Shown piece by piece: positions 1-64,000 of a DNA stretch of 64,000 nt. Made by a program: the position numbers and the translations under genes. A model generated the notes under the pieces. It saw nothing but the letters and a program-made list of their open reading frames with translations. It was not told where the DNA came from and searched no databases. Position 1 is the first letter of the stretch; each line of letters starts with the position of its first letter. The DNA lies in the NCBI GenBank assembly GCA_017654855.1, contig CM030337.1, positions 3,844,001 to 3,908,000 of the forward strand. The letters are read 5' to 3'. The DNA comes from Podospora anserina (Eukaryota).

Positions 1-389
1 TTCGCAGTTTCGGCCTGGGTTGGTTCGGAACGGGGATTCGACGGTATTGCTGTGGGGTTGGAAAGATGGATCGTTCGATGTTTCATGTCCCTGAAGCAAG
101 GTTCGAGACCCGTTTGGCAGAGCCAGACTTTTGCTTTCTCAGCCCCCTCCTGAAATATTATTCTGGCCTTCTTATTCCCCTCTTCTTGTTTTGGTAAGGC
201 GGCACTGGGAAGTTTGACCAAAGCCGTGGTAGGCTCAGTGGCGGGTACAGCCGCTCGGTCGGCTTCAATTGCGTTGACCTGGTTCATGTAGTCCGTAGCG
301 TTGGCAGCTGAAGGGAATGTGATTTTCACTTTCCATTCTGGCTCTTTTGTTTTACTTTCATGTTGAACTAGTTCGGTCCTATAGGCCAT
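1..389 (-). CDS. Small hypothetical protein, runs off the window edge; paralog of 2456-2932
   Basis: Hand translation from ATG at 389 is open to position 1: MAYRTELVQHESKTKEPEWKVKITFPSAANATDYMNQV...ARIIFQEGAEKAKVWLCQTGLEPCFRDMKHRTIHL. Not in the ORF track. Motifs align with the 2456-2932 protein. Confidence 0.65.
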   Translation of the reverse strand, partial: MAYRTELVQHESKTKEPEWKVKITFPSAANATDYMNQVNAIEADRAAVPATEPTTALVKLPSAALPKQEEGNKKARIIFQEGAEKAKVWLCQTGLEPCFRDMKHRTIHLSNPTAIPSNPRSEPTQAETA

Positions 390-1254
390 AGTGTGGAGGT
401 GATACTTTTGGCGATTTTTTAGATCGAGAAGCGATTCAAAATTAGGGTCAAAGGCGAATGGTGGGAATCCGTGATAGATCTTGGTTGTTTCTTTGCTTGG
501 TGCTTAATAAGGGCGGGGACATGCATCTGGGCAAAAAGGCCAGCGCAACAAGGCTGGCTGTACTGAGTTCTCCTTCAATGCAACAACCACATGCACTTCG
601 GATACGTATTTTGTCCAATGGCTTTGCTAGGACAGATGTGCCTGCATGCCGAGATGACCCCATTGAACACACCATATCACCCAACGAGACGAGTGAGCGG
701 CCCATTACTAGGTAGATCATCACAGGTGTCACACGTCTACGAACCAACCAACCTCGCTACGGCCCAACAGACCACCTACCTGCACTATAGACCACCTACC
801 TGCACGTTGTGAGCTAGTGGTCAAAGTGAGGCAGACAATCGCAGGCTTCGCGGTTATTAAGAAGACGATATTGGTCAACCTGAGATATTGAGGGACTTGG
901 CAGCGGCCTGAGGCCACAATGCACGGACCACTGGGCGAAGGATAAAGGCGCGTTCTCAGAAGCTGTTTGTATTCCTAGACCTTCTTCTTCTTTATCACGC
1001 TCTTCGAGGCCATTGAAGATTATTAGCCTGAATTGAACCATGAGTTCCAAGCCCTGATATTACAGCCCTTGTCACAACAGGCCATTTGATTTGATAGTGC
1101 GCTGAAAAGGAATGCGACGAGTAAGGTGGTGCATACCTCCCCACCTTTGCTAGGTCCCGGTACAACCTGAAATGAAGTGGCTACATATGGCGCTAAAAGC
1201 ACGCAAAAGTCACCTGAAATTTTGACCTGGAATTCAGTGGGAATAGGCCCTAAA

Positions 1255-2111
1255 ATGGCCGAAGCCGATCTCGATCCAGAGGGACTCGACCTCGAAGATC
1301 CCCAAGCCTGGATCAGTCACAATTACCGAGAACACCTAATAACCAAAGTTGAAAAATGGAACCCCATCTGGGACCAAGCACCGCAAGCCGATGTCTTCAG
1401 CTATTGTATAAGCATCGCACAACTGCAACGCATGCGGATACAGCGACTACAAATACAACTTGCATCAGCTGCAAGAAAAGCATACGAAGGTGCAGATACA
1501 GACAGTAACTGGAAAGATTGGGATAAAACTCTTAGTGAATATGGTAGGATACCCCACCTCGTTTACCTACTGCATCTTGCGAAGCCAGGGTGCTGACATT
1601 GTCACGCTCAGTTTCTGCAGTCCAAGAACATGACTACATGGAACAACGCGGATCAGGCGGGAGAGACCCTTTCCTGATAACAGGAGAGCGTTATATGGAC
1701 AGGAAGGTTCTTGAACAGGTCATGCATGGCTTCCAACTTTCGGAATCGACTGATTCGAATCCGACTGGTGAACCTTCGCTACGAGTATGGCAAACAACTC
1801 GACGGGCCCCTGTTCCGACACGAGGAGACAACCGTCTGAAGAAGCTTCTGGCCCGGATTGGTATAGCTGCTATCGGGACTGCGTTTCTCATTGTCCCGAT
1901 GTGGCTGTTGATATGGGTTGTGTGGGAAGACACCTGGGTGGCGCTGTGGTCGACAACCATTTTTGTTGCTGTGTTTGGGGTGCTGATGGCGTGTGTACTG
2001 GAGAATGAAATTGCGGTTCTCTCAGCATCTGCGGCTTATGCAGCTGTGCTAGTGGTCTTTGTCGCCCTTGTTGCGGAACAGGCCCGGGGTCAAGATGAGA
2101 AGGGTTCATAA
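1255..2111 (+). CDS. DUF6594-like membrane protein (2 exons)
   Basis: ATG 1255. Intron 1544-1611 (GTAGGA...GCTGAC...CAG) joins LSEY|VSAVQEHDYM. The C-terminus has three hydrophobic helices ending SAAYAAVLVVFV, typical of this fungal family. Confidence 0.7.
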
Positions 2112-2455
2112 TCAGAAAATGTATTCTGTGGTTAAACACCATGGCCGGTTATTGGCTTTGAGGGAGACTGAAACTCGATTGGACCTTACGAAAGGGTTAA
2201 TTATATGTATCTCTGCTACCGTGGTCCTGCATGACATGATACAAATATTTACTTCGAAATGCCCGTATTCTGTCTCCAACATCATTTGGTAGGTACCCTA
2301 GATACCTACTTACCGTACAGCTAGGTTGGTAGACAGACAGCACAACAACTCAAGACAGTCGCTGTTCGTGCTCAGTTCTGGTTTTCCTTCAGTGTGACAC
2401 TGTAAACCATTCCTGCATTTTAAACCATCCCGGACCCCTTCCCTATTTCGGAGTA

Positions 2456-2932
2456 TCATTGAAACTTCCAGGTCTTTAGATGTCGCACCACGCTGTTCCA
2501 AATTGCCGAATCATTTCTTGTCTCGGCCAGACCTGCATCCCCTCCCGCCCAGCTGGCACCCCATAGTCCACATGGTTCTTTGAGCCAAAGAGTCTTCTGT
2601 CTCTGTCGGAAACATCGTTCGAGTCGGGTGTGTAAAAGCCATTCATTGGCGTGCGCGGCGCTGTTGAAAACGATGCCTAGTCGATTCTTGAGGGTTATAT
2701 GGTTGACTTCTGTGAGGTGTAGGTATACATGACAATCCCGCTTGACACAGAGGTTGGTGAATTTGACGCAGTCAAAGTACAACGATGCCTCCTCATCGGT
2801 TGGAAAAGAGACCAGGATGCGTCGTTGACCGAGCTCAAGTACCAGCTGTATGTTGTATTCTGCCCTTTCGTGTGGTGCCGGTTGATCCACTGGGAATGTC
2901 GAAGGGGAGATTTGAGATTTGTTTGCGTCCAT
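2456..2932 (-). CDS. Small hypothetical protein (~158 aa)
   Basis: ATG 2932 (MDANKSQ) inside the 2456..3094 ORF; similar to the ORF at 1-389. Confidence 0.6.
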   Translation of the reverse strand: MDANKSQISPSTFPVDQPAPHERAEYNIQLVLELGQRRILVSFPTDEEASLYFDCVKFTNLCVKRDCHVYLHLTEVNHITLKNRLGIVFNSAAHANEWLLHTRLERCFRQRQKTLWLKEPCGLWGASWAGGDAGLAETRNDSAIWNSVVRHLKTWKFQ

Positions 2933-3644
2933 ATCGTTTCGTGAAAGGGAATAAAAGAAAGCCGACGTGAAAGGTGACGAGCGGGTTGCTAGCAGGAGAA
3001 GCCTGCGACCAGCATCGTATTTAAGAAGGACCCAACCTCTAGGACTCAATCTGGTGTGCTGTGGCTGAGTCGTGGAGGCAGCCCAAGGCCCCAACTCATT
3101 TCTCGCAAGCGAGTTGTGGCGTTGACTACCTGGTAGGGAAAGTAAGGATAGATGCTAAGGCTGAGAAGGCATCTCTGCCCTAAAATTTGGGCCCATTCTT
3201 AAGGCGATCCCATTGTTGGCAGTTCTGAGAGCGAGCTTACTGCGCGCCTACCGGCTCTGAAATAGGATGTTGACAGTCTTGGCGGCAAGGTGAAATTAGT
3301 GGATCAGCACTCAGGGGCTCAGGGGCTAGACCCACCTGGCCCCCCTTGGTTGACTGGCCAACCATGACACCTCGACATGTCATTGTCTTGGTCGACCTCT
3401 TTGATGTTTCGAAACACCTAGCATAGTAGCTATCTTTGTTTATACCTGATGAAATTCTTAGGGGATGTCGTGGCAAATCACCGAGGGTGCGCATGGATGA
3501 GCATGAGGTATGGTAACTGGTAATGGCAGGTGGGTCACTGTAGGTATAAAGACAGTGGTTTAAAAATCGGTCAGGACTTGGGTGCCTTTCATGCTTCAGT
3601 CACGCATTAACGTACGCTTTTCCAACTCAAACTCATATTAGCCA

Positions 3645-5691
3645 CTAACTGTGAATACCTGGGAGCTCCATGAGGTCCCAGTATTCCTCCAAGGTTTCAA
3701 CACAGGTGCCGCCTATACTCTTACCCATAGCTTCCCTCCTCGTGAACCCGTTGCCCATGAATACAAACCTATTTTGTCTGATAGAGGGCCCGTTCCTACT
3801 ACCAACCATGCCGGGATAACCATAGCCAAAGTCGTAGTCCTCCCACCTTGGATGCCTCATCATCTCCACGAAATGGAACGCACTCCCAGGGTAAATACCA
3901 ATTACCCTGTCTTCCCCTCCCTCGCCGACTCTTTTGTACCAGCTCTGGCATCCTTCTGTCCACATACTCCCCCTCAGATACGCCTGAGCATGTTCGTTGT
4001 ACTCGTCCATGACACTCCTTTGAACCTCCATGCACCTTACGCCTTGGGTCTGCATCTTCCTCACACACTTGTAGATGTACATGCCCTGAGCTTGGATAGC
4101 CTGCACCAACCCTCCATTCGCAACCGGGGAGTTGGGACCCAGAAACATGAAGTAGTTGGGGAAGCCAGACACCGTTGTGCCAAGGTAGCACTCTGGGTTA
4201 GTACCTCCATCCCGGTGACAACCGCTCCATCGCTCCGCAAGTCTCACCCCATCACGTCCCACGAGCTCAAAAGAGGGGATGTACGACGCTTCATATCCTG
4301 TAGCGCATACCACCACGTCAAATTCTCGTTCTTCCTCCTCCTCCTCGCTGGCCGAATGTGACAGCATGATTCCCCGCCCGGTAAACGTCTTGATAGAGGT
4401 ACCTGGACTCCCTCCAGCCTGGTTAGACTGTGGATCGAGGAAGACACACTCCACTCTATCATCCAGCAAAGTCTCCAAGAAATCCTTGCTCGGAGTTACT
4501 CGTCTGCAACCAACAGAAAATTTCGGAATCAGCCGTTTAGCGATAATCCTGCCTTTTTCTGAGGTCTCCACCTGAAGTCGTGACTCCATACTCTTTCGAC
4601 AAGCTTCCTGGGTTGCACTTTGAGGAAATCGCCCACCGCCTGAAGCCCTGAAACCAGCGTTGCGTTCGTTAGTGAGAGCGCGACGGTGGGCGAGAAGGGA
4701 TTTGGGGTCTGAGCTGAAGGTGAGCTGTGTCGAGGTGGGATAACTGTTGTGTTCATCTACGAACTGCGCAGGTTGTGCTGATGGTTTGGATGGAGGGCAC
4801 GTAATCCATGTCGAGGAGCGGGCAAAAAGTGTCGTGGTTTTAGCCTCTGCTCGGAGTCAGTACAAGGAAAATTCCAAACAATACATGGGGCCTAGACCTG
4901 CCTTTTGCAACTTCGGGAAGTATCTGTACCCCTGAAGAGCCAATGCCAATGATTGCCACGTTCTTGCCGGCGACTTCCACCGTCTCATCCCAGAGGGCTG
5001 AGTGGACAAGCTGGCCTTTGAAGCGATCCATCCCCCTAATTTTGGGCCACTTTGGGGTTCTGGATAATAGATGGTCAGAAAAGGAGTTCGCATGGCGTAC
5101 CTGCAAGTGGTGTGTGATTGGAACGTGAACTCACTGAAGAAAGCCTGTCGCGTTTACCAGTGCATTGCATCGATCCTCAAACTCGGTTCCCTTGGCCATG
5201 TCAATGACCGTGAGGCACCACTCTCCAACCTCTTCATCCCAGACTGCACTGGTCACTTTGTGCCCGTACTTGAAGTACTGCTCACAGTCGTACTTGACTG
5301 CTGTGTCTTTGAGATAGTGATGGATACTAGAGGCGGTGGCGTAGTAGCTGGGCCAATGTGGATTGGGACAGAAACTGTAGTTGTAGATGTGGGCCGGAGT
5401 ATCACACTGGCATCCCGGATATCTGGAGCAAAAACGATGGCCTTTTAGCGTCTGCTCAATTGTTAATGAGAGTTGCCAATCTTACCTGTTGACCAGCCAC
5501 TTGCCACCAAGATCGCCATTCATCTCGTAAACCTGATAGTCAAGGTTCTCCCCCTGCATCTTCTGACCTACAATGATGGATAGGAGTAGCCCTGAATAAC
5601 CGGCACCGATGCATACCAGACGGAAAGGCCGAGGCGATCCCAATGGAGCCTCCTGGATTTTGTAGCCACGGCTCGGCGTAATGCTACCCAT
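3645..5691 (-). CDS. Flavin-containing Baeyer-Villiger-type monooxygenase (multi-exon)
   Basis: Rossmann motifs CIGAGYSG and IIGIGSSG, YPGCQCD, BVMO fingerprint FKGQLVHSALWD, GCRRVTP, ATGY and GFPNYF. Three introns inferred, one probably GC-AG (4847-4901). Confidence 0.9.
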
Positions 5692-6500
5692 TGTGTGCTG
5701 TTGAAGTGGCTTGGAATACGGCGACTCTGTGTGTCCAGGAATACACTCGACAGTGCTGAAAAGAGATTTCTCAAGATCGAGTGTGCACATGGACTCTTCA
5801 CGAGGAACCGAGCCATTTATACAGCTTGGTCCAAGCGAATAACGCGGGCACTGGCGAGAAGGCTCGACCTTGAGCCTCTGAACACGTGCCAAAACACTGC
5901 CAGATGAGGCTCCAAGTACATCTTTGCTGATCTTTCCTGCCGCTGAATCGAGCACCATCCATCATTCGCCCAACATCATAACCCTCAAGAAGTCTGTACA
6001 GAAGCCCCCAACGTGATCAACGGAAAGGGAAGAATTCAGATGCACGCAGAGCCTCAGTTTCCCAAGGCTCGTGAACACCGGTTCTGATTTGCTAGAGATC
6101 CCTCTCTAACCCCCGCGCATTTCTGCACAAATGAGTATCACAAAGCTACACCAGCGCTTGAAATGGTGCCATCGGTCCTAGTCGAGGGCGAGGCTCCAAA
6201 GAAATTCCGGATGAAGTGCTCTCCCGATGCATGCCAAGATGCCATTATCAGTCCTCTATTCCGGGTCAGAATGTTGTCATAACGTAAAATAATGATGCCC
6301 AATCTTACTCAGAAAGAGGGGGGAAGATGTGAAGCCAAGAAACTCACCCCATTCGTGCGGACAAATTGGGATAGCTTGAGGTCGCCAGAAGAGGCTCGCC
6401 AAGAGAGGATTGGGCGAGAGCAAAAGCCAAGTGAGGGAATTTGTATGGAGCGGGAAGTTATCGAGAGGGGGCGCGGCTCAAAGGATCAGAACACCGGCGT

Positions 6501-8869
6501 TCAGCAGAGATTGATTCGACCACACTTTGAGGTTATCGCTGTCACAAGCTTCTCCCACCATGGGTCCTTGTTCTCCCAAATCTCGTGCTCTTCGTCGTCA
6601 GTGCCAGCACCCCCGTCGTCTGCCTCATGATTCATTGCCTGTTCGGCCACCTTGCCCCTTCGCCTTTCATAACTGTCCAACCAACTCCATGCATGTTTGA
6701 GAGCCTCATAAGCAGGAGGAACATTGCCTCTGGGTCCCTTGCATATTGGATCGAACCACGATTTGATGGCCTGTCTATCAAGCTGGTCATAGGCCACGAG
6801 ACCTCCGATGAAAAGAGCGAAAAGCGGGGTTTGAGCCGTGAACAACGGCCCGGAAATGGGTTGATACTGCACAGTAAGAATAAGTCGAGCGAGAAGTTCC
6901 TTGATCACAGGGTCATCTCTTCTTCGACTAGCGATGGACACGATTTTTGTTAGACGGCACTGTCGAATACATGATGGAGAAGGTCAATAACGTACCGGAA
7001 AACCCTACATTGCAAGTATATTTGTGCGGCAGCAACGTAGCTCTCACCAATCAACTCAGTGACCTTGGCTTCCGTGTTGACCTTGCCCTTGTCGTTCAGC
7101 TCGCAGCTGTCGAGGAGCTCTTGAAATGTATTGTAGCCGTTCGAGAGCGCTGACCATTGCCGAAAGTTGCTGAGTATATCCTTGATGCCGTTGGCGGTAG
7201 CTAGTTGTGCCAGAGAGTATGGACGTCTGTCTCGCATGGAGGCCAAATACGTGATTTTGGCCAGGCAATACATCAAATCTGGAGAAAGCCCGGCAAACCC
7301 ATCGATTCGGCGGCACTCTCGCTCACTGCCTCTGATGAGCCAGTTGTAGCACTCAATGTCAGCACCTGGGTCGAGAGGGTGCACGCAATCACTGAGAACG
7401 CTGTCTAGGCACACTCGAATTGCTAGCTGGGACCGCGTCTTGGTAATCTGGGCATTCTTGGGATCTTGGTGGGTTCTAGCTGGATCCGATTGCCCAAGCA
7501 CTCGTTCGGCCACTTTCGCTCCCCGGTACCATTTTGGAGGCTCCTTCTGTGTAGACTTCATGTTGTCTCGGTTCCGGTCCCAAACGACTATCTGTCAAAG
7601 AAAACGTCAGCAGAGTGGAGCGAATCATCACTGAGTCCAAAGAGCTCACCTCGGTATGGCCCAGAAGGATAAGACAAGCAACCAAACTATCCCCGTTACC
7701 TGGTAAGCGATTTCTTGTGTCCTTGAGTTCTTGGCTTGTATGCCAAATAGCTTGCTGATGGTGATGGGTAGCAAGTTCTTTTGCCTTGTCTTCCGCAGAG
7801 TAGTCAAGAATATATGAAAGAGAAACCGACAACATGGCGTGCTTGACCGCGGGTGAGCTGTCCGCCATAGGTGCAATTTGGTTGAGATAGGCATTGTCAT
7901 TCTTGACAACTGTTCTCCCATTGCAGACAGCTTCGATAACTAAAACGAGACAGCACACGTAAGCTTGGAATACTCTGCTGGCATGGCACCATTGCGGGGC
8001 CAGTCGGGACACCTACAGAATTTGAAGAGATAACGATCAGACTTCTCAAACCTCCCGCTAAGTTGAACGTCACCGAATTGCGGTGGGGGTCGGATGATTT
8101 CACTCGGAATCAAATTCCCGGCGGCCCCGTTTCCACCGCCGCCATGGCGACTCTCTGACTCGGTGGGTGGAAAGTATCGGAAATGCACATTAAGCGCATG
8201 ACCTTGCTCATGACGTGGAGAACCATAAAGTGTAATTCTTGTTTTGATGAATCCGTCAAGCACGATACGACGACCTCTGCACTCTTCAACAATGCTGCGG
8301 CATCGGACAAGTGCATGGGGGTGGCTGCAGCTCCCTTCTTCTGATGCGTAAGGATTCTCCAGGTGAACCTCTTCCTGCTCCTGAGAAGATGTAGGGATCT
8401 TAGCCGGACCAGCCGGCACATGCTGCCGGGTATGGAGAGGTTCGACCCCTGCGGTATCTTCGTTGAGCAATTCTTCATAGCCTGTTCAAACTTGTTAGCG
8501 ACTATCTAGCGACGCGAAGATGGCTGGGCTCAACAAGCTCTTGACTTTATTGTACTTACTTCTCTTTCTGCCTTGGTTTGCAGACACGGGGCAAATGGAA
8601 TCGCTGTGCAGACCTGCAAGGTGGGTGGAATTAAGGTGGTTTCCGAGGCTATCGAGCCCTGGGAGTATGTCTTGGTGTGGCCAGGCGTACAGTTGAGTCC
8701 AGTGGAACATCTCATCGTCATCCGATATCATGAAGTTGTCATCCGGTCCGGCGTTTGAACCGTGGTCGTCCTCATGCTGATCATTGGGCGCGATAGCACG
8801 GACTGTCTCTTCAGTGTGGCGTGGTGTCCATGAACCACCGGATCGCGCGACCTTGGCAGCCCGCTCCAT
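6501..8869 (-). CDS. Fungal-specific transcription factor domain protein (PF11951-like), no Zn2Cys6 cluster visible
   Basis: Spliced ORFs 8495.., 7940.., 7476.., 6950.. and 6501.. contain NAYLNQIAPMADSSPAVKHAMLSVS, IDGFAGLSPDL, AAQIYLQCRVF and TPLFALFIGG. Canonical introns link them. Start uncertain. Confidence 0.75.
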
Positions 8870-9142
8870 GGCTATACAGCAGATCTGAATTGCGGATCTT
8901 CCTGGCTGCTGTGAACTAGCAAGAGAGAAAGAAGTCCTGTGAAGACGAGACACGGTGTGCGGGCCCGGCGAGCCTGCACTTATCCTTGTTCCGATCAAGT
9001 AGCGTCCCACAGCGGTGTTCAAGTACCTACGTCGATGTATTGGTGTGGTAAGCCAGCCTCCATCGCCGAAACGCCTCTTTGAGTGGTGATGGGGTAGGTT
9101 ACCTTGTACCTTGGGTACCGTGGGATGGGTTGGAGTGGGGCC

Positions 9143-9181
9143 GGAAGAGAGAAGAGAGAAGAGAAAAGAGAAAAGAGGGAA
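9143..9181. repeat. Homopurine GAGAA(AA) repeat tract in a divergent promoter
   Basis: gaagagagaagagagaagagaaaagagaaaagaggga. Confidence 0.8.
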
Positions 9182-9426
9182 CATTGGCACATGGTGCAAG
9201 GAGGTGGGGCCCTCGTCAGGAGCGGAATCGGAAATGCGGGGCAAATGGCAGCATCTTACGGGAGACAATGTCTCGCAGAAGTCTGGTGCCCAAGGCACAA
9301 CTGCCCCGACGCGCACTCAAGGCCTCTGACTACTGAACTCCATCAAATTCTGGCCCACCACGTCACTGAGCACGGCCCGCTCAGGAGAGAAAAGAGAAAA
9401 CAAAGCCCCAAAAACGCTGAGTGGCA

Positions 9427-10511
9427 ATGGCCTGTGACATGTTACATCTGTTTGATCATGAGCAGGCATGCTCCGGCGACTCATTGGTCTGCGCCCTGCT
9501 TCGCGAACAGTTCCATGACCTTATCACGGGGTTACAGCAACAAAGCTTGAGTGGCTGTCCTTTAGAGGATATTGGGAACTTCCTCGTCAACATTCTGCAC
9601 CTGGCTTCAGAATTGGCTCGGTCCGTTGTCAAAAGTCAGCACCTCCGCGACTTCACCACGGACCTGGCTCCATTCCTTGCAAGAGAGCCCGGTCTCCGCA
9701 GTACTAAATATCTGGATGGCAAACATGAGGCTTTAAAGTCAGCATTGTGCCCCCTTTTTCCTTACCGATAATATCTTGCACTTTTCAATAATACGAGACG
9801 TGCTCGTTGACTCACAAAACTGCACTTGGTAGAAAGATCAGTGGTCAGGTTCGCGAGCTGTCAAAAACGGCTGTTGGTATCTGGAAAAATTCACCAAGTA
9901 TCCCGTCATCCTTGCACGCTTACCTCCGACCACCCCTTCCGACACCCACACCTACAGGCTTGAGGCCCGAATCGTCCTTGTCGCAGTCCACATCCCTTCC
10001 TTTTCGTGACAACACCTCCACACCTGTAGGGTCGAGCTTCACAGATTCTTCAATGGCAACGCCATACGCTGCCGCGAGCTGGGACAGCCCGAGTGTCGAG
10101 TCCAGCACTGTACAACAGGAAAGCAACATGGGAGGAGATGAATACGACGACAACATAGAATACGCCGTGGTAACCTCTTTGGAGGAGATCAATAGCCGTG
10201 GGCGAGGGGTTGGGCCTTACATATGCTCACACAGAGAGAACTGTAACAAGGGTGGTGTGGACTCAAATGGACGAATGAGAGTATTCAAAAGAAACTCTGA
10301 CATCAAGTGAGTGGCCTCTTTCAGACAAAACGTTTCACCAATACACTCTGGAATCTGATCTTGATCACGAAGAGCACATCTGGAGAAACATGAGAAAAGG
10401 TTCAAGTGTGACCTGCCTGGTTGTCCCAAGCCTGAGAAAGGTTTTGCGCGCGCAGACCAACTGGAAAGGCACAAGCAGAAGGTGGCTCACGGATTGTATA
10501 GGGATAGATAG
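9427..10511 (+). CDS. C2H2 zinc-finger protein (3 exons)
   Basis: GPYICSHRENC...FKRNSDIK|AHLEKHEKRFKCDLPGCPKPEKGFARADQLERHKQKVAH after a GTGAGT..AAG intron; stop TAG 10509-10511. Start uncertain. Confidence 0.8.
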
Positions 10512-10728
10512 AAATGGCAAGGGACCGGAGTCAGGTTCTTGGGGTGGCAAAAACCATGTGACGGCAAGCACAATGGCATAACGTGAGAAAATATGAGAGA
10601 ACGCCAAAACATGGAGTGAAAAGAAATTGTACAATGTTTTGGGATTTTATTTTGCGGTAGTTGCGTATTCAAAGTCAAAGATTGTTTGTCGAGTACCCGT
10701 AGGTAATGAATACGAATGAGACTCATAA

Positions 10729-11213
10729 GGGCGCGATCTTTTGGCCTTCAAAATGGGCCTTCTGAACGCTTTTCTGAACTGACTTTCAAGGCCAGGCCAT
10801 GGCCGGGTCTGAACGTATTTCTGAAAGCCTTACTAAGCAATTAATCCACTAATTTAGAAGCCTATTTTAGAGCCGTGATCTATGACATGGTGGCTAGTGG
10901 TGGTGGCTGAAGTGTAAATAAGGCCCTGTACTGGGTGCCCCGGGCGCTGTGGTAAATGTGGGTGTTTTGGAAAGGCAATTTGGAGACCTTATCTGAATAG
11001 ATTCATAGCGAAAATGGTCTAAGTATATGTAGACTAATGTGGATATTTTCTAGGGATTTGGTTAGCTAGAGCCTAAAATGTACGAGCGGTTTTTTGAAGA
11101 ATAACTTTCAGGTAAATTTAGCTGTTGAACTGTTTTATGGACAAAAGATTATATCTCTGACTGGTTCAGAATGAATGGACTTAGAAAGACTTTTTGGCCA
11201 GAAGATCGCGCCC
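10729..11213. mobile_element. Non-autonomous TIR DNA transposon (MITE-like), PIF/Harbinger-type ends
   Basis: Left end GGGCGCGATCTTTTGGCC and right end GGCCAGAAGATCGCGCCC form an 18-bp inverted repeat with 1 mismatch. TAA lies on both sides (10726-10728, 11214-11216). The interior is AT/TpA-rich with no ORF. Confidence 0.85.
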
Positions 11214-11531
11214 TAAGTTGCAATATCCTAAAGATAAGGTACGGTACCGCCTTTGAAGACGCCCTACCTGGGTAGTTCACTATGAAGTGAGTCGGCGAAA
11301 GACATTATAGAGACTATAGCGCCCGATAATTGAAATTGATGATTAATGCGTGTTGTTGAAAGTAAACTAAATATGGGTATATATTGAAGGTTTTCTCGAG
11401 GTAGTGGCCAGATTTCTCCAAGCAGCTCACAAGAATGGCGGTTGCGCATAATCCAACGTCCTACTAAGAGATATATGTAAACTAAGGAAATGGTAAACGA
11501 AGGACAAATTTTACCCCCTATGACACAATAT

Positions 11532-13194
11532 CTAGTTGGGGAGGTTTGAAGCTCCCCTGATCTCGTTGATAGCTCGGTCAGGCAATCCCAATAACTTTGC
11601 CTCCAGCTCGCCCAACTCAGCCTCCTCAACTCTCATGGCCCTATTCTCTTGGATGTTGGCACTATTTGTGTCTGCTGAGTTGTTCCGTCTCTCCCAATAT
11701 GGCCTCTGCCCATCAAGAGGAGCCATCAACCTGTACCCCGGCACGGCTTCTTCAGGCATATTGTTGCGGAGCCGAGCGCCGCAATGGATCCAGACATTCA
11801 ATGATGCTACTGAGCGGTTGACCTGCTGGTGTCCTGGATTGCGACATTTCCTCCCCATTACTGCGTGCAAGAATGTGCGAGTGTGTCTGATGGATGCTTC
11901 AGCCCACCGGGGTGGGTTTGGGTGAGGTTGGCTATAGTTGGGAAACCGGTTGCTCAGCTTATTCTCATCAAATCTGACACCAAGATGTGTGTTGAGCTGT
12001 CCAATCATCCATGCCAAGGGGGCGAGTACCAGCCCTTCGACTTCATCGATCCACCCCAAGTCGCTGTGGTTTCCGGGGAAATAAACTTGGTGCACATCAT
12101 GCCCCAGCATCAATGTTGGCATGTAGGGCGCACGGGTTTCGTGCAAAGAAAGGGCATGGAAGGGAAAACGGACATCTCAAAGCACATGAAAGTTAGCGTG
12201 TGCAGTTCGGCGACAATAATTGACTGGACTCACTATCTGCCACTTCAGACACAAGGTCATTGGTATTCTGTTGCTTTCCGAGCTTGCAAAGAAATTTGAG
12301 TGGCTTTGCCAATCCTGTGACAGGCCAACCAAGAGAACCGACGGTGTCGAAACAGCATAAGGCATCGATGCTGACATTATAGCCTAAACCATGGAATATG
12401 TGAATAGTTGAGGTTACATCTTCATTGGCCCCACAAGGTTTTACTTACATCCATATCGTTGCCTGACCTTTCCTACATAGACTCGTTCAGAATCACATAG
12501 GCTGCCCTTTTTGCATGCTTTGTACACCTTCTTGTGAAATCGCTCGTCAGGCTTTTCAGGCAAACCAACAATGTCAATGAGCTTGGCAAGGTACCGCGCG
12601 GCCCAAGCACCTAGCAGAGAGAAGTTAGCTTCATCGGAACCGATGCTGGATTAGATTAACCTAGAATTACCACGAGAGTATCCTATTAAGATAATTCTAT
12701 CACCTGTTCGGTAATGTTTGGATAGGCTTCCTGTGAAAACAGACATCGCCGGTCAGCAACTCACACCATGGTCATCGGCAAAACAGGATGATCTTACGAT
12801 ATGCGTAAAGAACATTCTTCAAAGTTCCATGACCACTAACCCCTACAGCGATGCATGGTTAGAGAACGTCTTTGTACTCATGTGACAGATAATTGACACG
12901 TGAGACTTACCTCCTTTCATCTTGGTGGAGATGCTTCCATCAGAGCCAACACCATTCAGCAACACTTCGTAAACATTCTCCTCCTCCGAAATAAGATCCA
13001 CAAGTTCGGACACTACAGTTTTACGACCAGACCGTATGCCACCTGCCCATGTTCCTGAATTCCTTGTGTCAGAGTCCAGCTCGATAAATTCGACAAAAAC
13101 ATAATGTATACTCACCGTTGAATGAGGCTATCCATAGGCGTGGAGGTCGCTGCCTGGTCTGGGTTGTCTGGTATCCCTGTTGTACTGTGGACAT
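11532..13194 (-). CDS. DUF2235 / Tle1-like alpha/beta hydrolase domain protein (many introns)
   Basis: LLNGVGSDG, GDRIILIGYSRG|AWAAR, LHETRAPYMPTL and QVYFPGNHSDLGW...PLAWMI motifs across spliced exons. ATG 13194 (MSTVQQG). Confidence 0.8.
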
Positions 13195-14521
13195 GACGAC
13201 GAATTTTTGGAGTATCTGGGCTGGAAGGGAAGGTCTCGGGGTGACCACGTATGGTATTTGGAATCGTCTAGTTGTCACGTCTCGAAAATGTGGTGTATAA
13301 GATGTTGCCGGGCAAAGGGTACGATGGTGATAATAATCTGGGAACTGAAACTTCAGAAAGATAGATGCACTTGAAAATAAAAGACAGAAAAATATGATAA
13401 GATGGAGTTGGAGCTGCGAAATCTTATAACGGCACGCGAAGCGTTCATAGTGCTGCATTTTGGGTCATTGGGCACTGACAAAATGGAGAATATAGGCAAG
13501 CTTCCAAAATTATCTACACCAGTTTCCTCCTCTTGCTGAGCTGGCCAGCATGACCACAGGTTTAACGGCCTGCATGTGTCGAGGTAATGTGCTGTAGCAG
13601 ACCTCGAGTCGTGATAAACGAGCGCCATATCAGCGCTCTGGGAAGGCAGGTCTCACATCTGATAGGTACAATGTGATGTTCTCTCTTTTCCCTCAATCTC
13701 GACCCAATGGGATGGCTCAGCCTTACTGTTTCTGTGTCGCTAGGTAGCAGTCTGTGTGGAGTAATGGGTAAGGTCTCCAACCAGTTTTTCACAGCTCAGA
13801 GATGGGAGTTGACCTCGGTCAAGGATTTCCCTGATGGTCCCTGATTGGATAAAGCTCCCCGCAAGTTCTCTCTTTTGCCCCTTTTGTGCAACCAATGTTC
13901 AAGCATAACGCGCTGTTGGCCAAAGCTCAGTGCCCCGCTTGTCTTCTCTCTTTTCCCCAAACTACGGGGATCGATGATGCCTGCCCACGTGCTATTGCAC
14001 AATTTTTGGTAGCCACTGTTGGAGGTAGCACGGCCCAGAATAAGGAGCCCTGTTTCATCGCTAGAAACCATGAACCCGTAGATGTTAACTTTCGCAAATT
14101 GCCAGTTGGAGGATGGAAATACCAGCCACAACAAAGGTTCACGCAGAATCACGACGATCTCGCCGAGAATTTTTGGACAATAGCTTCATCGCTGACACAT
14201 GGAAAACCCCTCGAAGAGTGAAGCGTTCACTCTTTATAGGTACCTGCTGGGGGATGTTGAGTCTAAAGTTCACCTGTATAAGGGGTTATCATACACCTGA
14301 GGCCAGCCGAATACCATACATCATCTCCGACCAGCCTTAGAGTATTCGAGAAGAGGATGCGGTTGCTTCTGAGAACGAACGTAGATGACAGAGTTGGGCA
14401 TCGTCAAACCCCTGAAAATGCCAAGCCGGGACTCAGGGTTTTTTCACAGCCTGGGGAACGCTTGGCATTGCAACGTGTGAAACCCTCCTCAAGGCGGCCA
14501 GTCAAACGTCGGCTCCAGAAA

Positions 14522-14580
14522 TGAGAAAAGAGAAAAGAGAGAAAAGAGAGAAAAGAGGGAAGAGAAAAGAGAGAAGAGAG
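14522..14580. repeat. Homopurine GAGAAAA repeat tract upstream of the oxidase gene
   Basis: gagaaaagagaaaagagagaaaagagagaaaagagggaagagaaaagagagaagagag. Confidence 0.8.
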
Positions 14581-14748
14581 AACTCCAGGGCTACAAGCTA
14601 TAAGCGAAAAGTCCCCATTTGATCCTGCTCGGGATGCATACCTTACCCACCTCAGTCGATTCCGCCGATATCTGGTTTTCTCTTTCTACTCTTGTGGAGT
14701 TCTCTCCTTTTTAGCAGGTGCCACTTCTGGCCAGACCCGGTCGTTATT

Positions 14749-16329
14749 ATGGGCATTTTTCAGAGCAAAGTGGTCCGCCATGGGAAGTCATATATCATCG
14801 TGGGAGCAGGTGCCTTTGGAGCATCAACAGCACTGCACCTCATTCGGAAGTATCCCTCGGCCAAAATCTACCTTGTAGATCGAAAACCTTACCCTCCCGA
14901 ACGGGCCGCATCTTGGGACTGGAACAAAGTGATCCGCGCAGACTACACTACACGCGTGTATATGAACCTTGCACTGGAGGCCTTGGAGAAGTGGACAGAG
15001 GACAAACTATATCGGGAATTCTATCACCAAAGTGGGCTTGCCTGGGTCGCCGATTCCGAGTTTTACCAGTCCATTATCAACAATTACCGTCAGTTTCCTG
15101 GTTCGAAACATCAGGTACAACTCCTGAGCACCCAGGATGTCCGCAATCTCTGGGGAGGGATTCACGCCGATGCTGTGTACCAGGATGTCAAGGAAGTCTT
15201 TTACAACAAGACAGGGGGGTGGGCTGAGGCTGCGAATGCACTTCGGAAGGTTATCGACACAGCCGTTCGTGAAGGTGTCAAATACGTCGAGGCTGATGTC
15301 AAGAAAGTTCTTCTCGACAAGGACGGGTCTGCAATTGGCGTGATCACCGAAGAAGGGAGAGCCATACATGCATCACACACTGTTCTAGCCACCGGCGCCA
15401 TGACCGCAAACATTCTCGCCGATAGCGCACCAACGGAGCCAAAACTTCAATTGGGAAGCCGGATGACAGCAGCTGCGATCTGTTCCGCAATGGTAAAGCT
15501 GGACGAAAGAGAAGCCAGTCTCTTCAAGACAGGTCCGGTGTTCGCAAATGATCTGGACACTGTCATAGGTATGACAGCCATTGAGCAGCCCGTTTCTACT
15601 TCGTAACAGCATGTCTACTATTACCTGTACAACTTCTGGAGCATTACAATGGGTATAATCTCTATCCCCTTCATAATTCCTAATACTGGTCTTTTGATCT
15701 CTTAAATCATTTCATCAATATCGTTACGCTTCTCAGACTAACACAGTCCAACACCAAATGACAGGAGGTAGTTTGCCACCAAACTCCGACAATCAGCTTA
15801 AGGTGTACAGGGATGAAAGCTTCAGGAATACAGTTCTCCATGAGGCATCTGGGCAAGAGATATCAGTGCCGCCAAGCAAGCCTAGCTACGACCAATGGGA
15901 TTTGTCACCAGGGATGAAGAAAGAGGTCAGGTCAAGCTTTGAGGGCATCTTTGGGGAAAAGGCTAAGGACTGGGAGCTTTTCAATTATCGAATCTGCTGG
16001 TACGTTGAAACTTGGTAGGTACTAGGTACCTACCTACTTAGGCATCGCGCACCATCCATTGAAAACTAACACGCATTATTACTAGGGATGCCGTCACACC
16101 GACCCAAGACCCAATCATCTGTGAGCACCCTCATGCAAAGCAGCTGTTTCTGGTAACAGGTGGTTCATTTCACGGTTACAAGTTTCTCCCGATTATCGGA
16201 AAATACGTTGTCGAGATGCTTGACGGAACCCTCAAACCTGAACTAGCCAAAATTTGGGCTTGGGACAAGGAGAACAATGGGGAGGCCCATGAAGGCATGT
16301 TTCCAACGCGGGAGATGGCAGATGTTTGA
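14749..16329 (+). CDS. FAD-dependent oxidoreductase, fructosyl-amino acid / pipecolate / sarcosine oxidase family (3 exons)
   Basis: IIVGAGAFGASTALHL, AASWDWNKVIRADY, YRICW|DAVTPTQDPIICEHP, TGGSFHGYKFLPIIG; stop TGA 16327-16329. Confidence 0.9.
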
Positions 16330-16880
16330 ACTTGGGGCCGCAGAACTCGGTTCTCGGTTTCCTTGCGCCGCAATACTTCCATGGACGGCACTTTCGTTTG
16401 AATCAGCGTCACCGGCAAGGCCATGCGGCTCTGTTCGAGTTGCGGGATTTTCTTTTTGGCGGTGGTCGTTCAGGATGCACATGAGGTGTGGGGTGCATGA
16501 CATCGTTTCTGCACTTTCAAGCACCCTCCGTTTTTTACGCTATCCGGGTCCAATAGGGGTCTTCACTGCGTAACAAGTTATGTTTTAGGAGGGCCAAAAC
16601 GAGGGGAAATTAGTCAGAGCCTTGCTCAAGCCCTTTCCGCTATTCGCCAGCAAAACGAATGGCAGTCCAGCGAGAGCCTTATCCCAAAAGGGGAAGGGGC
16701 AAGCTGAGTATGGGGTAATCTTTGACTATCTATATAGTTATCATTTCCTGCCTAGCTTGCCTATATCAACTCCCTGTTATTTGAATATTGGCCTAAGATT
16801 TTCACCTACCTTACCTTACCAACGCAGACTGGTTGGAGGACGGGAACCCAGAACCCAAAACAAGACAAAGCTTGCTGCAA

Positions 16881-18110
16881 ATGGCTCCCAGTATATTCCT
16901 GTATAGTTTCACCACGGTGTTGTACTATCCGGTATTTTCAAGCTGACACTTATTGTTTCGCCAGAACTGGAGGAACAGGATACATTGGTGGTTCTGTGTT
17001 GGCTGCTCTCGTCAAACAACACCCAGAATATGATATCACGGTGCTCTTGCGCAATGTTCCGGATACCTTCACCTCCCAATACCCCAACGTGAAGATTGTC
17101 CGAGGAGATTTTGATGATACAGCACTCATTGCTGATACTGCATCCAAGGCAGATATTGTCATTCGTATGTGCTGGTCACCCCTTTGTTACAACCCATGAG
17201 TCGTGTTGACGATACTGAATTACGCACGCAACAGACAACGGGAACAGTAAACATGAGCCCTCCATCCAAGCACACATTGATGGTCTGCTTCGGAATGGCA
17301 CCCCTTCTTCTCCTCGTTTCCTCATCCGTCTTGGCGGTACAGGCGCCATCGCCGACTGGGCAGACTCGTCCTACTACGGCGAGAAGAACCCAAGGGTTTG
17401 GAATGACATTCACGATATCGAGCAGCTGACGTCCCTACCGGACACAGCGTTGCATCGGAACATCGAGAAAATTGTCCAAAATGCAGCAGTGGATCACGGC
17501 GATCGTCTCAAGTGTGCAATCATCTGCTCTTGTGGAGTGTATGGACCTGGAAAGGGACCCGGAAGGGCACAGAGCCAATTGGTGCCTCTGTTCTGTGATG
17601 AGATCATCAACAACACCAAGCGTGCGTTTTACACTCAGTCCGGAGGAAACGCTCGAAGCTGGGTGCACATCGATGATCTTGTGGCGGTTTACATAAAACT
17701 GGTCGAGGCAGCCGCAGCTGGCGGGGGAAATGCTGACTGGGGTCTTCACGTACGTACAGATCAATATGATACCTATGATGAGAAGAAACACTGACACGTT
17801 GTTCTGGTAGGGATATTACTTCACAGCCACGCAGGAAGTCTCCCAGCTCGACTTCGCCACTGCCATTGGCCGTATTCTCAAGAAGCACGGTGTTATTGAA
17901 TATGAGGAGCCTGTGCAGCTGCCTCTAGATGACATCTGGAAGACTGCACAAAAGTCTAAATGGCGCTACACAGGGATCTACGCATTTGCTTGCAACACAC
18001 GGACAGTCAGCGAAAGAGCACGAAAGGTCCTCGGTTACGAGCCAAAAGCCCCGAGTCTTTTTGACTGCCTTGAGGAGGACGTCTTGGCCGCGGTGAGAAG
18101 AGGAGCATGA
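16881..18110 (+). CDS. Atypical/extended SDR, NAD(P)-binding epimerase-like protein (4 exons)
   Basis: MAPSIFL|TGGTGYIGGSVL, VYGPGKGP and SWVHIDDLV motifs; canonical introns. Confidence 0.88.
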
Positions 18111-19067
18111 ACAACGGGCCTTTTCATTGGCACTTCTTTGGCTTTTTATTTACTCTGCAAGTGGATCATCTTGGCTCTGTGGGGAGGATTGGTGCAAGGC
18201 GTATCCAGGGGCTCGGGGGCTTAGGGGCAAAGCCCCACTTTGGCTGCTTCAAGTCAATCTAATCTGACTTTGTTCTTGAGATAGGTTCGCCGTACGATAC
18301 AACCTGGATATTAGCTTGATGAGATTTTGAATAGGCTGTGTTGTTTGACTCTCTGACATATCTACATACCTGGTTCATGCCAGTAAGAGGTGAAAGGCTC
18401 GACATGTCACTCGACCTAGAAACGTGTCGCCTCCCATTTCAGCAGATAGAACATAACAACATCAGACCCCAGGGTACGCAGTTTTTTCTTCTTCCACGTT
18501 ATAGTTCTCAGCTCCACAGCTGAGCAACCTTCATGGTTCATTCAACCAGTGCCGGATAATTGCAAGATTGGTGGAATTTGGCCCTGTCCGGTCGTCCAGA
18601 TACGCACCTCGGCAACGGCACCCCCGGTGGCGGAGATAATTGAGCCCAGATACTTACCACACCACCGTGTCGGTACTTGCATGCAAAGATTCGCCCAGCT
18701 AGGTGATCGCTATCGAGTTTTCTCGGCAATCGAACAGCTTTTGTATCCTAAATGTAGATCGGATGTTGTCGACTCGATTGTCGGGTTTCACCCTTGAGAT
18801 AAATTGGTAAACCAGTCGGAGATCCACAACCCACCTCGGAATGTTACCGTGAGATTTCTCCGCCGGGTCTTGACCTCATCCAGAAGCACTATACCGTTCT
18901 GATAGAACAGAACCAGACTATCATGAGGCGACGCACTATAGGGCGGGTAAATGCATCCATCATAACGACCGAAAACCCCCCTTTCTGTCATTGATAGTTG
19001 TCCTGTTTCTACAAATCTGGCCTAACTCTCAGCTTGAGTTTAGCTTCATTCAGAACGGCTCGCAAAA

Positions 19068-20625
19068 ATGAGAATCTCTGTGTTGGCGGCTTTATTCTCC
19101 GGGGTGCTGGCTGCTGCCTCGCCAACACTTGACAGACGACGACAGCCTCTAACAAATGCAAACTCAACCGATCTAGCAAACATCGGCTTTGCAACTCAGA
19201 ATGGAGGGTGAGTGTTCTCTTCTGTCTCTATCTTCTTGAACAGCCTTTGACGCCACTCAGGACAACCGGTGGCCTCGGTGCCAATGCGACAACCGTTACT
19301 ACCCTTGCCGAGCTCAGTGCCGCCGTCTCGGAAACCAACCCACTGCCCGCCATAGTCTTCATTAAAGGAGCCATCACTGGTGCCACAAAGGTCAGAGTGG
19401 GGAGTAACAAAAGCATCATCGGCCTCCCTGGGTCATCCCTCAGGGGAATCGGCTTCATAATACGCCACCAAAAGAACGTCATCATCCGGAATCTTGTCTC
19501 GTCTCACGTCGTTGCCTCATTAGCTGAGGATGCCGTGAAGATTGACAGCAGCACCAACATATGGATTGATCACTGCGAGTTCTCCTCCGCTCTCGTTGCA
19601 GATAAAGACTATTATGATGGTCTTGTGGACGCCTCTCATGGTTCAGACTTCATCACGGTTTCCCAGTGAGCTCAACTTCCTTCATAAGATCGCAAGTAAA
19701 GCTAACCTAGAAAAGCACCTACTTCCACGACCATTGGAAGACGACTCTCGTAGGCCATTCCGACTCCAACGCCGCCCAAGACACCGGCAAACTTCGCATC
19801 ACCTACGCCAACAACTACTTCCGCAATATCAACTCCCGCGCCCCCCTCATCAGATTTGGCACAGCCCACATCTTCAACAATCTCTACGAAAGTGTTGGCA
19901 GCGCAATCAACACCCGCATGTCCGCCCAGGTCCTGGTTGAGTCCAATTACTTTCTGAATGTGACCACAGCAGTGACAAGCAAAGATTCGAAAGAAGTCGG
20001 ATATGCAAGGTTGGAGGATAATGTCTTTGGGAGGGCAGCCAGTAACGCGCCGGTGGGGAGCTTGACCAAACAGACGATTCCGTACGCGTATACTCTCTTG
20101 GGAAGTGGAAAGGTGCAAGGGGCAGTGCCCTTACAGGCGGGGGCGAGACTGAATGTTACCGTGCCGGTGCCTGTACAGCCAGAGCCAACAACGACTTCTT
20201 CGTCGACAACCACATCGCAGACAAGCATGTCCACTACAACAACTTTAGTGACCACCACGTCTGCTCCAATTACAACCACGTCGGTCATAAGCACCCCGAG
20301 TACGACTACATCGATTACTAGCATCATGGTCACTACCACCTTAGTCGAGTCGCCAACCACAGTCGAGCCAACAGTAGAGCCTACAACTACTGAGCCCACA
20401 ACAACCACTGAGCCAACCACTACCTCTGACCCAACCTCAGCAACTGAGCTGACTACTACCTCTGAGCCGACCCCAACAATGGAATCTCCCACTGAAGCCC
20501 CAACTACAGCAGAGCCTACAACAACAGCAGAACTGACAACAATGACCACAAACCCAGAGCCAACCGAGTCCACCGACCCGGACACCTCCCAACCAACCGA
20601 GACACCCAACCCCACCACACCATAG
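19068..20625 (+). CDS. Secreted pectate lyase (PL1) with Thr/Glu/Pro-rich C-terminal tail
   Basis: Signal peptide MRISVLAALFSGVLAAA; GFATQNGG|TTGG, VGSNKSIIG, NVIIRNL, NIWIDH, SRAPLIRFGTAHIFNN; followed by EPTT repeats. Confidence 0.92.
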
Positions 20626-20789
20626 TCAGTTCACTAGACAGTCATATCATCCAGCAATCAAGCAAATCACTCAAGTCAAAGCAGATATATTTTGCCATGA
20701 ATAGTCACAACCATAGATAGCTCCCCCTGCCAACCCCCCAGAGAGCCGTGACTACTACCCCTGCCACTCCAACCCATTTTCAAACCCAC

Positions 20790-21158
20790 TTAAACAGTAA
20801 CAGGCGTGCAGCCTCTAGGAGCAAAGCAGACAAAGCCAGGGGAGGCGCAGCAACGAGCATAAGAGGTGCCCTGGGCAAAGGTGAGGCCGTTGCAGAGCTA
20901 GGTATCCACTTTGTCAGCTTATTCCTGTCAGATATAGAAACACGTGAAAAAACAACGTACGGTGCCTCCGTTGCCCAAAGTCCCACCAACAGACCGGCAG
21001 CAGGTGGCCGTGTCAGGAGGGGGGGAGGGCTCGCCGCTGCCGGAGGAGCAGCCGCAGTCGTAGACGCAGGTCTGGCGCGCGTCGATCTCGCTGTCGGGCT
21101 GGGGAGCCGCCGAGACGAGGGCCGTGAGGGCGAGGATGAGGGTGGTGGTGAACTTCAT
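20790..21158 (-). CDS. Small secreted cysteine-rich protein (101 aa, 10 Cys, 2 exons)
   Basis: MKFTTTLILALTALVSAAP...DARQTCVYDCGC...TCC...GT|LCNG...RCC...VCFAPRGCTPVTV*. Intron GTACGT...GCTGAC...TAG; TATAAAA upstream (~21255). Confidence 0.85.
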
Positions 21159-21673
21159 CTTGAAGGTTTGTTCTCGTCGAAAGTGTTGTTTGAATAGTGC
21201 TTGAGAGGCTGATGATGAAAGAACTCCAAGTGAAGACGTGATCAGGCCTTTTATACTTTTCTCGAGCGTGATCGTGCCCCGCGGGAATAGAAACAACAAC
21301 TTCCACCGCGCCCATTGCCATCCCCTGTCACCTCGCACTCTGAGGCTCTATAGGATCTCGGACCCAAACATCCATCTTCACGATGACGACCGTATATTGC
21401 TTCCCTCGCCAATAGGACTGGTTCCGCTCTTGTAGATGCCTGTGCAGTTAGCATTAGCGCTCATGCTATCCCTCTTCTGTCTCATAGTCTCTGGGTGGTG
21501 CAACCATAGTCAAGTCTCATGATACAACTTTGTCAGCGGGAAACATGCTCTCACCGAGAACAACAACCAAGAAATGCAACATCAGTTGTATTGGTCTCAA
21601 AACAAGACCAAAATGTCCGAAGCATCCGGTGCTAACACAAGACAATCTAGTTAGACCCCTTCTTCAGCTCCAA

Positions 21674-23528
21674 TCACTGCTTCCTGCAGACCCTCCCATC
21701 ACCATCAAGCTCCCAGTCCTCACTACCCACAGCAGTCAAAGCGTAAAACACCCCCGTAGGATCCCACGTATCCTTCACATTCCTCAACTTCTTGTAATTC
21801 TCCAACCCATAAAACTGCTCCTGCCAATCCTCCTGCTCAAAGTTGGCCTCATTGAGATAACACCCACCCCCCGGCGTAGCGGCATCAAGAGCAGGCTGCA
21901 CCACCTCGGTCAAGGCCTTCTGCATCTTCATCATCTCCGCCCTGTCAATCGAGTAGTCCCACTTCCCCACAACAAGACAGAAAGCCATCGCATTCCTCCA
22001 AGCAGGATTCACAGAAGAAACCACCCCCTCCCTCAACCCAACCTTTGCACTCGACGCAACACACCCAAAAGTGAACCCCTTCTCCTGGATAGCCATCCTC
22101 ATCGTCGCAGTCAGATTCTTCCCCATCTCCTCATCCGACACCACCGCCCTGGGCAACAACCTCCCCCCCGTCACCTGCGAGACCGGATACCAGCCATACG
22201 GAATCGGCCCAAACGAAGCATTGTAATGCTCCAAAAACGTCTCCGACACCTTGGCCGAATACTCGTACTTCACCCCCCTCGCCGTCAAGTCATCCGTAAA
22301 AGGCTTCATCGCCGTGTCCACACACTCCGTCGTGTCACAGTCAGGAACAGTAACGCTATACGTCGTCAACGCGGGGACCTTCCTGTCAGGCCAGGCATAA
22401 ATCAGATAGACCAGACTGTTCCCCGCGTCAACAAACGGAATGGTCAAGTTCTGCAGTGAGCCGACAGCATCCCAAAAGGCGTTGACATCTTCTTTCTTGT
22501 CTGACGCGGCGGCAAAGGTAAAGTTGTTCGCACCGCCGACTTTTCTGTCCTCGAATAGGCGGGTGGTCATGCTGATGACAACACCGAACGTCCCGCCGCC
22601 GCCACCAGAAAGAGCAAAATACAGGTCTTGGTTTTCCTTCGGAGTGGCGGTGACAAGAGTGCCATTTGCTGTCACAACCTCCCACTCGAGGACGTTGTCA
22701 GCCGAAAGGCCATACTTGCTTGTGAGAATAGAGTGCCCTCCTCCCTGGGTATACCCTCCGGCCAAACCAACGGTGGGGCACGAGCCAGAGAGCGTGAGGT
22801 AGCCGGATTCCTTGAGGGAATCCAAAACATCAAAGCCTTGCACGCCAGCCCCGATCTTGACGGCGGGGCCGTTGTAGTCGTCACTGCTGTAGTCCTCGAT
22901 AATAGAGATGTTCTTGAGGTTGTGGGTCCAAAAGGAGAGGGCACCCTTGCCGGTGGACTTGCCGAGGTAATCGTGGCCTGTGTTCTTGATCACGACGCGG
23001 AGGTTGTGCTGGGTTGCAAAGGCGAGGCCGGCCTTGACGTCGTCGGCAGCGGTGTCGGTGGTGAGGTTGACAGCGTAGCTGACGTAGTTGCCGAGCTCAC
23101 ACTCTTGATCTACGGAGGTGAAAGGGTCACAAGTGGCGTTTTGGAAGATGGGCGCGTTGAACTCGACTGGTTCGACGAAGCTGTGTGTTGTGTTTAGTGG
23201 CTAACCCAACACAAATAGGGGGGTCAGCTTACTGAGTCTCGGGCCTATCCCAGCCTTCCCTCGCCTCGCCGCATCTCGTCTCATTGTAGATGTTGAAAGG
23301 CCCGTTGTGGCACACGGCAGCCAAGGGAACCGAGGCAATCAAGCGGCCACCAAGCGTCTCGTTCAGGGCTGACCAGTCACCGTCTCCTGGCCATGTGCTA
23401 TCACCAGGGATTAACTTGCAGCTGCTGGTGCCATTAAGACTATGCCCGGTGCCGTTCCAATTATGCCCGGGAGCGAGTGGGGTGAGTAACGACAACGCAG
23501 TCGTGGTGTAAAGTTGGTGGTTGACCAT
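21674..23528 (-). CDS. FAD-binding berberine-bridge-enzyme-like oxidase (AA7/VAO superfamily), probably secreted
   Basis: CKLIPGDSTWP, IKNTGHDYLGKSTGKGALSFWTH, CPTVGLAGGYTQGGGHS, FALSGGGGGTFGVV, GCYLNEA, WDPTGVFY. One intron near 23180-23232. Start uncertain. Confidence 0.9.
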
Positions 23529-24998
23529 CTCGAAAGGACGTTGCTCTACAAGAAGAGGCTCGTCAAGATCTGGCTCGATTGTACTGACGTTCGCTAATAT
23601 TCCACCGGCGAGGAGAAGGATAGCGAGGAGTAGATTCGAAGTGAAACAGGAGGAACTCGCCCTGATATAACCATTACAGCCCTTGGGAGCCGTCCTCCAT
23701 GAAGTCATGAGCAGATTCGACATTAAAAATCCAGGAACGCTCATTGCTCGTCTCTACGGCCGCAATATCTCGTCATTCGACTTTTTTCACTTCCAGGTGT
23801 GCGTGAACAATCGGGGATTGCTCCCCTTCCCCGCCAAATTATTCCGACATCTGCACAGCAACTCCATCGTTGGCGGAGTTTACGGGCATATTCTGACCCG
23901 GGGGTTCGTTGGTGTTGCTGTGCATCGAGGGGGTGACAAGGGACAAAGATTGATGGGTTACACACCTACACCAGAGCGGGAAGAGCACTTGCTGTGCTGA
24001 GCCACGATGCAGGTCCAATGGTCGGCTCGGGCGGGTCGATGCTGCGCGGGAATGCCTGCCATTGGGTATCGGAGCAGATTTACGCCCGCAGCGTTGCACA
24101 CGGCTTCTTACGTGCAGAAGAATGGAGCTTTTTCATCCCAACGAGGGAGTCCTTCGGGTTGGGGTTGGGAAGCCTCGACCTCGGGAGAGGTTCGCTCTGG
24201 ACGTGATGAGTCAGGTAGTTCGGTCCTCGTGCCCAGCTTTGGTTGTTTGTTACGGCAATTGCGAGAGATCGGTGGTGGCTCAGTCATGCCATTTTTTTGT
24301 GAACAGTCCGAGTAGTTCGAGGTGGCTGGTAAGTATGTTTGCGATGAAGGAGGGGTGCATGCCGCTCGATGTCGAGGTATGTCAGCAACAATGCGACATC
24401 AGGCGGGATCTTTGCACATCAATTACCAGGAGCAGCAACCCAGTATGCCTTGGTCGGATCAGCTATCTAGAGCTGCTCGCAACGGTGCTATGTCAACGCC
24501 GCCTGGTGTTGTTGTCCAAAGCATCGCATCGAGGGACTGGAATCTCCTGTTGTGTGAAGACCGACGGGGAAAAAGAGCGGAATATCGACTTAGCCATCTC
24601 ATGCTCGGACTGAGATTTATTCCAGGTTAGTAGATTCTCACAGAGTCAGACAATTCGGTAACAATAGGTCGTTATTCATTACACTACATCAACGTAGCAC
24701 ATAGGTAGAAAACATAGCGTCTCAAAATTTCCTTTCTTTCCCCCAGCCTCCAAGGCGAAGGTGCCGTACAGCAATGAACATCGTGTCTGGAGAACAAACT
24801 GCGCCCTCCGCCTCGATGAGGGCGCAGCCTGTTCGAGACTCACTATGCTCCCTTCAAAACCTCGAAATAGTCCCAGAAAACTGCAGTTCTCTCTTTGTCC
24901 CTTCTTGTCAAACATCTTCTGCGAAAATAGAACCGAAACAAAAAAATATCAAAAGAGACAGTCGTGTACGTGTCAAAGAAAACTGGGAATGTTGGCGG

Positions 24999-25929
24999 CT
25001 ACTTCTTCCCCCCGCGAACTGCTTTGGTGTTTCCATCATGGTCCTTGTGCTTTCTTCGGATATGGCGCAAAGCATGATCTGGCCTCGAGACAGCAAATGT
25101 TTGAGAGCACCCTGATACTGGGCAAGGGAATAGAGCGATCGAGATCCCAAACTCGTGAGCTCTGTCTTTGTGGCGGGACGCAATGTGCTTTTTTACATCT
25201 GATCGGTATTGATGGCCCTTTTGGCAAATTGGACACTTTTCAGGCTTCTCGAGCTGTCGGATCTGGCGCCTGTTACAATCTAGTTAGTCTTTGCACAGTT
25301 CAAGAAGATCATTAAAGGGGAAATTCTGCTCACGCCGGGATGAAGGAAGGGTCACGTCGTCGACGGGAGTTGCGAGGCCTAGTAGACGTTTGTGGGGGGC
25401 TAGGAAACGCCGTGGTGGGATTCACCCTTGGATTTTCTGCAACTTGAACTGTGCGGTCTCCTTGACCATTTGCTAACTCAAAGGACTCACAGTGCTGTAG
25501 TGGAGCCAAGGGTCTCGGAGTAAATGGCAAGAAGGACGGCGGCGTTGACATGGTCATCGACATCTGGCTCGGTGACAAAGACGAGACATCTGATGTAATG
25601 GACGGACAGGCGATCGAGTCTGTGTAGGCAGAAGCCGTCCATACAGAATGTGAACTTTCCATGCCGATCTGCGCCAGACACATGCTGAAGTCGAAATCGG
25701 GGAAAGAACCCAGATTAGGCGACAAAAAATTGAAATCGATAAGAGTAGGGTCGCCGCCATCCCACTGGCTGCTTTGTTCGGGTTGTTGGTGAATGGCTCC
25801 TTCTGACTGTGGCAGCAAGGGGACGCCAGTGTCGAGGGATGCACCAAAAGTAGGAAAGTCCAGGGGAACAAGATATGGATCTTCCCAAAGCCACGGTAGG
25901 GGGTCTGTATTGTCGTGTAGGGTCTCCAT
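24999..25929 (-). CDS. C2H2 zinc-finger transcription factor (2 exons)
   Basis: Acidic N-terminal exon, then intron GTGAGC...ACTAAC...CAG (~25270-25333). Exon 2 is absent from the ORF track and encodes CPICQKGHQYRSDVKKHIASRH and CPVSGCSQTFAVSRPDHALRHIRRKH...GGKK*. Confidence 0.82.
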
Positions 25930-28900
25930 ATTGATATTGGACCAAGGGTGGACATGTACAGCACGATCTGCCCTTGCAGGCCAGAAGGCCGGTGGTTGTG
26001 ACTTGGTATATGCGGTTAAAGCTTTCTTTTAAAGAGTTGTATTCGTTCGTTTTCGCGTTCCGAAGTTTGCGGATTGCGACCGGTACCTTTTAGCGACGTG
26101 CTCCAGGTCCGTACAATCTGGGACATCGCAATGCAGGGTGGAAGAAAATCAGAGGCGGTTGAATTTCTTCGACTCTTCCCACAACATCAGTCCCTGATGT
26201 CGTCAAAGTCCAAAGGAGCCGAGCACGTACCTGCATTGTGAAGAAGAACAGTGTATCATCCAACACCGTCTTCCCTCTGGCCCTGTCGAGAAAGAAAAAT
26301 ACAGTAGCTCCAGAACCTCCTCGCAGACCATGTCGGCTCTTGGATCCCCACCTCAGCATACAACGTGCCGCCTGGAGATAACAAGGCTTCTGGTTGCTTG
26401 TCAAAGGATACCGAGTACCTTGACCAACAGCCTCCAAGTATTTCCGATGAGCTTGGTTGCTGAGGTGGGGATGTGAGAACGCAATTGGGAGTGCGATGTT
26501 CTGGCGGAAGAATACTGCCTGGTGATCAAGACAAAGGCTGCCAGAAAGTTAGTAAGTACTGCAGCTTCAGCATTCGGCATTCACTCACCGTTCGGCGGTC
26601 GATGCAGAGGGAAGGCAAAAACTGGAAGAAGTGAAGAAGAGAGTGGCCCGCGCTGAATCCCCCAGGCCAGTGATGGTGGGCCCACAGCACTCATGTGTGT
26701 CCGTCAATGAAGACAGACACAACATGAAACTTGAAATGGTACTGCTGCCCAAGGCCATCACTGGCCCTCACAGAGAATTGAATGCAAGGGGTTTGATGAA
26801 TGGAAAAGAAAGAAGCAGAGCACAACAGTTGAGCAGATGGCGGATTTAAAGCCAGCTTCAACCCCTCACCAGTCCAGCTCCAAAACACAGTTTTACTTTG
26901 CACCAAGCAATTGCTCCAACTGCAAAGTACAGTCTCTGTTATCTCAACTGTGCTTTTGATTGGGTATATATGGGGGTATACAAGCTGCACGTTTGCTTCC
27001 ATTGGAATGATTTCGACCACTGTCTTCGGTCGATGATGCCGATGCAATTGGCTGCCCTACTTTTTCTACCGCCCTCGGCAATAGCATGGACTGAATATCC
27101 GGGCGACAACACACAAGGCACTTCACATGGCTCACAGCAAACTGTAGGCCCCCCGCAGTCATTCAACGAGGTCAGGTGGTGCAAGCATCGTCAGTGTAAC
27201 CCTCACTTGGTATGTCAACTGCGGCCCGTTCGGGACATGTCGCTTGCGGCTGCGGGGCCGTGTTCACCATCGTTCTGCTCCCGAACGACCCCGCACCGGT
27301 GATGGAAACAAAACCAACAATCTGGGAGCCTGAACCGGCCCGTCCGGTTGGTCCTAATCCGTTAGGCCCAGTCCGCGTCCTTTGGAAGAAGGCCTGCTCT
27401 GCTCTGCCTGCACGTGTTTTTTTTTAGCTTTTAGGTTTCGGTTTGTGCCTTGTCGGTTGCGAAACAATCCGCCGGCACACGGGGCCCCACCCGTAGGGCT
27501 GATCAGCCCCCAACACACTGTCATCGTCAACATGTTCATTTTGTTCTAGAACTCACAAGGGAAAGCTTTGGTAAGCGTGGTAAAGATTACAGAAGTAAGG
27601 AATAACCTACCTGCATGTCATTACACGCAGCTGTGGGAGGTTATCAGATCATGTCGTGAAACTTGGACCAATAATTCCCGTCTCCGTCCTCACCAACAAC
27701 AGTATTCCTTCCTCGTCACTACACACCCACGACGTTCGGACAACAGCGATTAGCGCGCTTACCCCAACCAATCCAACCCTTCTATTCGTAACCCTTCACC
27801 TAGGTAACTACCATTCCAAGCAGTCCTTGCAGCTCCTACCGCAACCTCCAGTTCTCCATAGAACTTCCCCCCCCTTCACTAGCGCGCGCAGTAAGGCAGA
27901 TTTCCGCTAGAGTCACGCTTCTTGGCTCTGTATACAACAATCCTTCTGCTCCCAAATCCCCCCCATTCCGGTTGTTTTCCACCCAATCACTTCCCCCATG
28001 ACCGTTGGATCTGTTGGCGGCCAGGCACGGCCAGGCTGCGGCACAGGGAAACCTTAACCCTTTCAGCGGAGTGGGTTGAGGTGGGGGGGCAACTGGTGGC
28101 TTGGCGTGAAACAACATACACCATACGCCCTATATGGTTGGAAAATTAGAGAAGCCCCACGGCATGGCTTGCAAAATGTTTCCCTTTTTGAACCGAGAAA
28201 GGGTTGTCCCGACTGCCGAGTAGGTACCCGCGGCATTGTCAGTGGTGCCGCTGTCTCGGGTCTCAGCTCGAAGTGGGAGGGGGGGGGGTTTGTAGTGTGG
28301 AGGGGAGGAGCTAAACCTCGACGTCAAGGTCGAGCTTAAGCAACAGTAAGGTAGCTGATCTCAAACTAACGGGTCTCATAACCCAATCAGTTGACATATT
28401 GTTTAATCCTCTCTACAACAGTGTCATGGCAGGATTTCGTCGTCAAAGTCTGCCATATTCCACAGTGACGCGGCAGTAGGATTTTAGCTGTAAACCACCC
28501 CATCCTACAATACCACCTTGGCACTGGAAGGATTTACATGGGATTTGTCACCCTACAGGAACCGAGCCCGGCATCTAGATCACATCACAGACGTTGTCCA
28601 GCAATACCCAGTAACTGAAGTTGAAATCGCGCGATTCAATTGGTAAAAGTGGTGTAAAAAGAAGCGAAGCTGTAAAAGTAGGTATAGGAAAATCCCCCGT
28701 CGTGCACCCATCCTCCCGTCGTACCCAGCAGATCCTCCTAACTGTTCTCCATGCAAATGCCCTTGGGGGCTGCCCGATTGAATCCAGCCAACCGGGCGTA
28801 TCTAGTAGATGCCAATGTCTCTCCCCAACTGCTCGAGAACCGCCCGTCTATGATCTAATGTGTCATGCAAGTCGCTATGCTAATGCTGTAAATGAAATGG

Positions 28901-28960
28901 TTCGAAACGAGTGTGTATGGGAGTTGACCTCCTCAGTGTTGAATAAGCCGGATAATACGT

Positions 28961-29195
28961 TTATTTCTAGCATGATGTTAGCAAAAACCCGACTGGCAAA
29001 TGTTGCCATAGCAGTACTCACCCCGCCAGACGATGAACCACCGGAAGAGTTTGAAGAAGACCCCCCTGACGAACTGCCAGAGCTGGAACCGCCTCCATAT
29101 GGGGTGAAGACGACATCAGGCCTGACGATGCTGAGGGCCGATCCGTGCTTGAGGATGTCATCCCACTTGGTGCTTGAGCTGTCGGATCCAGACAT
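28961..29195 (-). CDS. 59-aa Gly/Ser-rich microprotein (2 exons)
   Basis: AAAATGTCT start context; TATAAA ~190 bp upstream. Intron 28967-29021 (GTGAGT...GCTAAC...TAG) is followed by AAA TAA. Confidence 0.6.
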
Positions 29196-31550
29196 TTTGC
29201 TGAGTTGAAAGATGTTTTGACTGGGAAGAGGCGAGGTTGGCGAGGTGTGTAGTCGATGACTAGTAAGCTGAGTGAAGGCGGGCGTTGGCTTGAGGTGAGA
29301 GAGCTTGTTGATGTTCTTGTGATCGCTGGTGCTTGCTGTTGATGATGTTAGCTGTTGAGATGACGGTGGAGGGTCCATGGCTTTATATCGAACTCGGTCT
29401 GTGAGAAGACCACGCAGAGGCGATGTTGAATACAGGTGCCTAATCCTAGATGGATTCGAAAAGTTGATTCACAGTTGACTTTTTCCAGGTGACTCTGAAA
29501 GAAAAAAAAAACCTTTCTCCTTTGGTAATCGAGACTGAGCCCAGGACATGTCCCAGGCATTCCACGATTGGTGAGTGTCCTTGATTACCTAACCCATCTC
29601 GAGCCTAAGGACTCGAGTCCGAGGTGTCCAATCCTGAGGCTCTCCAAACAATTGCTCTTCTTCTGTCGGTATAAGTCAAAAGGGGGCAATGTATGCACAA
29701 GTCCGAGGTGGCCCGCACACCGTCGTGCTGTGCTATGCTATTTGCAGCCATGGTCGAAGGCACGGAGATAGCCCGCCTAGTGGCTCAAGTGGTGCTGCTT
29801 GCGCCCAGCCCCTCTGAAACTGTCCCAAATACCCCCACATCCCCCAAATGCTGGTCGTGCTGCTGGCAGTAGAGAGACCCTTACGGCAATGCGCGCCTGT
29901 GCGATGAAAGAACAAAATTATCCGAATTGTTGTTTTTTTGGTGTGATATCGCATGTCGTTCGAAGCCTTGCCGGCGTTTGTTGTCAAAAAAAATGTTGTT
30001 GGTTCCTTGCCGCTAACCCCGCCAGGCGAGCCCATCCTCCGACTCTCCACACGCCCCGCGGCGCCGGGGAGCAGTACCGAACCAGATCACCCATTGATCG
30101 ACCACACCCCAAATCTTCTTGGCCACCACTGAATGTGGCTCGCGTGTAAGGCGTATTCCAAATCACTGGGTAGGTAGTCATAGAGCTCTAGGGCTGGTGG
30201 TCATAAGCCAATCCACTATCAGATGGCACCGCCTGCCCTTCTCTCCACTGTCCTGGTCGATACGGCATCTGGCTGCCTTCCATCCTGTGTGGCTTGCAAC
30301 TGTATTTTGTTTCATGGGCACCTACGAGACATACGCTTCTCAAAAATAGGTCCCTCGCAATTGTTTGGGCAGTGGGGCACCGGCACTTCACCGACCTGAT
30401 GGTCAGGAAGACTGACCTTCTAGCTAGGCAAGCTGTCCATACATGTCGCATGCGGCGTGTAGGGTCTGTACAGGATGGTTAGGAAAATATGATTCAGCTG
30501 TCCTCCACCACGCGGGAGAGGTCCTACATACTGACCTCTCGACGGGCCGCAGCTGGGCTCATCCCACGGCGCCACCTTGTCACCCAGGAAATGCTATGGC
30601 CAAGCACCAGGTGATAATTCGATCAGGTTCGGTATGTTGCAATGGAACAATCTTGATCTTTCGTATCCCCTGTTTTTGGTGGTGAAGAAGATAGTGACGG
30701 CCGCAGATGCCGGCCACCAGCCACATAGATCAGTCAGGTTGCAATATTCCTTCCAGGTTGTACTTCTCCCACAAAGCTAGCTCCTTCCTTCTGACCTTCT
30801 AACTCGCTCTGGACGCCACCTAGTGAGTCGTCTTTTGGTGATGCCTAAAGGCCGCAGCGACTTCAGGGATAGCGCGTGTCTGGGCAAACCTCGAATTGTT
30901 CGGTAGGGTAAACCCGAAGAGTCCGACTACTGAACAAAGTAGGACTCGCAGCATTCAGTAGACTCCACTATCCTTGATGACCGTGGCATGGGGCATCAGA
31001 ACCCGAGATATCCTTGAGCAGCCGACAAGTTGACTCGAGCCCAACCACCAGGTCCAGACCATAATAAACCATAATATGCCTTGCTCCTTCTTGTGGTTCC
31101 AGGCCGATTTGATGCAAGAAGTGAAGACTGTGTCACCATCCCGCGCGCTTTCTCCCTCGGCGATCCGGAATGCTGGGCGAAGGATGTCGCAGGAATGTAC
31201 ACCGTCCATGCCAGTACATATCAGTAAACTATTGGAGGCTCGGTGCGGAAAGGCATAAGCCAGTCAACTTTGATCCGGCGTGGCCATCTCGTCTTAAGGG
31301 GGTTTCGGTGAGAGGTGTTTGCATTCTTCGCCGACTGCCAAATGCGGAACGTCGGTCTCAGTAATGATGAGGCTCCTTCCCAGCTACCCGAGATACCATC
31401 AACGGAAATATTTGCCCATGGGTACTGTCATGTGAAAATTGGAAGCCGGAATCAACCCCATCCACCACTTCGGCTCCGAGCCCTACTCCACCTCTCGGCA
31501 CGGCGCGGAATCCTGAGGTACGGCGTCTGCAACGAGGGTGGCGCTCAGGA

Positions 31551-32543
31551 TCACAACTCAATTACGACAACATCATTCGTCAACTTATTTTGTCTCCCCC
31601 CGACCACTGACGCATTGACAAACGTTGTCGCCTTGCTTGCGTCGCTCTTCCCAAACCCAATCACCCTCTTGGCCTTGTTCCAGCCCACCAATACCGCCAT
31701 CCAGGCCAGTGTTCCCCATCCGCCCCAACCGATCCTGATATCGTCATATGCCTCTCGCACCCTGTCGAGGACGACATCTACCCTCCCGTGCGCGGCGTGG
31801 ATGTGCCCGAATACGTGAAGCCGAGGTCGGAGTCGGGTGATTTCTTGCAGCAAGTAAGGACAGCCGGCTCGGTGAAAGTCCCTGCGGTCGAGGTAGAATT
31901 TTGGGGGCCCATGGGTGACTACGATCAGGTTGTCTTGCGGTGCCAAGGTTGCAAGCTTGGAGTTTTCCCAGAACTCAGGCGAGGGGTGATATTGAAACGC
32001 TGACGGGGTGTAGACTGGTGTGTAAGGGCTCCCGTATACCGTGACTCTTCTTTCGATCCCCTTTGTTACACCTTCGGGTTCGTGTGGTGCGGCCCTGGTG
32101 GGTAGAGTGATTGTCATCGTCGAGTCTTCAAGGTATGTCACACTTCCCCAATTCAAGTCGGCCTTTGTTCTCGTCGTCTCCCCATAGCGGCGGTCTGGAT
32201 ATCGCTCCAGAAATATTTCATCAAGCAAAACATCGTGGTTCCCTGCGATCAGTATCTTGTGGGGATGAGACTGGGATGAAAGCCAGTCAAGACCTGCCTG
32301 GACCTCGTCAAAGGAGCCACTCTCAGTCAGGTCGCCTGCATGGATGAGGATATCTCCAGGTGGGAGGACAGGTTGGTGGTTGTGCGTATCAGACACACAG
32401 ACTATCCGTATAGGGCTTTCATTCGGTTGCTCATTGGAGGTGGATAAAGCTGGCAAATTCGAGATATGGAGGTTCAAGAGCTTCGTCGTCAGGTCCAGCT
32501 TCCGCCGACAGCGTGTCTTGATGTTGATGGTTGGCTGCTGCAT
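31551..32543 (-). CDS. Calcineurin-like metallophosphoesterase (MPPED/239-like)
   Basis: All five motifs: VSDTH, HAGDLT, AGNHD, THGPP, FGHIH. First ATG at 32543 (the track start is a TTG). Confidence 0.9.
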   Translation of the reverse strand: MQQPTINIKTRCRRKLDLTTKLLNLHISNLPALSTSNEQPNESPIRIVCVSDTHNHQPVLPPGDILIHAGDLTESGSFDEVQAGLDWLSSQSHPHKILIAGNHDVLLDEIFLERYPDRRYGETTRTKADLNWGSVTYLEDSTMTITLPTRAAPHEPEGVTKGIERRVTVYGSPYTPVYTPSAFQYHPSPEFWENSKLATLAPQDNLIVVTHGPPKFYLDRRDFHRAGCPYLLQEITRLRPRLHVFGHIHAAHGRVDVVLDRVREAYDDIRIGWGGWGTLAWMAVLVGWNKAKRVIGFGKSDASKATTFVNASVVGGRQNKLTNDVVVIEL

Positions 32544-33381
32544 CGAGGCAAAATCCGCTTGCGCGTTTCTGGCAAAATAGGCGGTTGACCAAGGTTGTGT
32601 GCTTGGGTCTATATCCAAGCAACTCGAATTTGAAAGTTGATGCGAAATTTGCGTGATCGAGTTGTTTAAAGGTTTGTTGGTTCAACTGTTCACCTCATAC
32701 CATTCGATTGTTGGCTGACCAATCAGCGCAGCGTTTCTCTGTTCGGGCATTCAGCACAGTGCGGCATCTTTGACCGACCTTCATTGCAAATGTGGCGGGA
32801 TGGTGTCGATAACTGAGCCTAATTGTGATAAATCTAAAGTAGGACACTTCCAAGATAAGTAGTGGCCTATCTTTGTGAATACTGCTGGTATGGGTATTCA
32901 GTTACTTGCCTGATGTTCTGTTGAAGGTGGTAATGGGCAGCCCATACAGTGTCTGATCATCCAGCAAGCACTCAGCTCAACGTTCTAAGCGCGCGTTGTC
33001 AAGCACGACCCATGACATTGGTACTGTTGGTGACAGCTTGTTTGAGAACATATCGGTTGGTTCAAGCGTGTTATTCAACTGGTTCAGAATGGGTCTGATT
33101 CGGGGCATATCTTCTGTCGTCAATACTATCGCTGAAGTGTCCAAGATTTGGACCATGGTCCTGTAGTTTATTTTCACGTGGTTGGATCAATGTCTATTTT
33201 GAGCTCAGGATGAAATGGTTGGTGATGAGGACCTGGAAGTCAGAATCGTATAAGACAACGGGGGGTCTTGTAGCTTTTACTCATCTCAGATGATGTGGCT
33301 TCCCCAACCGAAGGGCATTGTCCGTACCTACATTTGTTTTTTCCTGGCATTATTATCTTCCACGTCGGTCAAGTCCATACC

Positions 33382-34149
33382 ATGGGCTGTGGCGGTAGCA
33401 AGCCTGCCAAAAAGAAGGGCTGCCAACCCGGGGGCGGAATCCAGATTGGCGCACCACAAGATGTGACTATTCACATTCCTCGAAACCGACTAGACGCTCA
33501 TGGCGTTCCAGTTAGGCCTGAGACGAGAGATATCAACGCCAACGTCTTGAAGCAGGCCCTCGAACGCGTCTCCCACTACATTGCGAGTCGGGGACACCAC
33601 ATCAGTGTCATCGCTGTTGGCGGAGCTGTCAACACACTCTACCTTCGCTCGCGACAAATGACCCACGACGTCGATATCTTCGGTTCCGACTTCAGCAACA
33701 GCGCCCGCCACCTCGTCGACGAAGCGATGCATGACGCACAAAGAGCTATACCAGGCCTGGGAACAGACTGGCTCAACACTGAAACTCAGATGTGGATGTC
33801 TGGTCGACTGCACGCAGAGATCACACAGGCTGCAAGAGCTCAAAACGTGATTGTCTTTCAGGGGAGGGATAGGGGTTTGACGATCTTGGCAGCTCCATGG
33901 GCATATGCATTTTCTGCAAAGATCAATCGCATCCTGACGGGAGGCAGCCAGGCACGACCGTATGACCTCCAGGATGCTGTCACGTATATCCATCGGTACA
34001 TTCAGGCGCATGGCAACAAACCTGTGCCGGTCAGGGTTGCGCTGGGATGGGCAAGACAGTATCATCATGAGATGACCGAGGATGTGTTGCGCAATCAGGT
34101 GAACCCAGCATATCGAAGACAGTATGGTGGTAAGAATGCGTTTGCCTGA
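33382..34149 (+). CDS. Putative nucleotidyltransferase (AbiEii/DUF6036-like fold; fungal DUF7582-like) with N-terminal MGCGGS lipidation motif
   Basis: VIAVGGAVNTLYLRSRQMTHDVDIF (GG + DxD), DWLN, AKINR...RPYDLQDA. Intronless; ATG in ACCATGG context. Confidence 0.75.
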   Translation: MGCGGSKPAKKKGCQPGGGIQIGAPQDVTIHIPRNRLDAHGVPVRPETRDINANVLKQALERVSHYIASRGHHISVIAVGGAVNTLYLRSRQMTHDVDIFGSDFSNSARHLVDEAMHDAQRAIPGLGTDWLNTETQMWMSGRLHAEITQAARAQNVIVFQGRDRGLTILAAPWAYAFSAKINRILTGGSQARPYDLQDAVTYIHRYIQAHGNKPVPVRVALGWARQYHHEMTEDVLRNQVNPAYRRQYGGKNAFA

Positions 34150-34587
34150 GGCTTTTCTTGTTACTTTCCATATGTCAATAGAGCTCGAGTACATGTTTAT
34201 GTGAATGGAGTTCTGGGCTTGATAATTCTGAATTGAATTAAAAGGAGCTCAGCAGTGAGTGATCAATGAATGACCCAATGCACGTTGCAGAGGACTGCTG
34301 AACTGCGTTGGTTGCAGCATCAAGGGCGCACACCTGGCACGGCGCCTAATTTCCAGGTTCCAGTCTGGGGTACCTTTTCCCCCCACTGTCTGTCACCAAC
34401 TGCCAAAAACGCAGACCTTCACATGCAACCCAACAACCACCACAGGCATAAAAGCAGGGCCATCGTGATTCACCCTTGCCCACAACCTTCAAAAACCAAC
34501 ACCCGTAACGCTTAAATCGGCCCATTTGCCGGTTTCTGAAACGCTCACCACCAAAACTCGACTTAACACGTATCCCATTCCGCAAAC

Positions 34588-35337
34588 ATGACATCTCCCG
34601 ATGGCAACAGAGCCAAAAGATTATGGGTCAAAGCTCGGGACACACTACGGAGCATACGCACTTTTCAATTCTCAGCCGCCGACCGCTTTGAAGAGGAGGA
34701 ATATGTTGCTCAAGACTCCGACTTTCCAACCTTTCCACCTCCGCCTCCCCGACAGATCCTGCAATCTCCTTCCACCTACCGCGACCAAATCCGCCAGCGC
34801 AAGTTTGCCTGCCCCCGCGGTGTCTTTGAGGACTCGCCCCTCTACGCGCTATACCGACTCTATGAATTCTTCCTCTTAGACGACCAAATAGCCTACCGCA
34901 ATGAGCTCGAAGCATTTTGGCGAAAGTCAGATCCTTCCTGGACTGTCTCCAAGATCCCAGACCCCAAAGTCGCCAATCCAGGATTTGACTCACCGGGTTT
35001 AACAGATCTTGAACGCCATGAACATTACGCCTTTTTGGCAGGGTGTACCTACATGCTGGTCAAGTCGTTCAACGCGCGTGTCAAGTTGGGGCTTAGCCGG
35101 CAGATGAGGTCACTCATGACCCCTGACGAGGCGGAAGCAGCTCGAAACGTGCCAATGGAAGAGAGAAGTTGGGAGAGTGTGCCAGAGTGGGCTGAGAATG
35201 TCCCGGCGTTGCCCGAGGTGTTGGTTGTTCCTACGCATGATGGAGAAGTGCTCACTAGACCGGAGGATATGAGAGCTGATGAGGACTTTTTGAAGAAGGG
35301 GATTTTGTTGTGGACGCCGCATATTTATTTTACTTGA
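34588..35337 (+). CDS. Hypothetical protein, 249 aa, conserved-looking; candidate partner of the upstream nucleotidyltransferase
   Basis: Intronless ORF with globular motifs DSPLYALYRLYE, IPDP, YAFLAG, SFNARVKLGL, VPEWAENVPAL, FLKKGIL. Confidence 0.75.
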   Translation: MTSPDGNRAKRLWVKARDTLRSIRTFQFSAADRFEEEEYVAQDSDFPTFPPPPPRQILQSPSTYRDQIRQRKFACPRGVFEDSPLYALYRLYEFFLLDDQIAYRNELEAFWRKSDPSWTVSKIPDPKVANPGFDSPGLTDLERHEHYAFLAGCTYMLVKSFNARVKLGLSRQMRSLMTPDEAEAARNVPMEERSWESVPEWAENVPALPEVLVVPTHDGEVLTRPEDMRADEDFLKKGILLWTPHIYFT

Positions 35338-35590
35338 CCATATGATGTATTCTCTGAGGTTCAACGTCAATAGTTGTATGTTATTCCAGTTGCTCAAGGG
35401 TGGCTATCCCTTTCACCCTTCATCCTCATTTCGATAACCATGACACGACGCCCATCTCCCAGTTTTCCAAACTGATGTCCCCGTGGGAAGGAAGGACGTT
35501 TTCTCATGTGCGAGGGAGGCTACTGGTCTCAAGGCCTGCAAGAGTATCTCAAGAATAAAACCGGTATCTTTGCTGCCTTGTTGCACGCAC

Positions 35591-37388
35591 CTAACCTGGT
35601 TCATATCCACTCTCATCATCGGCGTTGGCCCTGCGACTCTGACTGTCTTTTCTTGACCCACGGCGTTCACGTGGCAGCTTAGGCTGAAGTTCTGGACGTG
35701 TAGACTCCACCTCACTGTCGATGCGACTTCCCGTTGCGCCTCTTGATAGGCTCGGTTTGGCTTTGTGATGGCTGACGGGTGTGAAACCGTCTTGTATAAC
35801 CATATCTTGACTCCGTAACTCTTCATTTTCAAGTCTCGGTTGTGCATCCACAGGTGAACTTTGAGCATTGGACCGATGTTGGGCGGGACGATTTCGCTCT
35901 GCAAAGTGTGAGGGTTAGTAAAGCGATGCCTGCTCATTGTGGGTGGGTGGCTCGAGATTACCCTTGACAGCTTTGGTGAGATCCACATAGGACTTAATTT
36001 CCTCCTGTGAGAGAAATCTGTGCACGACGACGAAGCTTTCTATCGTATGAAACTCCTCCAGGCCTAGATCGAGTGCTTCAGGATCGACTAGTGAGCGACT
36101 GATTTTCGTCCATTTGTTTTGGCGAGGATCATTAATCTCCTCGCGATCCCACTCAGGAAACAGTTCAGGGAATTGTGCTCTCGGTTTCTTAAGAATTCCT
36201 TTCAGTGGCAGTGTCTTCTTGGCCTCATTCTGGCTAATCGTTGTGGTGGGCTCGTTGAATTTTGGTGTGAGCTTCTCTCCTAGTCGACCCCTAGCCTCTC
36301 CTTGGCCCTGATTCTCTTCTTGTCGTCTTTGTATTGGTGACGCTTCATCGTCATTCGATGGATCGGAGTTTCCCTCGCTCCGATCATCACTCTTCTTTTG
36401 CGGTCTTTGAAGGTTTATGCCATCTTCGCTATCTTCTGAAGGAGTCGACCCATCATCTGGCGAATCCCCATCGCCCCCACCGCCAACCTCATCATCTTCG
36501 CCAAATTTAGGCAGTGGAAAAAGCGCCAAATCACGCTGATGACGTGCTAGATGTCGGAAGTAGTCCTTAGCTGAGCTGAGCTTCTCCAGGCAAAGCTGGC
36601 ATGTGCACCTGACCCCGAGAGCTTTGGGCTTCCCGCATTCATCAATGACCATGTCCATATCTGATTCACTTAGGAACATCATGTGTAGGCCAACAACATG
36701 CGTTTTGAACTCGATTGTAGAGTCAAAGTGATCCCCGCAGCGGGGACAAGTCCATGTCTTCCAATGCTTGTTTAAAACATGCCGCATCCATTCGTTGCGT
36801 GTCTGAAAGTCGATTGTGGACATTGCGCAATCAGGAGACAAGCATATGTATGGTCTGAGATCGGCCAGCACATGCTTAGTCCATGTTCGGGTGGTTTTGG
36901 CCGTTATCATCATGTAGCACAATGGGCATTCAAACGGCCCATCAGCGGCAGCTTTAGGAATGGGGGGAATTCTCGGCCTATCCCCCGTAAACAAAGAGCT
37001 ATTGTATGTTGTATCTGTCCGTACTGAGACGGCATCATCCTCGTCTAGTACTGTCCGTTGCAATCTTGGCTTCATTTTGTTCTGATCTTTGAGACGATGC
37101 GGGATTGATGACGCGACGGTACTTTGTGCAGCTTCGTCGTCCTCGCTTCCCCCCTCAAGGCCATAGGCCAGCTTGTGGTGATGAAGCTCTCTGTACTTGA
37201 AGTACTGCCGCCGCCGAGAGATAGCCTTGCCCAAGCGTTCTCTGTCAGATGTGTTAGATAACGGAAACATGTCGCGGACATGTGCAATATCGCGCTCTTC
37301 GAAAAATGCAGCGTCCACCCAGTTCTTCTGTCTGAATCTGTCGTGGGGAGCCGGGTTCTGAATGGTCACAGACAACCGAAACAGGCAG
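35591..37388 (-). pseudogene. C2H2 zinc-finger protein gene, apparently 5'-truncated
   Basis: CLFRLSVTIQNPAPHDRF, RLGKAISRRRQYFKYR, FECPLC..WTKHVLADLRPYIC, further C2H2 fingers and KWTKISRSLVDPEAL. An intron near 35900-35961 leads to a last exon ending at 35591. Family-like sequence begins abruptly at ~37388. Confidence 0.6.
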
Positions 37389-37391
37389 TAT

Positions 37392-38691
37392 AGACGGGCT
37401 CTGTTTGTTTTACGACGTTCGGAATACCAACATGAGTTGTCCAGACTGAAGAACGGCATCTCAAGCCTTGAAGACTTATTGGAAATGAGTGTCGAACTAG
37501 AGCCGACTCGCCAACGTCGTTCGCAAGGGAAGGTCTACAAGCTACTGCGCGATGTCTCCGGGAGCATGTACGGAGCTATTCAATCAACAGTCACATGCAA
37601 ATGCCCTGGGCTTCACGATTTTGGGTTGAAGTTGATGAGCCGCCCCATCACTCATCTCCCACAATTCGACGAAGACGAAGAGGTCCTGGGAAGATTCAAG
37701 TTCTCTGTTGCTGTCTCCTCGACATCAACTGGATCTGATACTGGGGGGTTTCACTGGGGCGGCGCCAAAATATGGAATCTCTTGTCGCTGTCATTGTTGT
37801 CGCCAGCATCTAAAAGTCCCCAACATCCCACTGCAACATTGGCAACCGGTGTCAGATTTTCATCGTTGATGACGGCAGACAACCGTCAAAGCCAATCCCG
37901 CCAGTCGGTTGTTCTCGAGAGGATTGATAACCTGTGCCAGAGCATCCGGAAGTCTGGCAAGCAGGCGGCTGGTCAGTGCTGTGGGTGTATTCGTGACCCA
38001 GCACTATCAACTGCCAGGGCCTATCAAGTCTATCCGCTTGGGAACCCAAGCCAAGATGGTGACTGGAATCTAGTTCCCTTACGATCAGTTTTGTCAGGTG
38101 AAGTCCCAGCAGTCTCCCCTTTTCTTTATGGAGACAAGCTGTGGTTGGCCTGGACCATCGCCTCGAGCGTTGCCCAACTCGGGGGTACAGATTGGTAGGC
38201 CAAGTTCACGATCCCACGGCGTTCATATCATGGTTACTAATAACAGACTGGAATAAAGGTATTTTCGCCCACCTACGCATAACGACCTGTATTTAGCACG
38301 TCGGAATGGAGTGATACAGTTTAGAGAAGTGTTCGTTGTGAAACCCTTCCCTAATCTAAAGCCGGTTCTTCGGCCACCGCCAAACGCTACCCACCAAACC
38401 TTACTGACTCTCGGAGTACTTCTTATTGAAGTCATCTTTGGGCAAGTATTATCGAAAATCAGGCCAAAAAAGGCAGACCTTCAGAGCATCTTGTCCAGCT
38501 ATGAAGCTGTAATGCAGGTTCTCTCGACCGTCAACACATTGGGAGGACCAAACTACTACAAGGCGGTCAGGAAGTGTATCAAGTACGAAGTCTTTGACGA
38601 CAGCGGGATGGGAGGCAATGAGGGACAGAAAGATGTCTTCGTTGGAATACTAAATTTTCTGGAGCAAGATCTGGAGATGGCCATGGGTTAG
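37392..38691 (+). pseudogene. DUF7580-like protein gene, apparently 5'-truncated
   Basis: TCKCPGLH, IDNLCQSI, KLWLAWTIASSVAQLGGTDW|YF, LLTLGVLLIEVIFG, NYYKAVRKCI. Intron ~38195-38258. The N-terminal region expected for this family is missing. Confidence 0.55.
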
Positions 38692-39302
38692 CAATACCTA
38701 CCTAGGTACCTTACCTTTGCCGTGCCGGTTATTTTGTCCACGACGTGGGTACTAGGTAGGTAGCCAGTTGATCGTGAACGATCCGATTCATCAATTGGAT
38801 TCCATCCGAACAGGAACAGCCGCACCAGAACAAGCAGCACATCAATCACGATCGACCGCCCGGCAAAATGCGTTTTAGGGTGCCTCTCGGGCCGTCAAGC
38901 AAACCGGACAACCGTGTGTGTGCTGCTTTTCAAGTCCCGTCGTGGATGGTGGTGACCATGCAGGGGTTTGGGGCTCCCGGTTGTGTTTCAACATCCACCT
39001 GCAGTGGGATGAAAAGGGGGTCCGTGATGCACACCACTCCCACTTTACACCAGCATAAGATATGATACAGCTTATGATGGCGTGTGGTTGCATTTTGGCT
39101 GTGATGATGAAGGACATGGCGCGCAGAAAAAATGAATAAAAATCGATCGCTCATAACTTGCCCCCCAAAGGTGGACCACTTGCCCCTTTTCCGTGTCGTG
39201 CCTACTCAAACATTCCTCCGCTGTACCTTACTCAACATTGAAGCATCATAGGCTCTGGAAGCCTTCTTTCTACTGACTGCTGTATATGCCCCATCCGCAA
39301 TC

Positions 39303-40244
39303 ATGTGTGACAACCCACCGGACAGCGACACACCTTTCTGCGCTCCCGAAAACGGCGCGCAACTCCAAACAGGAAATATCGTTGGAGGTAAGTCCTTCCT
39401 CACCACCTCCCTTACTGGTGGCTAACCTCACAAAGTAATCTGGTCCCCCCTCTTCTTCGCAACCTCACCCACCTCACGCCCCCGCCAAATCCGCATCCAA
39501 GCCGACTTCTTCCCCTCCAACACCCCTCTGTCACGCCTAAACTCGACCCTGAGCACCGGCACAGAAGGCTTCACCTCCAACGTCCTCAACCCCGCCCTCG
39601 GCACCTTCAACTGGTCAATCCTCGATTCTTATATTGACGACGCCGATGTCCCGTCTTTGATCGCCGTCCTCTCCATCGCAGAACCTTTCACCGACTCAGA
39701 CGGGAATGGCACAGTCCTCGAAGGCAACGACCGCTTCCCTGGCCCAACCGTGACTCTTGTTCGAGGGCCCACACGACCTACGAGTACTAACTCGGTCAAT
39801 GGAGGGACGATCAACGCGTCGCCCTCTCCTGCGAGTGAGAATACAGGTCCAAGTCCCATCACCATCGCACTCCCGATCTTGTTTGCTTTCTTGACGGCTA
39901 TCACATTGGCGTGCTGCATGGTCTACAAACGAAGACATCCATCGTTCAAGGTAGGTGAGATGGTAACAAAGTGGATGGGCAGAAGCGGTCGCGGAGGGTT
40001 CGGTGGTTTGAGAGCCGCGTCGGGTTACGGGCAGGGACGGAGCCAGCGGCAGCGGATGGGTGGTGGTGGTGGTGGGTTGAGAGGGAAGGACATCAAAGTT
40101 GTGACGACGGATATCCAAGGGTTGAGGATGAATGCGGTGAATATGATGGCGGGCCAGAATCAACAGCAAGGGAGGAATGTGTTCAGGGAAGAGGTGCGAC
40201 GGCAGGAGAGGCGCGATGGGGATGGTGGTGTGTTGGGTGTGTGA
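39303..40244 (+). CDS. Single-pass membrane protein (Psg1-like PFCxP domain)
   Basis: CDN...PFCAPENG..VG|VIWSP with a GTAAGT/GCTAAC intron; TM helix IALPILFAFLTAITLACCMVY; cytosolic GYGQGRSQRQR and NVFREEVRRQE. No clear signal peptide upstream. Confidence 0.6.
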
Positions 40245-40340
40245 CCGGAGGTTGCTATGGTGATGAGGGATGGGAAATGGTTTCTTGAGTTTCAAAGTTA
40301 TAAGATGCGGAACTGGTGATGATAGTAACAGTAAATAACA

Positions 40341-40485
40341 GGGCGTATGGTCTAGTGGTCAAGACGTCTTAGTTGCAAAAAGTGTTGTTGCTGTGCTCCT
40401 GTTAAATGCTCCAACAGATGTATGGGTTCCAACGATACAAGTATGCTCCATGAGAAGGTCCCAGGTTCGATTCCTAGTATGTCCA
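40341..40485 (+). tRNA. tRNA-Ala(TGC) with ~72-nt intron, possibly degenerate
   Basis: Acceptor stem GGGCGTA/TATGTCC with G3:U70. A box TGGTCTAGTGG, D stem GTCT/AGAC, anticodon stem TCTTA/TGAGA around TGC, B box GGTTCGATTCC, downstream T run. Confidence 0.75.
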
Positions 40486-40855
40486 GTCTCTTTTTGGCTT
40501 TTTGAAGGTATTGGTGTTCCTCCCAATGTGTTTGAAAGATGGCTTTCATTTGCTTCTGTCGAAGATTACTTCCTTCCAGATGTATGCCAGTTGCTCACGT
40601 CCGTCATTAGCCAGGTGACACAAATGTTCCTTCCTCTACTATAGCGTGTCAGGTGCTAATCCAGACGTTCTTTTGGTTTCTTCCAGAGAACTGAGGGGTT
40701 CTCCAGTCTTTTTCCAATCTGTCTCGACGACAGCTCAATCTTCACCCGATCCGACACCTTCTTGGGCGGCTTGTCACGCAAGTATCGTTATCATCACCCG
40801 CATCTCTTCAGAGCAACGCGATATTCTTGGCGGAAGCCAGACACCAACAGCCACT

Positions 40856-42243
40856 ATGAAAATATCCTCGTGCCTTGCAGCCATTCCGTTTGCATTTAGC
40901 ACGGGAGCACTTACGGCGGTATGTATCACCGGTCCTCTGCCTCACCTTGCCTCCAACTGACCTGGGGTTTCCAGGCCCTGCCACCACCACCCCCAGAGCC
41001 TCTACCTTTAGTGCCAGAGCCCATGGCGATACCGGAAGAATCCGTAGAGTCACTCAGCGCCCCCAGCGAAGACGAGACTTTACATCCCCACCTTGCCTAG
41101 GAGGCAGCAACCGAGAAACATGACTCCGATCAGCCAACCAGCCCCAACACAGCAGTGCATACTACGTTCACCAGAGTCACAAAGCCTGCATGTTTCCTCC
41201 CTATATCATCATGTTGTCACTAGGCTTTCGTACTGATATTTGGTCACAGATAGCCGACTGTGTTCTGGTTGGAGGCCAGCCCGTTGACCAAACATGGCTT
41301 TGGCTTACCTGGACACCGAGCTTCAATCACTCGACAATCATGACAACACTGTCCGTTGTACCTCGGAAGCAATGTGTTCCCATCATGTGCGAACGCTCAA
41401 CGGGCGGCGCGTACTGGTGCAACGACTCGGACAACACCAAGACAGCGTTGTGGAGAGAGCTGACTGAATACGCTGGTCAGGTGTTTATCCAGTGCATGAT
41501 TGGCATACGTTCCTCCGGGCAGACACAGTTTGACGACGAATCTCGCATCATCGTCACCGACCCACGCGGGCAAGGGTGCAATTTGAGTTACGACACGACG
41601 CTGGAGACGCGGGGCAAATACACGGGAATCTGGCCCGAAGACCTAGAGGACCTTTACAGACGTGCCGCTCAGGTTCAGCACACCAAACGACAGCTTTTGC
41701 CACTTGTTTATCCTCCAGCGGGGACATCTGGCCTCATGAGCAGTACCCCGACTGAGGTGTGTCTTTGAGGCAGTGACTTGATACTGATACTAACCTCTTC
41801 ACTAGATCTCTCAATCCCCGGAGTATGAATGCTCCTCTGTTGTCGGCCGTCTAGCCGACTTTGGAGATGCCAGGGGGGTGTGGAACAACGCCATGCAAGA
41901 GTACAAAGATGGCAAGATGTGTACGCTGGGACCCAAAAAGTGCATGGCTGTGGGATGCAATGGTAACACTGTTGGCTTCTTTTGGTGCAACGATTCAATG
42001 GAGACTCGTACCAAGCGATGCTTTGAAACAGTTGAAAGAGCATTTTTTGTAATTTTCGCTTGCAGGGGCGGTGGGTTTGGTAAGCAGGCCACGACTGGGG
42101 GGACGTATTTTGATGAGGATGAACGCGTGTTTGTGGTTCGTCCTATTGATGGTAGATGCGAGCTCGAGTATGAGAGGACCGAGAGGGCGTTTGATCCTGC
42201 GGATGGTTTTGAAGCTGGGTGGTTGGGGAGACGTTGGTTCTGA
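40856..42243 (+). pseudogene. Secreted protein with two tandem Cys-containing WCND domains, interrupted by an in-frame TAG
   Basis: Signal peptide exon 40856-40918. Exon 2 from 40975 has TAG at 41098-41100 and the frame continues. Later exons contain CVPIMC...YWCND and CMAVGC...FWCND. Confidence 0.65.
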
Positions 42244-42534
42244 GTACGCCTAAAGGTAATTTGTATAGCTAGCCGATGAGGAATGTTGAGTAATTCCTAA
42301 ATAGCATGGTGTATTACCCTTGCGTGCATGCTGATTTGAGCAATGGAAGGTGATTTTGATGGGAAATGATACGCATGTACGGTGGGTGGAAAGCATTGCT
42401 TTGATGACAAAGCTTGTACTAGATACCTTAGACAGCAATGACGCTGGTCTTTCCGTGCGCCGATGCACTTCCTGCCCGTCAACGCCGAATGCTTAGTTTG
42501 ACCCCAAAAGAGCATTGTAACATGATAGTAGTGA

Positions 42535-43032
42535 TCACATCCAATACCCATCCTTCCAAAGCTCCTTTCTGTAGCCCTCTGTTAACCTCTCATCCTCCCC
42601 ATAGGCCTCCTGCCACCCAACAAACCCCCTGTCCAAAACATATACTCTCTGCTCCACAGCCGGCTTCTTGTTTTCCCCTTCTCCCTCAGCCTCCGCCTCT
42701 TTTTGTGGCTGCTGTTTTTGCTGCTCCTCCAGCTTGGCAAGCCTCTCCTTCTCCCTCAGGTACTTGAGCGCCGCACCGGGACCTCGCTGCTGTGATAACG
42801 CGCAGTGGAAGATGACGGTTTCTTTGTCTTGGAGCTTGCGGATGAGGGTCGGGAGGGTGGCGTCGAGGGTCTGGGAGGGAAAGTTGAGGGCGCCGCGGAT
42901 GTGGCCTCCTATGTAGTCGTCGTCGCGGACGTCGATGATGGCTATGGAGGTGGGGGAGGGGGAGTCGAGGAGGAGAGTGGAAAGGGTTGAGGGGCGGAGG
43001 CGGGGGATGGAGGCGATGGATATGGAGGACAT
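42535..43032 (-). CDS. Cdc25-like phosphatase / arsenate reductase (Ibp1/Ych1/Acr2 rhodanese family)
   Basis: IIDVRDDDYIGGHIRGA, IFHCALSQQRGP, VYVLDRGFVGWQ. Confidence 0.92.
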   Translation of the reverse strand: MSSISIASIPRLRPSTLSTLLLDSPSPTSIAIIDVRDDDYIGGHIRGALNFPSQTLDATLPTLIRKLQDKETVIFHCALSQQRGPGAALKYLREKERLAKLEEQQKQQPQKEAEAEGEGENKKPAVEQRVYVLDRGFVGWQEAYGEDERLTEGYRKELWKDGYWM

Positions 43033-44090
43033 TTTGGGGATGGGGTTGGGGCAAGGGTTGTGTTGTGGGGGGGGAAGGGGGTGTTGTAAGTTGGGAATAG
43101 CTTCGCTTTTTTTGGGGGAGACGGTTGTAAATGGAGGGGACCTTGATGGCGGAATCGCTGGGCGGGCGCGGTCTGGAACGTGGAGGGGAAATGTGGGGTC
43201 GGTGCCGGTGTGGTTTGTTTGGCAGGGATGTTAGGGCGTTTTGGCAGGCTTGTTTGGCAGCTGGCGGGATTGACAAGGCTGAACATCGACCACCATCACT
43301 CTTTTGCAGCTTCAACGGCTTTCTCACTTGGGACAATTTTTGTTTTGTTTTGGATGGGTGATGGAATCCTGGATCTGAAAGACAGGTTTTGGAGATTTCT
43401 TTACGTTTTCTTCTCTTGGCGGACAGTGATCATCCCGAGTTTCGACCGGGGAGGCGGCTTGACACGATGAGTTTCAAAGTGAGGCGGCGAGGGGATGGAC
43501 TGACTCGAGTGTTGTTTGTGAGATTCTACAACGTGATGACGGGTGCAAAACACGATTACTGACACCTTGACAGATATTTTATCTGATCTTCTGCGATATC
43601 AAGTTCCATGTGGTCAACGTGCTTGACATTTCGGACCATCATCCCGGAGGACCGTTGTGCAGGAAGAGTACACAGTTGGCCGAGTGTGGTCTCCGTCATC
43701 CGAAGTTCATGACAGGGAACGACGTACCACCGCCCACTTCCTCAACGCCCCCCAGGTTTCCAAGCCGTTTCCGGTCCACCGCCAGCGGCAAAAAGTAAAC
43801 ATGGAATGCCCAATGATCCCCTATCGTTTTCTTGGTGCTACGCCAGACAGACCTCAACGGTCGACCAGACATCCAAGCAAGTGCTTGTCTTGGTGTATGA
43901 TGACCGTGTCGAGTGACCCGGTTCTCCGGTATTTTTTTCCCATCCAGCATGGTTCAGCACACTTGACGTCGTTAGCTCAATGTAGGGCATTCCATTCGTG
44001 TTCGTCTTGATCTAGTCTGCCCAAGTGCTGTTGTTCTGCGAACGAGATGCCATCAATGGCGTCCCGGTCCTTCAGCATCCGGCTCTCAAC

Positions 44091-45698
44091 ATGGCACGCC
44101 AGAGAAGATGGCCGCCAGATATGTTGTTGGGGTTGTTCGTCTGCTCAATAGCATTCCTCTGCGATGGCGCCGCCACTCGAACATCATCCTCGAACGACGT
44201 CGAACAGAACTCAAACGCAATACATGTTTTGCCACAACCTCGACCACAGACCTTGACCCGTAGACGTCAAGATGGTCACGCTCAGGTCAACCACATGTCG
44301 AGGACATCAACAACAATAGCACCGACACCAACGAAACCATCTCAGCGGATTGTGTCAACCACATCAACAGCCTACTATACAGTCACCGTCACTGCGAGCC
44401 CGACTCCCCGAAAGCGCAACTTTGTCGACATCAGTGAGCTTCTTGAGTCAATAGACTCGCTACAAGAAGCACTCGCTTCGGCAACAGCCAGCGCAGTGTC
44501 TCTGTCACGAGAATTTGCGGTTTCCATAAACCAACTGGAATCTTCAACCCAGTATCTTGCCGCATCGGCATCGAGTGCGCTGTTGGTTGCGGAAGCATCA
44601 GCCTCGAAAGCGCTGGCGGCAGCTGAGGCTTCTGCTGCCAAGGCGCTCTCTGCCGTGGAAGAATCAGCTGCTAGTAGCATCAGCGAGGTGTTAGCAGTGG
44701 CCACCTCGACAATCCCAAGGACAAGCAATGATACCTATCGGGTAAGGCTTTGCAGTCCCTTGGATATTCTTGTAGTAATGCTAACAGTGAGACAGACACA
44801 AGTAGACAATGGAGATGAGTCCAGTGTGTCTCCAGCTATTGTCGGCATTGCTGTCGCGGTCTCGGTGGTTGGTTCGTCACTTATATCTCTGCTCGTGTTC
44901 TTTTTCTTCACGCGACGTCGCAAAGCTAAGCAACGTGCGCAAGAGGAAGAAAATGAAATGAATGCTGCCCTCGACCGAGCCATTGTTTCCTACATTGTCA
45001 AGGAGCTACCAAGCCCTCAGGGGTCGACAGGTCAACAAACCGGGCAACGACAATTTTGGATTGAAGACAAGGAGGAAGGCGATGCAGGAAACTCTTTCGC
45101 GCCAAGTCCACCCGGACCTACTGAGCCGACCCCAACAGGTCCCTCAGACTTGCACCATGTGGAAGAGCTCCCACCGACACCACCCTCACCTCAATCGGGC
45201 ATGATACCAATACAAGCAATGCCCTCGCCCAAGCCATCGACACAGCCTCCATCCTCACGGTCATCTTTAGACAGGGTGCCTCGGGGCATGTCACGTTCTA
45301 GATCCCACAGGTCGCCAAGGATGGCGAAACCACCACCAGCTCACATGCGGTCTCATTCTCAAACGACCCCTTCTCCGAGTGTGAGGTCGGGTTACTTTGG
45401 TCATCAACCATCCGCCTCCGACGCATCTGGTGGGTCAGCCTGGTATCAGCCCAGCATGACGCCCTCGTCGATTGCTATCAGCAGGGCGCTCAGCCGGCGG
45501 ACGGCGTCTTCTCACTTTATGGACAGCGCCGAGAAGATCTATGGTGATATTCTCACAAGTCCGTTGGAGAAGGATCCGCTGGAAGCGCCATATCAGCCGG
45601 CCCCTGAGCCGCCGGTAAATACACTTCCCAAATCCTCGTCAGAGGTGAAACGGGAGGATGTAGGGTGGCCTTTGCCGGCGAAGGAGGCATGGTTATGA
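44091..45698 (+). CDS. Type I membrane protein of unknown function
   Basis: Signal-like N-terminus, Ser/Thr/Ala-rich ectodomain, TM IVGIAVAVSVVGSSLISLLVFFFF followed by RRRK, Pro/Ser-rich tail. Probable in-frame intron near 44742-44795. Confidence 0.7.
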   Translation: MARQRRWPPDMLLGLFVCSIAFLCDGAATRTSSSNDVEQNSNAIHVLPQPRPQTLTRRRQDGHAQVNHMSRTSTTIAPTPTKPSQRIVSTTSTAYYTVTVTASPTPRKRNFVDISELLESIDSLQEALASATASAVSLSREFAVSINQLESSTQYLAASASSALLVAEASASKALAAAEASAAKALSAVEESAASSISEVLAVATSTIPRTSNDTYRVRLCSPLDILVVMLTVRQTQVDNGDESSVSPAIVGIAVAVSVVGSSLISLLVFFFFTRRRKAKQRAQEEENEMNAALDRAIVSYIVKELPSPQGSTGQQTGQRQFWIEDKEEGDAGNSFAPSPPGPTEPTPTGPSDLHHVEELPPTPPSPQSGMIPIQAMPSPKPSTQPPSSRSSLDRVPRGMSRSRSHRSPRMAKPPPAHMRSHSQTTPSPSVRSGYFGHQPSASDASGGSAWYQPSMTPSSIAISRALSRRTASSHFMDSAEKIYGDILTSPLEKDPLEAPYQPAPEPPVNTLPKSSSEVKREDVGWPLPAKEAWL

Positions 45699-46804
45699 TC
45701 TTAAGGGGGGAAATGTGCTTGTTCAGGCCTGGGAGTTTGGGAGTTCTGGGCAGAATGGGTGGTCTCCCTGTCTTCCGAAGCAACGTGATAGCATCAATGT
45801 ACATTATTTTGCAGCGCTATATACCACAATATCTGAAGTTTTTCTCACCCATCAATAATGCAGTCGCTGTTGTGCATATGACCAGTGAATTGCGATATGG
45901 TTTATGATCAGTTAGACAGAGCTTACTCCTCGTGGTGATAGTGGTGTCGTGTGCCCCTTTTTTTCCGAGAAGCCACAGGATATTAGCTTTGGCTGAGGCT
46001 TATCTCCGGAATAAACTGTCCGCTGGGTGGAGTGTTGAGAGGCTCTCATTGGCCATCGGTTGGTGGGGTAAGAACGAACAACTACCGTTTTCCAACGGAG
46101 TCAAACGGAAGGCTTGAAAGACAAGATGCAATTTGACATATCAGAGCCTAGGAATTTCTGACTGCAATACTCCCAAAGCATGGAACAATGGATTGAGACA
46201 TTGATAAGGTAGCGTAGTGTCAAGAGAAAACAAGGCGTCCCTGCATGTTCCAGCGTCTTCTCGATAAACGTCAAAGCTCCACGTGAAGCTAGGTATCCGT
46301 AGGTTGCCAAGTTTCCAGTCAGCTGGGAGCTTCCGGTGATGACGACAATCTGGTGACAGTCTGTGTGCAGTCATTTTTAACCTTCTCTCCCAGCCTGAAA
46401 CTACGCGCGCTCTTTTTCTTTTCTTTTTTTTTTTTTTGCTTCATTGTCTATGTAAATTATTGATACCCGAATCCAAACACACAGCTATCAAACCCAGTAG
46501 CAACTAACTGGTCCTCGAGCTTCCAACGCAGTTTCCCGCGGCCCATCAAAGCAACGTCAGACCCCTGCAGCTGAGCGAAGAACGTCAGTGACGCACGTCC
46601 CACTGAAACTGCCGAGCACTCACAAAGCATCCATCGGAAAGCACCACCTTTTTTCGACGACGTACGAAACAACTCCACCAGCCACCTCTTCCAGCTCCCA
46701 GCTCCCAGCTTGACAACACCAAACGCCGCCAGCTTCAACCAAGTGCGCAACCTTCCAGCTCACTCCGACGAAAAATCCTTTACCTTTATCCCTAGACCGT
46801 CACG

Positions 46805-47948
46805 ATGGCTCCCCCGCCGTCGGCCGACATGCCTCTTCCCCAGAGGCTGCAAAAACTGGCCTCGACCTTGCAGTGTACGTGTGCATTTCCTCCCGTTGCT
46901 GTCGCCTTTTCGGTATCACCGCTACTGCCGGACTGCTGCACGTCGTTGCAAGTTCTCTGCTAACATGTCAATGTGTCGTAGTTGCTTGGTTCGCTGGGTA
47001 TGTTGAGCTGCCTTTATCCGATATCGATGCCGATGCTGCCACGCTATGAAATCCAATCATGGAGCTCGGAGTTGGACACCGCAGAGTGAGAAAATGAAGC
47101 TAACCCTGGACCACAGTCACGCCGTTCTTATCCTCTGCATCACCAGATATGCCTTCTCATGGATACGATTTAACTACTACGGTGGCATGGCCTCGTTCTG
47201 CTATCGGTCTGCCTTCGTTGCCGCGGCTAGCACATACGGCATCGTGGTGTACAAGACATGGCGGGCTCGCCAAAAGACGGGCGCCAAGCAGCCCGGCGGT
47301 GCCTTGGGTTATCTCTCGGATGAGAACGTGCAATACCTCTGTATGTCTGGTTTCGGAAGGGTGACAAGGTTCTGCTTGCTAACAAAAGTCCTAGTGATGG
47401 CCCTCGTCTGGCTCTTTATGCCCCAGTACCCTCTTGCGCTCCTCCCGTACGGCATCTACTCGATCTTTCACGTCGCCACATACACCCGTGCCAACGTTAT
47501 CCCAACCATTGCTCCTCCCCAGAAGCTGGTTCCAGGTGCTGCCGCTTCCCCCAACGGCAAGCCCCAGTATGCGCCCCACCCCATGGCTGATGCCATCGGC
47601 AGCTTCGTCAAGAAGTACTACGATTCCTCTATGTCGGTTGTTGCCAGCCTCGAGATTGCTCTTTGGGCTCGTATCCTCCTGTCTGCCCTCTTCTTCCAGC
47701 GCCGTTCGTGGATCCTGATCGCTGTCTACACCGCTTTCCTTCGCGCGCGCTACGCTCAGAGCAGCCATGTCAAGAACTCGTTTGCCCAGCTTGAGGCGCG
47801 CGTTGACAACCTGATTGGTGCTCAGGGTACTCCCCCTGTGGCTCGCCAGGCTTGGGATACTGTCAAGGGTGTCGCGAGGCAGTTTCACGGCGCGACTGAC
47901 GTCAACAAGTATGTCAACGGCGCTGCTGCTCCTAAGAAGTCATCTTGA
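46805..47948 (+). CDS. POM33: Nucleoporin Pom33 / TMEM33 family
   Basis: MAPPPSADMPLPQRLQKLASTLQ|FAWFAG|H, TYGIVVYK, LSDENVQYL, YSIFHVATYTR, FLRARYAQS. Confidence 0.9.
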
Positions 47949-48702
47949 ATAGATCAACACTAAGCTAGAGAGCTAAGCCGCACGACATGACAATGGAACA
48001 ACTACGGCGGCGAGTGATACTCCTTGCGAGAGGGGAAATAGGGAGCGTGATCTGGGGACAGAGTGGAGGATGAGAAGCACGGTGAAGCATATGCATTTGC
48101 CAGGATGCGGGAGAGTAGGACAGAGGAAGCAAAGAAGAGCTGGATATGTGGCTGTAGGCTGATAATTGCTTGGAGGGGTAGTGGTGTTTGCGCTTTTACG
48201 TCTCATAGGTTATGGACTCCCTTTCTTCTTGGTATTGCGGTTTTGTTTCTGGTGAGGAGTTTGGCTGGGGGAAATACGCATGAGACAGGATGGTCAGGAT
48301 GAGGTTTTAGGTGTTGATTTCTTCTTGAACCTCTTGTGTCACGAGTTCGTTTTTGTCTTTAGGGGGCAAGAGTGTGATAGCGGGAATGGCATCCTATGAC
48401 CGATGAGCGTGATTGCTTTGATGTGAAGTGGTGTGGAGGGAGCTGATGCCAAGACATGGTCCCTTTGAACTTTGAACCCCACTTGGTACACCAACCATGA
48501 CGTCGCTGCGCGCTGGTGGGCGCTGGCAGGCAGCACCGACAAATCAATTGAGTTGAGCTGTAACATCACGCGACAACGCTGGATTTGTATTCGCGACCCT
48601 GTTCTCTGTTCTATCATCGTTGTATATTTCCACCATTTTGGCACTTCTCCTGATGCCGGCATTATAACACCGCCCAAAATCAACCAACCTCCCGCCACGA
48701 CA

Positions 48703-50628
48703 ATGACCTCCCTCCTCCGGCAGCTCGTCGCCGGGCCCCGCGTCAAACACCAAGACACGGGGCTGGACCTGTGCTATGTGACCAAGAAGATAATCGCGAC
48801 GTTTGTTTGCCTTCCTCTTTCTCTCCCAACGCCAAACCTTGACCGTGTTCTAATGTAGGATGTGTGCGGAATCAGATCAGGACCGAGCCAGACGTACCCC
48901 CAGCTCGCCTACCGCAACCCCCTCGACCGATTAGTTTCCTTTCTTGACGCCCGCCACGGGAAGGAGTGGATGATTTGGGAGTTTCGGGCCGAGGGGACTG
49001 GGTACCCAGACGAGGCGGTCTACGGACGGGTGAAGCATTACCCTTGGCCGGATCATCACCCGCCGCCGTTTTGTGTGGTGCCTGTGGTGATAGGGGGGAT
49101 GAGGATTTGGTTGAATCCTGCTACGGAAGGGGAGGATTTGGAGGAAGTTACAAAGAAGAGGGTGGTGGTTGTGCACTGCAAGGCTGGCAAGGGGAGGTCA
49201 GGGACGATGGCGTGTAGTTATCTTATTGCGGAGGAGGGTTGGACGGTGGAGGATGCGCTGAGACGGTTTACGGACCGGAGGATGAAGGTTGGGTTTGGGG
49301 AGGGGGTGAGTATTCCTAGCCAGTTGAGGTGGGTTGGGTATGTGGATCGGTGGGCGAATAGAGGGGGGAAGGTGTATAGGGATGGGCCGGTGGAGATACT
49401 GGAGGTGCATGTTTGGGGGTTGAGGAACGGGGTCAAGGTCGAGGTGGAGGGGTATGTGGAGGAGGGGAAGAAGATTCGGTGTTTTCATACTTTTACGAAG
49501 GAGGAGAGGGTGGTGGTTGAGGGGGGTGCGCCGGGGGGTGGGGGGTTGAAGGATTTTATGTGGGATATGTATGGGGGGGTGAAGCAGGAGGAGGGGGCGG
49601 AGGAGGGAGTCAAGACGGGGGTGGTTGGGGATGGTGATGGGAGGAGTTTGTCGAGGAGTTCGTCCAAGAGGTTGAAGGAGGGGCTGAAGAAGAAGTTATC
49701 TGTCAGGAAAAAGGACACATCAGCGGCATCTTCGACGACCAGTCTTGACAAGTTGGCGACGGGCGCGTCGCAGAAGCAGAAGAGCAAGACGATTGCTCTC
49801 CAGCCTGAGGGGGCTGCTGCAAAGGCGGATGGTGACCGGACCTCACTTCCGGCCAAGACAGAGTCACGGTCACAGTCGACAACCAGTCTACAGAATGCAG
49901 GCACCTTCTCGTTTGCTGACCCGTCAGAACCGGGCGGGCAAGCAGTCATCTTTAAGCCTGCAAAACCGATCCGGATACCCAACAGCGACGTCAACATCTC
50001 GGTCGAGCGAAGAAACAAGGCACCGGGGAGCATTGGGTTAACCATGGTCACGGCTGTCGCCCATGTCTGGTTCAACACATTCTTCGAGGGCAACGGTCCC
50101 GAGCAAGGCGGTAAACCGGACGATAGCGGAGTCTTCACGATTGACTGGGACAAGATGGACGGCATCAAGGGCTCAAGTCAGCGCGGAACAAGAGCTTGCG
50201 ACAGGATTTCTGTTGTTTGGAGGACTGCGGCCGTCAGCGATATTGGAGAGGGTGGTGAAGCGCCAGGAGTAGTTATTCATGAGCCTGGAGAGGGCAGCCC
50301 TGTGCCGGAAATGAAGGCAGCGGACTGGAAGGGTGACGGAACGGAGAACCCGACTGCGCAAAAGACACTTGGGTTGCGGGTGGAGGATCCCGAGAGTGCG
50401 AGTGTTAGTAAGGCTAGCAGTGTCAAGAGCCAGGAGTATACGATTGCACCTTCCAATGACAGTAGTGAGATGGCTAAAGTGGAAGAGGAGGATGAAGACT
50501 TGAAGGGGGTCAAGGTTAGCGGTCCCACTGGGGAGGAGGTGCTGGATGGGGTTGCGGGTGGAGATGGTGAGCCACCGAAGAAGGAGAAGGCTGATGAGAC
50601 GGCCAAGAGGGGGTTCATCATTGAGTGA
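48703..50628 (+). CDS. TEP1: PTEN-like phosphatidylinositol-3,4,5-trisphosphate 3-phosphatase
   Basis: LDLCYVT, YRNPL, WPDHHPPPF, HCKAGKGRSG, GVSIPSQLRWVGY, HVWFNTFFE. Confidence 0.93.
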
Positions 50629-51621
50629 GAGTAAGCTTTGTTTACGGGTTATGCTGCGTATGTCGATATAAGCAAGGCGTTTGGTATGGTTAAACAGTGG
50701 TAAGGAATACAGGACATTGGGTTGTGTAGGCACCTTGATAACACAGCCGAGGGTGCCAGGGGTATTCCAAGGTTGCTTTCCGCCCCTCAACAGGGGAGTT
50801 GAAACTTGAGATGGTCAAAGAACTCTTGGAGGCCTTGACGGATAATCGGCGAACGTTCCGTTGGAAAATGAAATTGGTACTCTTTGCTTTGGCTCGTGGT
50901 TCACGTCCCTGTGTAAGGTTCATGTGGGTTCTCCCAGAACGCCGTGTAACAGAAGGTTTCCAGCCGTCGAACAAAGTTTGCACCATGATGGCCGGTGATT
51001 CATCACCGTAGGGTCAGTGTTTGGTGGGAATTTGCATGATGATGAGTTGAGGGCTTCGTAGATCAAGTGTCCGTTTATATGCGATAGTATCCCCCCGGGG
51101 CGTTGGTGATTCACTTGCTTGATGATTCACTTGCTTGATATGACAGAACAGCTGATGAAAACAGTAGGGCTCACGTGCGGCAAAGGAGCCGGCTATCGAT
51201 AAGACAGGATGCTCGGCTTAGTGGAGTACGGATGGCAAGGTACCTGGGGAAGCTCGGGCTGGACCCATCTCCACTGTATCCATTGTTTCTTTCAACTTTT
51301 TCTCTTTCGACCGCCATGGGCCCTTTACCCATTCCGACACCCGCAGCAGAGCTTATAGACTATTCACTGGCTTCCTGACGACACACTTTCGCTTTTCCTT
51401 TTCCCATCACCACCAACCTCTCCGTCGTTCAGGTACGTAAGAGCAACCCCGGTCACCGTTGCCCTCTTGGCACCTGTACATTCTCGCAGCACACTTCGCC
51501 CCGCAGCCGATGTTCCCCGCTAACAGCGCAACCTGCAGACCAAAAAAAAAAAAAAAAACTTGACGATTTGTTCGGGTCTTGTCTGACGCAGACAGGCCCC
51601 TCTTGATTCTTCTTCTTCATC

Positions 51622-52929
51622 ATGTCGGCAGAAATGGCGAACGAGATCAAGCTGATCAGTGGCCGCAGCCACCCCGAGCTGAGCGACAAGATTGCGAAGC
51701 GGTACGAACTCCCCTCCGGACAGCGAGACAGACAGACGAGAGAGAGAACGAGAACGAGAACACGGACGGAATAGTAGAGCGCGCTTTTGCTGATTCACTT
51801 ACACAGACTCGGCATTGAGGTGGCGAGGACCATCTCCCTCAACTACTCCAACCAGGAAACCTCCTTCACTGTCGGCGAGTCGGTCCGCGACGAGGATGTC
51901 TTCATTGTGCAGTCCACCGCTACCGGCGACGTGAACGAGGGCTTGATGGAGCTGTTGATCATGATCTCGGCCTGCAGAACTGCTAGGTGGGCAACGACAT
52001 GACCATCACCGAGTGAACTGCACGTTTGCTGACCTTGTGGCTTTGCGCGCAGTGCGAGGAGGATAACAGCTGTTATGTAAGAGCTTTCAAACAGATCGCG
52101 CCAATTCCCACCATGACGGATACGGGCGCTGACTGACCATTGCAGTCCCAACTTTCCCTATGCTCGTCAGGACAAGAAGGACAAGTCCAGAGCTCCCATC
52201 AGCGCCAGATTGGTCGCCAACATGCTCCAGACAGCTGGCGCGAACCGTAAGAGAGCCGCGCTCAATCTCGCGGCGCAATGCTGACAGATACAGACATCGT
52301 GACGGTCGACCTCCACGCTTCTCAGATCCAGGGCTTCTTCAGTGTCCCAGTCGACAACCTCTACGCCGAGCCCTCTTTCCTCCGCTACATCAGGGAAAAC
52401 TTCAACCCAGAAGACTGCGTCATTGTGTCACCCGATGCCGGCGGTGCCAAGCGCGCTACCTCGATTGCCGATCACCTCAACACCGCTTTCGCTCTCATCC
52501 ACAAGGAGCGCCCCCGGCCAAACGTTGTCGGTCGCATGGTCCTTGTCGGCAACGTTGAGGACAAGGTTGCCATTCTCGTTGACGACATGGCTGATACCTG
52601 CGGCACTCTGGTCAAGGCTGCCGCGGTGCTCAAGGAGAACGGCGCCAAGTCGGTGCTGGCCCTTGTTACCCACGGTATTCTGTCTGGCAATGCCATTGAG
52701 ACCTTGAACGGAAGCGTCCTCACCGCCCTGGTGGTCACCAACACTGTGCCACTCGGCGACAAGGTGCAGAGGTGCCCCAAGCTTCGTGTTATCGACATCA
52801 GCCCGACCGTTGCCGAGGCCATCCGTCGTACTCACAATGGTAACTGCCATATCTCTCCGCTCCCTGTGCTCTGTACTGACCTGTGTAGGCGAATCCGTAT
52901 CGTATCTTTTCACTCACGCCCCCGTCTAA
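51622..52929 (+). CDS. PRS: Ribose-phosphate pyrophosphokinase (multi-exon)
   Basis: [79 protein letters not shown]. Confidence 0.96.
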
Positions 52930-54227
52930 ATATGCGGGTTGGCGGATAATTCATCATGCATTGGTAGGAGTTTAAAAACTGGTAAACGACATGAAAATGA
53001 CGAGAGGTGAGGTGTGAGCGCTGCGTTCTTGATCCGGGCGGTGGACTGCCACGTCTGTTTGTTCTCGTCTGAGAACTCGTGTCTGGGGCAGGCAGTGGGC
53101 AAGTGAAAGTCCAGCCATCCCGAATACGATTTCAGGGGTATTGCTTTGGCGTTTGGGGAATTTTCGTACCGGGTATAATAGAGACGATATGATTCTCTAA
53201 GAAACAAATATATCATGATTTTTTGCTGATCTCAGTTTTTTTCCCCTTTTGTGAGAATACCGCAAGGTCGGTCTGAACAGTGGGTGTCCCAAGTATCACT
53301 CTATCGATGAGGTTTGAATATGCAGTCGGTATTTCTGAGAATAATAGGGGGTTTGTTTGTTTTTAAAATGGGGTCCGCCTCCGCTATTTGAATGCTGTCA
53401 GGGTTCACGGGGAAGTAATGAGGGGACTAATGGGGGTCTTGTTGTAGGCGGTTGTTTGAAGAAAGGGGTCTGTCTGGTTCTAACTTCGGCGATGTTGGAT
53501 AATAGAGTTGCAAATCAACTATAGGTGGTGGAATAGAAATACCGGCCTACAAAACGACAACACGATGCCCCGGAAGCCTCCGTCCCACCGGGAACGCTGA
53601 TGATCATCGTGGCCTTGGATACTACATTCAAACGGCCAGCCCCCTCTTAACAAATCCATGTCGCTGTTCGGTTCCTTTGCTACCACGAAATCTACACTCC
53701 CGACCATAGCTGATAAAAAGGCCCGACATCATACTTTTCGTCCCGGGAGATAACCCTATTGGGCTGATTTTCCGTTAATCTGTACCCACTACGGGAGGTG
53801 CCGATGCAGCGCGGGAAACCATCGGGGGTGCCGACGCCACGTCTGAGGTGACGGCATTTGAATCTGTCGGGTGAGTAAGGCCAACAACTCCTGTAACCTC
53901 AACCCTCAAGCACAAGAGAGGCAGAGCACAGCCTTGCTTGCTCAGCCAGTCTACCTCATCGTTGACCGAGTGGGGAGTTTTGCGTGCCAAGCATCTACAG
54001 CTCCGGCGGTGAAACATGAAACATAGGGAGAGAATGGGAACCGATAAATATCACAGTGTTTGTCTGAGATGGATGTCATCATGTCTTGGGTTACCGGGCC
54101 GTTCACACCGAGACAAACGTTGTAGATCCTGTCGGCTTCAAGAATTCATCGCTATATCCATCGAAAAATCACATCACTTCACAACTTCATATCTTGTCTC
54201 GTTTGCAAGCTCCCCATCTACCTTGCA

Positions 54228-57200
54228 ATGTCCTCTCTCACATATGTTGTCGACGAGCTCGCCGCTGAGGTCCCTCACGATACCTGGGTCAAGATCCCAT
54301 CATCACCGACCAAGATTGAAGAGATCACATGGCAAAACTTTACCTTCCAGCAGCTCGGCCAAGCGGTAGACAGGCTAGCTCACTGGATCGACAAACACTT
54401 GGGCCCGGCTGGCTTGGGCCGGGACGACTCCCTTGCCTACACGGGCATCAACGACATTCGATACCCCATAGTCATCCTGGCGGCGTTGAAGACCGGGCAC
54501 AAGGTTGGTAACACCATGTGAGGTTACCGCGACCAACTCTAACAAATAGCAGAGCCTTCTATTATCGCCCAGAAACTCCGTTGAGGGCCACTGCGCTCTC
54601 ATAACCCCTACCCGCTGCACCAAACTTCTTCACAGCCAAGAGCTCTCCGACCAAGCTTCTGAAATCGGTCAAAAGCTCGGCCATCTCAGCGTCCTCCGCA
54701 TCCCAGACCTGGAACACCTTCTCGAGACCACCACCAACCCCACCCCGTACCAGAGCAAATGCAATGATACGACCCCCGACCACGAGACAGTCATGATCCT
54801 CCACTCAAGCGGCACCACCGGCCTCCCCAAGCCCATCCCCCTCAAAGCCGGCGTCCTCACCACCGCCGGCAGACTACTCGCCACCCTCCCCACCCCCGCC
54901 GGCCGTCTAAACACCCACGACCCGCTCTACACCACCCCCCTCATCCTCTCCATGCCCCCCTTCTTCCACGCCTTTGGCATAAACCTCCTCGTTCGATCCC
55001 TCCACTACCGCCGCCCTCTCGTCCTCCTCCCACCCAGCACCCCCCCAACAGCAGAGCTGATGCTCCACGCAGTGAAAACCACCCGCCCGACAGGCATGGT
55101 CTGCACCCCTTCTATTCTGGAAGATATCTGCAGTTTGCCTCACGGGATTGAGACCCTGAGGGCGTCAGATATCGAGTGTATCTACTCCGGCGGCGCACCA
55201 CTAGCCAGGTCATGCGGCGATGTCATTGGGGAGGAACTCTCCCCTCGTATCACGCTGGTGAACGGGATCGGCACGACCGAGATTTGGAACGCGACCGGGT
55301 ATGCACCGCTGGACCCGAGGGATTGGGAGTATTTCGAGTGGAATCCTGCGGCGGGGGTTGTCATGGAGGGGGTTGGTGGAGACAAGAATACTGCCGAGTT
55401 GGTGATTAAGCGGTTGGGAGGGGAGGAGGGGAGGTTCCAGTTTGTGTTTTATAACTTTCCCGAGTCGGAAGAGTGGCGGACGAACGACTTGTTTGAGCGC
55501 CATCCGCTGAAAGAAAATTTGTGGAGGTATGTGGGACGGGTGGATGATGTTATTGTGCTGAGTAATGGGGAGAAGCTGAATCCGGTGACGTTTGAGAAGA
55601 TGGTGGAGGGGCATTCGATCGTGAAAGGGGCGGTGATGGTGGGGAGTGGGCGGTTCCAGACGGGACTGATTGTGGAGGTACATGATGTGAGTTTGGGGGT
55701 GGAGGAGGTGGTTGAGAGGATTTGGGAAAGGGTTGAGGAGGCGAATGAGCAGTACCCAGCTCATGCGAGGGTGTGGAAGTCGATGGTGAGGGTCGCGCGA
55801 CAAGACAAGCCGTTTGAGAGGACGCCGAAGGGGACGGTGATGAGGAGGAATACGTATGTGGCTTATCAGGCCGAGATTGAAGAGATGTATGCCAGTGCGA
55901 TGGTTATCAATGGGGTTGCAGCTGAGGTTGTGTTGGACGAGACCATGATCTTGGCTCAAATTCGGGATGCGGTCAACAGCGTGATCAAGCGACGCGGAGA
56001 CGTTACAGACGACACCAACCTGTTCGCCCTTGGCTTCGACTCCCTTCAAGTCCTTCAGCTCATCCTCACCCTCAAAAGCACCGTCCAATCCAGCCTGCAA
56101 GGCAAATTCTCGCTCCGTCTGGTCTACGAGAACCCCAGCATCAGCCAACTTCACCGCGCTCTCTGCTCTGCCCCAGCCACCGCCACCACCAACACGTCAA
56201 GAGCAGACAAATTCGACGCGCTCATCAAAGAATACACCCCCTCCCTCCGCCTCCCCCGTCCTTCCCACACCGAACCCAAAGGCTTCAAAGTCATCCTCAC
56301 CGGCACAACCGGCACCCTCGGCTCCTCCCTCCTCTCCTCCCTCCTGGCCAACCCAACCATAACCCACATCTACTGTCTCAACCGCTCCAAACCCATCTCC
56401 CCCAACACCTCCCAAGTTACATACCTCCAAACCGACCTCCTCCACCCTACCCTCGGCCTCTCATCCAAAACCTACAACACCCTCAAACACCCCCAACTGC
56501 TAATCCACTCCGCTTGGCCCGTTAACTTCAACCTCCCCTTCGACTCCTTCCTCCCTTCCATCTCCGGCACAGCCAATCTCATGGCCCTCAACCCAGCAAA
56601 ATTCGTCTTCATCTCCTCCATCGCCACCGCCATGGCGGGGACCTCACCTGTCCCGGAAAACTTCACCCAAGACCACAACCTCCCCTTGTCGACAGGGTAC
56701 GCCGAGTCCAAACACCTCGCCTCCTGTGTCCTGGCCAACTCCCCCATCCCGAGCACAATTCTGAGGGTAGGGCAGCTTGCTGGGAGGGCAGATGGTAAAG
56801 GGAGACGGTGGAATAAACACGAGTGGGTTCCTAGCTTGGTGCAGACATCCCTCAACATGGGGATGATCCCGTCCACCTTGGGGGGGAACCAAAAAGCAGT
56901 GGATTGGATACCCGTTGATCTTGCCGCTAAGGCGATTGTGGAGCTGGGGTTGGGGGGCAGTGGGAAGGGGAGGGAGTGTTACAATGTTGTCAACCCCTCC
57001 TGTGCTGATTGGGAGGGGACGATGGTTGGCGCCGTGCAGGAGTATGCAGGCAAGACTGAGAGGGGGGAGCTAAAGGTGGTGGGGGTAGCAGAGTGGTTGG
57101 ATGCTTTGGGGGAAAAGAACGACGCAGAACGGTACCCGGCCTTGAAGCTGAAGGAGTTCTTTGAGGGGTGGAGAGACGAGAGACAGGGTCCGGTCATCTT

Positions 57201-57300
57201 TCAGACAGACAAGGCGAAAAAGACAAGCCAGACGATGGGGAAGATGGCAGCTGTGACCGGGGAGATGATGAGTCGGTGGCTGGATGCTTGGGCTTTTTGA
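54228..57300 (+). CDS. NRPS-like enzyme, A-T-R carboxylic acid reductase type (2 exons)
   Basis: A domain ILHSSGTTGLPKP, GRVDDVIVLSNGEK, RTPKGT; T domain LFALGFDSLQ; R domain ILTGTTGTLGS and GYAESK. Confidence 0.93.
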
Positions 57301-57377
57301 CACGATAGGGTGTTAAACCGTAGACATGGACAGGAATAGACCATCCCTCGCGCAACTCATGCCTTCCATTCGGGTAT

Positions 57378-58238
57378 TTAGATCCCCATATCATCATCAC
57401 TATCCCCATCCCCACCATAACCACCCCTGCCCCCATCTCCCCCACCCAGATCCATCTCTTCCTCTTTTTCTCGTCTCGCCGTCTCGACCGCACCACCAAT
57501 CTTCCTCACCCCATCCACAACCCCCAAGACAAACCCCCTATTCTCTGCCAACTCCATCGCTCCCACGCCACGCAGACTAACCACACCCCCTTGTCCTTCC
57601 GCCCCCAGCGTCTCCGCCGAATCTCTCATCTTCGCCGCCCTGACCTCCACCAAATCCCGTAACAACCCCCTAATCTCACTGGTATTCCCCCCCAAATCAT
57701 CGCTCGCGTGCGTTATAAGCGCCTCGGCAACCTCCAACCAGTGGTACGGCAAATACCCCGCCGGCGCGGCGCTGGTACAATTATTCCGAAACGGCGGGCT
57801 TAATATTACTTCGCTGCTGTCACCCCCACCTATCCTCCCCGCATAACCAGGTTGTGACTGTCTCGCTCGTGAAGCGGTAGGCATTGGCTCCGAGAAAGCG
57901 TGAGGGTGCACTTTCGTCTCGCGGTGGACAATGTCGGCTAGGGAGGCGGGGTGCAGCCATGGTGGGGGGACGATGTTGGCGCGGCGCTGCTTTTTGAGGA
58001 GGAGGGCTAGCCAGAGGGGGAGGTCGGCTCGGTGGGGTGGGCGGAGGGGGGGTTTTGCCCTGCGGTGGACGAGATGTTAGACCAGGCGGGGAAAAGGGAG
58101 AGGTGGTGGCGGTGGGAAACATACCGACAGCAGATCGATGCTTTCTAATCGTTGTCTAGGAACCACTGTGACGAGCTCCATTTCGGCGACGAAGGCGACC
58201 TCGGAATGGGTAAGGCCTAATGGTAGAGGGAGAGCCAT
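57378..58238 (-). CDS. PSF2: GINS complex subunit Psf2 (apparent frameshift in a C homopolymer)
   Basis: [75 protein letters not shown]. Confidence 0.92.
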
Positions 58239-58950
58239 TGTGAATAGTTGATGGGGGGGCGGGAGTTGCTGGTGGGTATCGTGGGATTCGGAAAGTACTG
58301 TGGTATATAGTGTCACCTCTTCATGTCGTATTTTGGTTGTTATATGATTTTAGTCGCAATTCGAGAGCTCTGGCGGTTGGGAATTAGCTGAACTGCCATC
58401 GAAAGTCGGCGTGTCGCGTAAAGTGAAAACGCGGGTCACTGACGTCGCCTGGGGCCCACAAGGCTGGACCGCCAAGCCACTAGGGAAAAGGGGTTTATAG
58501 GTACCCTAACCCTGAATCAGGTTGTTTCCTTGCTTGTGATCTTGATCCAACCCCTATGATCTATCTGAGCTATGACACTTGCATACTGCCGCAAAGAACC
58601 TTGTACTTCCGCCAATACAACAAGATCCCACACCTCGGACAAAGATCTGTCCCCTTGTCACCCGTAGGAAAACAAGCTTTCGAATATATTGGCTTGGTCA
58701 GCCGCGAAAATATGGCAATATGCAAGGTCGATTACGAAACAAAACTGTCCAAAAAACATCTATGGTATCAAAATGTATCTACAAGCAATCCCCCAACAAT
58801 GACACGTTGCGTCTAGGGTAATTATCCTGAGTGCTGACGGGGCTGCAGCATAGGGCTCCCGTCTGACATGAGCAGGGCGGTCGGTAAGAATCTTCCCCCA
58901 ACGTCGTCACAAAAATATCTTCTTTCGGCTGATTGGGTAAGCAAACCGCT

Positions 58951-60663
58951 TCATTGGTCGAGGTACTGAAGTGCTGGATCAATAGCACCGCCATATTCAC
59001 CGCTTGATGAAAGGTCCTGGCCGAGGATCCCGAGAGCTGCTCGACTGTCCCAGAAGCCGTCTCGTCGTGGGTATTGTGTGAGCAAGGCGGTGGCGTCTGC
59101 TCGGACGGTGGGATCCAAGCATTTGGTTGCCGCAATGTAGAGAGCGCAAGTCGGCCCGCTGTCCAAGGTGAATATTTCGCTACATCCTTTGGAGACTGGT
59201 TGGTTGGCCAAGAGGACTCCAGAGAGGCGCACCATTTCTTTGAACTGCGATGTGATCTGTTCAGTGCCGTAGTGGTCTTGAAAGCCACAAGTGTTGATGT
59301 AGGCGTGAAGCACGATAGACTGGAGAAGCAGAGACGTCGCCTGAAGATAGGATGACCCCTTTCGAGGAGAGCTTGCCGGATTGTAAAGCGGCCAAAACAT
59401 GTCATTCCACCGTTCTAACATTCCAAGACACTGTGATTGCATGGTCTTGATCCCGGGCAGAAAGTCTCCATCCGCGTATGTTGGCCCAGCCATGGCTTGG
59501 CTGAAGTACAATGTCCAGTGCTGGATCGCGTCCCACCATCTTCTGGCCTCCCCGAGCCCGGAGAACTTGGTGGGCATGTCGTCTAGTGAAAGCCTGCTGT
59601 TGATTTCGATGGGTACTTGAACTGAGCCAGTCATGAGGCCGATAGACCAAGCAGACCATTCCATCCTCTCAAATGCTTGCAGAATCTCGTCTTCTAGTTC
59701 GAGCTGGCCCACGCTTGCTTGCCCTGAGAGCATGAGACTGCCAAAACTGATATGATTGACGGCAGCTCCGTGGCTCCCATGCAGAATCTCGAAGCACGCA
59801 AAGAGAATGCAAGCAACAACTGCCACACGTAGAGTAGAAGCAGAGTTTGGCTCCTGTTGAAGTCGGATCAGTCGGATTGCTTGTCCGTAGTGCGTGAGGG
59901 CCGCGTTGTAGTGATAATCGTTGCCGTCCCCTCCTGAGGGCCCTGCTGGAACAATGTTTGGAAAAAGCGAGCAGGCAAGAGCACCAATGGCCATGAGAGC
60001 ATACCGAATGGCCGGTTCAAGTTGGCTTATCTGTGGGATTGTTTGGGTGAACAACCGAGAGGAGAACCAGCCTCCCCCGAGATTATTGGCCAGACTGGAC
60101 CAACAGTCACAATAAAATGTCTCCCAGTGCTCGTCAGATTCATTGTTTTGGGAAGACTCCTGTGAGGAGTTTTCTCCCGCGCCATACTGGTCGCTCAGCT
60201 GCAGTGCCTCGAAATTGTCGGGAAGCCCCGAATCGCTCTTCTCAGACCGGGCTGATGGGGAAGACAGCCGCCGTCGTTTGTCGTCTCTCGGGGGCGCCAG
60301 TTCGGCTGTCTTGTACCCATCACAGAATCCTTGCCATTTCAAGCATCGCTGGCATGCAGGCTTGGCCTCGTCGCATTTCACATGTCGTCTCCTAAAAGGC
60401 ACACCGTTGTCAATATGGCGCCCATGGTGTGTTGGAACAAACAGGCTGCCGAGTGATGACCTACTTGCCTGCAGCAGCAACTCTCAGTCAGTAATAGGCC
60501 TCTCGTCTATGCAGTATTTCGAGACTAGTGACCCACATGTAACACAACCGGAGCGCACTTTCGGTACGCTTGTCCTTGTGGCTCGTGGCCGGTGGTCCAG
60601 GCTGAAGACAAAAGACTGGGGACCAGAACTGTGTTGCGAGTAAGCTAGATCAGTTTCGGCCAT
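58951..60663 (-). CDS. Zn(II)2Cys6 transcription factor
   Basis: KVRSGCVTC|K|RRHVKCDEAKPACQRCLKWQGFCDGY binuclear cluster; C-terminal ACILFACFEILHG and RRDGFWDS. Confidence 0.92.
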
Positions 60664-63600
60664 GCAAGCGATAGCGAGAGTTCAACCCACCCTTCTGGCA
60701 CATTACTATCCCCAGTAGACCACGGAGTCTTGACCTTGAACATGCCAGTTCTCTTAGAGGAAGACATGATGGATATTCGATGATCTGGGATCGAAGAGAA
60801 TGAGTAGGTCTTCGGATCACCTGTCCACACACCCAACCTCTCGATAAGGGGGGGACATCGAGTCCAATTTGAGGAAAACAGACCCAAAATTGTACGGTGC
60901 CAAGATGGTGGCTTTGTGATTCCGAATCCAGGGTCCGGGTTACCAAGAGGTACTGCTGTGCTCGGCATGTCGGGTTGGATAAGACGAACGTCACAAACCT
61001 TGCCGCCATGAGGAGGTAAATGCGGAAGCCTGGTGGGTACGGTTGCACCACATCATCTAGGGTGTGCCAATAGCTTCCGGCAATGGATGGGTATGGGACG
61101 TACTTGTCGTATCAGGGGGCTGAGATAAGTCGTGATCCTGAGCAAGATCAAAGTATATGCCAGGTACAGCCACTTTGGGTCGGAACGTGGTTGTGGATTC
61201 GGGTCGAAATACTCCACACATCATCCCGTTTCTTGGTGCCTGTGACATGACAAGGAGTCTGGAACTGGGGACCGGGCGGACAGACAGTGTGGGGGGATGT
61301 TCTTTTGTTCCATACCATGGCGCCGTCACCGGTGTCTAGGTGGTCTGAACAATGACCATTCAGCTATCGCCCGGTAACTGCCATAATGCCGGTCGAGCTG
61401 TCTACCACACGGCGTCAAGCTCGAAGCCAATGACAGCACGAGTGAGAGCGAGCGTTTCCTACACCAACGGGACACAACGAAGCGATCTGTACAATCTGCA
61501 ATCAGCGCCATGTCAGCATCGAAACTCCATCACACCACGGGCCAATCCATACAATTACCACATGAGCGGAGGTTGTAAGGAGGCTTAGTCGCTTTAGCGG
61601 TCTTGGCCCTGCAAGTCGAGGAGCGGACGGGAAGCGGAGGTGCGGCCGCATGCATGTGTCAATAATCCGTGGTTAGATGAATGACCTCCGGGTGGTACTA
61701 CCTCACATTACTGAAACGGGGTTGGTGTGAGATTGGGCTTCAAGATGGAGTCAAGAACGTCACATACCGACTGTGGTACAATGTTTGGTGGGTGAGCATT
61801 TGGGACAAACACTTTGGTGGGCAAATTGCTGTAGTAAGCTGGCGCTTAACTCTGTTTGCCCTAGCGTGTGGCACCTTGGCCAGGTTATCAGGGCTAATTG
61901 TCCCTTTGAACAGACCTAAAGTCAACGTCAACTCCCGAACATCACAATACCTATTCCAAGTTGACCAACATCATGATTGCTGACTGTATCCAGAGATGTC
62001 AGGCAACGATTTACTTTCTTGCCATCAACCCGAGCGAATATACACGAACGGACTTCCCCCTTTCACCGCCAAACATCAACACCCAAACCTGAATTGCACA
62101 ATTGCATCTCCAGATGCCAAGCAATCAGATTGGGAAGGAGCAAGGGTAGGAAACCATGTGAGTTGATTGGTCAAGCAACGATCTCATTGAACACACTCTG
62201 CCTTGCTGACAGCCTAAGCTGAGAATCTATCTTATTATTGCTCTCATTCAGCTCGCATTTTGTTGCACGGTACTGACATCACAGAGTTCAAAAAGAGTAA
62301 CCCGTATCCGACCCGGACATCTCCTCCTACAATCCAACAACTCAAGTGCTCGACTTATCTCAAGTACATGTCAGACTTCTTAGGCAACGACAAAACCAAC
62401 TTCTGGCGAGATTAACGCCGCTGACGGTCAAATGTTTGGAACTCGAGCCGCAAACTTTATTTTCTTCCTGGAATGATATCCAATCGGTTGCCGCTGTCGT
62501 GTTAATTAAGTCTTGGGGCGGGCCGAGGTCCAAATGTTACCTTGACTGACCTTACCATCTTCACGACGTTTCAGGGGAATCGACATTACCAGCTTCATCT
62601 CGCGCGACTCTATAGGATGGCCATGTCAGCAGAATTCCACGAAAGGTTGTTGCCTGCTCATCACGAAGTCATCGACAGATACATAACACAAAAACTGTCC
62701 TCCTACCTACTTCGACATGGAATCCAAGATTATTGTCATTCTTATTGCTAATCAAATTCTCCAGCTCGGGCATGTGCACATATCGAATATTGGTTCATTC
62801 TATGAGACAGACCTATGCATTGGTTCTTTTTTGCTACCATTGGCGTTGGGTAGGAACTCGACCCTTGCATCAGCCCATGAAAATCGCTAGCTCATGAAAA
62901 CACAGCCCCCCTCACCCCACATCGCCCACAACACCAACACCAACCTTCACTTTTATGTATCGATGGGAAATCTCAAGAAGCACCGGCCCGTCTAATTCCA
63001 TCCCCGTCTCATGTTGGTTCCGGTTCCACTCGCGCGTGCGGCGAGGCAGACCAGGGGGCATTCTTCCCGGCTGACTTGCATTGTCACCAAACCCCACCGC
63101 TGCCACTGTGCAACGGAACCCCTTACCCAGAAGCGACCCTCGTAACGGCATCCGAAGGGAGGTTGCCACGTTGTTCACACGATTTACCCGCGGCAGATAT
63201 TATTCCTCTTGCTGAATCATTAGTCCCCATGCACAGTCAAACAATCAAGCTTTCTGTGTAACCACAGGGGGGTAGTTGCTTATGAAATCTCATTCTCTTG
63301 GTAAGTGAGGGCACTCCTACTGCCTCCCAGCGCAGCTTGAACTACCTACCCAGGCATAACCTCAGTCTACAGAAGGCCACGCGTCAAAGAGTCATGTTAT
63401 CATATCGACAGAAGTCCGCGGCCAGATACCAAGGATTCGTGCATATGGATGTACATAACCGTGTCACCTCGGCAATGGCAAAGCCACAATGGGGTTGCGC
63501 CAACAACGCTACCCTATAAGCAAAATCAAAGAGATCAAGTATCATGACGGAAAGGCGGGCTCAGCTCCGTCTATCAAGCTCACGATCAGTGAGCCGTAAG

Positions 63601-64000
63601 AGGAAGGTTGACAAGAAATCCTTCATTACCTCAGCTACCTTACTTCTGGCCAACTTGAAAAATCTTGAAATATTTCACTGCTAGGGACTGAATGACCAAG
63701 GCAGTGCTGCAATCTACCTAGCCAACCTATCAAGCAAGTAAACTCCCTGTTGGAGGCCTCCCATGGTTTAGCCAGCTCTCCTGAACCACAAACTTCCGAC
63801 GAAAATAGGCACCAGGCGTGCTGGCAAGACACAATAATGCCATGAAGAGACCAATATTACAGTGAGAATTTTCATCATGCCAAAAAAAAAACATTTTAAT
63901 TCTCAGTTCTAGACTAAGCTCATTTATCTATACATCAAGCGTCACCTGTCAATCTACAATACTTCCTGACCCAAAACTCTATCCAGGGGGACGGAAGCCC

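Follow-up and report, generated by a model that had tools for sequence, protein, structure and literature searches.

Layout of the locus

Within the window analysed here, a 64,000-nt stretch of Podospora anserina DNA (contig CM030337.1), two co-oriented intronless genes lie 438 bp apart, as an initial annotation made from the sequence had described; the list of open reading frames confirms this arrangement, with the spacer at 34150–34587 (Table 1). Each gene is present once within the window, and the intronless models are reasonable because both open reading frames can be aligned over their full length with fungal proteins that are just as long. The motifs previously named can all be found in the translations: VGGAV (residues 79–83), THDVD (94–98), DWLN (129–132) and K180..R183..R192.YD195..D198 in gene 1, and IPDP, YAFLA, VPEW and FLKKGI in gene 2. 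That description was nevertheless incomplete, as a third conserved gene on the opposite strand (31551–32543) belongs to the same unit and the tandem orientation of genes 1 and 2 is not conserved. A single intron-split gene encompassing genes 1 and 2 was rejected, as each has its own stop or start and full-length stand-alone relatives; the location of the two genes on opposite strands in three metagenome loci (L002–L004, see below) also speaks against it.

Table 1. Positions of the genes and sequence features in the 64,000-nt window
Feature	Position	Strand	Length	Description
Gene 1	33382..34149	+	255 aa	Intronless ORF; DUF7582 protein, predicted MenT/AbiEii/DUF6036-like nucleotidyltransferase fold
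Gene 2	34588..35337	+	249 aa	Intronless ORF; conserved fungal protein
Phosphoesterase (third gene)	31551..32543	-	330 aa	Predicted MPPED2-like metallophosphoesterase ORF; head-to-head with gene 1
Divergent intergenic region, phosphoesterase/gene 1	32544..33381	.	838 bp	Candidate bidirectional promoter
Gene 1/gene 2 spacer	34150..34587	.	438 bp	Holds the likely gene 2 transcript start
Gene 1 N-terminus MGCGGSK	33382..33402	+		Putative N-myristoylation-type signal (Gly2, Ser6), Cys3, then basic stretch
Gene 1 catalytic core	33619..33675	+		G80-G81 (hG[GS]) to T94-H-D96-V-D98 ([DE]h[DE]h, conserved Thr ahead)
Gene 1 C-terminal helices	33919..33975	+		K180, R183, R192, D195, D198; putative counterparts of DUF1814 motifs 3 and 4
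Gene 2 FPxFPPPPP stretch	34720..34749	+		Residues 45–54, conserved
Gene 2 C-terminal WTPHIxFT	35311..35334	+		Strictly C-terminal end

In four runs of four studies, contigs span the entire gene 2 without joints or gaps. They start at 34425, 34430, 34434 and 34440, a weak hint that the gene 2 transcript begins within the 438-bp spacer, although contigs cannot prove a transcript start. No contig bridging genes 1 and 2 was seen. On the other side of gene 1, phosphoesterase contigs end at 32633–32653 in four of four runs, while a fragment over gene 1 begins at 33253. Two stretches have no contig cover (32770–33180 and 34140–34413) and cover of gene 1 is fragmentary; as no listed run carrying the sequence is on record as RNA and those used were only guessed to be so, these gaps and fragments say nothing about expression. 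Contig depth is higher over gene 2 than over the gene 1 fragments, but such depth cannot rank genes. The two intergenic regions have a single 11-mer in common, which is within the range of shuffled sequences, and the divergent promoter regions of the window, L002, L003 and L004 share no common 8-mer or longer.

Two predicted enzymes and a conserved linked protein

Gene 1 is a member of Pfam family DUF7582 (PF24483), scoring above the gathering cut-off (45.8 bits versus 27, E = 5.7e-12), with the match spanning residues 55–250 and profile positions 7–199 of 200. A sequence search found 98 relatives, all fungal, and the mean column identity among relatives is 34%, marking a strongly conserved protein. 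Among 65 relatives scanned against Pfam, DUF7582 matched 55, DUF2204 matched 24 (best E = 1e-6) and DUF6036 matched 6, whereas AbiEii (PF08843) matched none, the threshold for the latter two families being E ≤ 0.01. Gene 1 itself had no PF08843 match at E ≤ 1 and fell below the cut-offs of both DUF6036 (PF19502; 11.6 versus 23.6 bits, E = 0.24) and DUF2204 (PF09970; 18.1 versus 20.3 bits). These weak matches, to a bacterial and an archaeal/bacterial family respectively, lie over the GG...DxD core that both have in common with gene 1. The nearest named ESM Atlas clusters are bacterial DUF6036 proteins (score 0.93). Given a score under the cut-off, yet a nearest named family by ESM features, we regard gene 1 as kin of DUF6036 at the superfamily level and not as a member. 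No prokaryotic relative was confirmed among the 33 stretches returned by a pattern scan of prokaryotic genome contigs, and tblastn against plasmids found none.

The structure model of gene 1 (pLDDT 91.9) supports a Pol-beta-type nucleotidyltransferase fold whose nearest solved relatives are MenT toxins. In VIA-align, the top matches were MenT1 (Z 8.2), a nucleotidyltransferase-like protein of Paracoccidioides brasiliensis (7.9) and TglT/MenT3 (7.1), followed by ANT(2'') (6.9), MenT4 (6.4), TM1012 (6.3), JHP933 (6.1) and LnuA (5.3); a Z of about 8 is in the range that VIA-align describes as usual where a model has no clear match. Nine PDB representatives reach Z ≥ 5; eight are nucleotidyltransferases and the other is AbiEi (Z 6.2), and the next entry scores 4.9. 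The model and the MenT structures (MenT1, 8an4; TglT/MenT3, 6j7n; MenT4, 6y56) have the same two-lobed fold over 164–169 aligned residues, at just 8–18% identity to solved chains. By Foldseek, nothing in the PDB matched the model at E ≤ 0.001 (best E = 0.061), and PDB sequence searches gave only noise with the single sequence (E = 0.4 and 2.2) and zero matches with a profile. The P. brasiliensis antigen (5uvd), itself fungal, matches in fold over 171 residues (Foldseek E = 0.11), but at 13–14% identity, and a profile of gene 1 relatives misses it by sequence. This protein is reportedly the subject of a 2019 paper by Coitinho et al.

The catalytic residues expected of such a fold are conserved in an alignment of 65 relatives: G80 and G81 in 64 each, T94 in 64, D96 in 63 and D98 in 60 within the core, and K180 and R183 in 62 each, R192 in 63 and D195 and D198 in all 65 towards the C-terminus. 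Excerpts of PMC7205606 describe for DUF1814 the motifs hG[GS] and [DE]h[DE]h and two further motifs towards the C-terminus, motif 3 with the catalytic Lys and motif 4 with an Asp, the last two exclusive to DUF1814, and place S78 of TglT ahead of D80/D82. T94 of gene 1 sits two residues ahead of the first catalytic aspartate, D96, matching S78 of TglT in position, an equivalence based on spacing. Similarly, K180 and D195/D198 would correspond to K189 and D208 of TglT by order and spacing rather than by residue-level alignment; in the model they occupy two C-terminal helices (173–186 and 195–209) in DUF1814 motif 3/4 order. The motif order of gene 1 appears to be that of MenT: hG[GS], S/T-x-D-x-D, then Lys and Asp in C-terminal helices. 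The earlier assignment of gene 1 to an AbiEii/DUF6036 type holds for the predicted Pol-beta fold, for MenT as nearest structure and for DUF6036 as nearest non-fungal family, but not for Pfam membership, with PF08843 absent and DUF6036 under its cut-off.

The N-terminus of gene 1 (MGxxxS with a cysteine) resembles a myristoylation/palmitoylation-type lipidation signal, a reading that takes the N-myristoyltransferase consensus to apply here. An MG start is found in 69 of the 98 relatives; 57 of these 69 have Ser or Thr at position 6 and 61 have Cys within residues 3–8. Most of the other 29 begin further in and look like truncated models.

On family and motif grounds, the third gene is an MPPED2-type calcineurin-like metallophosphoesterase. 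It matches Pfam Metallophos (PF00149; E = 1.7e-12, 48.6 bits versus a cut-off of 21.5) and, over residues 44–255, the rat MPPED2 chain 3rl4_A (E = 5.1e-28). The DxH, GD, GNHD and GHxH metal-binding motifs of MPPED2 (239FB) are present as DTH52, GD63/GD70, GNHD101 and GHIH246. It differs from MPPED2 in being extended at the C-terminus, where a hydrophobic segment rich in Trp is conserved (GWGGW...WM.VLV.W, in 97 of 120 relatives), and in lying head-to-head with a nucleotidyltransferase gene. MPPED2-type enzymes are nucleotide phosphodiesterases and are not known to be protein phosphatases.

Gene 2 encodes a strongly conserved protein: the columns of a 66-row alignment average 47% identity, and 12 of them are invariant. 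It has 81 relatives by sequence search, or 492 representatives at E ≤ 1e-3; all named members are fungal. Two segments stand out. In the FPxFPPPPP stretch, which is modelled with high pLDDT, P47, F49, P50, P51 and P54 are kept in at least 90% of the 66 rows, as are W242, T243, P244, H245, F248 and T249 at the C-terminus. Almost all relatives terminate at this WTPHIxFT motif, which is absent in two basidiomycete relatives. The structure model is confident (pLDDT 88.7) and has a basic N-terminal helix.

No match to a known family or fold was found for gene 2. Searches against Pfam (also over 66 members), NCBIfam and PADLOC returned zero families, and a PDB sequence search returned zero matches. 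Among 48,161 representatives of solved folds, VIA found none at Z ≥ 5 (best Z 4.5); this library contains AbiEi (6y8q) and MenA4 (Rv2827c, 1zel), so gene 2 matches neither, although distant kinship may escape such a search. The best Foldseek E values were 1.6 in the PDB and 0.44 in BFVD, and the best ESM Atlas look-alike scored 0.83, under the level treated as meaningful. A pattern scan of 185,579 prokaryotic genomes gave 78 stretches, none of which was confirmed as a relative, and tblastn found no relative on 72,556 plasmids. The likeness to partner proteins of bacterial DUF6036 nucleotidyltransferases, proposed initially from motif order, therefore finds no backing in families, prokaryotic relatives or solved folds.

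Two further assignments were considered for gene 2. The label 'DNA-binding protein' carried by some relatives was not adopted, as no DNA-binding family was found in the 66 members. Gene 2 as a HEPN-type toxin, with the nucleotidyltransferase as its antitoxin, was rejected, as there is no Rx4-6H, the HEPN motif, among the conserved residues and no HEPN fold match. A complex prediction for the products of genes 1 and 2 gave a score of 0.00 and a mark of 0.34, with alignments unused and the partner fold uncertain in at least one run, and so speaks neither for nor against a complex.

Linkage and descent of the three genes

The pairing of genes 1 and 2 is more than chance, and the expectation that their homologues would be adjacent across fungi is borne out. 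First, in 8 named species from three classes of Pezizomycotina, the locus tags or accessions of genes 1 and 2 are consecutive; tags are likewise consecutive for gene 1 and the phosphoesterase in 5 species, and for the phosphoesterase and gene 2 in 3. The trio is kept together, amid varying flanking genes, in Sordariomycetes, Dothideomycetes and Eurotiomycetes, and it is found in the Podospora group.

Second, genes 1 and 2 are neighbours in three of the four metagenome loci that have around 4–5 kb on either side of gene 2. L002 and L003 hold all three genes, with the phosphoesterase adjoining gene 1 head-to-head across spacers of around 0.8 kb, as in the window; L004 holds genes 1 and 2, after which its contig ends. 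In all three, gene 2 is convergent to gene 1, unlike the tandem order in the window. An inversion has thus turned gene 2 round without parting it from gene 1, which suggests that selection kept the two close. In the fourth locus, L005, the genes flanking gene 2 encode an amino-acid permease and a beta-lactamase-family protein, and neither gene 1 nor the phosphoesterase lies within around 4–5 kb; in L001 gene 1 is absent from the 1.4 kb downstream of gene 2. When 26 kb of the window (20001–46000) was compared with these loci, only these three genes matched, and the locus proteins are only 44–67% identical to those of the window.

Third, matches of all three genes occur on same-sized contigs for 13 contig sizes, and 38 of the 64 gene 2 matches on contigs of at least 3 kb are on contigs the same size as those carrying gene 1 or phosphoesterase matches; same-sized contigs, like JGI-style tag numbers, are proxies for adjacency only. 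Of ten long relatives of gene 2, two are predicted as merged gene models that join gene 2 to a Metallophos domain.

In the gene 2 tree, basidiomycetes fall outside, Eurotiomycetes form a basal grade, and the Sordariomycetes and one dothideomycete form a supported clade (100/99). The tree follows taxonomy and thus suggests broadly vertical descent. A patchy, mobile or fast-evolving distribution, as might mark a toxin–antitoxin module, is at odds with this tree and with the strong conservation of genes 1 and 2. Relatives of both genes are present in several pathogen genera.

Proposed function of the module

In bacteria, MenT/AbiEii-type nucleotidyltransferases are known as toxins, which act by blocking translation and cause phage infections to abort. 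Gene 1 is like them in having a conserved partner gene alongside, but it is eukaryotic, appears to be vertically inherited, has no Pfam AbiEii/DUF1814 match, carries a predicted lipid-anchor-type N-terminus and is joined to gene 2 by no contig. Gene 2, for its part, shows no kinship with AbiEi or with any other fold in the library of solved structures, and the known cassette contrasts with the arrangement here, in which a phosphoesterase is a third conserved member. The trio thus looks like a cellular module rather than a mobile toxin–antitoxin cassette. The reading we favour, at a probability of about 0.5, is that the three genes form a module, conserved in filamentous ascomycetes, which centres on a nucleotidyltransferase and performs regulated nucleotidyl transfer. 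Against it count the lack of a Foldseek match for gene 1 in the PDB at E ≤ 0.001, the scores of gene 1 under the Pfam cut-offs of DUF6036 and DUF2204, the arrangements in L005 and L001, the failure to find a common promoter motif, and the phosphodiesterase nature of MPPED2-type enzymes.

In such a module, the gene 1 enzyme would most likely take a nucleotide monophosphate from an NTP and attach it to a hydroxyl group, because the catalytic residues that mark the MenT/AbiEii/DUF6036 branch of Pol-beta nucleotidyltransferases all appear to be present. By analogy with MenT, the likeliest acceptor would be an RNA 3′ end, with a protein or a small molecule also possible. The MGxxxS N-terminus with its cysteine should tether the enzyme to a membrane. 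Phosphorylation at T94 probably holds it in check, given that 64 of 65 relatives have Thr at the position at which phosphorylation switches MenT off. The phosphoesterase would oppose gene 1, either by cutting the nucleotidyl phosphodiester product or the nucleotide, or by stripping the inhibitory phosphate. From its linkage to gene 1, gene 2 would encode either a regulator of the enzyme or its target.

A more specific and doubtful version holds that gene 1 is a domesticated descendant of a MenT/AbiEii toxin, kept for hundreds of millions of years as part of a membrane-tethered switch. It would comprise a phospho-controlled writer, an MPPED2-like eraser or activator and gene 2 as regulator or target, and would halt translation or trigger cell death on infection, non-self contact or stress.

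Among the alternatives to the favoured module, a toxin–antidote pair is unlikely. Gene 1 would, like MenT, nucleotidylate tRNA 3′ ends and block translation, gene 2 would neutralize it by binding or by inducing auto-phosphorylation of T94, and the phosphoesterase would release or reverse the block, all in the service of cell death, allorecognition or antiviral defence. The nearest solved folds of gene 1 are indeed the toxins MenT1, MenT3 and MenT4, none of its catalytic residues appears to be missing, and its linkage to gene 2 persists; contigs over gene 2 are also deeper than the gene 1 fragments, although contig depth cannot rank genes. The threonine at the MenT phosphorylation-site position also fits (excerpts of PMC7205606 and PMC11375011). 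Passages of PMC11375011 report that auto-phosphorylation of MenT1 and MenT3 is induced by the antitoxin and that MenA antitoxins are structurally unrelated to one another, so a partner with a novel fold is no contradiction. Against this reading, the locus has no selfish or mobile hallmarks: the gene 2 tree tracks taxonomy, mean identities are 34% for gene 1 and 47% for gene 2, and both are single copies in the window. No relative of gene 2 turned up among known antitoxins or in the prokaryotic genomes and plasmids searched, and L005 has it without gene 1 nearby. A selfish or mobile cassette also sits poorly with the third conserved gene and with the lack of any contig bridging genes 1 and 2.

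Similarly improbable is adjacency without shared function, in which the three genes would be neighbours by descent or through a common chromatin or promoter context while acting in unrelated processes. The regions compared yielded no common promoter motif, gene 2 lives elsewhere in L005 and its orientation differs between lineages. Mere adjacency is difficult to reconcile, however, with the retention of only these three genes out of 26 kb, at 44–67% protein identity and with all flanks different, and with a linkage that spans three classes of Pezizomycotina.

Slightly less probable is a nucleotide-signal module, in which gene 1 makes a nucleotide-derived messenger, the MPPED2-like enzyme degrades it and gene 2 senses it or executes the response at a membrane. 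This would make sense of a nucleotidyltransferase head-to-head with an MPPED2-kind phosphodiesterase in a layout kept across loci, of the lipid-anchor-type N-terminus of gene 1 and of the basic N-terminal helix in the gene 2 model. The structural neighbours of gene 1, however, are transferases acting on RNA, antibiotics or unknown substrates, with no cyclic-nucleotide or oligonucleotide synthase among them, and gene 2 resembles no known nucleotide sensor. Least probable is a small-molecule nucleotidylyltransferase that modifies a metabolite or antibiotic, as do ANT(2'') and LnuA, with neighbours linked by regulation only: the nine best structural matches do include LnuA (Z 5.3) and ANT(2'')-Ia (Z 6.9), but MenT-type proteins outscore them, a lipid-anchor signal and a conserved trio with a novel protein are unexpected for a simple resistance enzyme, and no biosynthetic cluster is visible, as the flanking genes are not conserved.

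The nucleotidyltransferase superfamily also occurs in fungi, according to excerpts of PMC7205606 and PMC11375011. In the full-text literature, we found no study of a fungal MenT/AbiEii-type member and no paper on DUF7582, on DUF6036 or on MPPED2 together with a nucleotidyltransferase. The locus provides a concrete eukaryotic case, with an intact predicted enzyme bearing a putative lipid-anchor signal and a threonine at the MenT control site. Its two companions are conserved, and one of them has a confident model lacking a counterpart among solved structures. Podospora serves in the laboratory as a model of how fungi undergo cell death and recognize non-self (allorecognition). If the three genes form a translation or cell-death switch, they would tie bacterial toxin–antitoxin biochemistry to fungal cell biology; if they instead serve housekeeping, a role would be assigned to two as yet uncharacterized families.

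Gene models and linkage of the three genes

The initial annotation described two co-oriented open reading frames with 438 bp between them; both are present on the forward strand, each once in the window, and their translations contain all the motifs that it listed (VGGAV, THDVD, DWLN and K...R...D..D in gene 1; IPDP, YAFLA, VPEW and FLKKGI in gene 2). Both models stand because they align over their whole length to fungal proteins of equal size and are covered by contigs. Gene 1 has 98 relatives, the top one with 89% identity at 100% coverage, and the 90% cluster of this best hit also holds Cercophora samala, Apiosordaria backusii, Podospora comata and P. bellae-mahoneyi. Of the 81 relatives of gene 2, four reach 72–97% identity at 100% coverage. 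Contigs from four public runs (four studies), presumed to be RNA, cover gene 2 wholly, with no joint or gap; gene 1 is covered by short fragments only, in two of the four runs, and no contig in these runs bridges the two genes. At two positions the window differs from these runs: for one A of the window all four have G, which would turn Tyr39 of gene 2, in its variable N-terminal part, into Cys, and a T downstream of the gene 2 stop is G in two runs. Both are probably strain differences.

Among ten long relatives of gene 2, two are merged gene models that join it to a Metallophos domain. In the window, a protein matching this Pfam family, the phosphoesterase, lies head-to-head with gene 1. The contigs of two runs that cover its gene measure 3.9 kb and extend about 2.6 kb leftwards past 31400, so the 3′ end of this gene may touch the neighbouring gene's transcript or overlap with it.

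Coordinates of features in the window and in metagenome loci around gene 2 relatives (L002–L005)
Locus	Feature	Position	Strand	Remark
Window	Gene 1, ATG to stop	33382..34149	+	255 aa
Window	Gene 2, ATG to stop	34588..35337	+	249 aa
Window	Phosphoesterase, upstream of gene 1	31551..32543	-	Metallophos (Pfam)
Window	Trp-rich segment of phosphoesterase	about 31680-31740	-	residues about 269-290
Window	Start of gene 2-covering contigs	34425-34440		four runs, presumed RNA
Window	Difference in gene 2	34703		A in window, G in runs
Window	Difference downstream of gene 2	35384		T in window, G in runs
Window	514-aa ORF	35915-37459	-	downstream of gene 2
Window	BBE ORF	21677-22570	-	berberine-bridge-enzyme C-terminal domain
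Window	GC and AT skew	20001-22000		surroundings of BBE ORF
Window	Tandem repeats, 18 and 36 bp	20383-20542		near BBE ORF
L002	Gene 2	3543-4088	+	
L002	Gene 1	4984-4310	-	
L002	Phosphoesterase	5827-6805	+	
L003	Gene 2	5001-5540	+	
L003	Gene 1	6355-5627	-	
L003	Phosphoesterase	7211-7975	+	cut by locus end
L004	Gene 2	5037-5570	+	
L004	Gene 1	6400-5735	-	locus ends at 7124
L005	Gene 2	5001-5598	+	

The linkage of the three genes is conserved over three classes, whereas that of the flanking genes is not. First, across loci the phosphoesterase and gene 1 remain head-to-head, about 0.8 kb apart, and gene 2 is found past the 3′ end of gene 1, in tandem in the window and convergent in L002–L004. In a six-frame comparison of window positions 20001–46000 with all six metagenome loci (L001–L006), the three genes alone matched.

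Second, genes 1 and 2 carry consecutive tags or accessions in eight named species of three classes (Triangularia verruculosa, Thermocarpiscus australiensis, Zarea fungicola, Apiosordaria backusii, Sphaceloma murrayae, Onygenales sp. PD_12, Arachnomyces sp. PD_36 and Blastomyces percursus). Consecutive tags also join gene 1 to the phosphoesterase in five species (Thermocarpiscus, Parachaetomium inaequale, Claviceps sorghi, C. africana and Cosmosporella) and gene 2 to the phosphoesterase in three (Diaporthe citri, Apiospora rasikravindrae and Hirsutella minnesotensis); in Fusarium kuroshium the latter tags are two apart. Because JGI-style tag numbers are possibly non-positional, tag adjacency is taken as supporting evidence only.

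Third, with exact agreement of contig size as a proxy for linkage, at least 24 of the 81 gene 2 hits match a gene 1 hit; of the 64 gene 2 hits whose contigs measure at least 3 kb, 38 or more agree in contig size with a gene 1 or phosphoesterase hit; and at least 13 sizes, five of them from contigs of 11.7–39 kb, are common to the lists of all three genes. These are lower bounds, the hit lists being incomplete.

Genes 1 and 2 are neighbours in L002–L004, and the tags point the same way in the eight species. In L005, gene 2 has an amino-acid permease on one side and a gene of the beta-lactamase family on the other, with no gene 1 or phosphoesterase within about 4–5 kb. In L001, the 1.4 kb that follow gene 2 downstream lack gene 1, and the upstream sequence spans only 0.5 kb.

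Two further reading frames in the window were noted. The 514-aa frame has weak matches to DUF629 (E = 8.3e-6) and CpXC (E = 6.8e-4), which fall in a zinc-finger-like Cys/His region; it has no counterpart in L001–L006 and so lies outside the conserved cluster. The other matches the berberine-bridge-enzyme domain at E = 3.9e-12, in surroundings of marked skew.

Fold and conserved residues of gene 1

Formally, gene 1 belongs to Pfam family DUF7582 (45.8 bits against a curated cut-off of 27) and lies outside both AbiEii and DUF6036. Below threshold it matches DUF2204 (E = 0.0022) and DUF6036 (E = 0.24), both nucleotidyltransferase families, and among the 65 aligned relatives 55 match DUF7582, 24 DUF2204 (best E = 1e-6), 6 DUF6036 and none AbiEii (PF08843). 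In some Sordariales (Podospora australis, Rhypophila decipiens, Dichotomopilus funicola and Mycothermus thermophilus) the DUF7582 proteins are only 40–55% identical to that of the window. Orthologues from Eurotiomycetes are closer to it, so DUF7582 probably comprises paralogous lineages. The Rhypophila copy has a contig size of 172,657, the same as that of a phosphoesterase match.

An AlphaFold model built on the relatives' alignment is confident, with a pLDDT of 91.9 and a pTM of 0.84. Foldseek against the PDB gave no match at E ≤ 0.001, the best rows being MenT1 (E = 0.061) and a Paracoccidioides brasiliensis nucleotidyltransferase-like protein (E = 0.11). Structural alignment against all representatives returned nine chains at Z ≥ 5, eight of them nucleotidyltransferases: MenT1 (8.2), the P. 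brasiliensis protein (7.9), TglT/MenT3 (7.1), ANT(2″) (6.9), MenT4 (6.4), TM1012 (6.3), JHP933 (6.1) and LnuA (5.3), where a Z near 8 is rated moderate in the aligner's own note. The ninth is an AbiEi antitoxin, and the following row (4.9) is unrelated. In the ESM Atlas without DUF7582, the closest named clusters are bacterial DUF6036 (score 0.93; 17 and 11 of 30 hits).

The catalytic motifs are conserved: G80 and G81 each in 64 of 65 rows, the acidic pair D96 and D98 in 63 and 60, and K180 in 62; D195 and D198 are invariant. With consistent top structural rows and these motifs, the predicted assignment to a Pol-beta-type nucleotidyltransferase fold is firm, in agreement with the initial annotation. 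The AbiEi chain (6y8q_A; Z = 6.2 over 139 aligned residues) and Rv2827c (1zel_B; Z = 3.8 over 145) both align with the gene 1 model, so both antitoxins may have C-terminal domains that share the nucleotidyltransferase architecture.

Two residues ahead of the first Asp stands T94 (64/65 rows). In TglT/MenT3, S78 has the same spacing to D80/D82, and its phosphorylation is described as neutralising the toxin (PMC7205606); MenT1 is phosphorylated at T39, according to the title of PDB 8rr5; and MenT auto-phosphorylation is described as induced by the antitoxin, with Ser/Thr strictly conserved at this site (PMC11375011). From this spacing we infer that T94 is equivalent to the MenT phosphorylation site. 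Gene 1 is predicted to be an intact nucleotidyltransferase of the MenT/DUF6036 kind that keeps a Thr where MenT enzymes are controlled; it would work like the MenT, AbiEii and DUF6036 enzymes, as their distant kin. Both MenT papers briefly note fungal members of the DUF1814 superfamily (PMC7205606, PMC11375011); full-text searches found no literature on DUF7582, on DUF6036 or on MPPED2 with a nucleotidyltransferase.

At the N terminus, 69 of the 98 relatives start with MG, 57 of these with S/T at position 6 and 61 with Cys among residues 3–8; the other 29 mostly begin further in, resembling truncated models. N-myristoyltransferase has a Gly/Ser-type consensus, and nearby Cys are palmitoylated in Src-family kinases and G-alpha subunits. 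On this pattern, we infer that the N terminus is a lipid-type membrane-anchor signal.

Gene 2 and the phosphoesterase

Gene 2 is unusually conserved (mean column identity 47%, 12 invariant columns), with the stretches FPxFPPPPP and, strictly C-terminal, WTPHIxFT. No Pfam, NCBIfam or PADLOC family matches it, scans of 66 relatives brought up no recurrent family, and a sequence search of the PDB found no match. Its confident model (pLDDT 88.7) has no counterpart in the PDB by Foldseek (best E = 1.6), in BFVD (best E = 0.44), among 48,161 representatives (none at Z ≥ 5, best 4.5) or in the ESM Atlas (best score 0.83), making gene 2 a conserved protein without known fold and a candidate new fold. 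No relatives were found in prokaryotic genomes or plasmids. These searches give no support to the suggested resemblance to partners of bacterial DUF6036 proteins, and in them gene 2 matched no known antitoxin family.

Among 1.84 billion representatives, 492 proteins matched the gene 2 profile at E ≤ 1e-3. Named members among the 81 relatives are all ascomycetes (Sordariomycetes, Dothideomycetes and Eurotiomycetes); of the clusters of ten distant representatives, two bear names, both basidiomycete (Piloderma croceum and Exidia glandulosa). In a maximum-likelihood tree of 30 rows, confined to species-named sequences and leaving out 53 of the 81 relatives, the two basidiomycetes fall outside on very long branches, Eurotiomycetes form a basal grade, Sordariomycetes plus Sphaceloma form a supported clade (100/99), and the window clusters with Cercophora, Triangularia and Apiosordaria (100/100). 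As this tree of gene 2 alone follows taxonomy, its inheritance appears broadly vertical.

The phosphoesterase resembles MPPED2 (E = 5.1e-28) and retains the DxH, GD, GNHD and GHxH motifs, and is predicted to be an intact MPPED2-like metallophosphoesterase. Unlike MPPED2, it has a C-terminal extension bearing a Trp-rich segment, GWGGW....WM.VLV.W, found in 97 of 120 relatives. Because hydropathy is moderate (1.08 over 19 residues), this segment resembles an interfacial helix more than a clear transmembrane one.

Proposed function of the trio

We put the probability that the three genes form a regulated nucleotidyl-transfer module at roughly 0.5. In such a module, gene 1 would move a nucleotide monophosphate onto an RNA 3′ end, or another hydroxyl, at the membrane, under control via T94; the phosphoesterase would counteract it by cutting the product or stripping phosphate; and gene 2 would be a regulator or target of the enzyme.

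That genes 1 and 2 are a real toxin–antidote pair, as first proposed, agrees with the gene 1 fold and the T94 control site, and MenA antitoxins are described as structurally diverse (PMC11375011); their conservation pattern is unlike that of a selfish element, and we consider this unlikely. It is likewise unlikely that the three are neighbours without common function. A nucleotide-messenger system seems quite improbable, and gene 1 acting as a small-molecule transferase very improbable. Read as the proposed nucleotidyl-transfer module, the trio would be a conserved, experimentally tractable eukaryotic module that has a toxin-type enzyme at its core and includes a candidate new fold.
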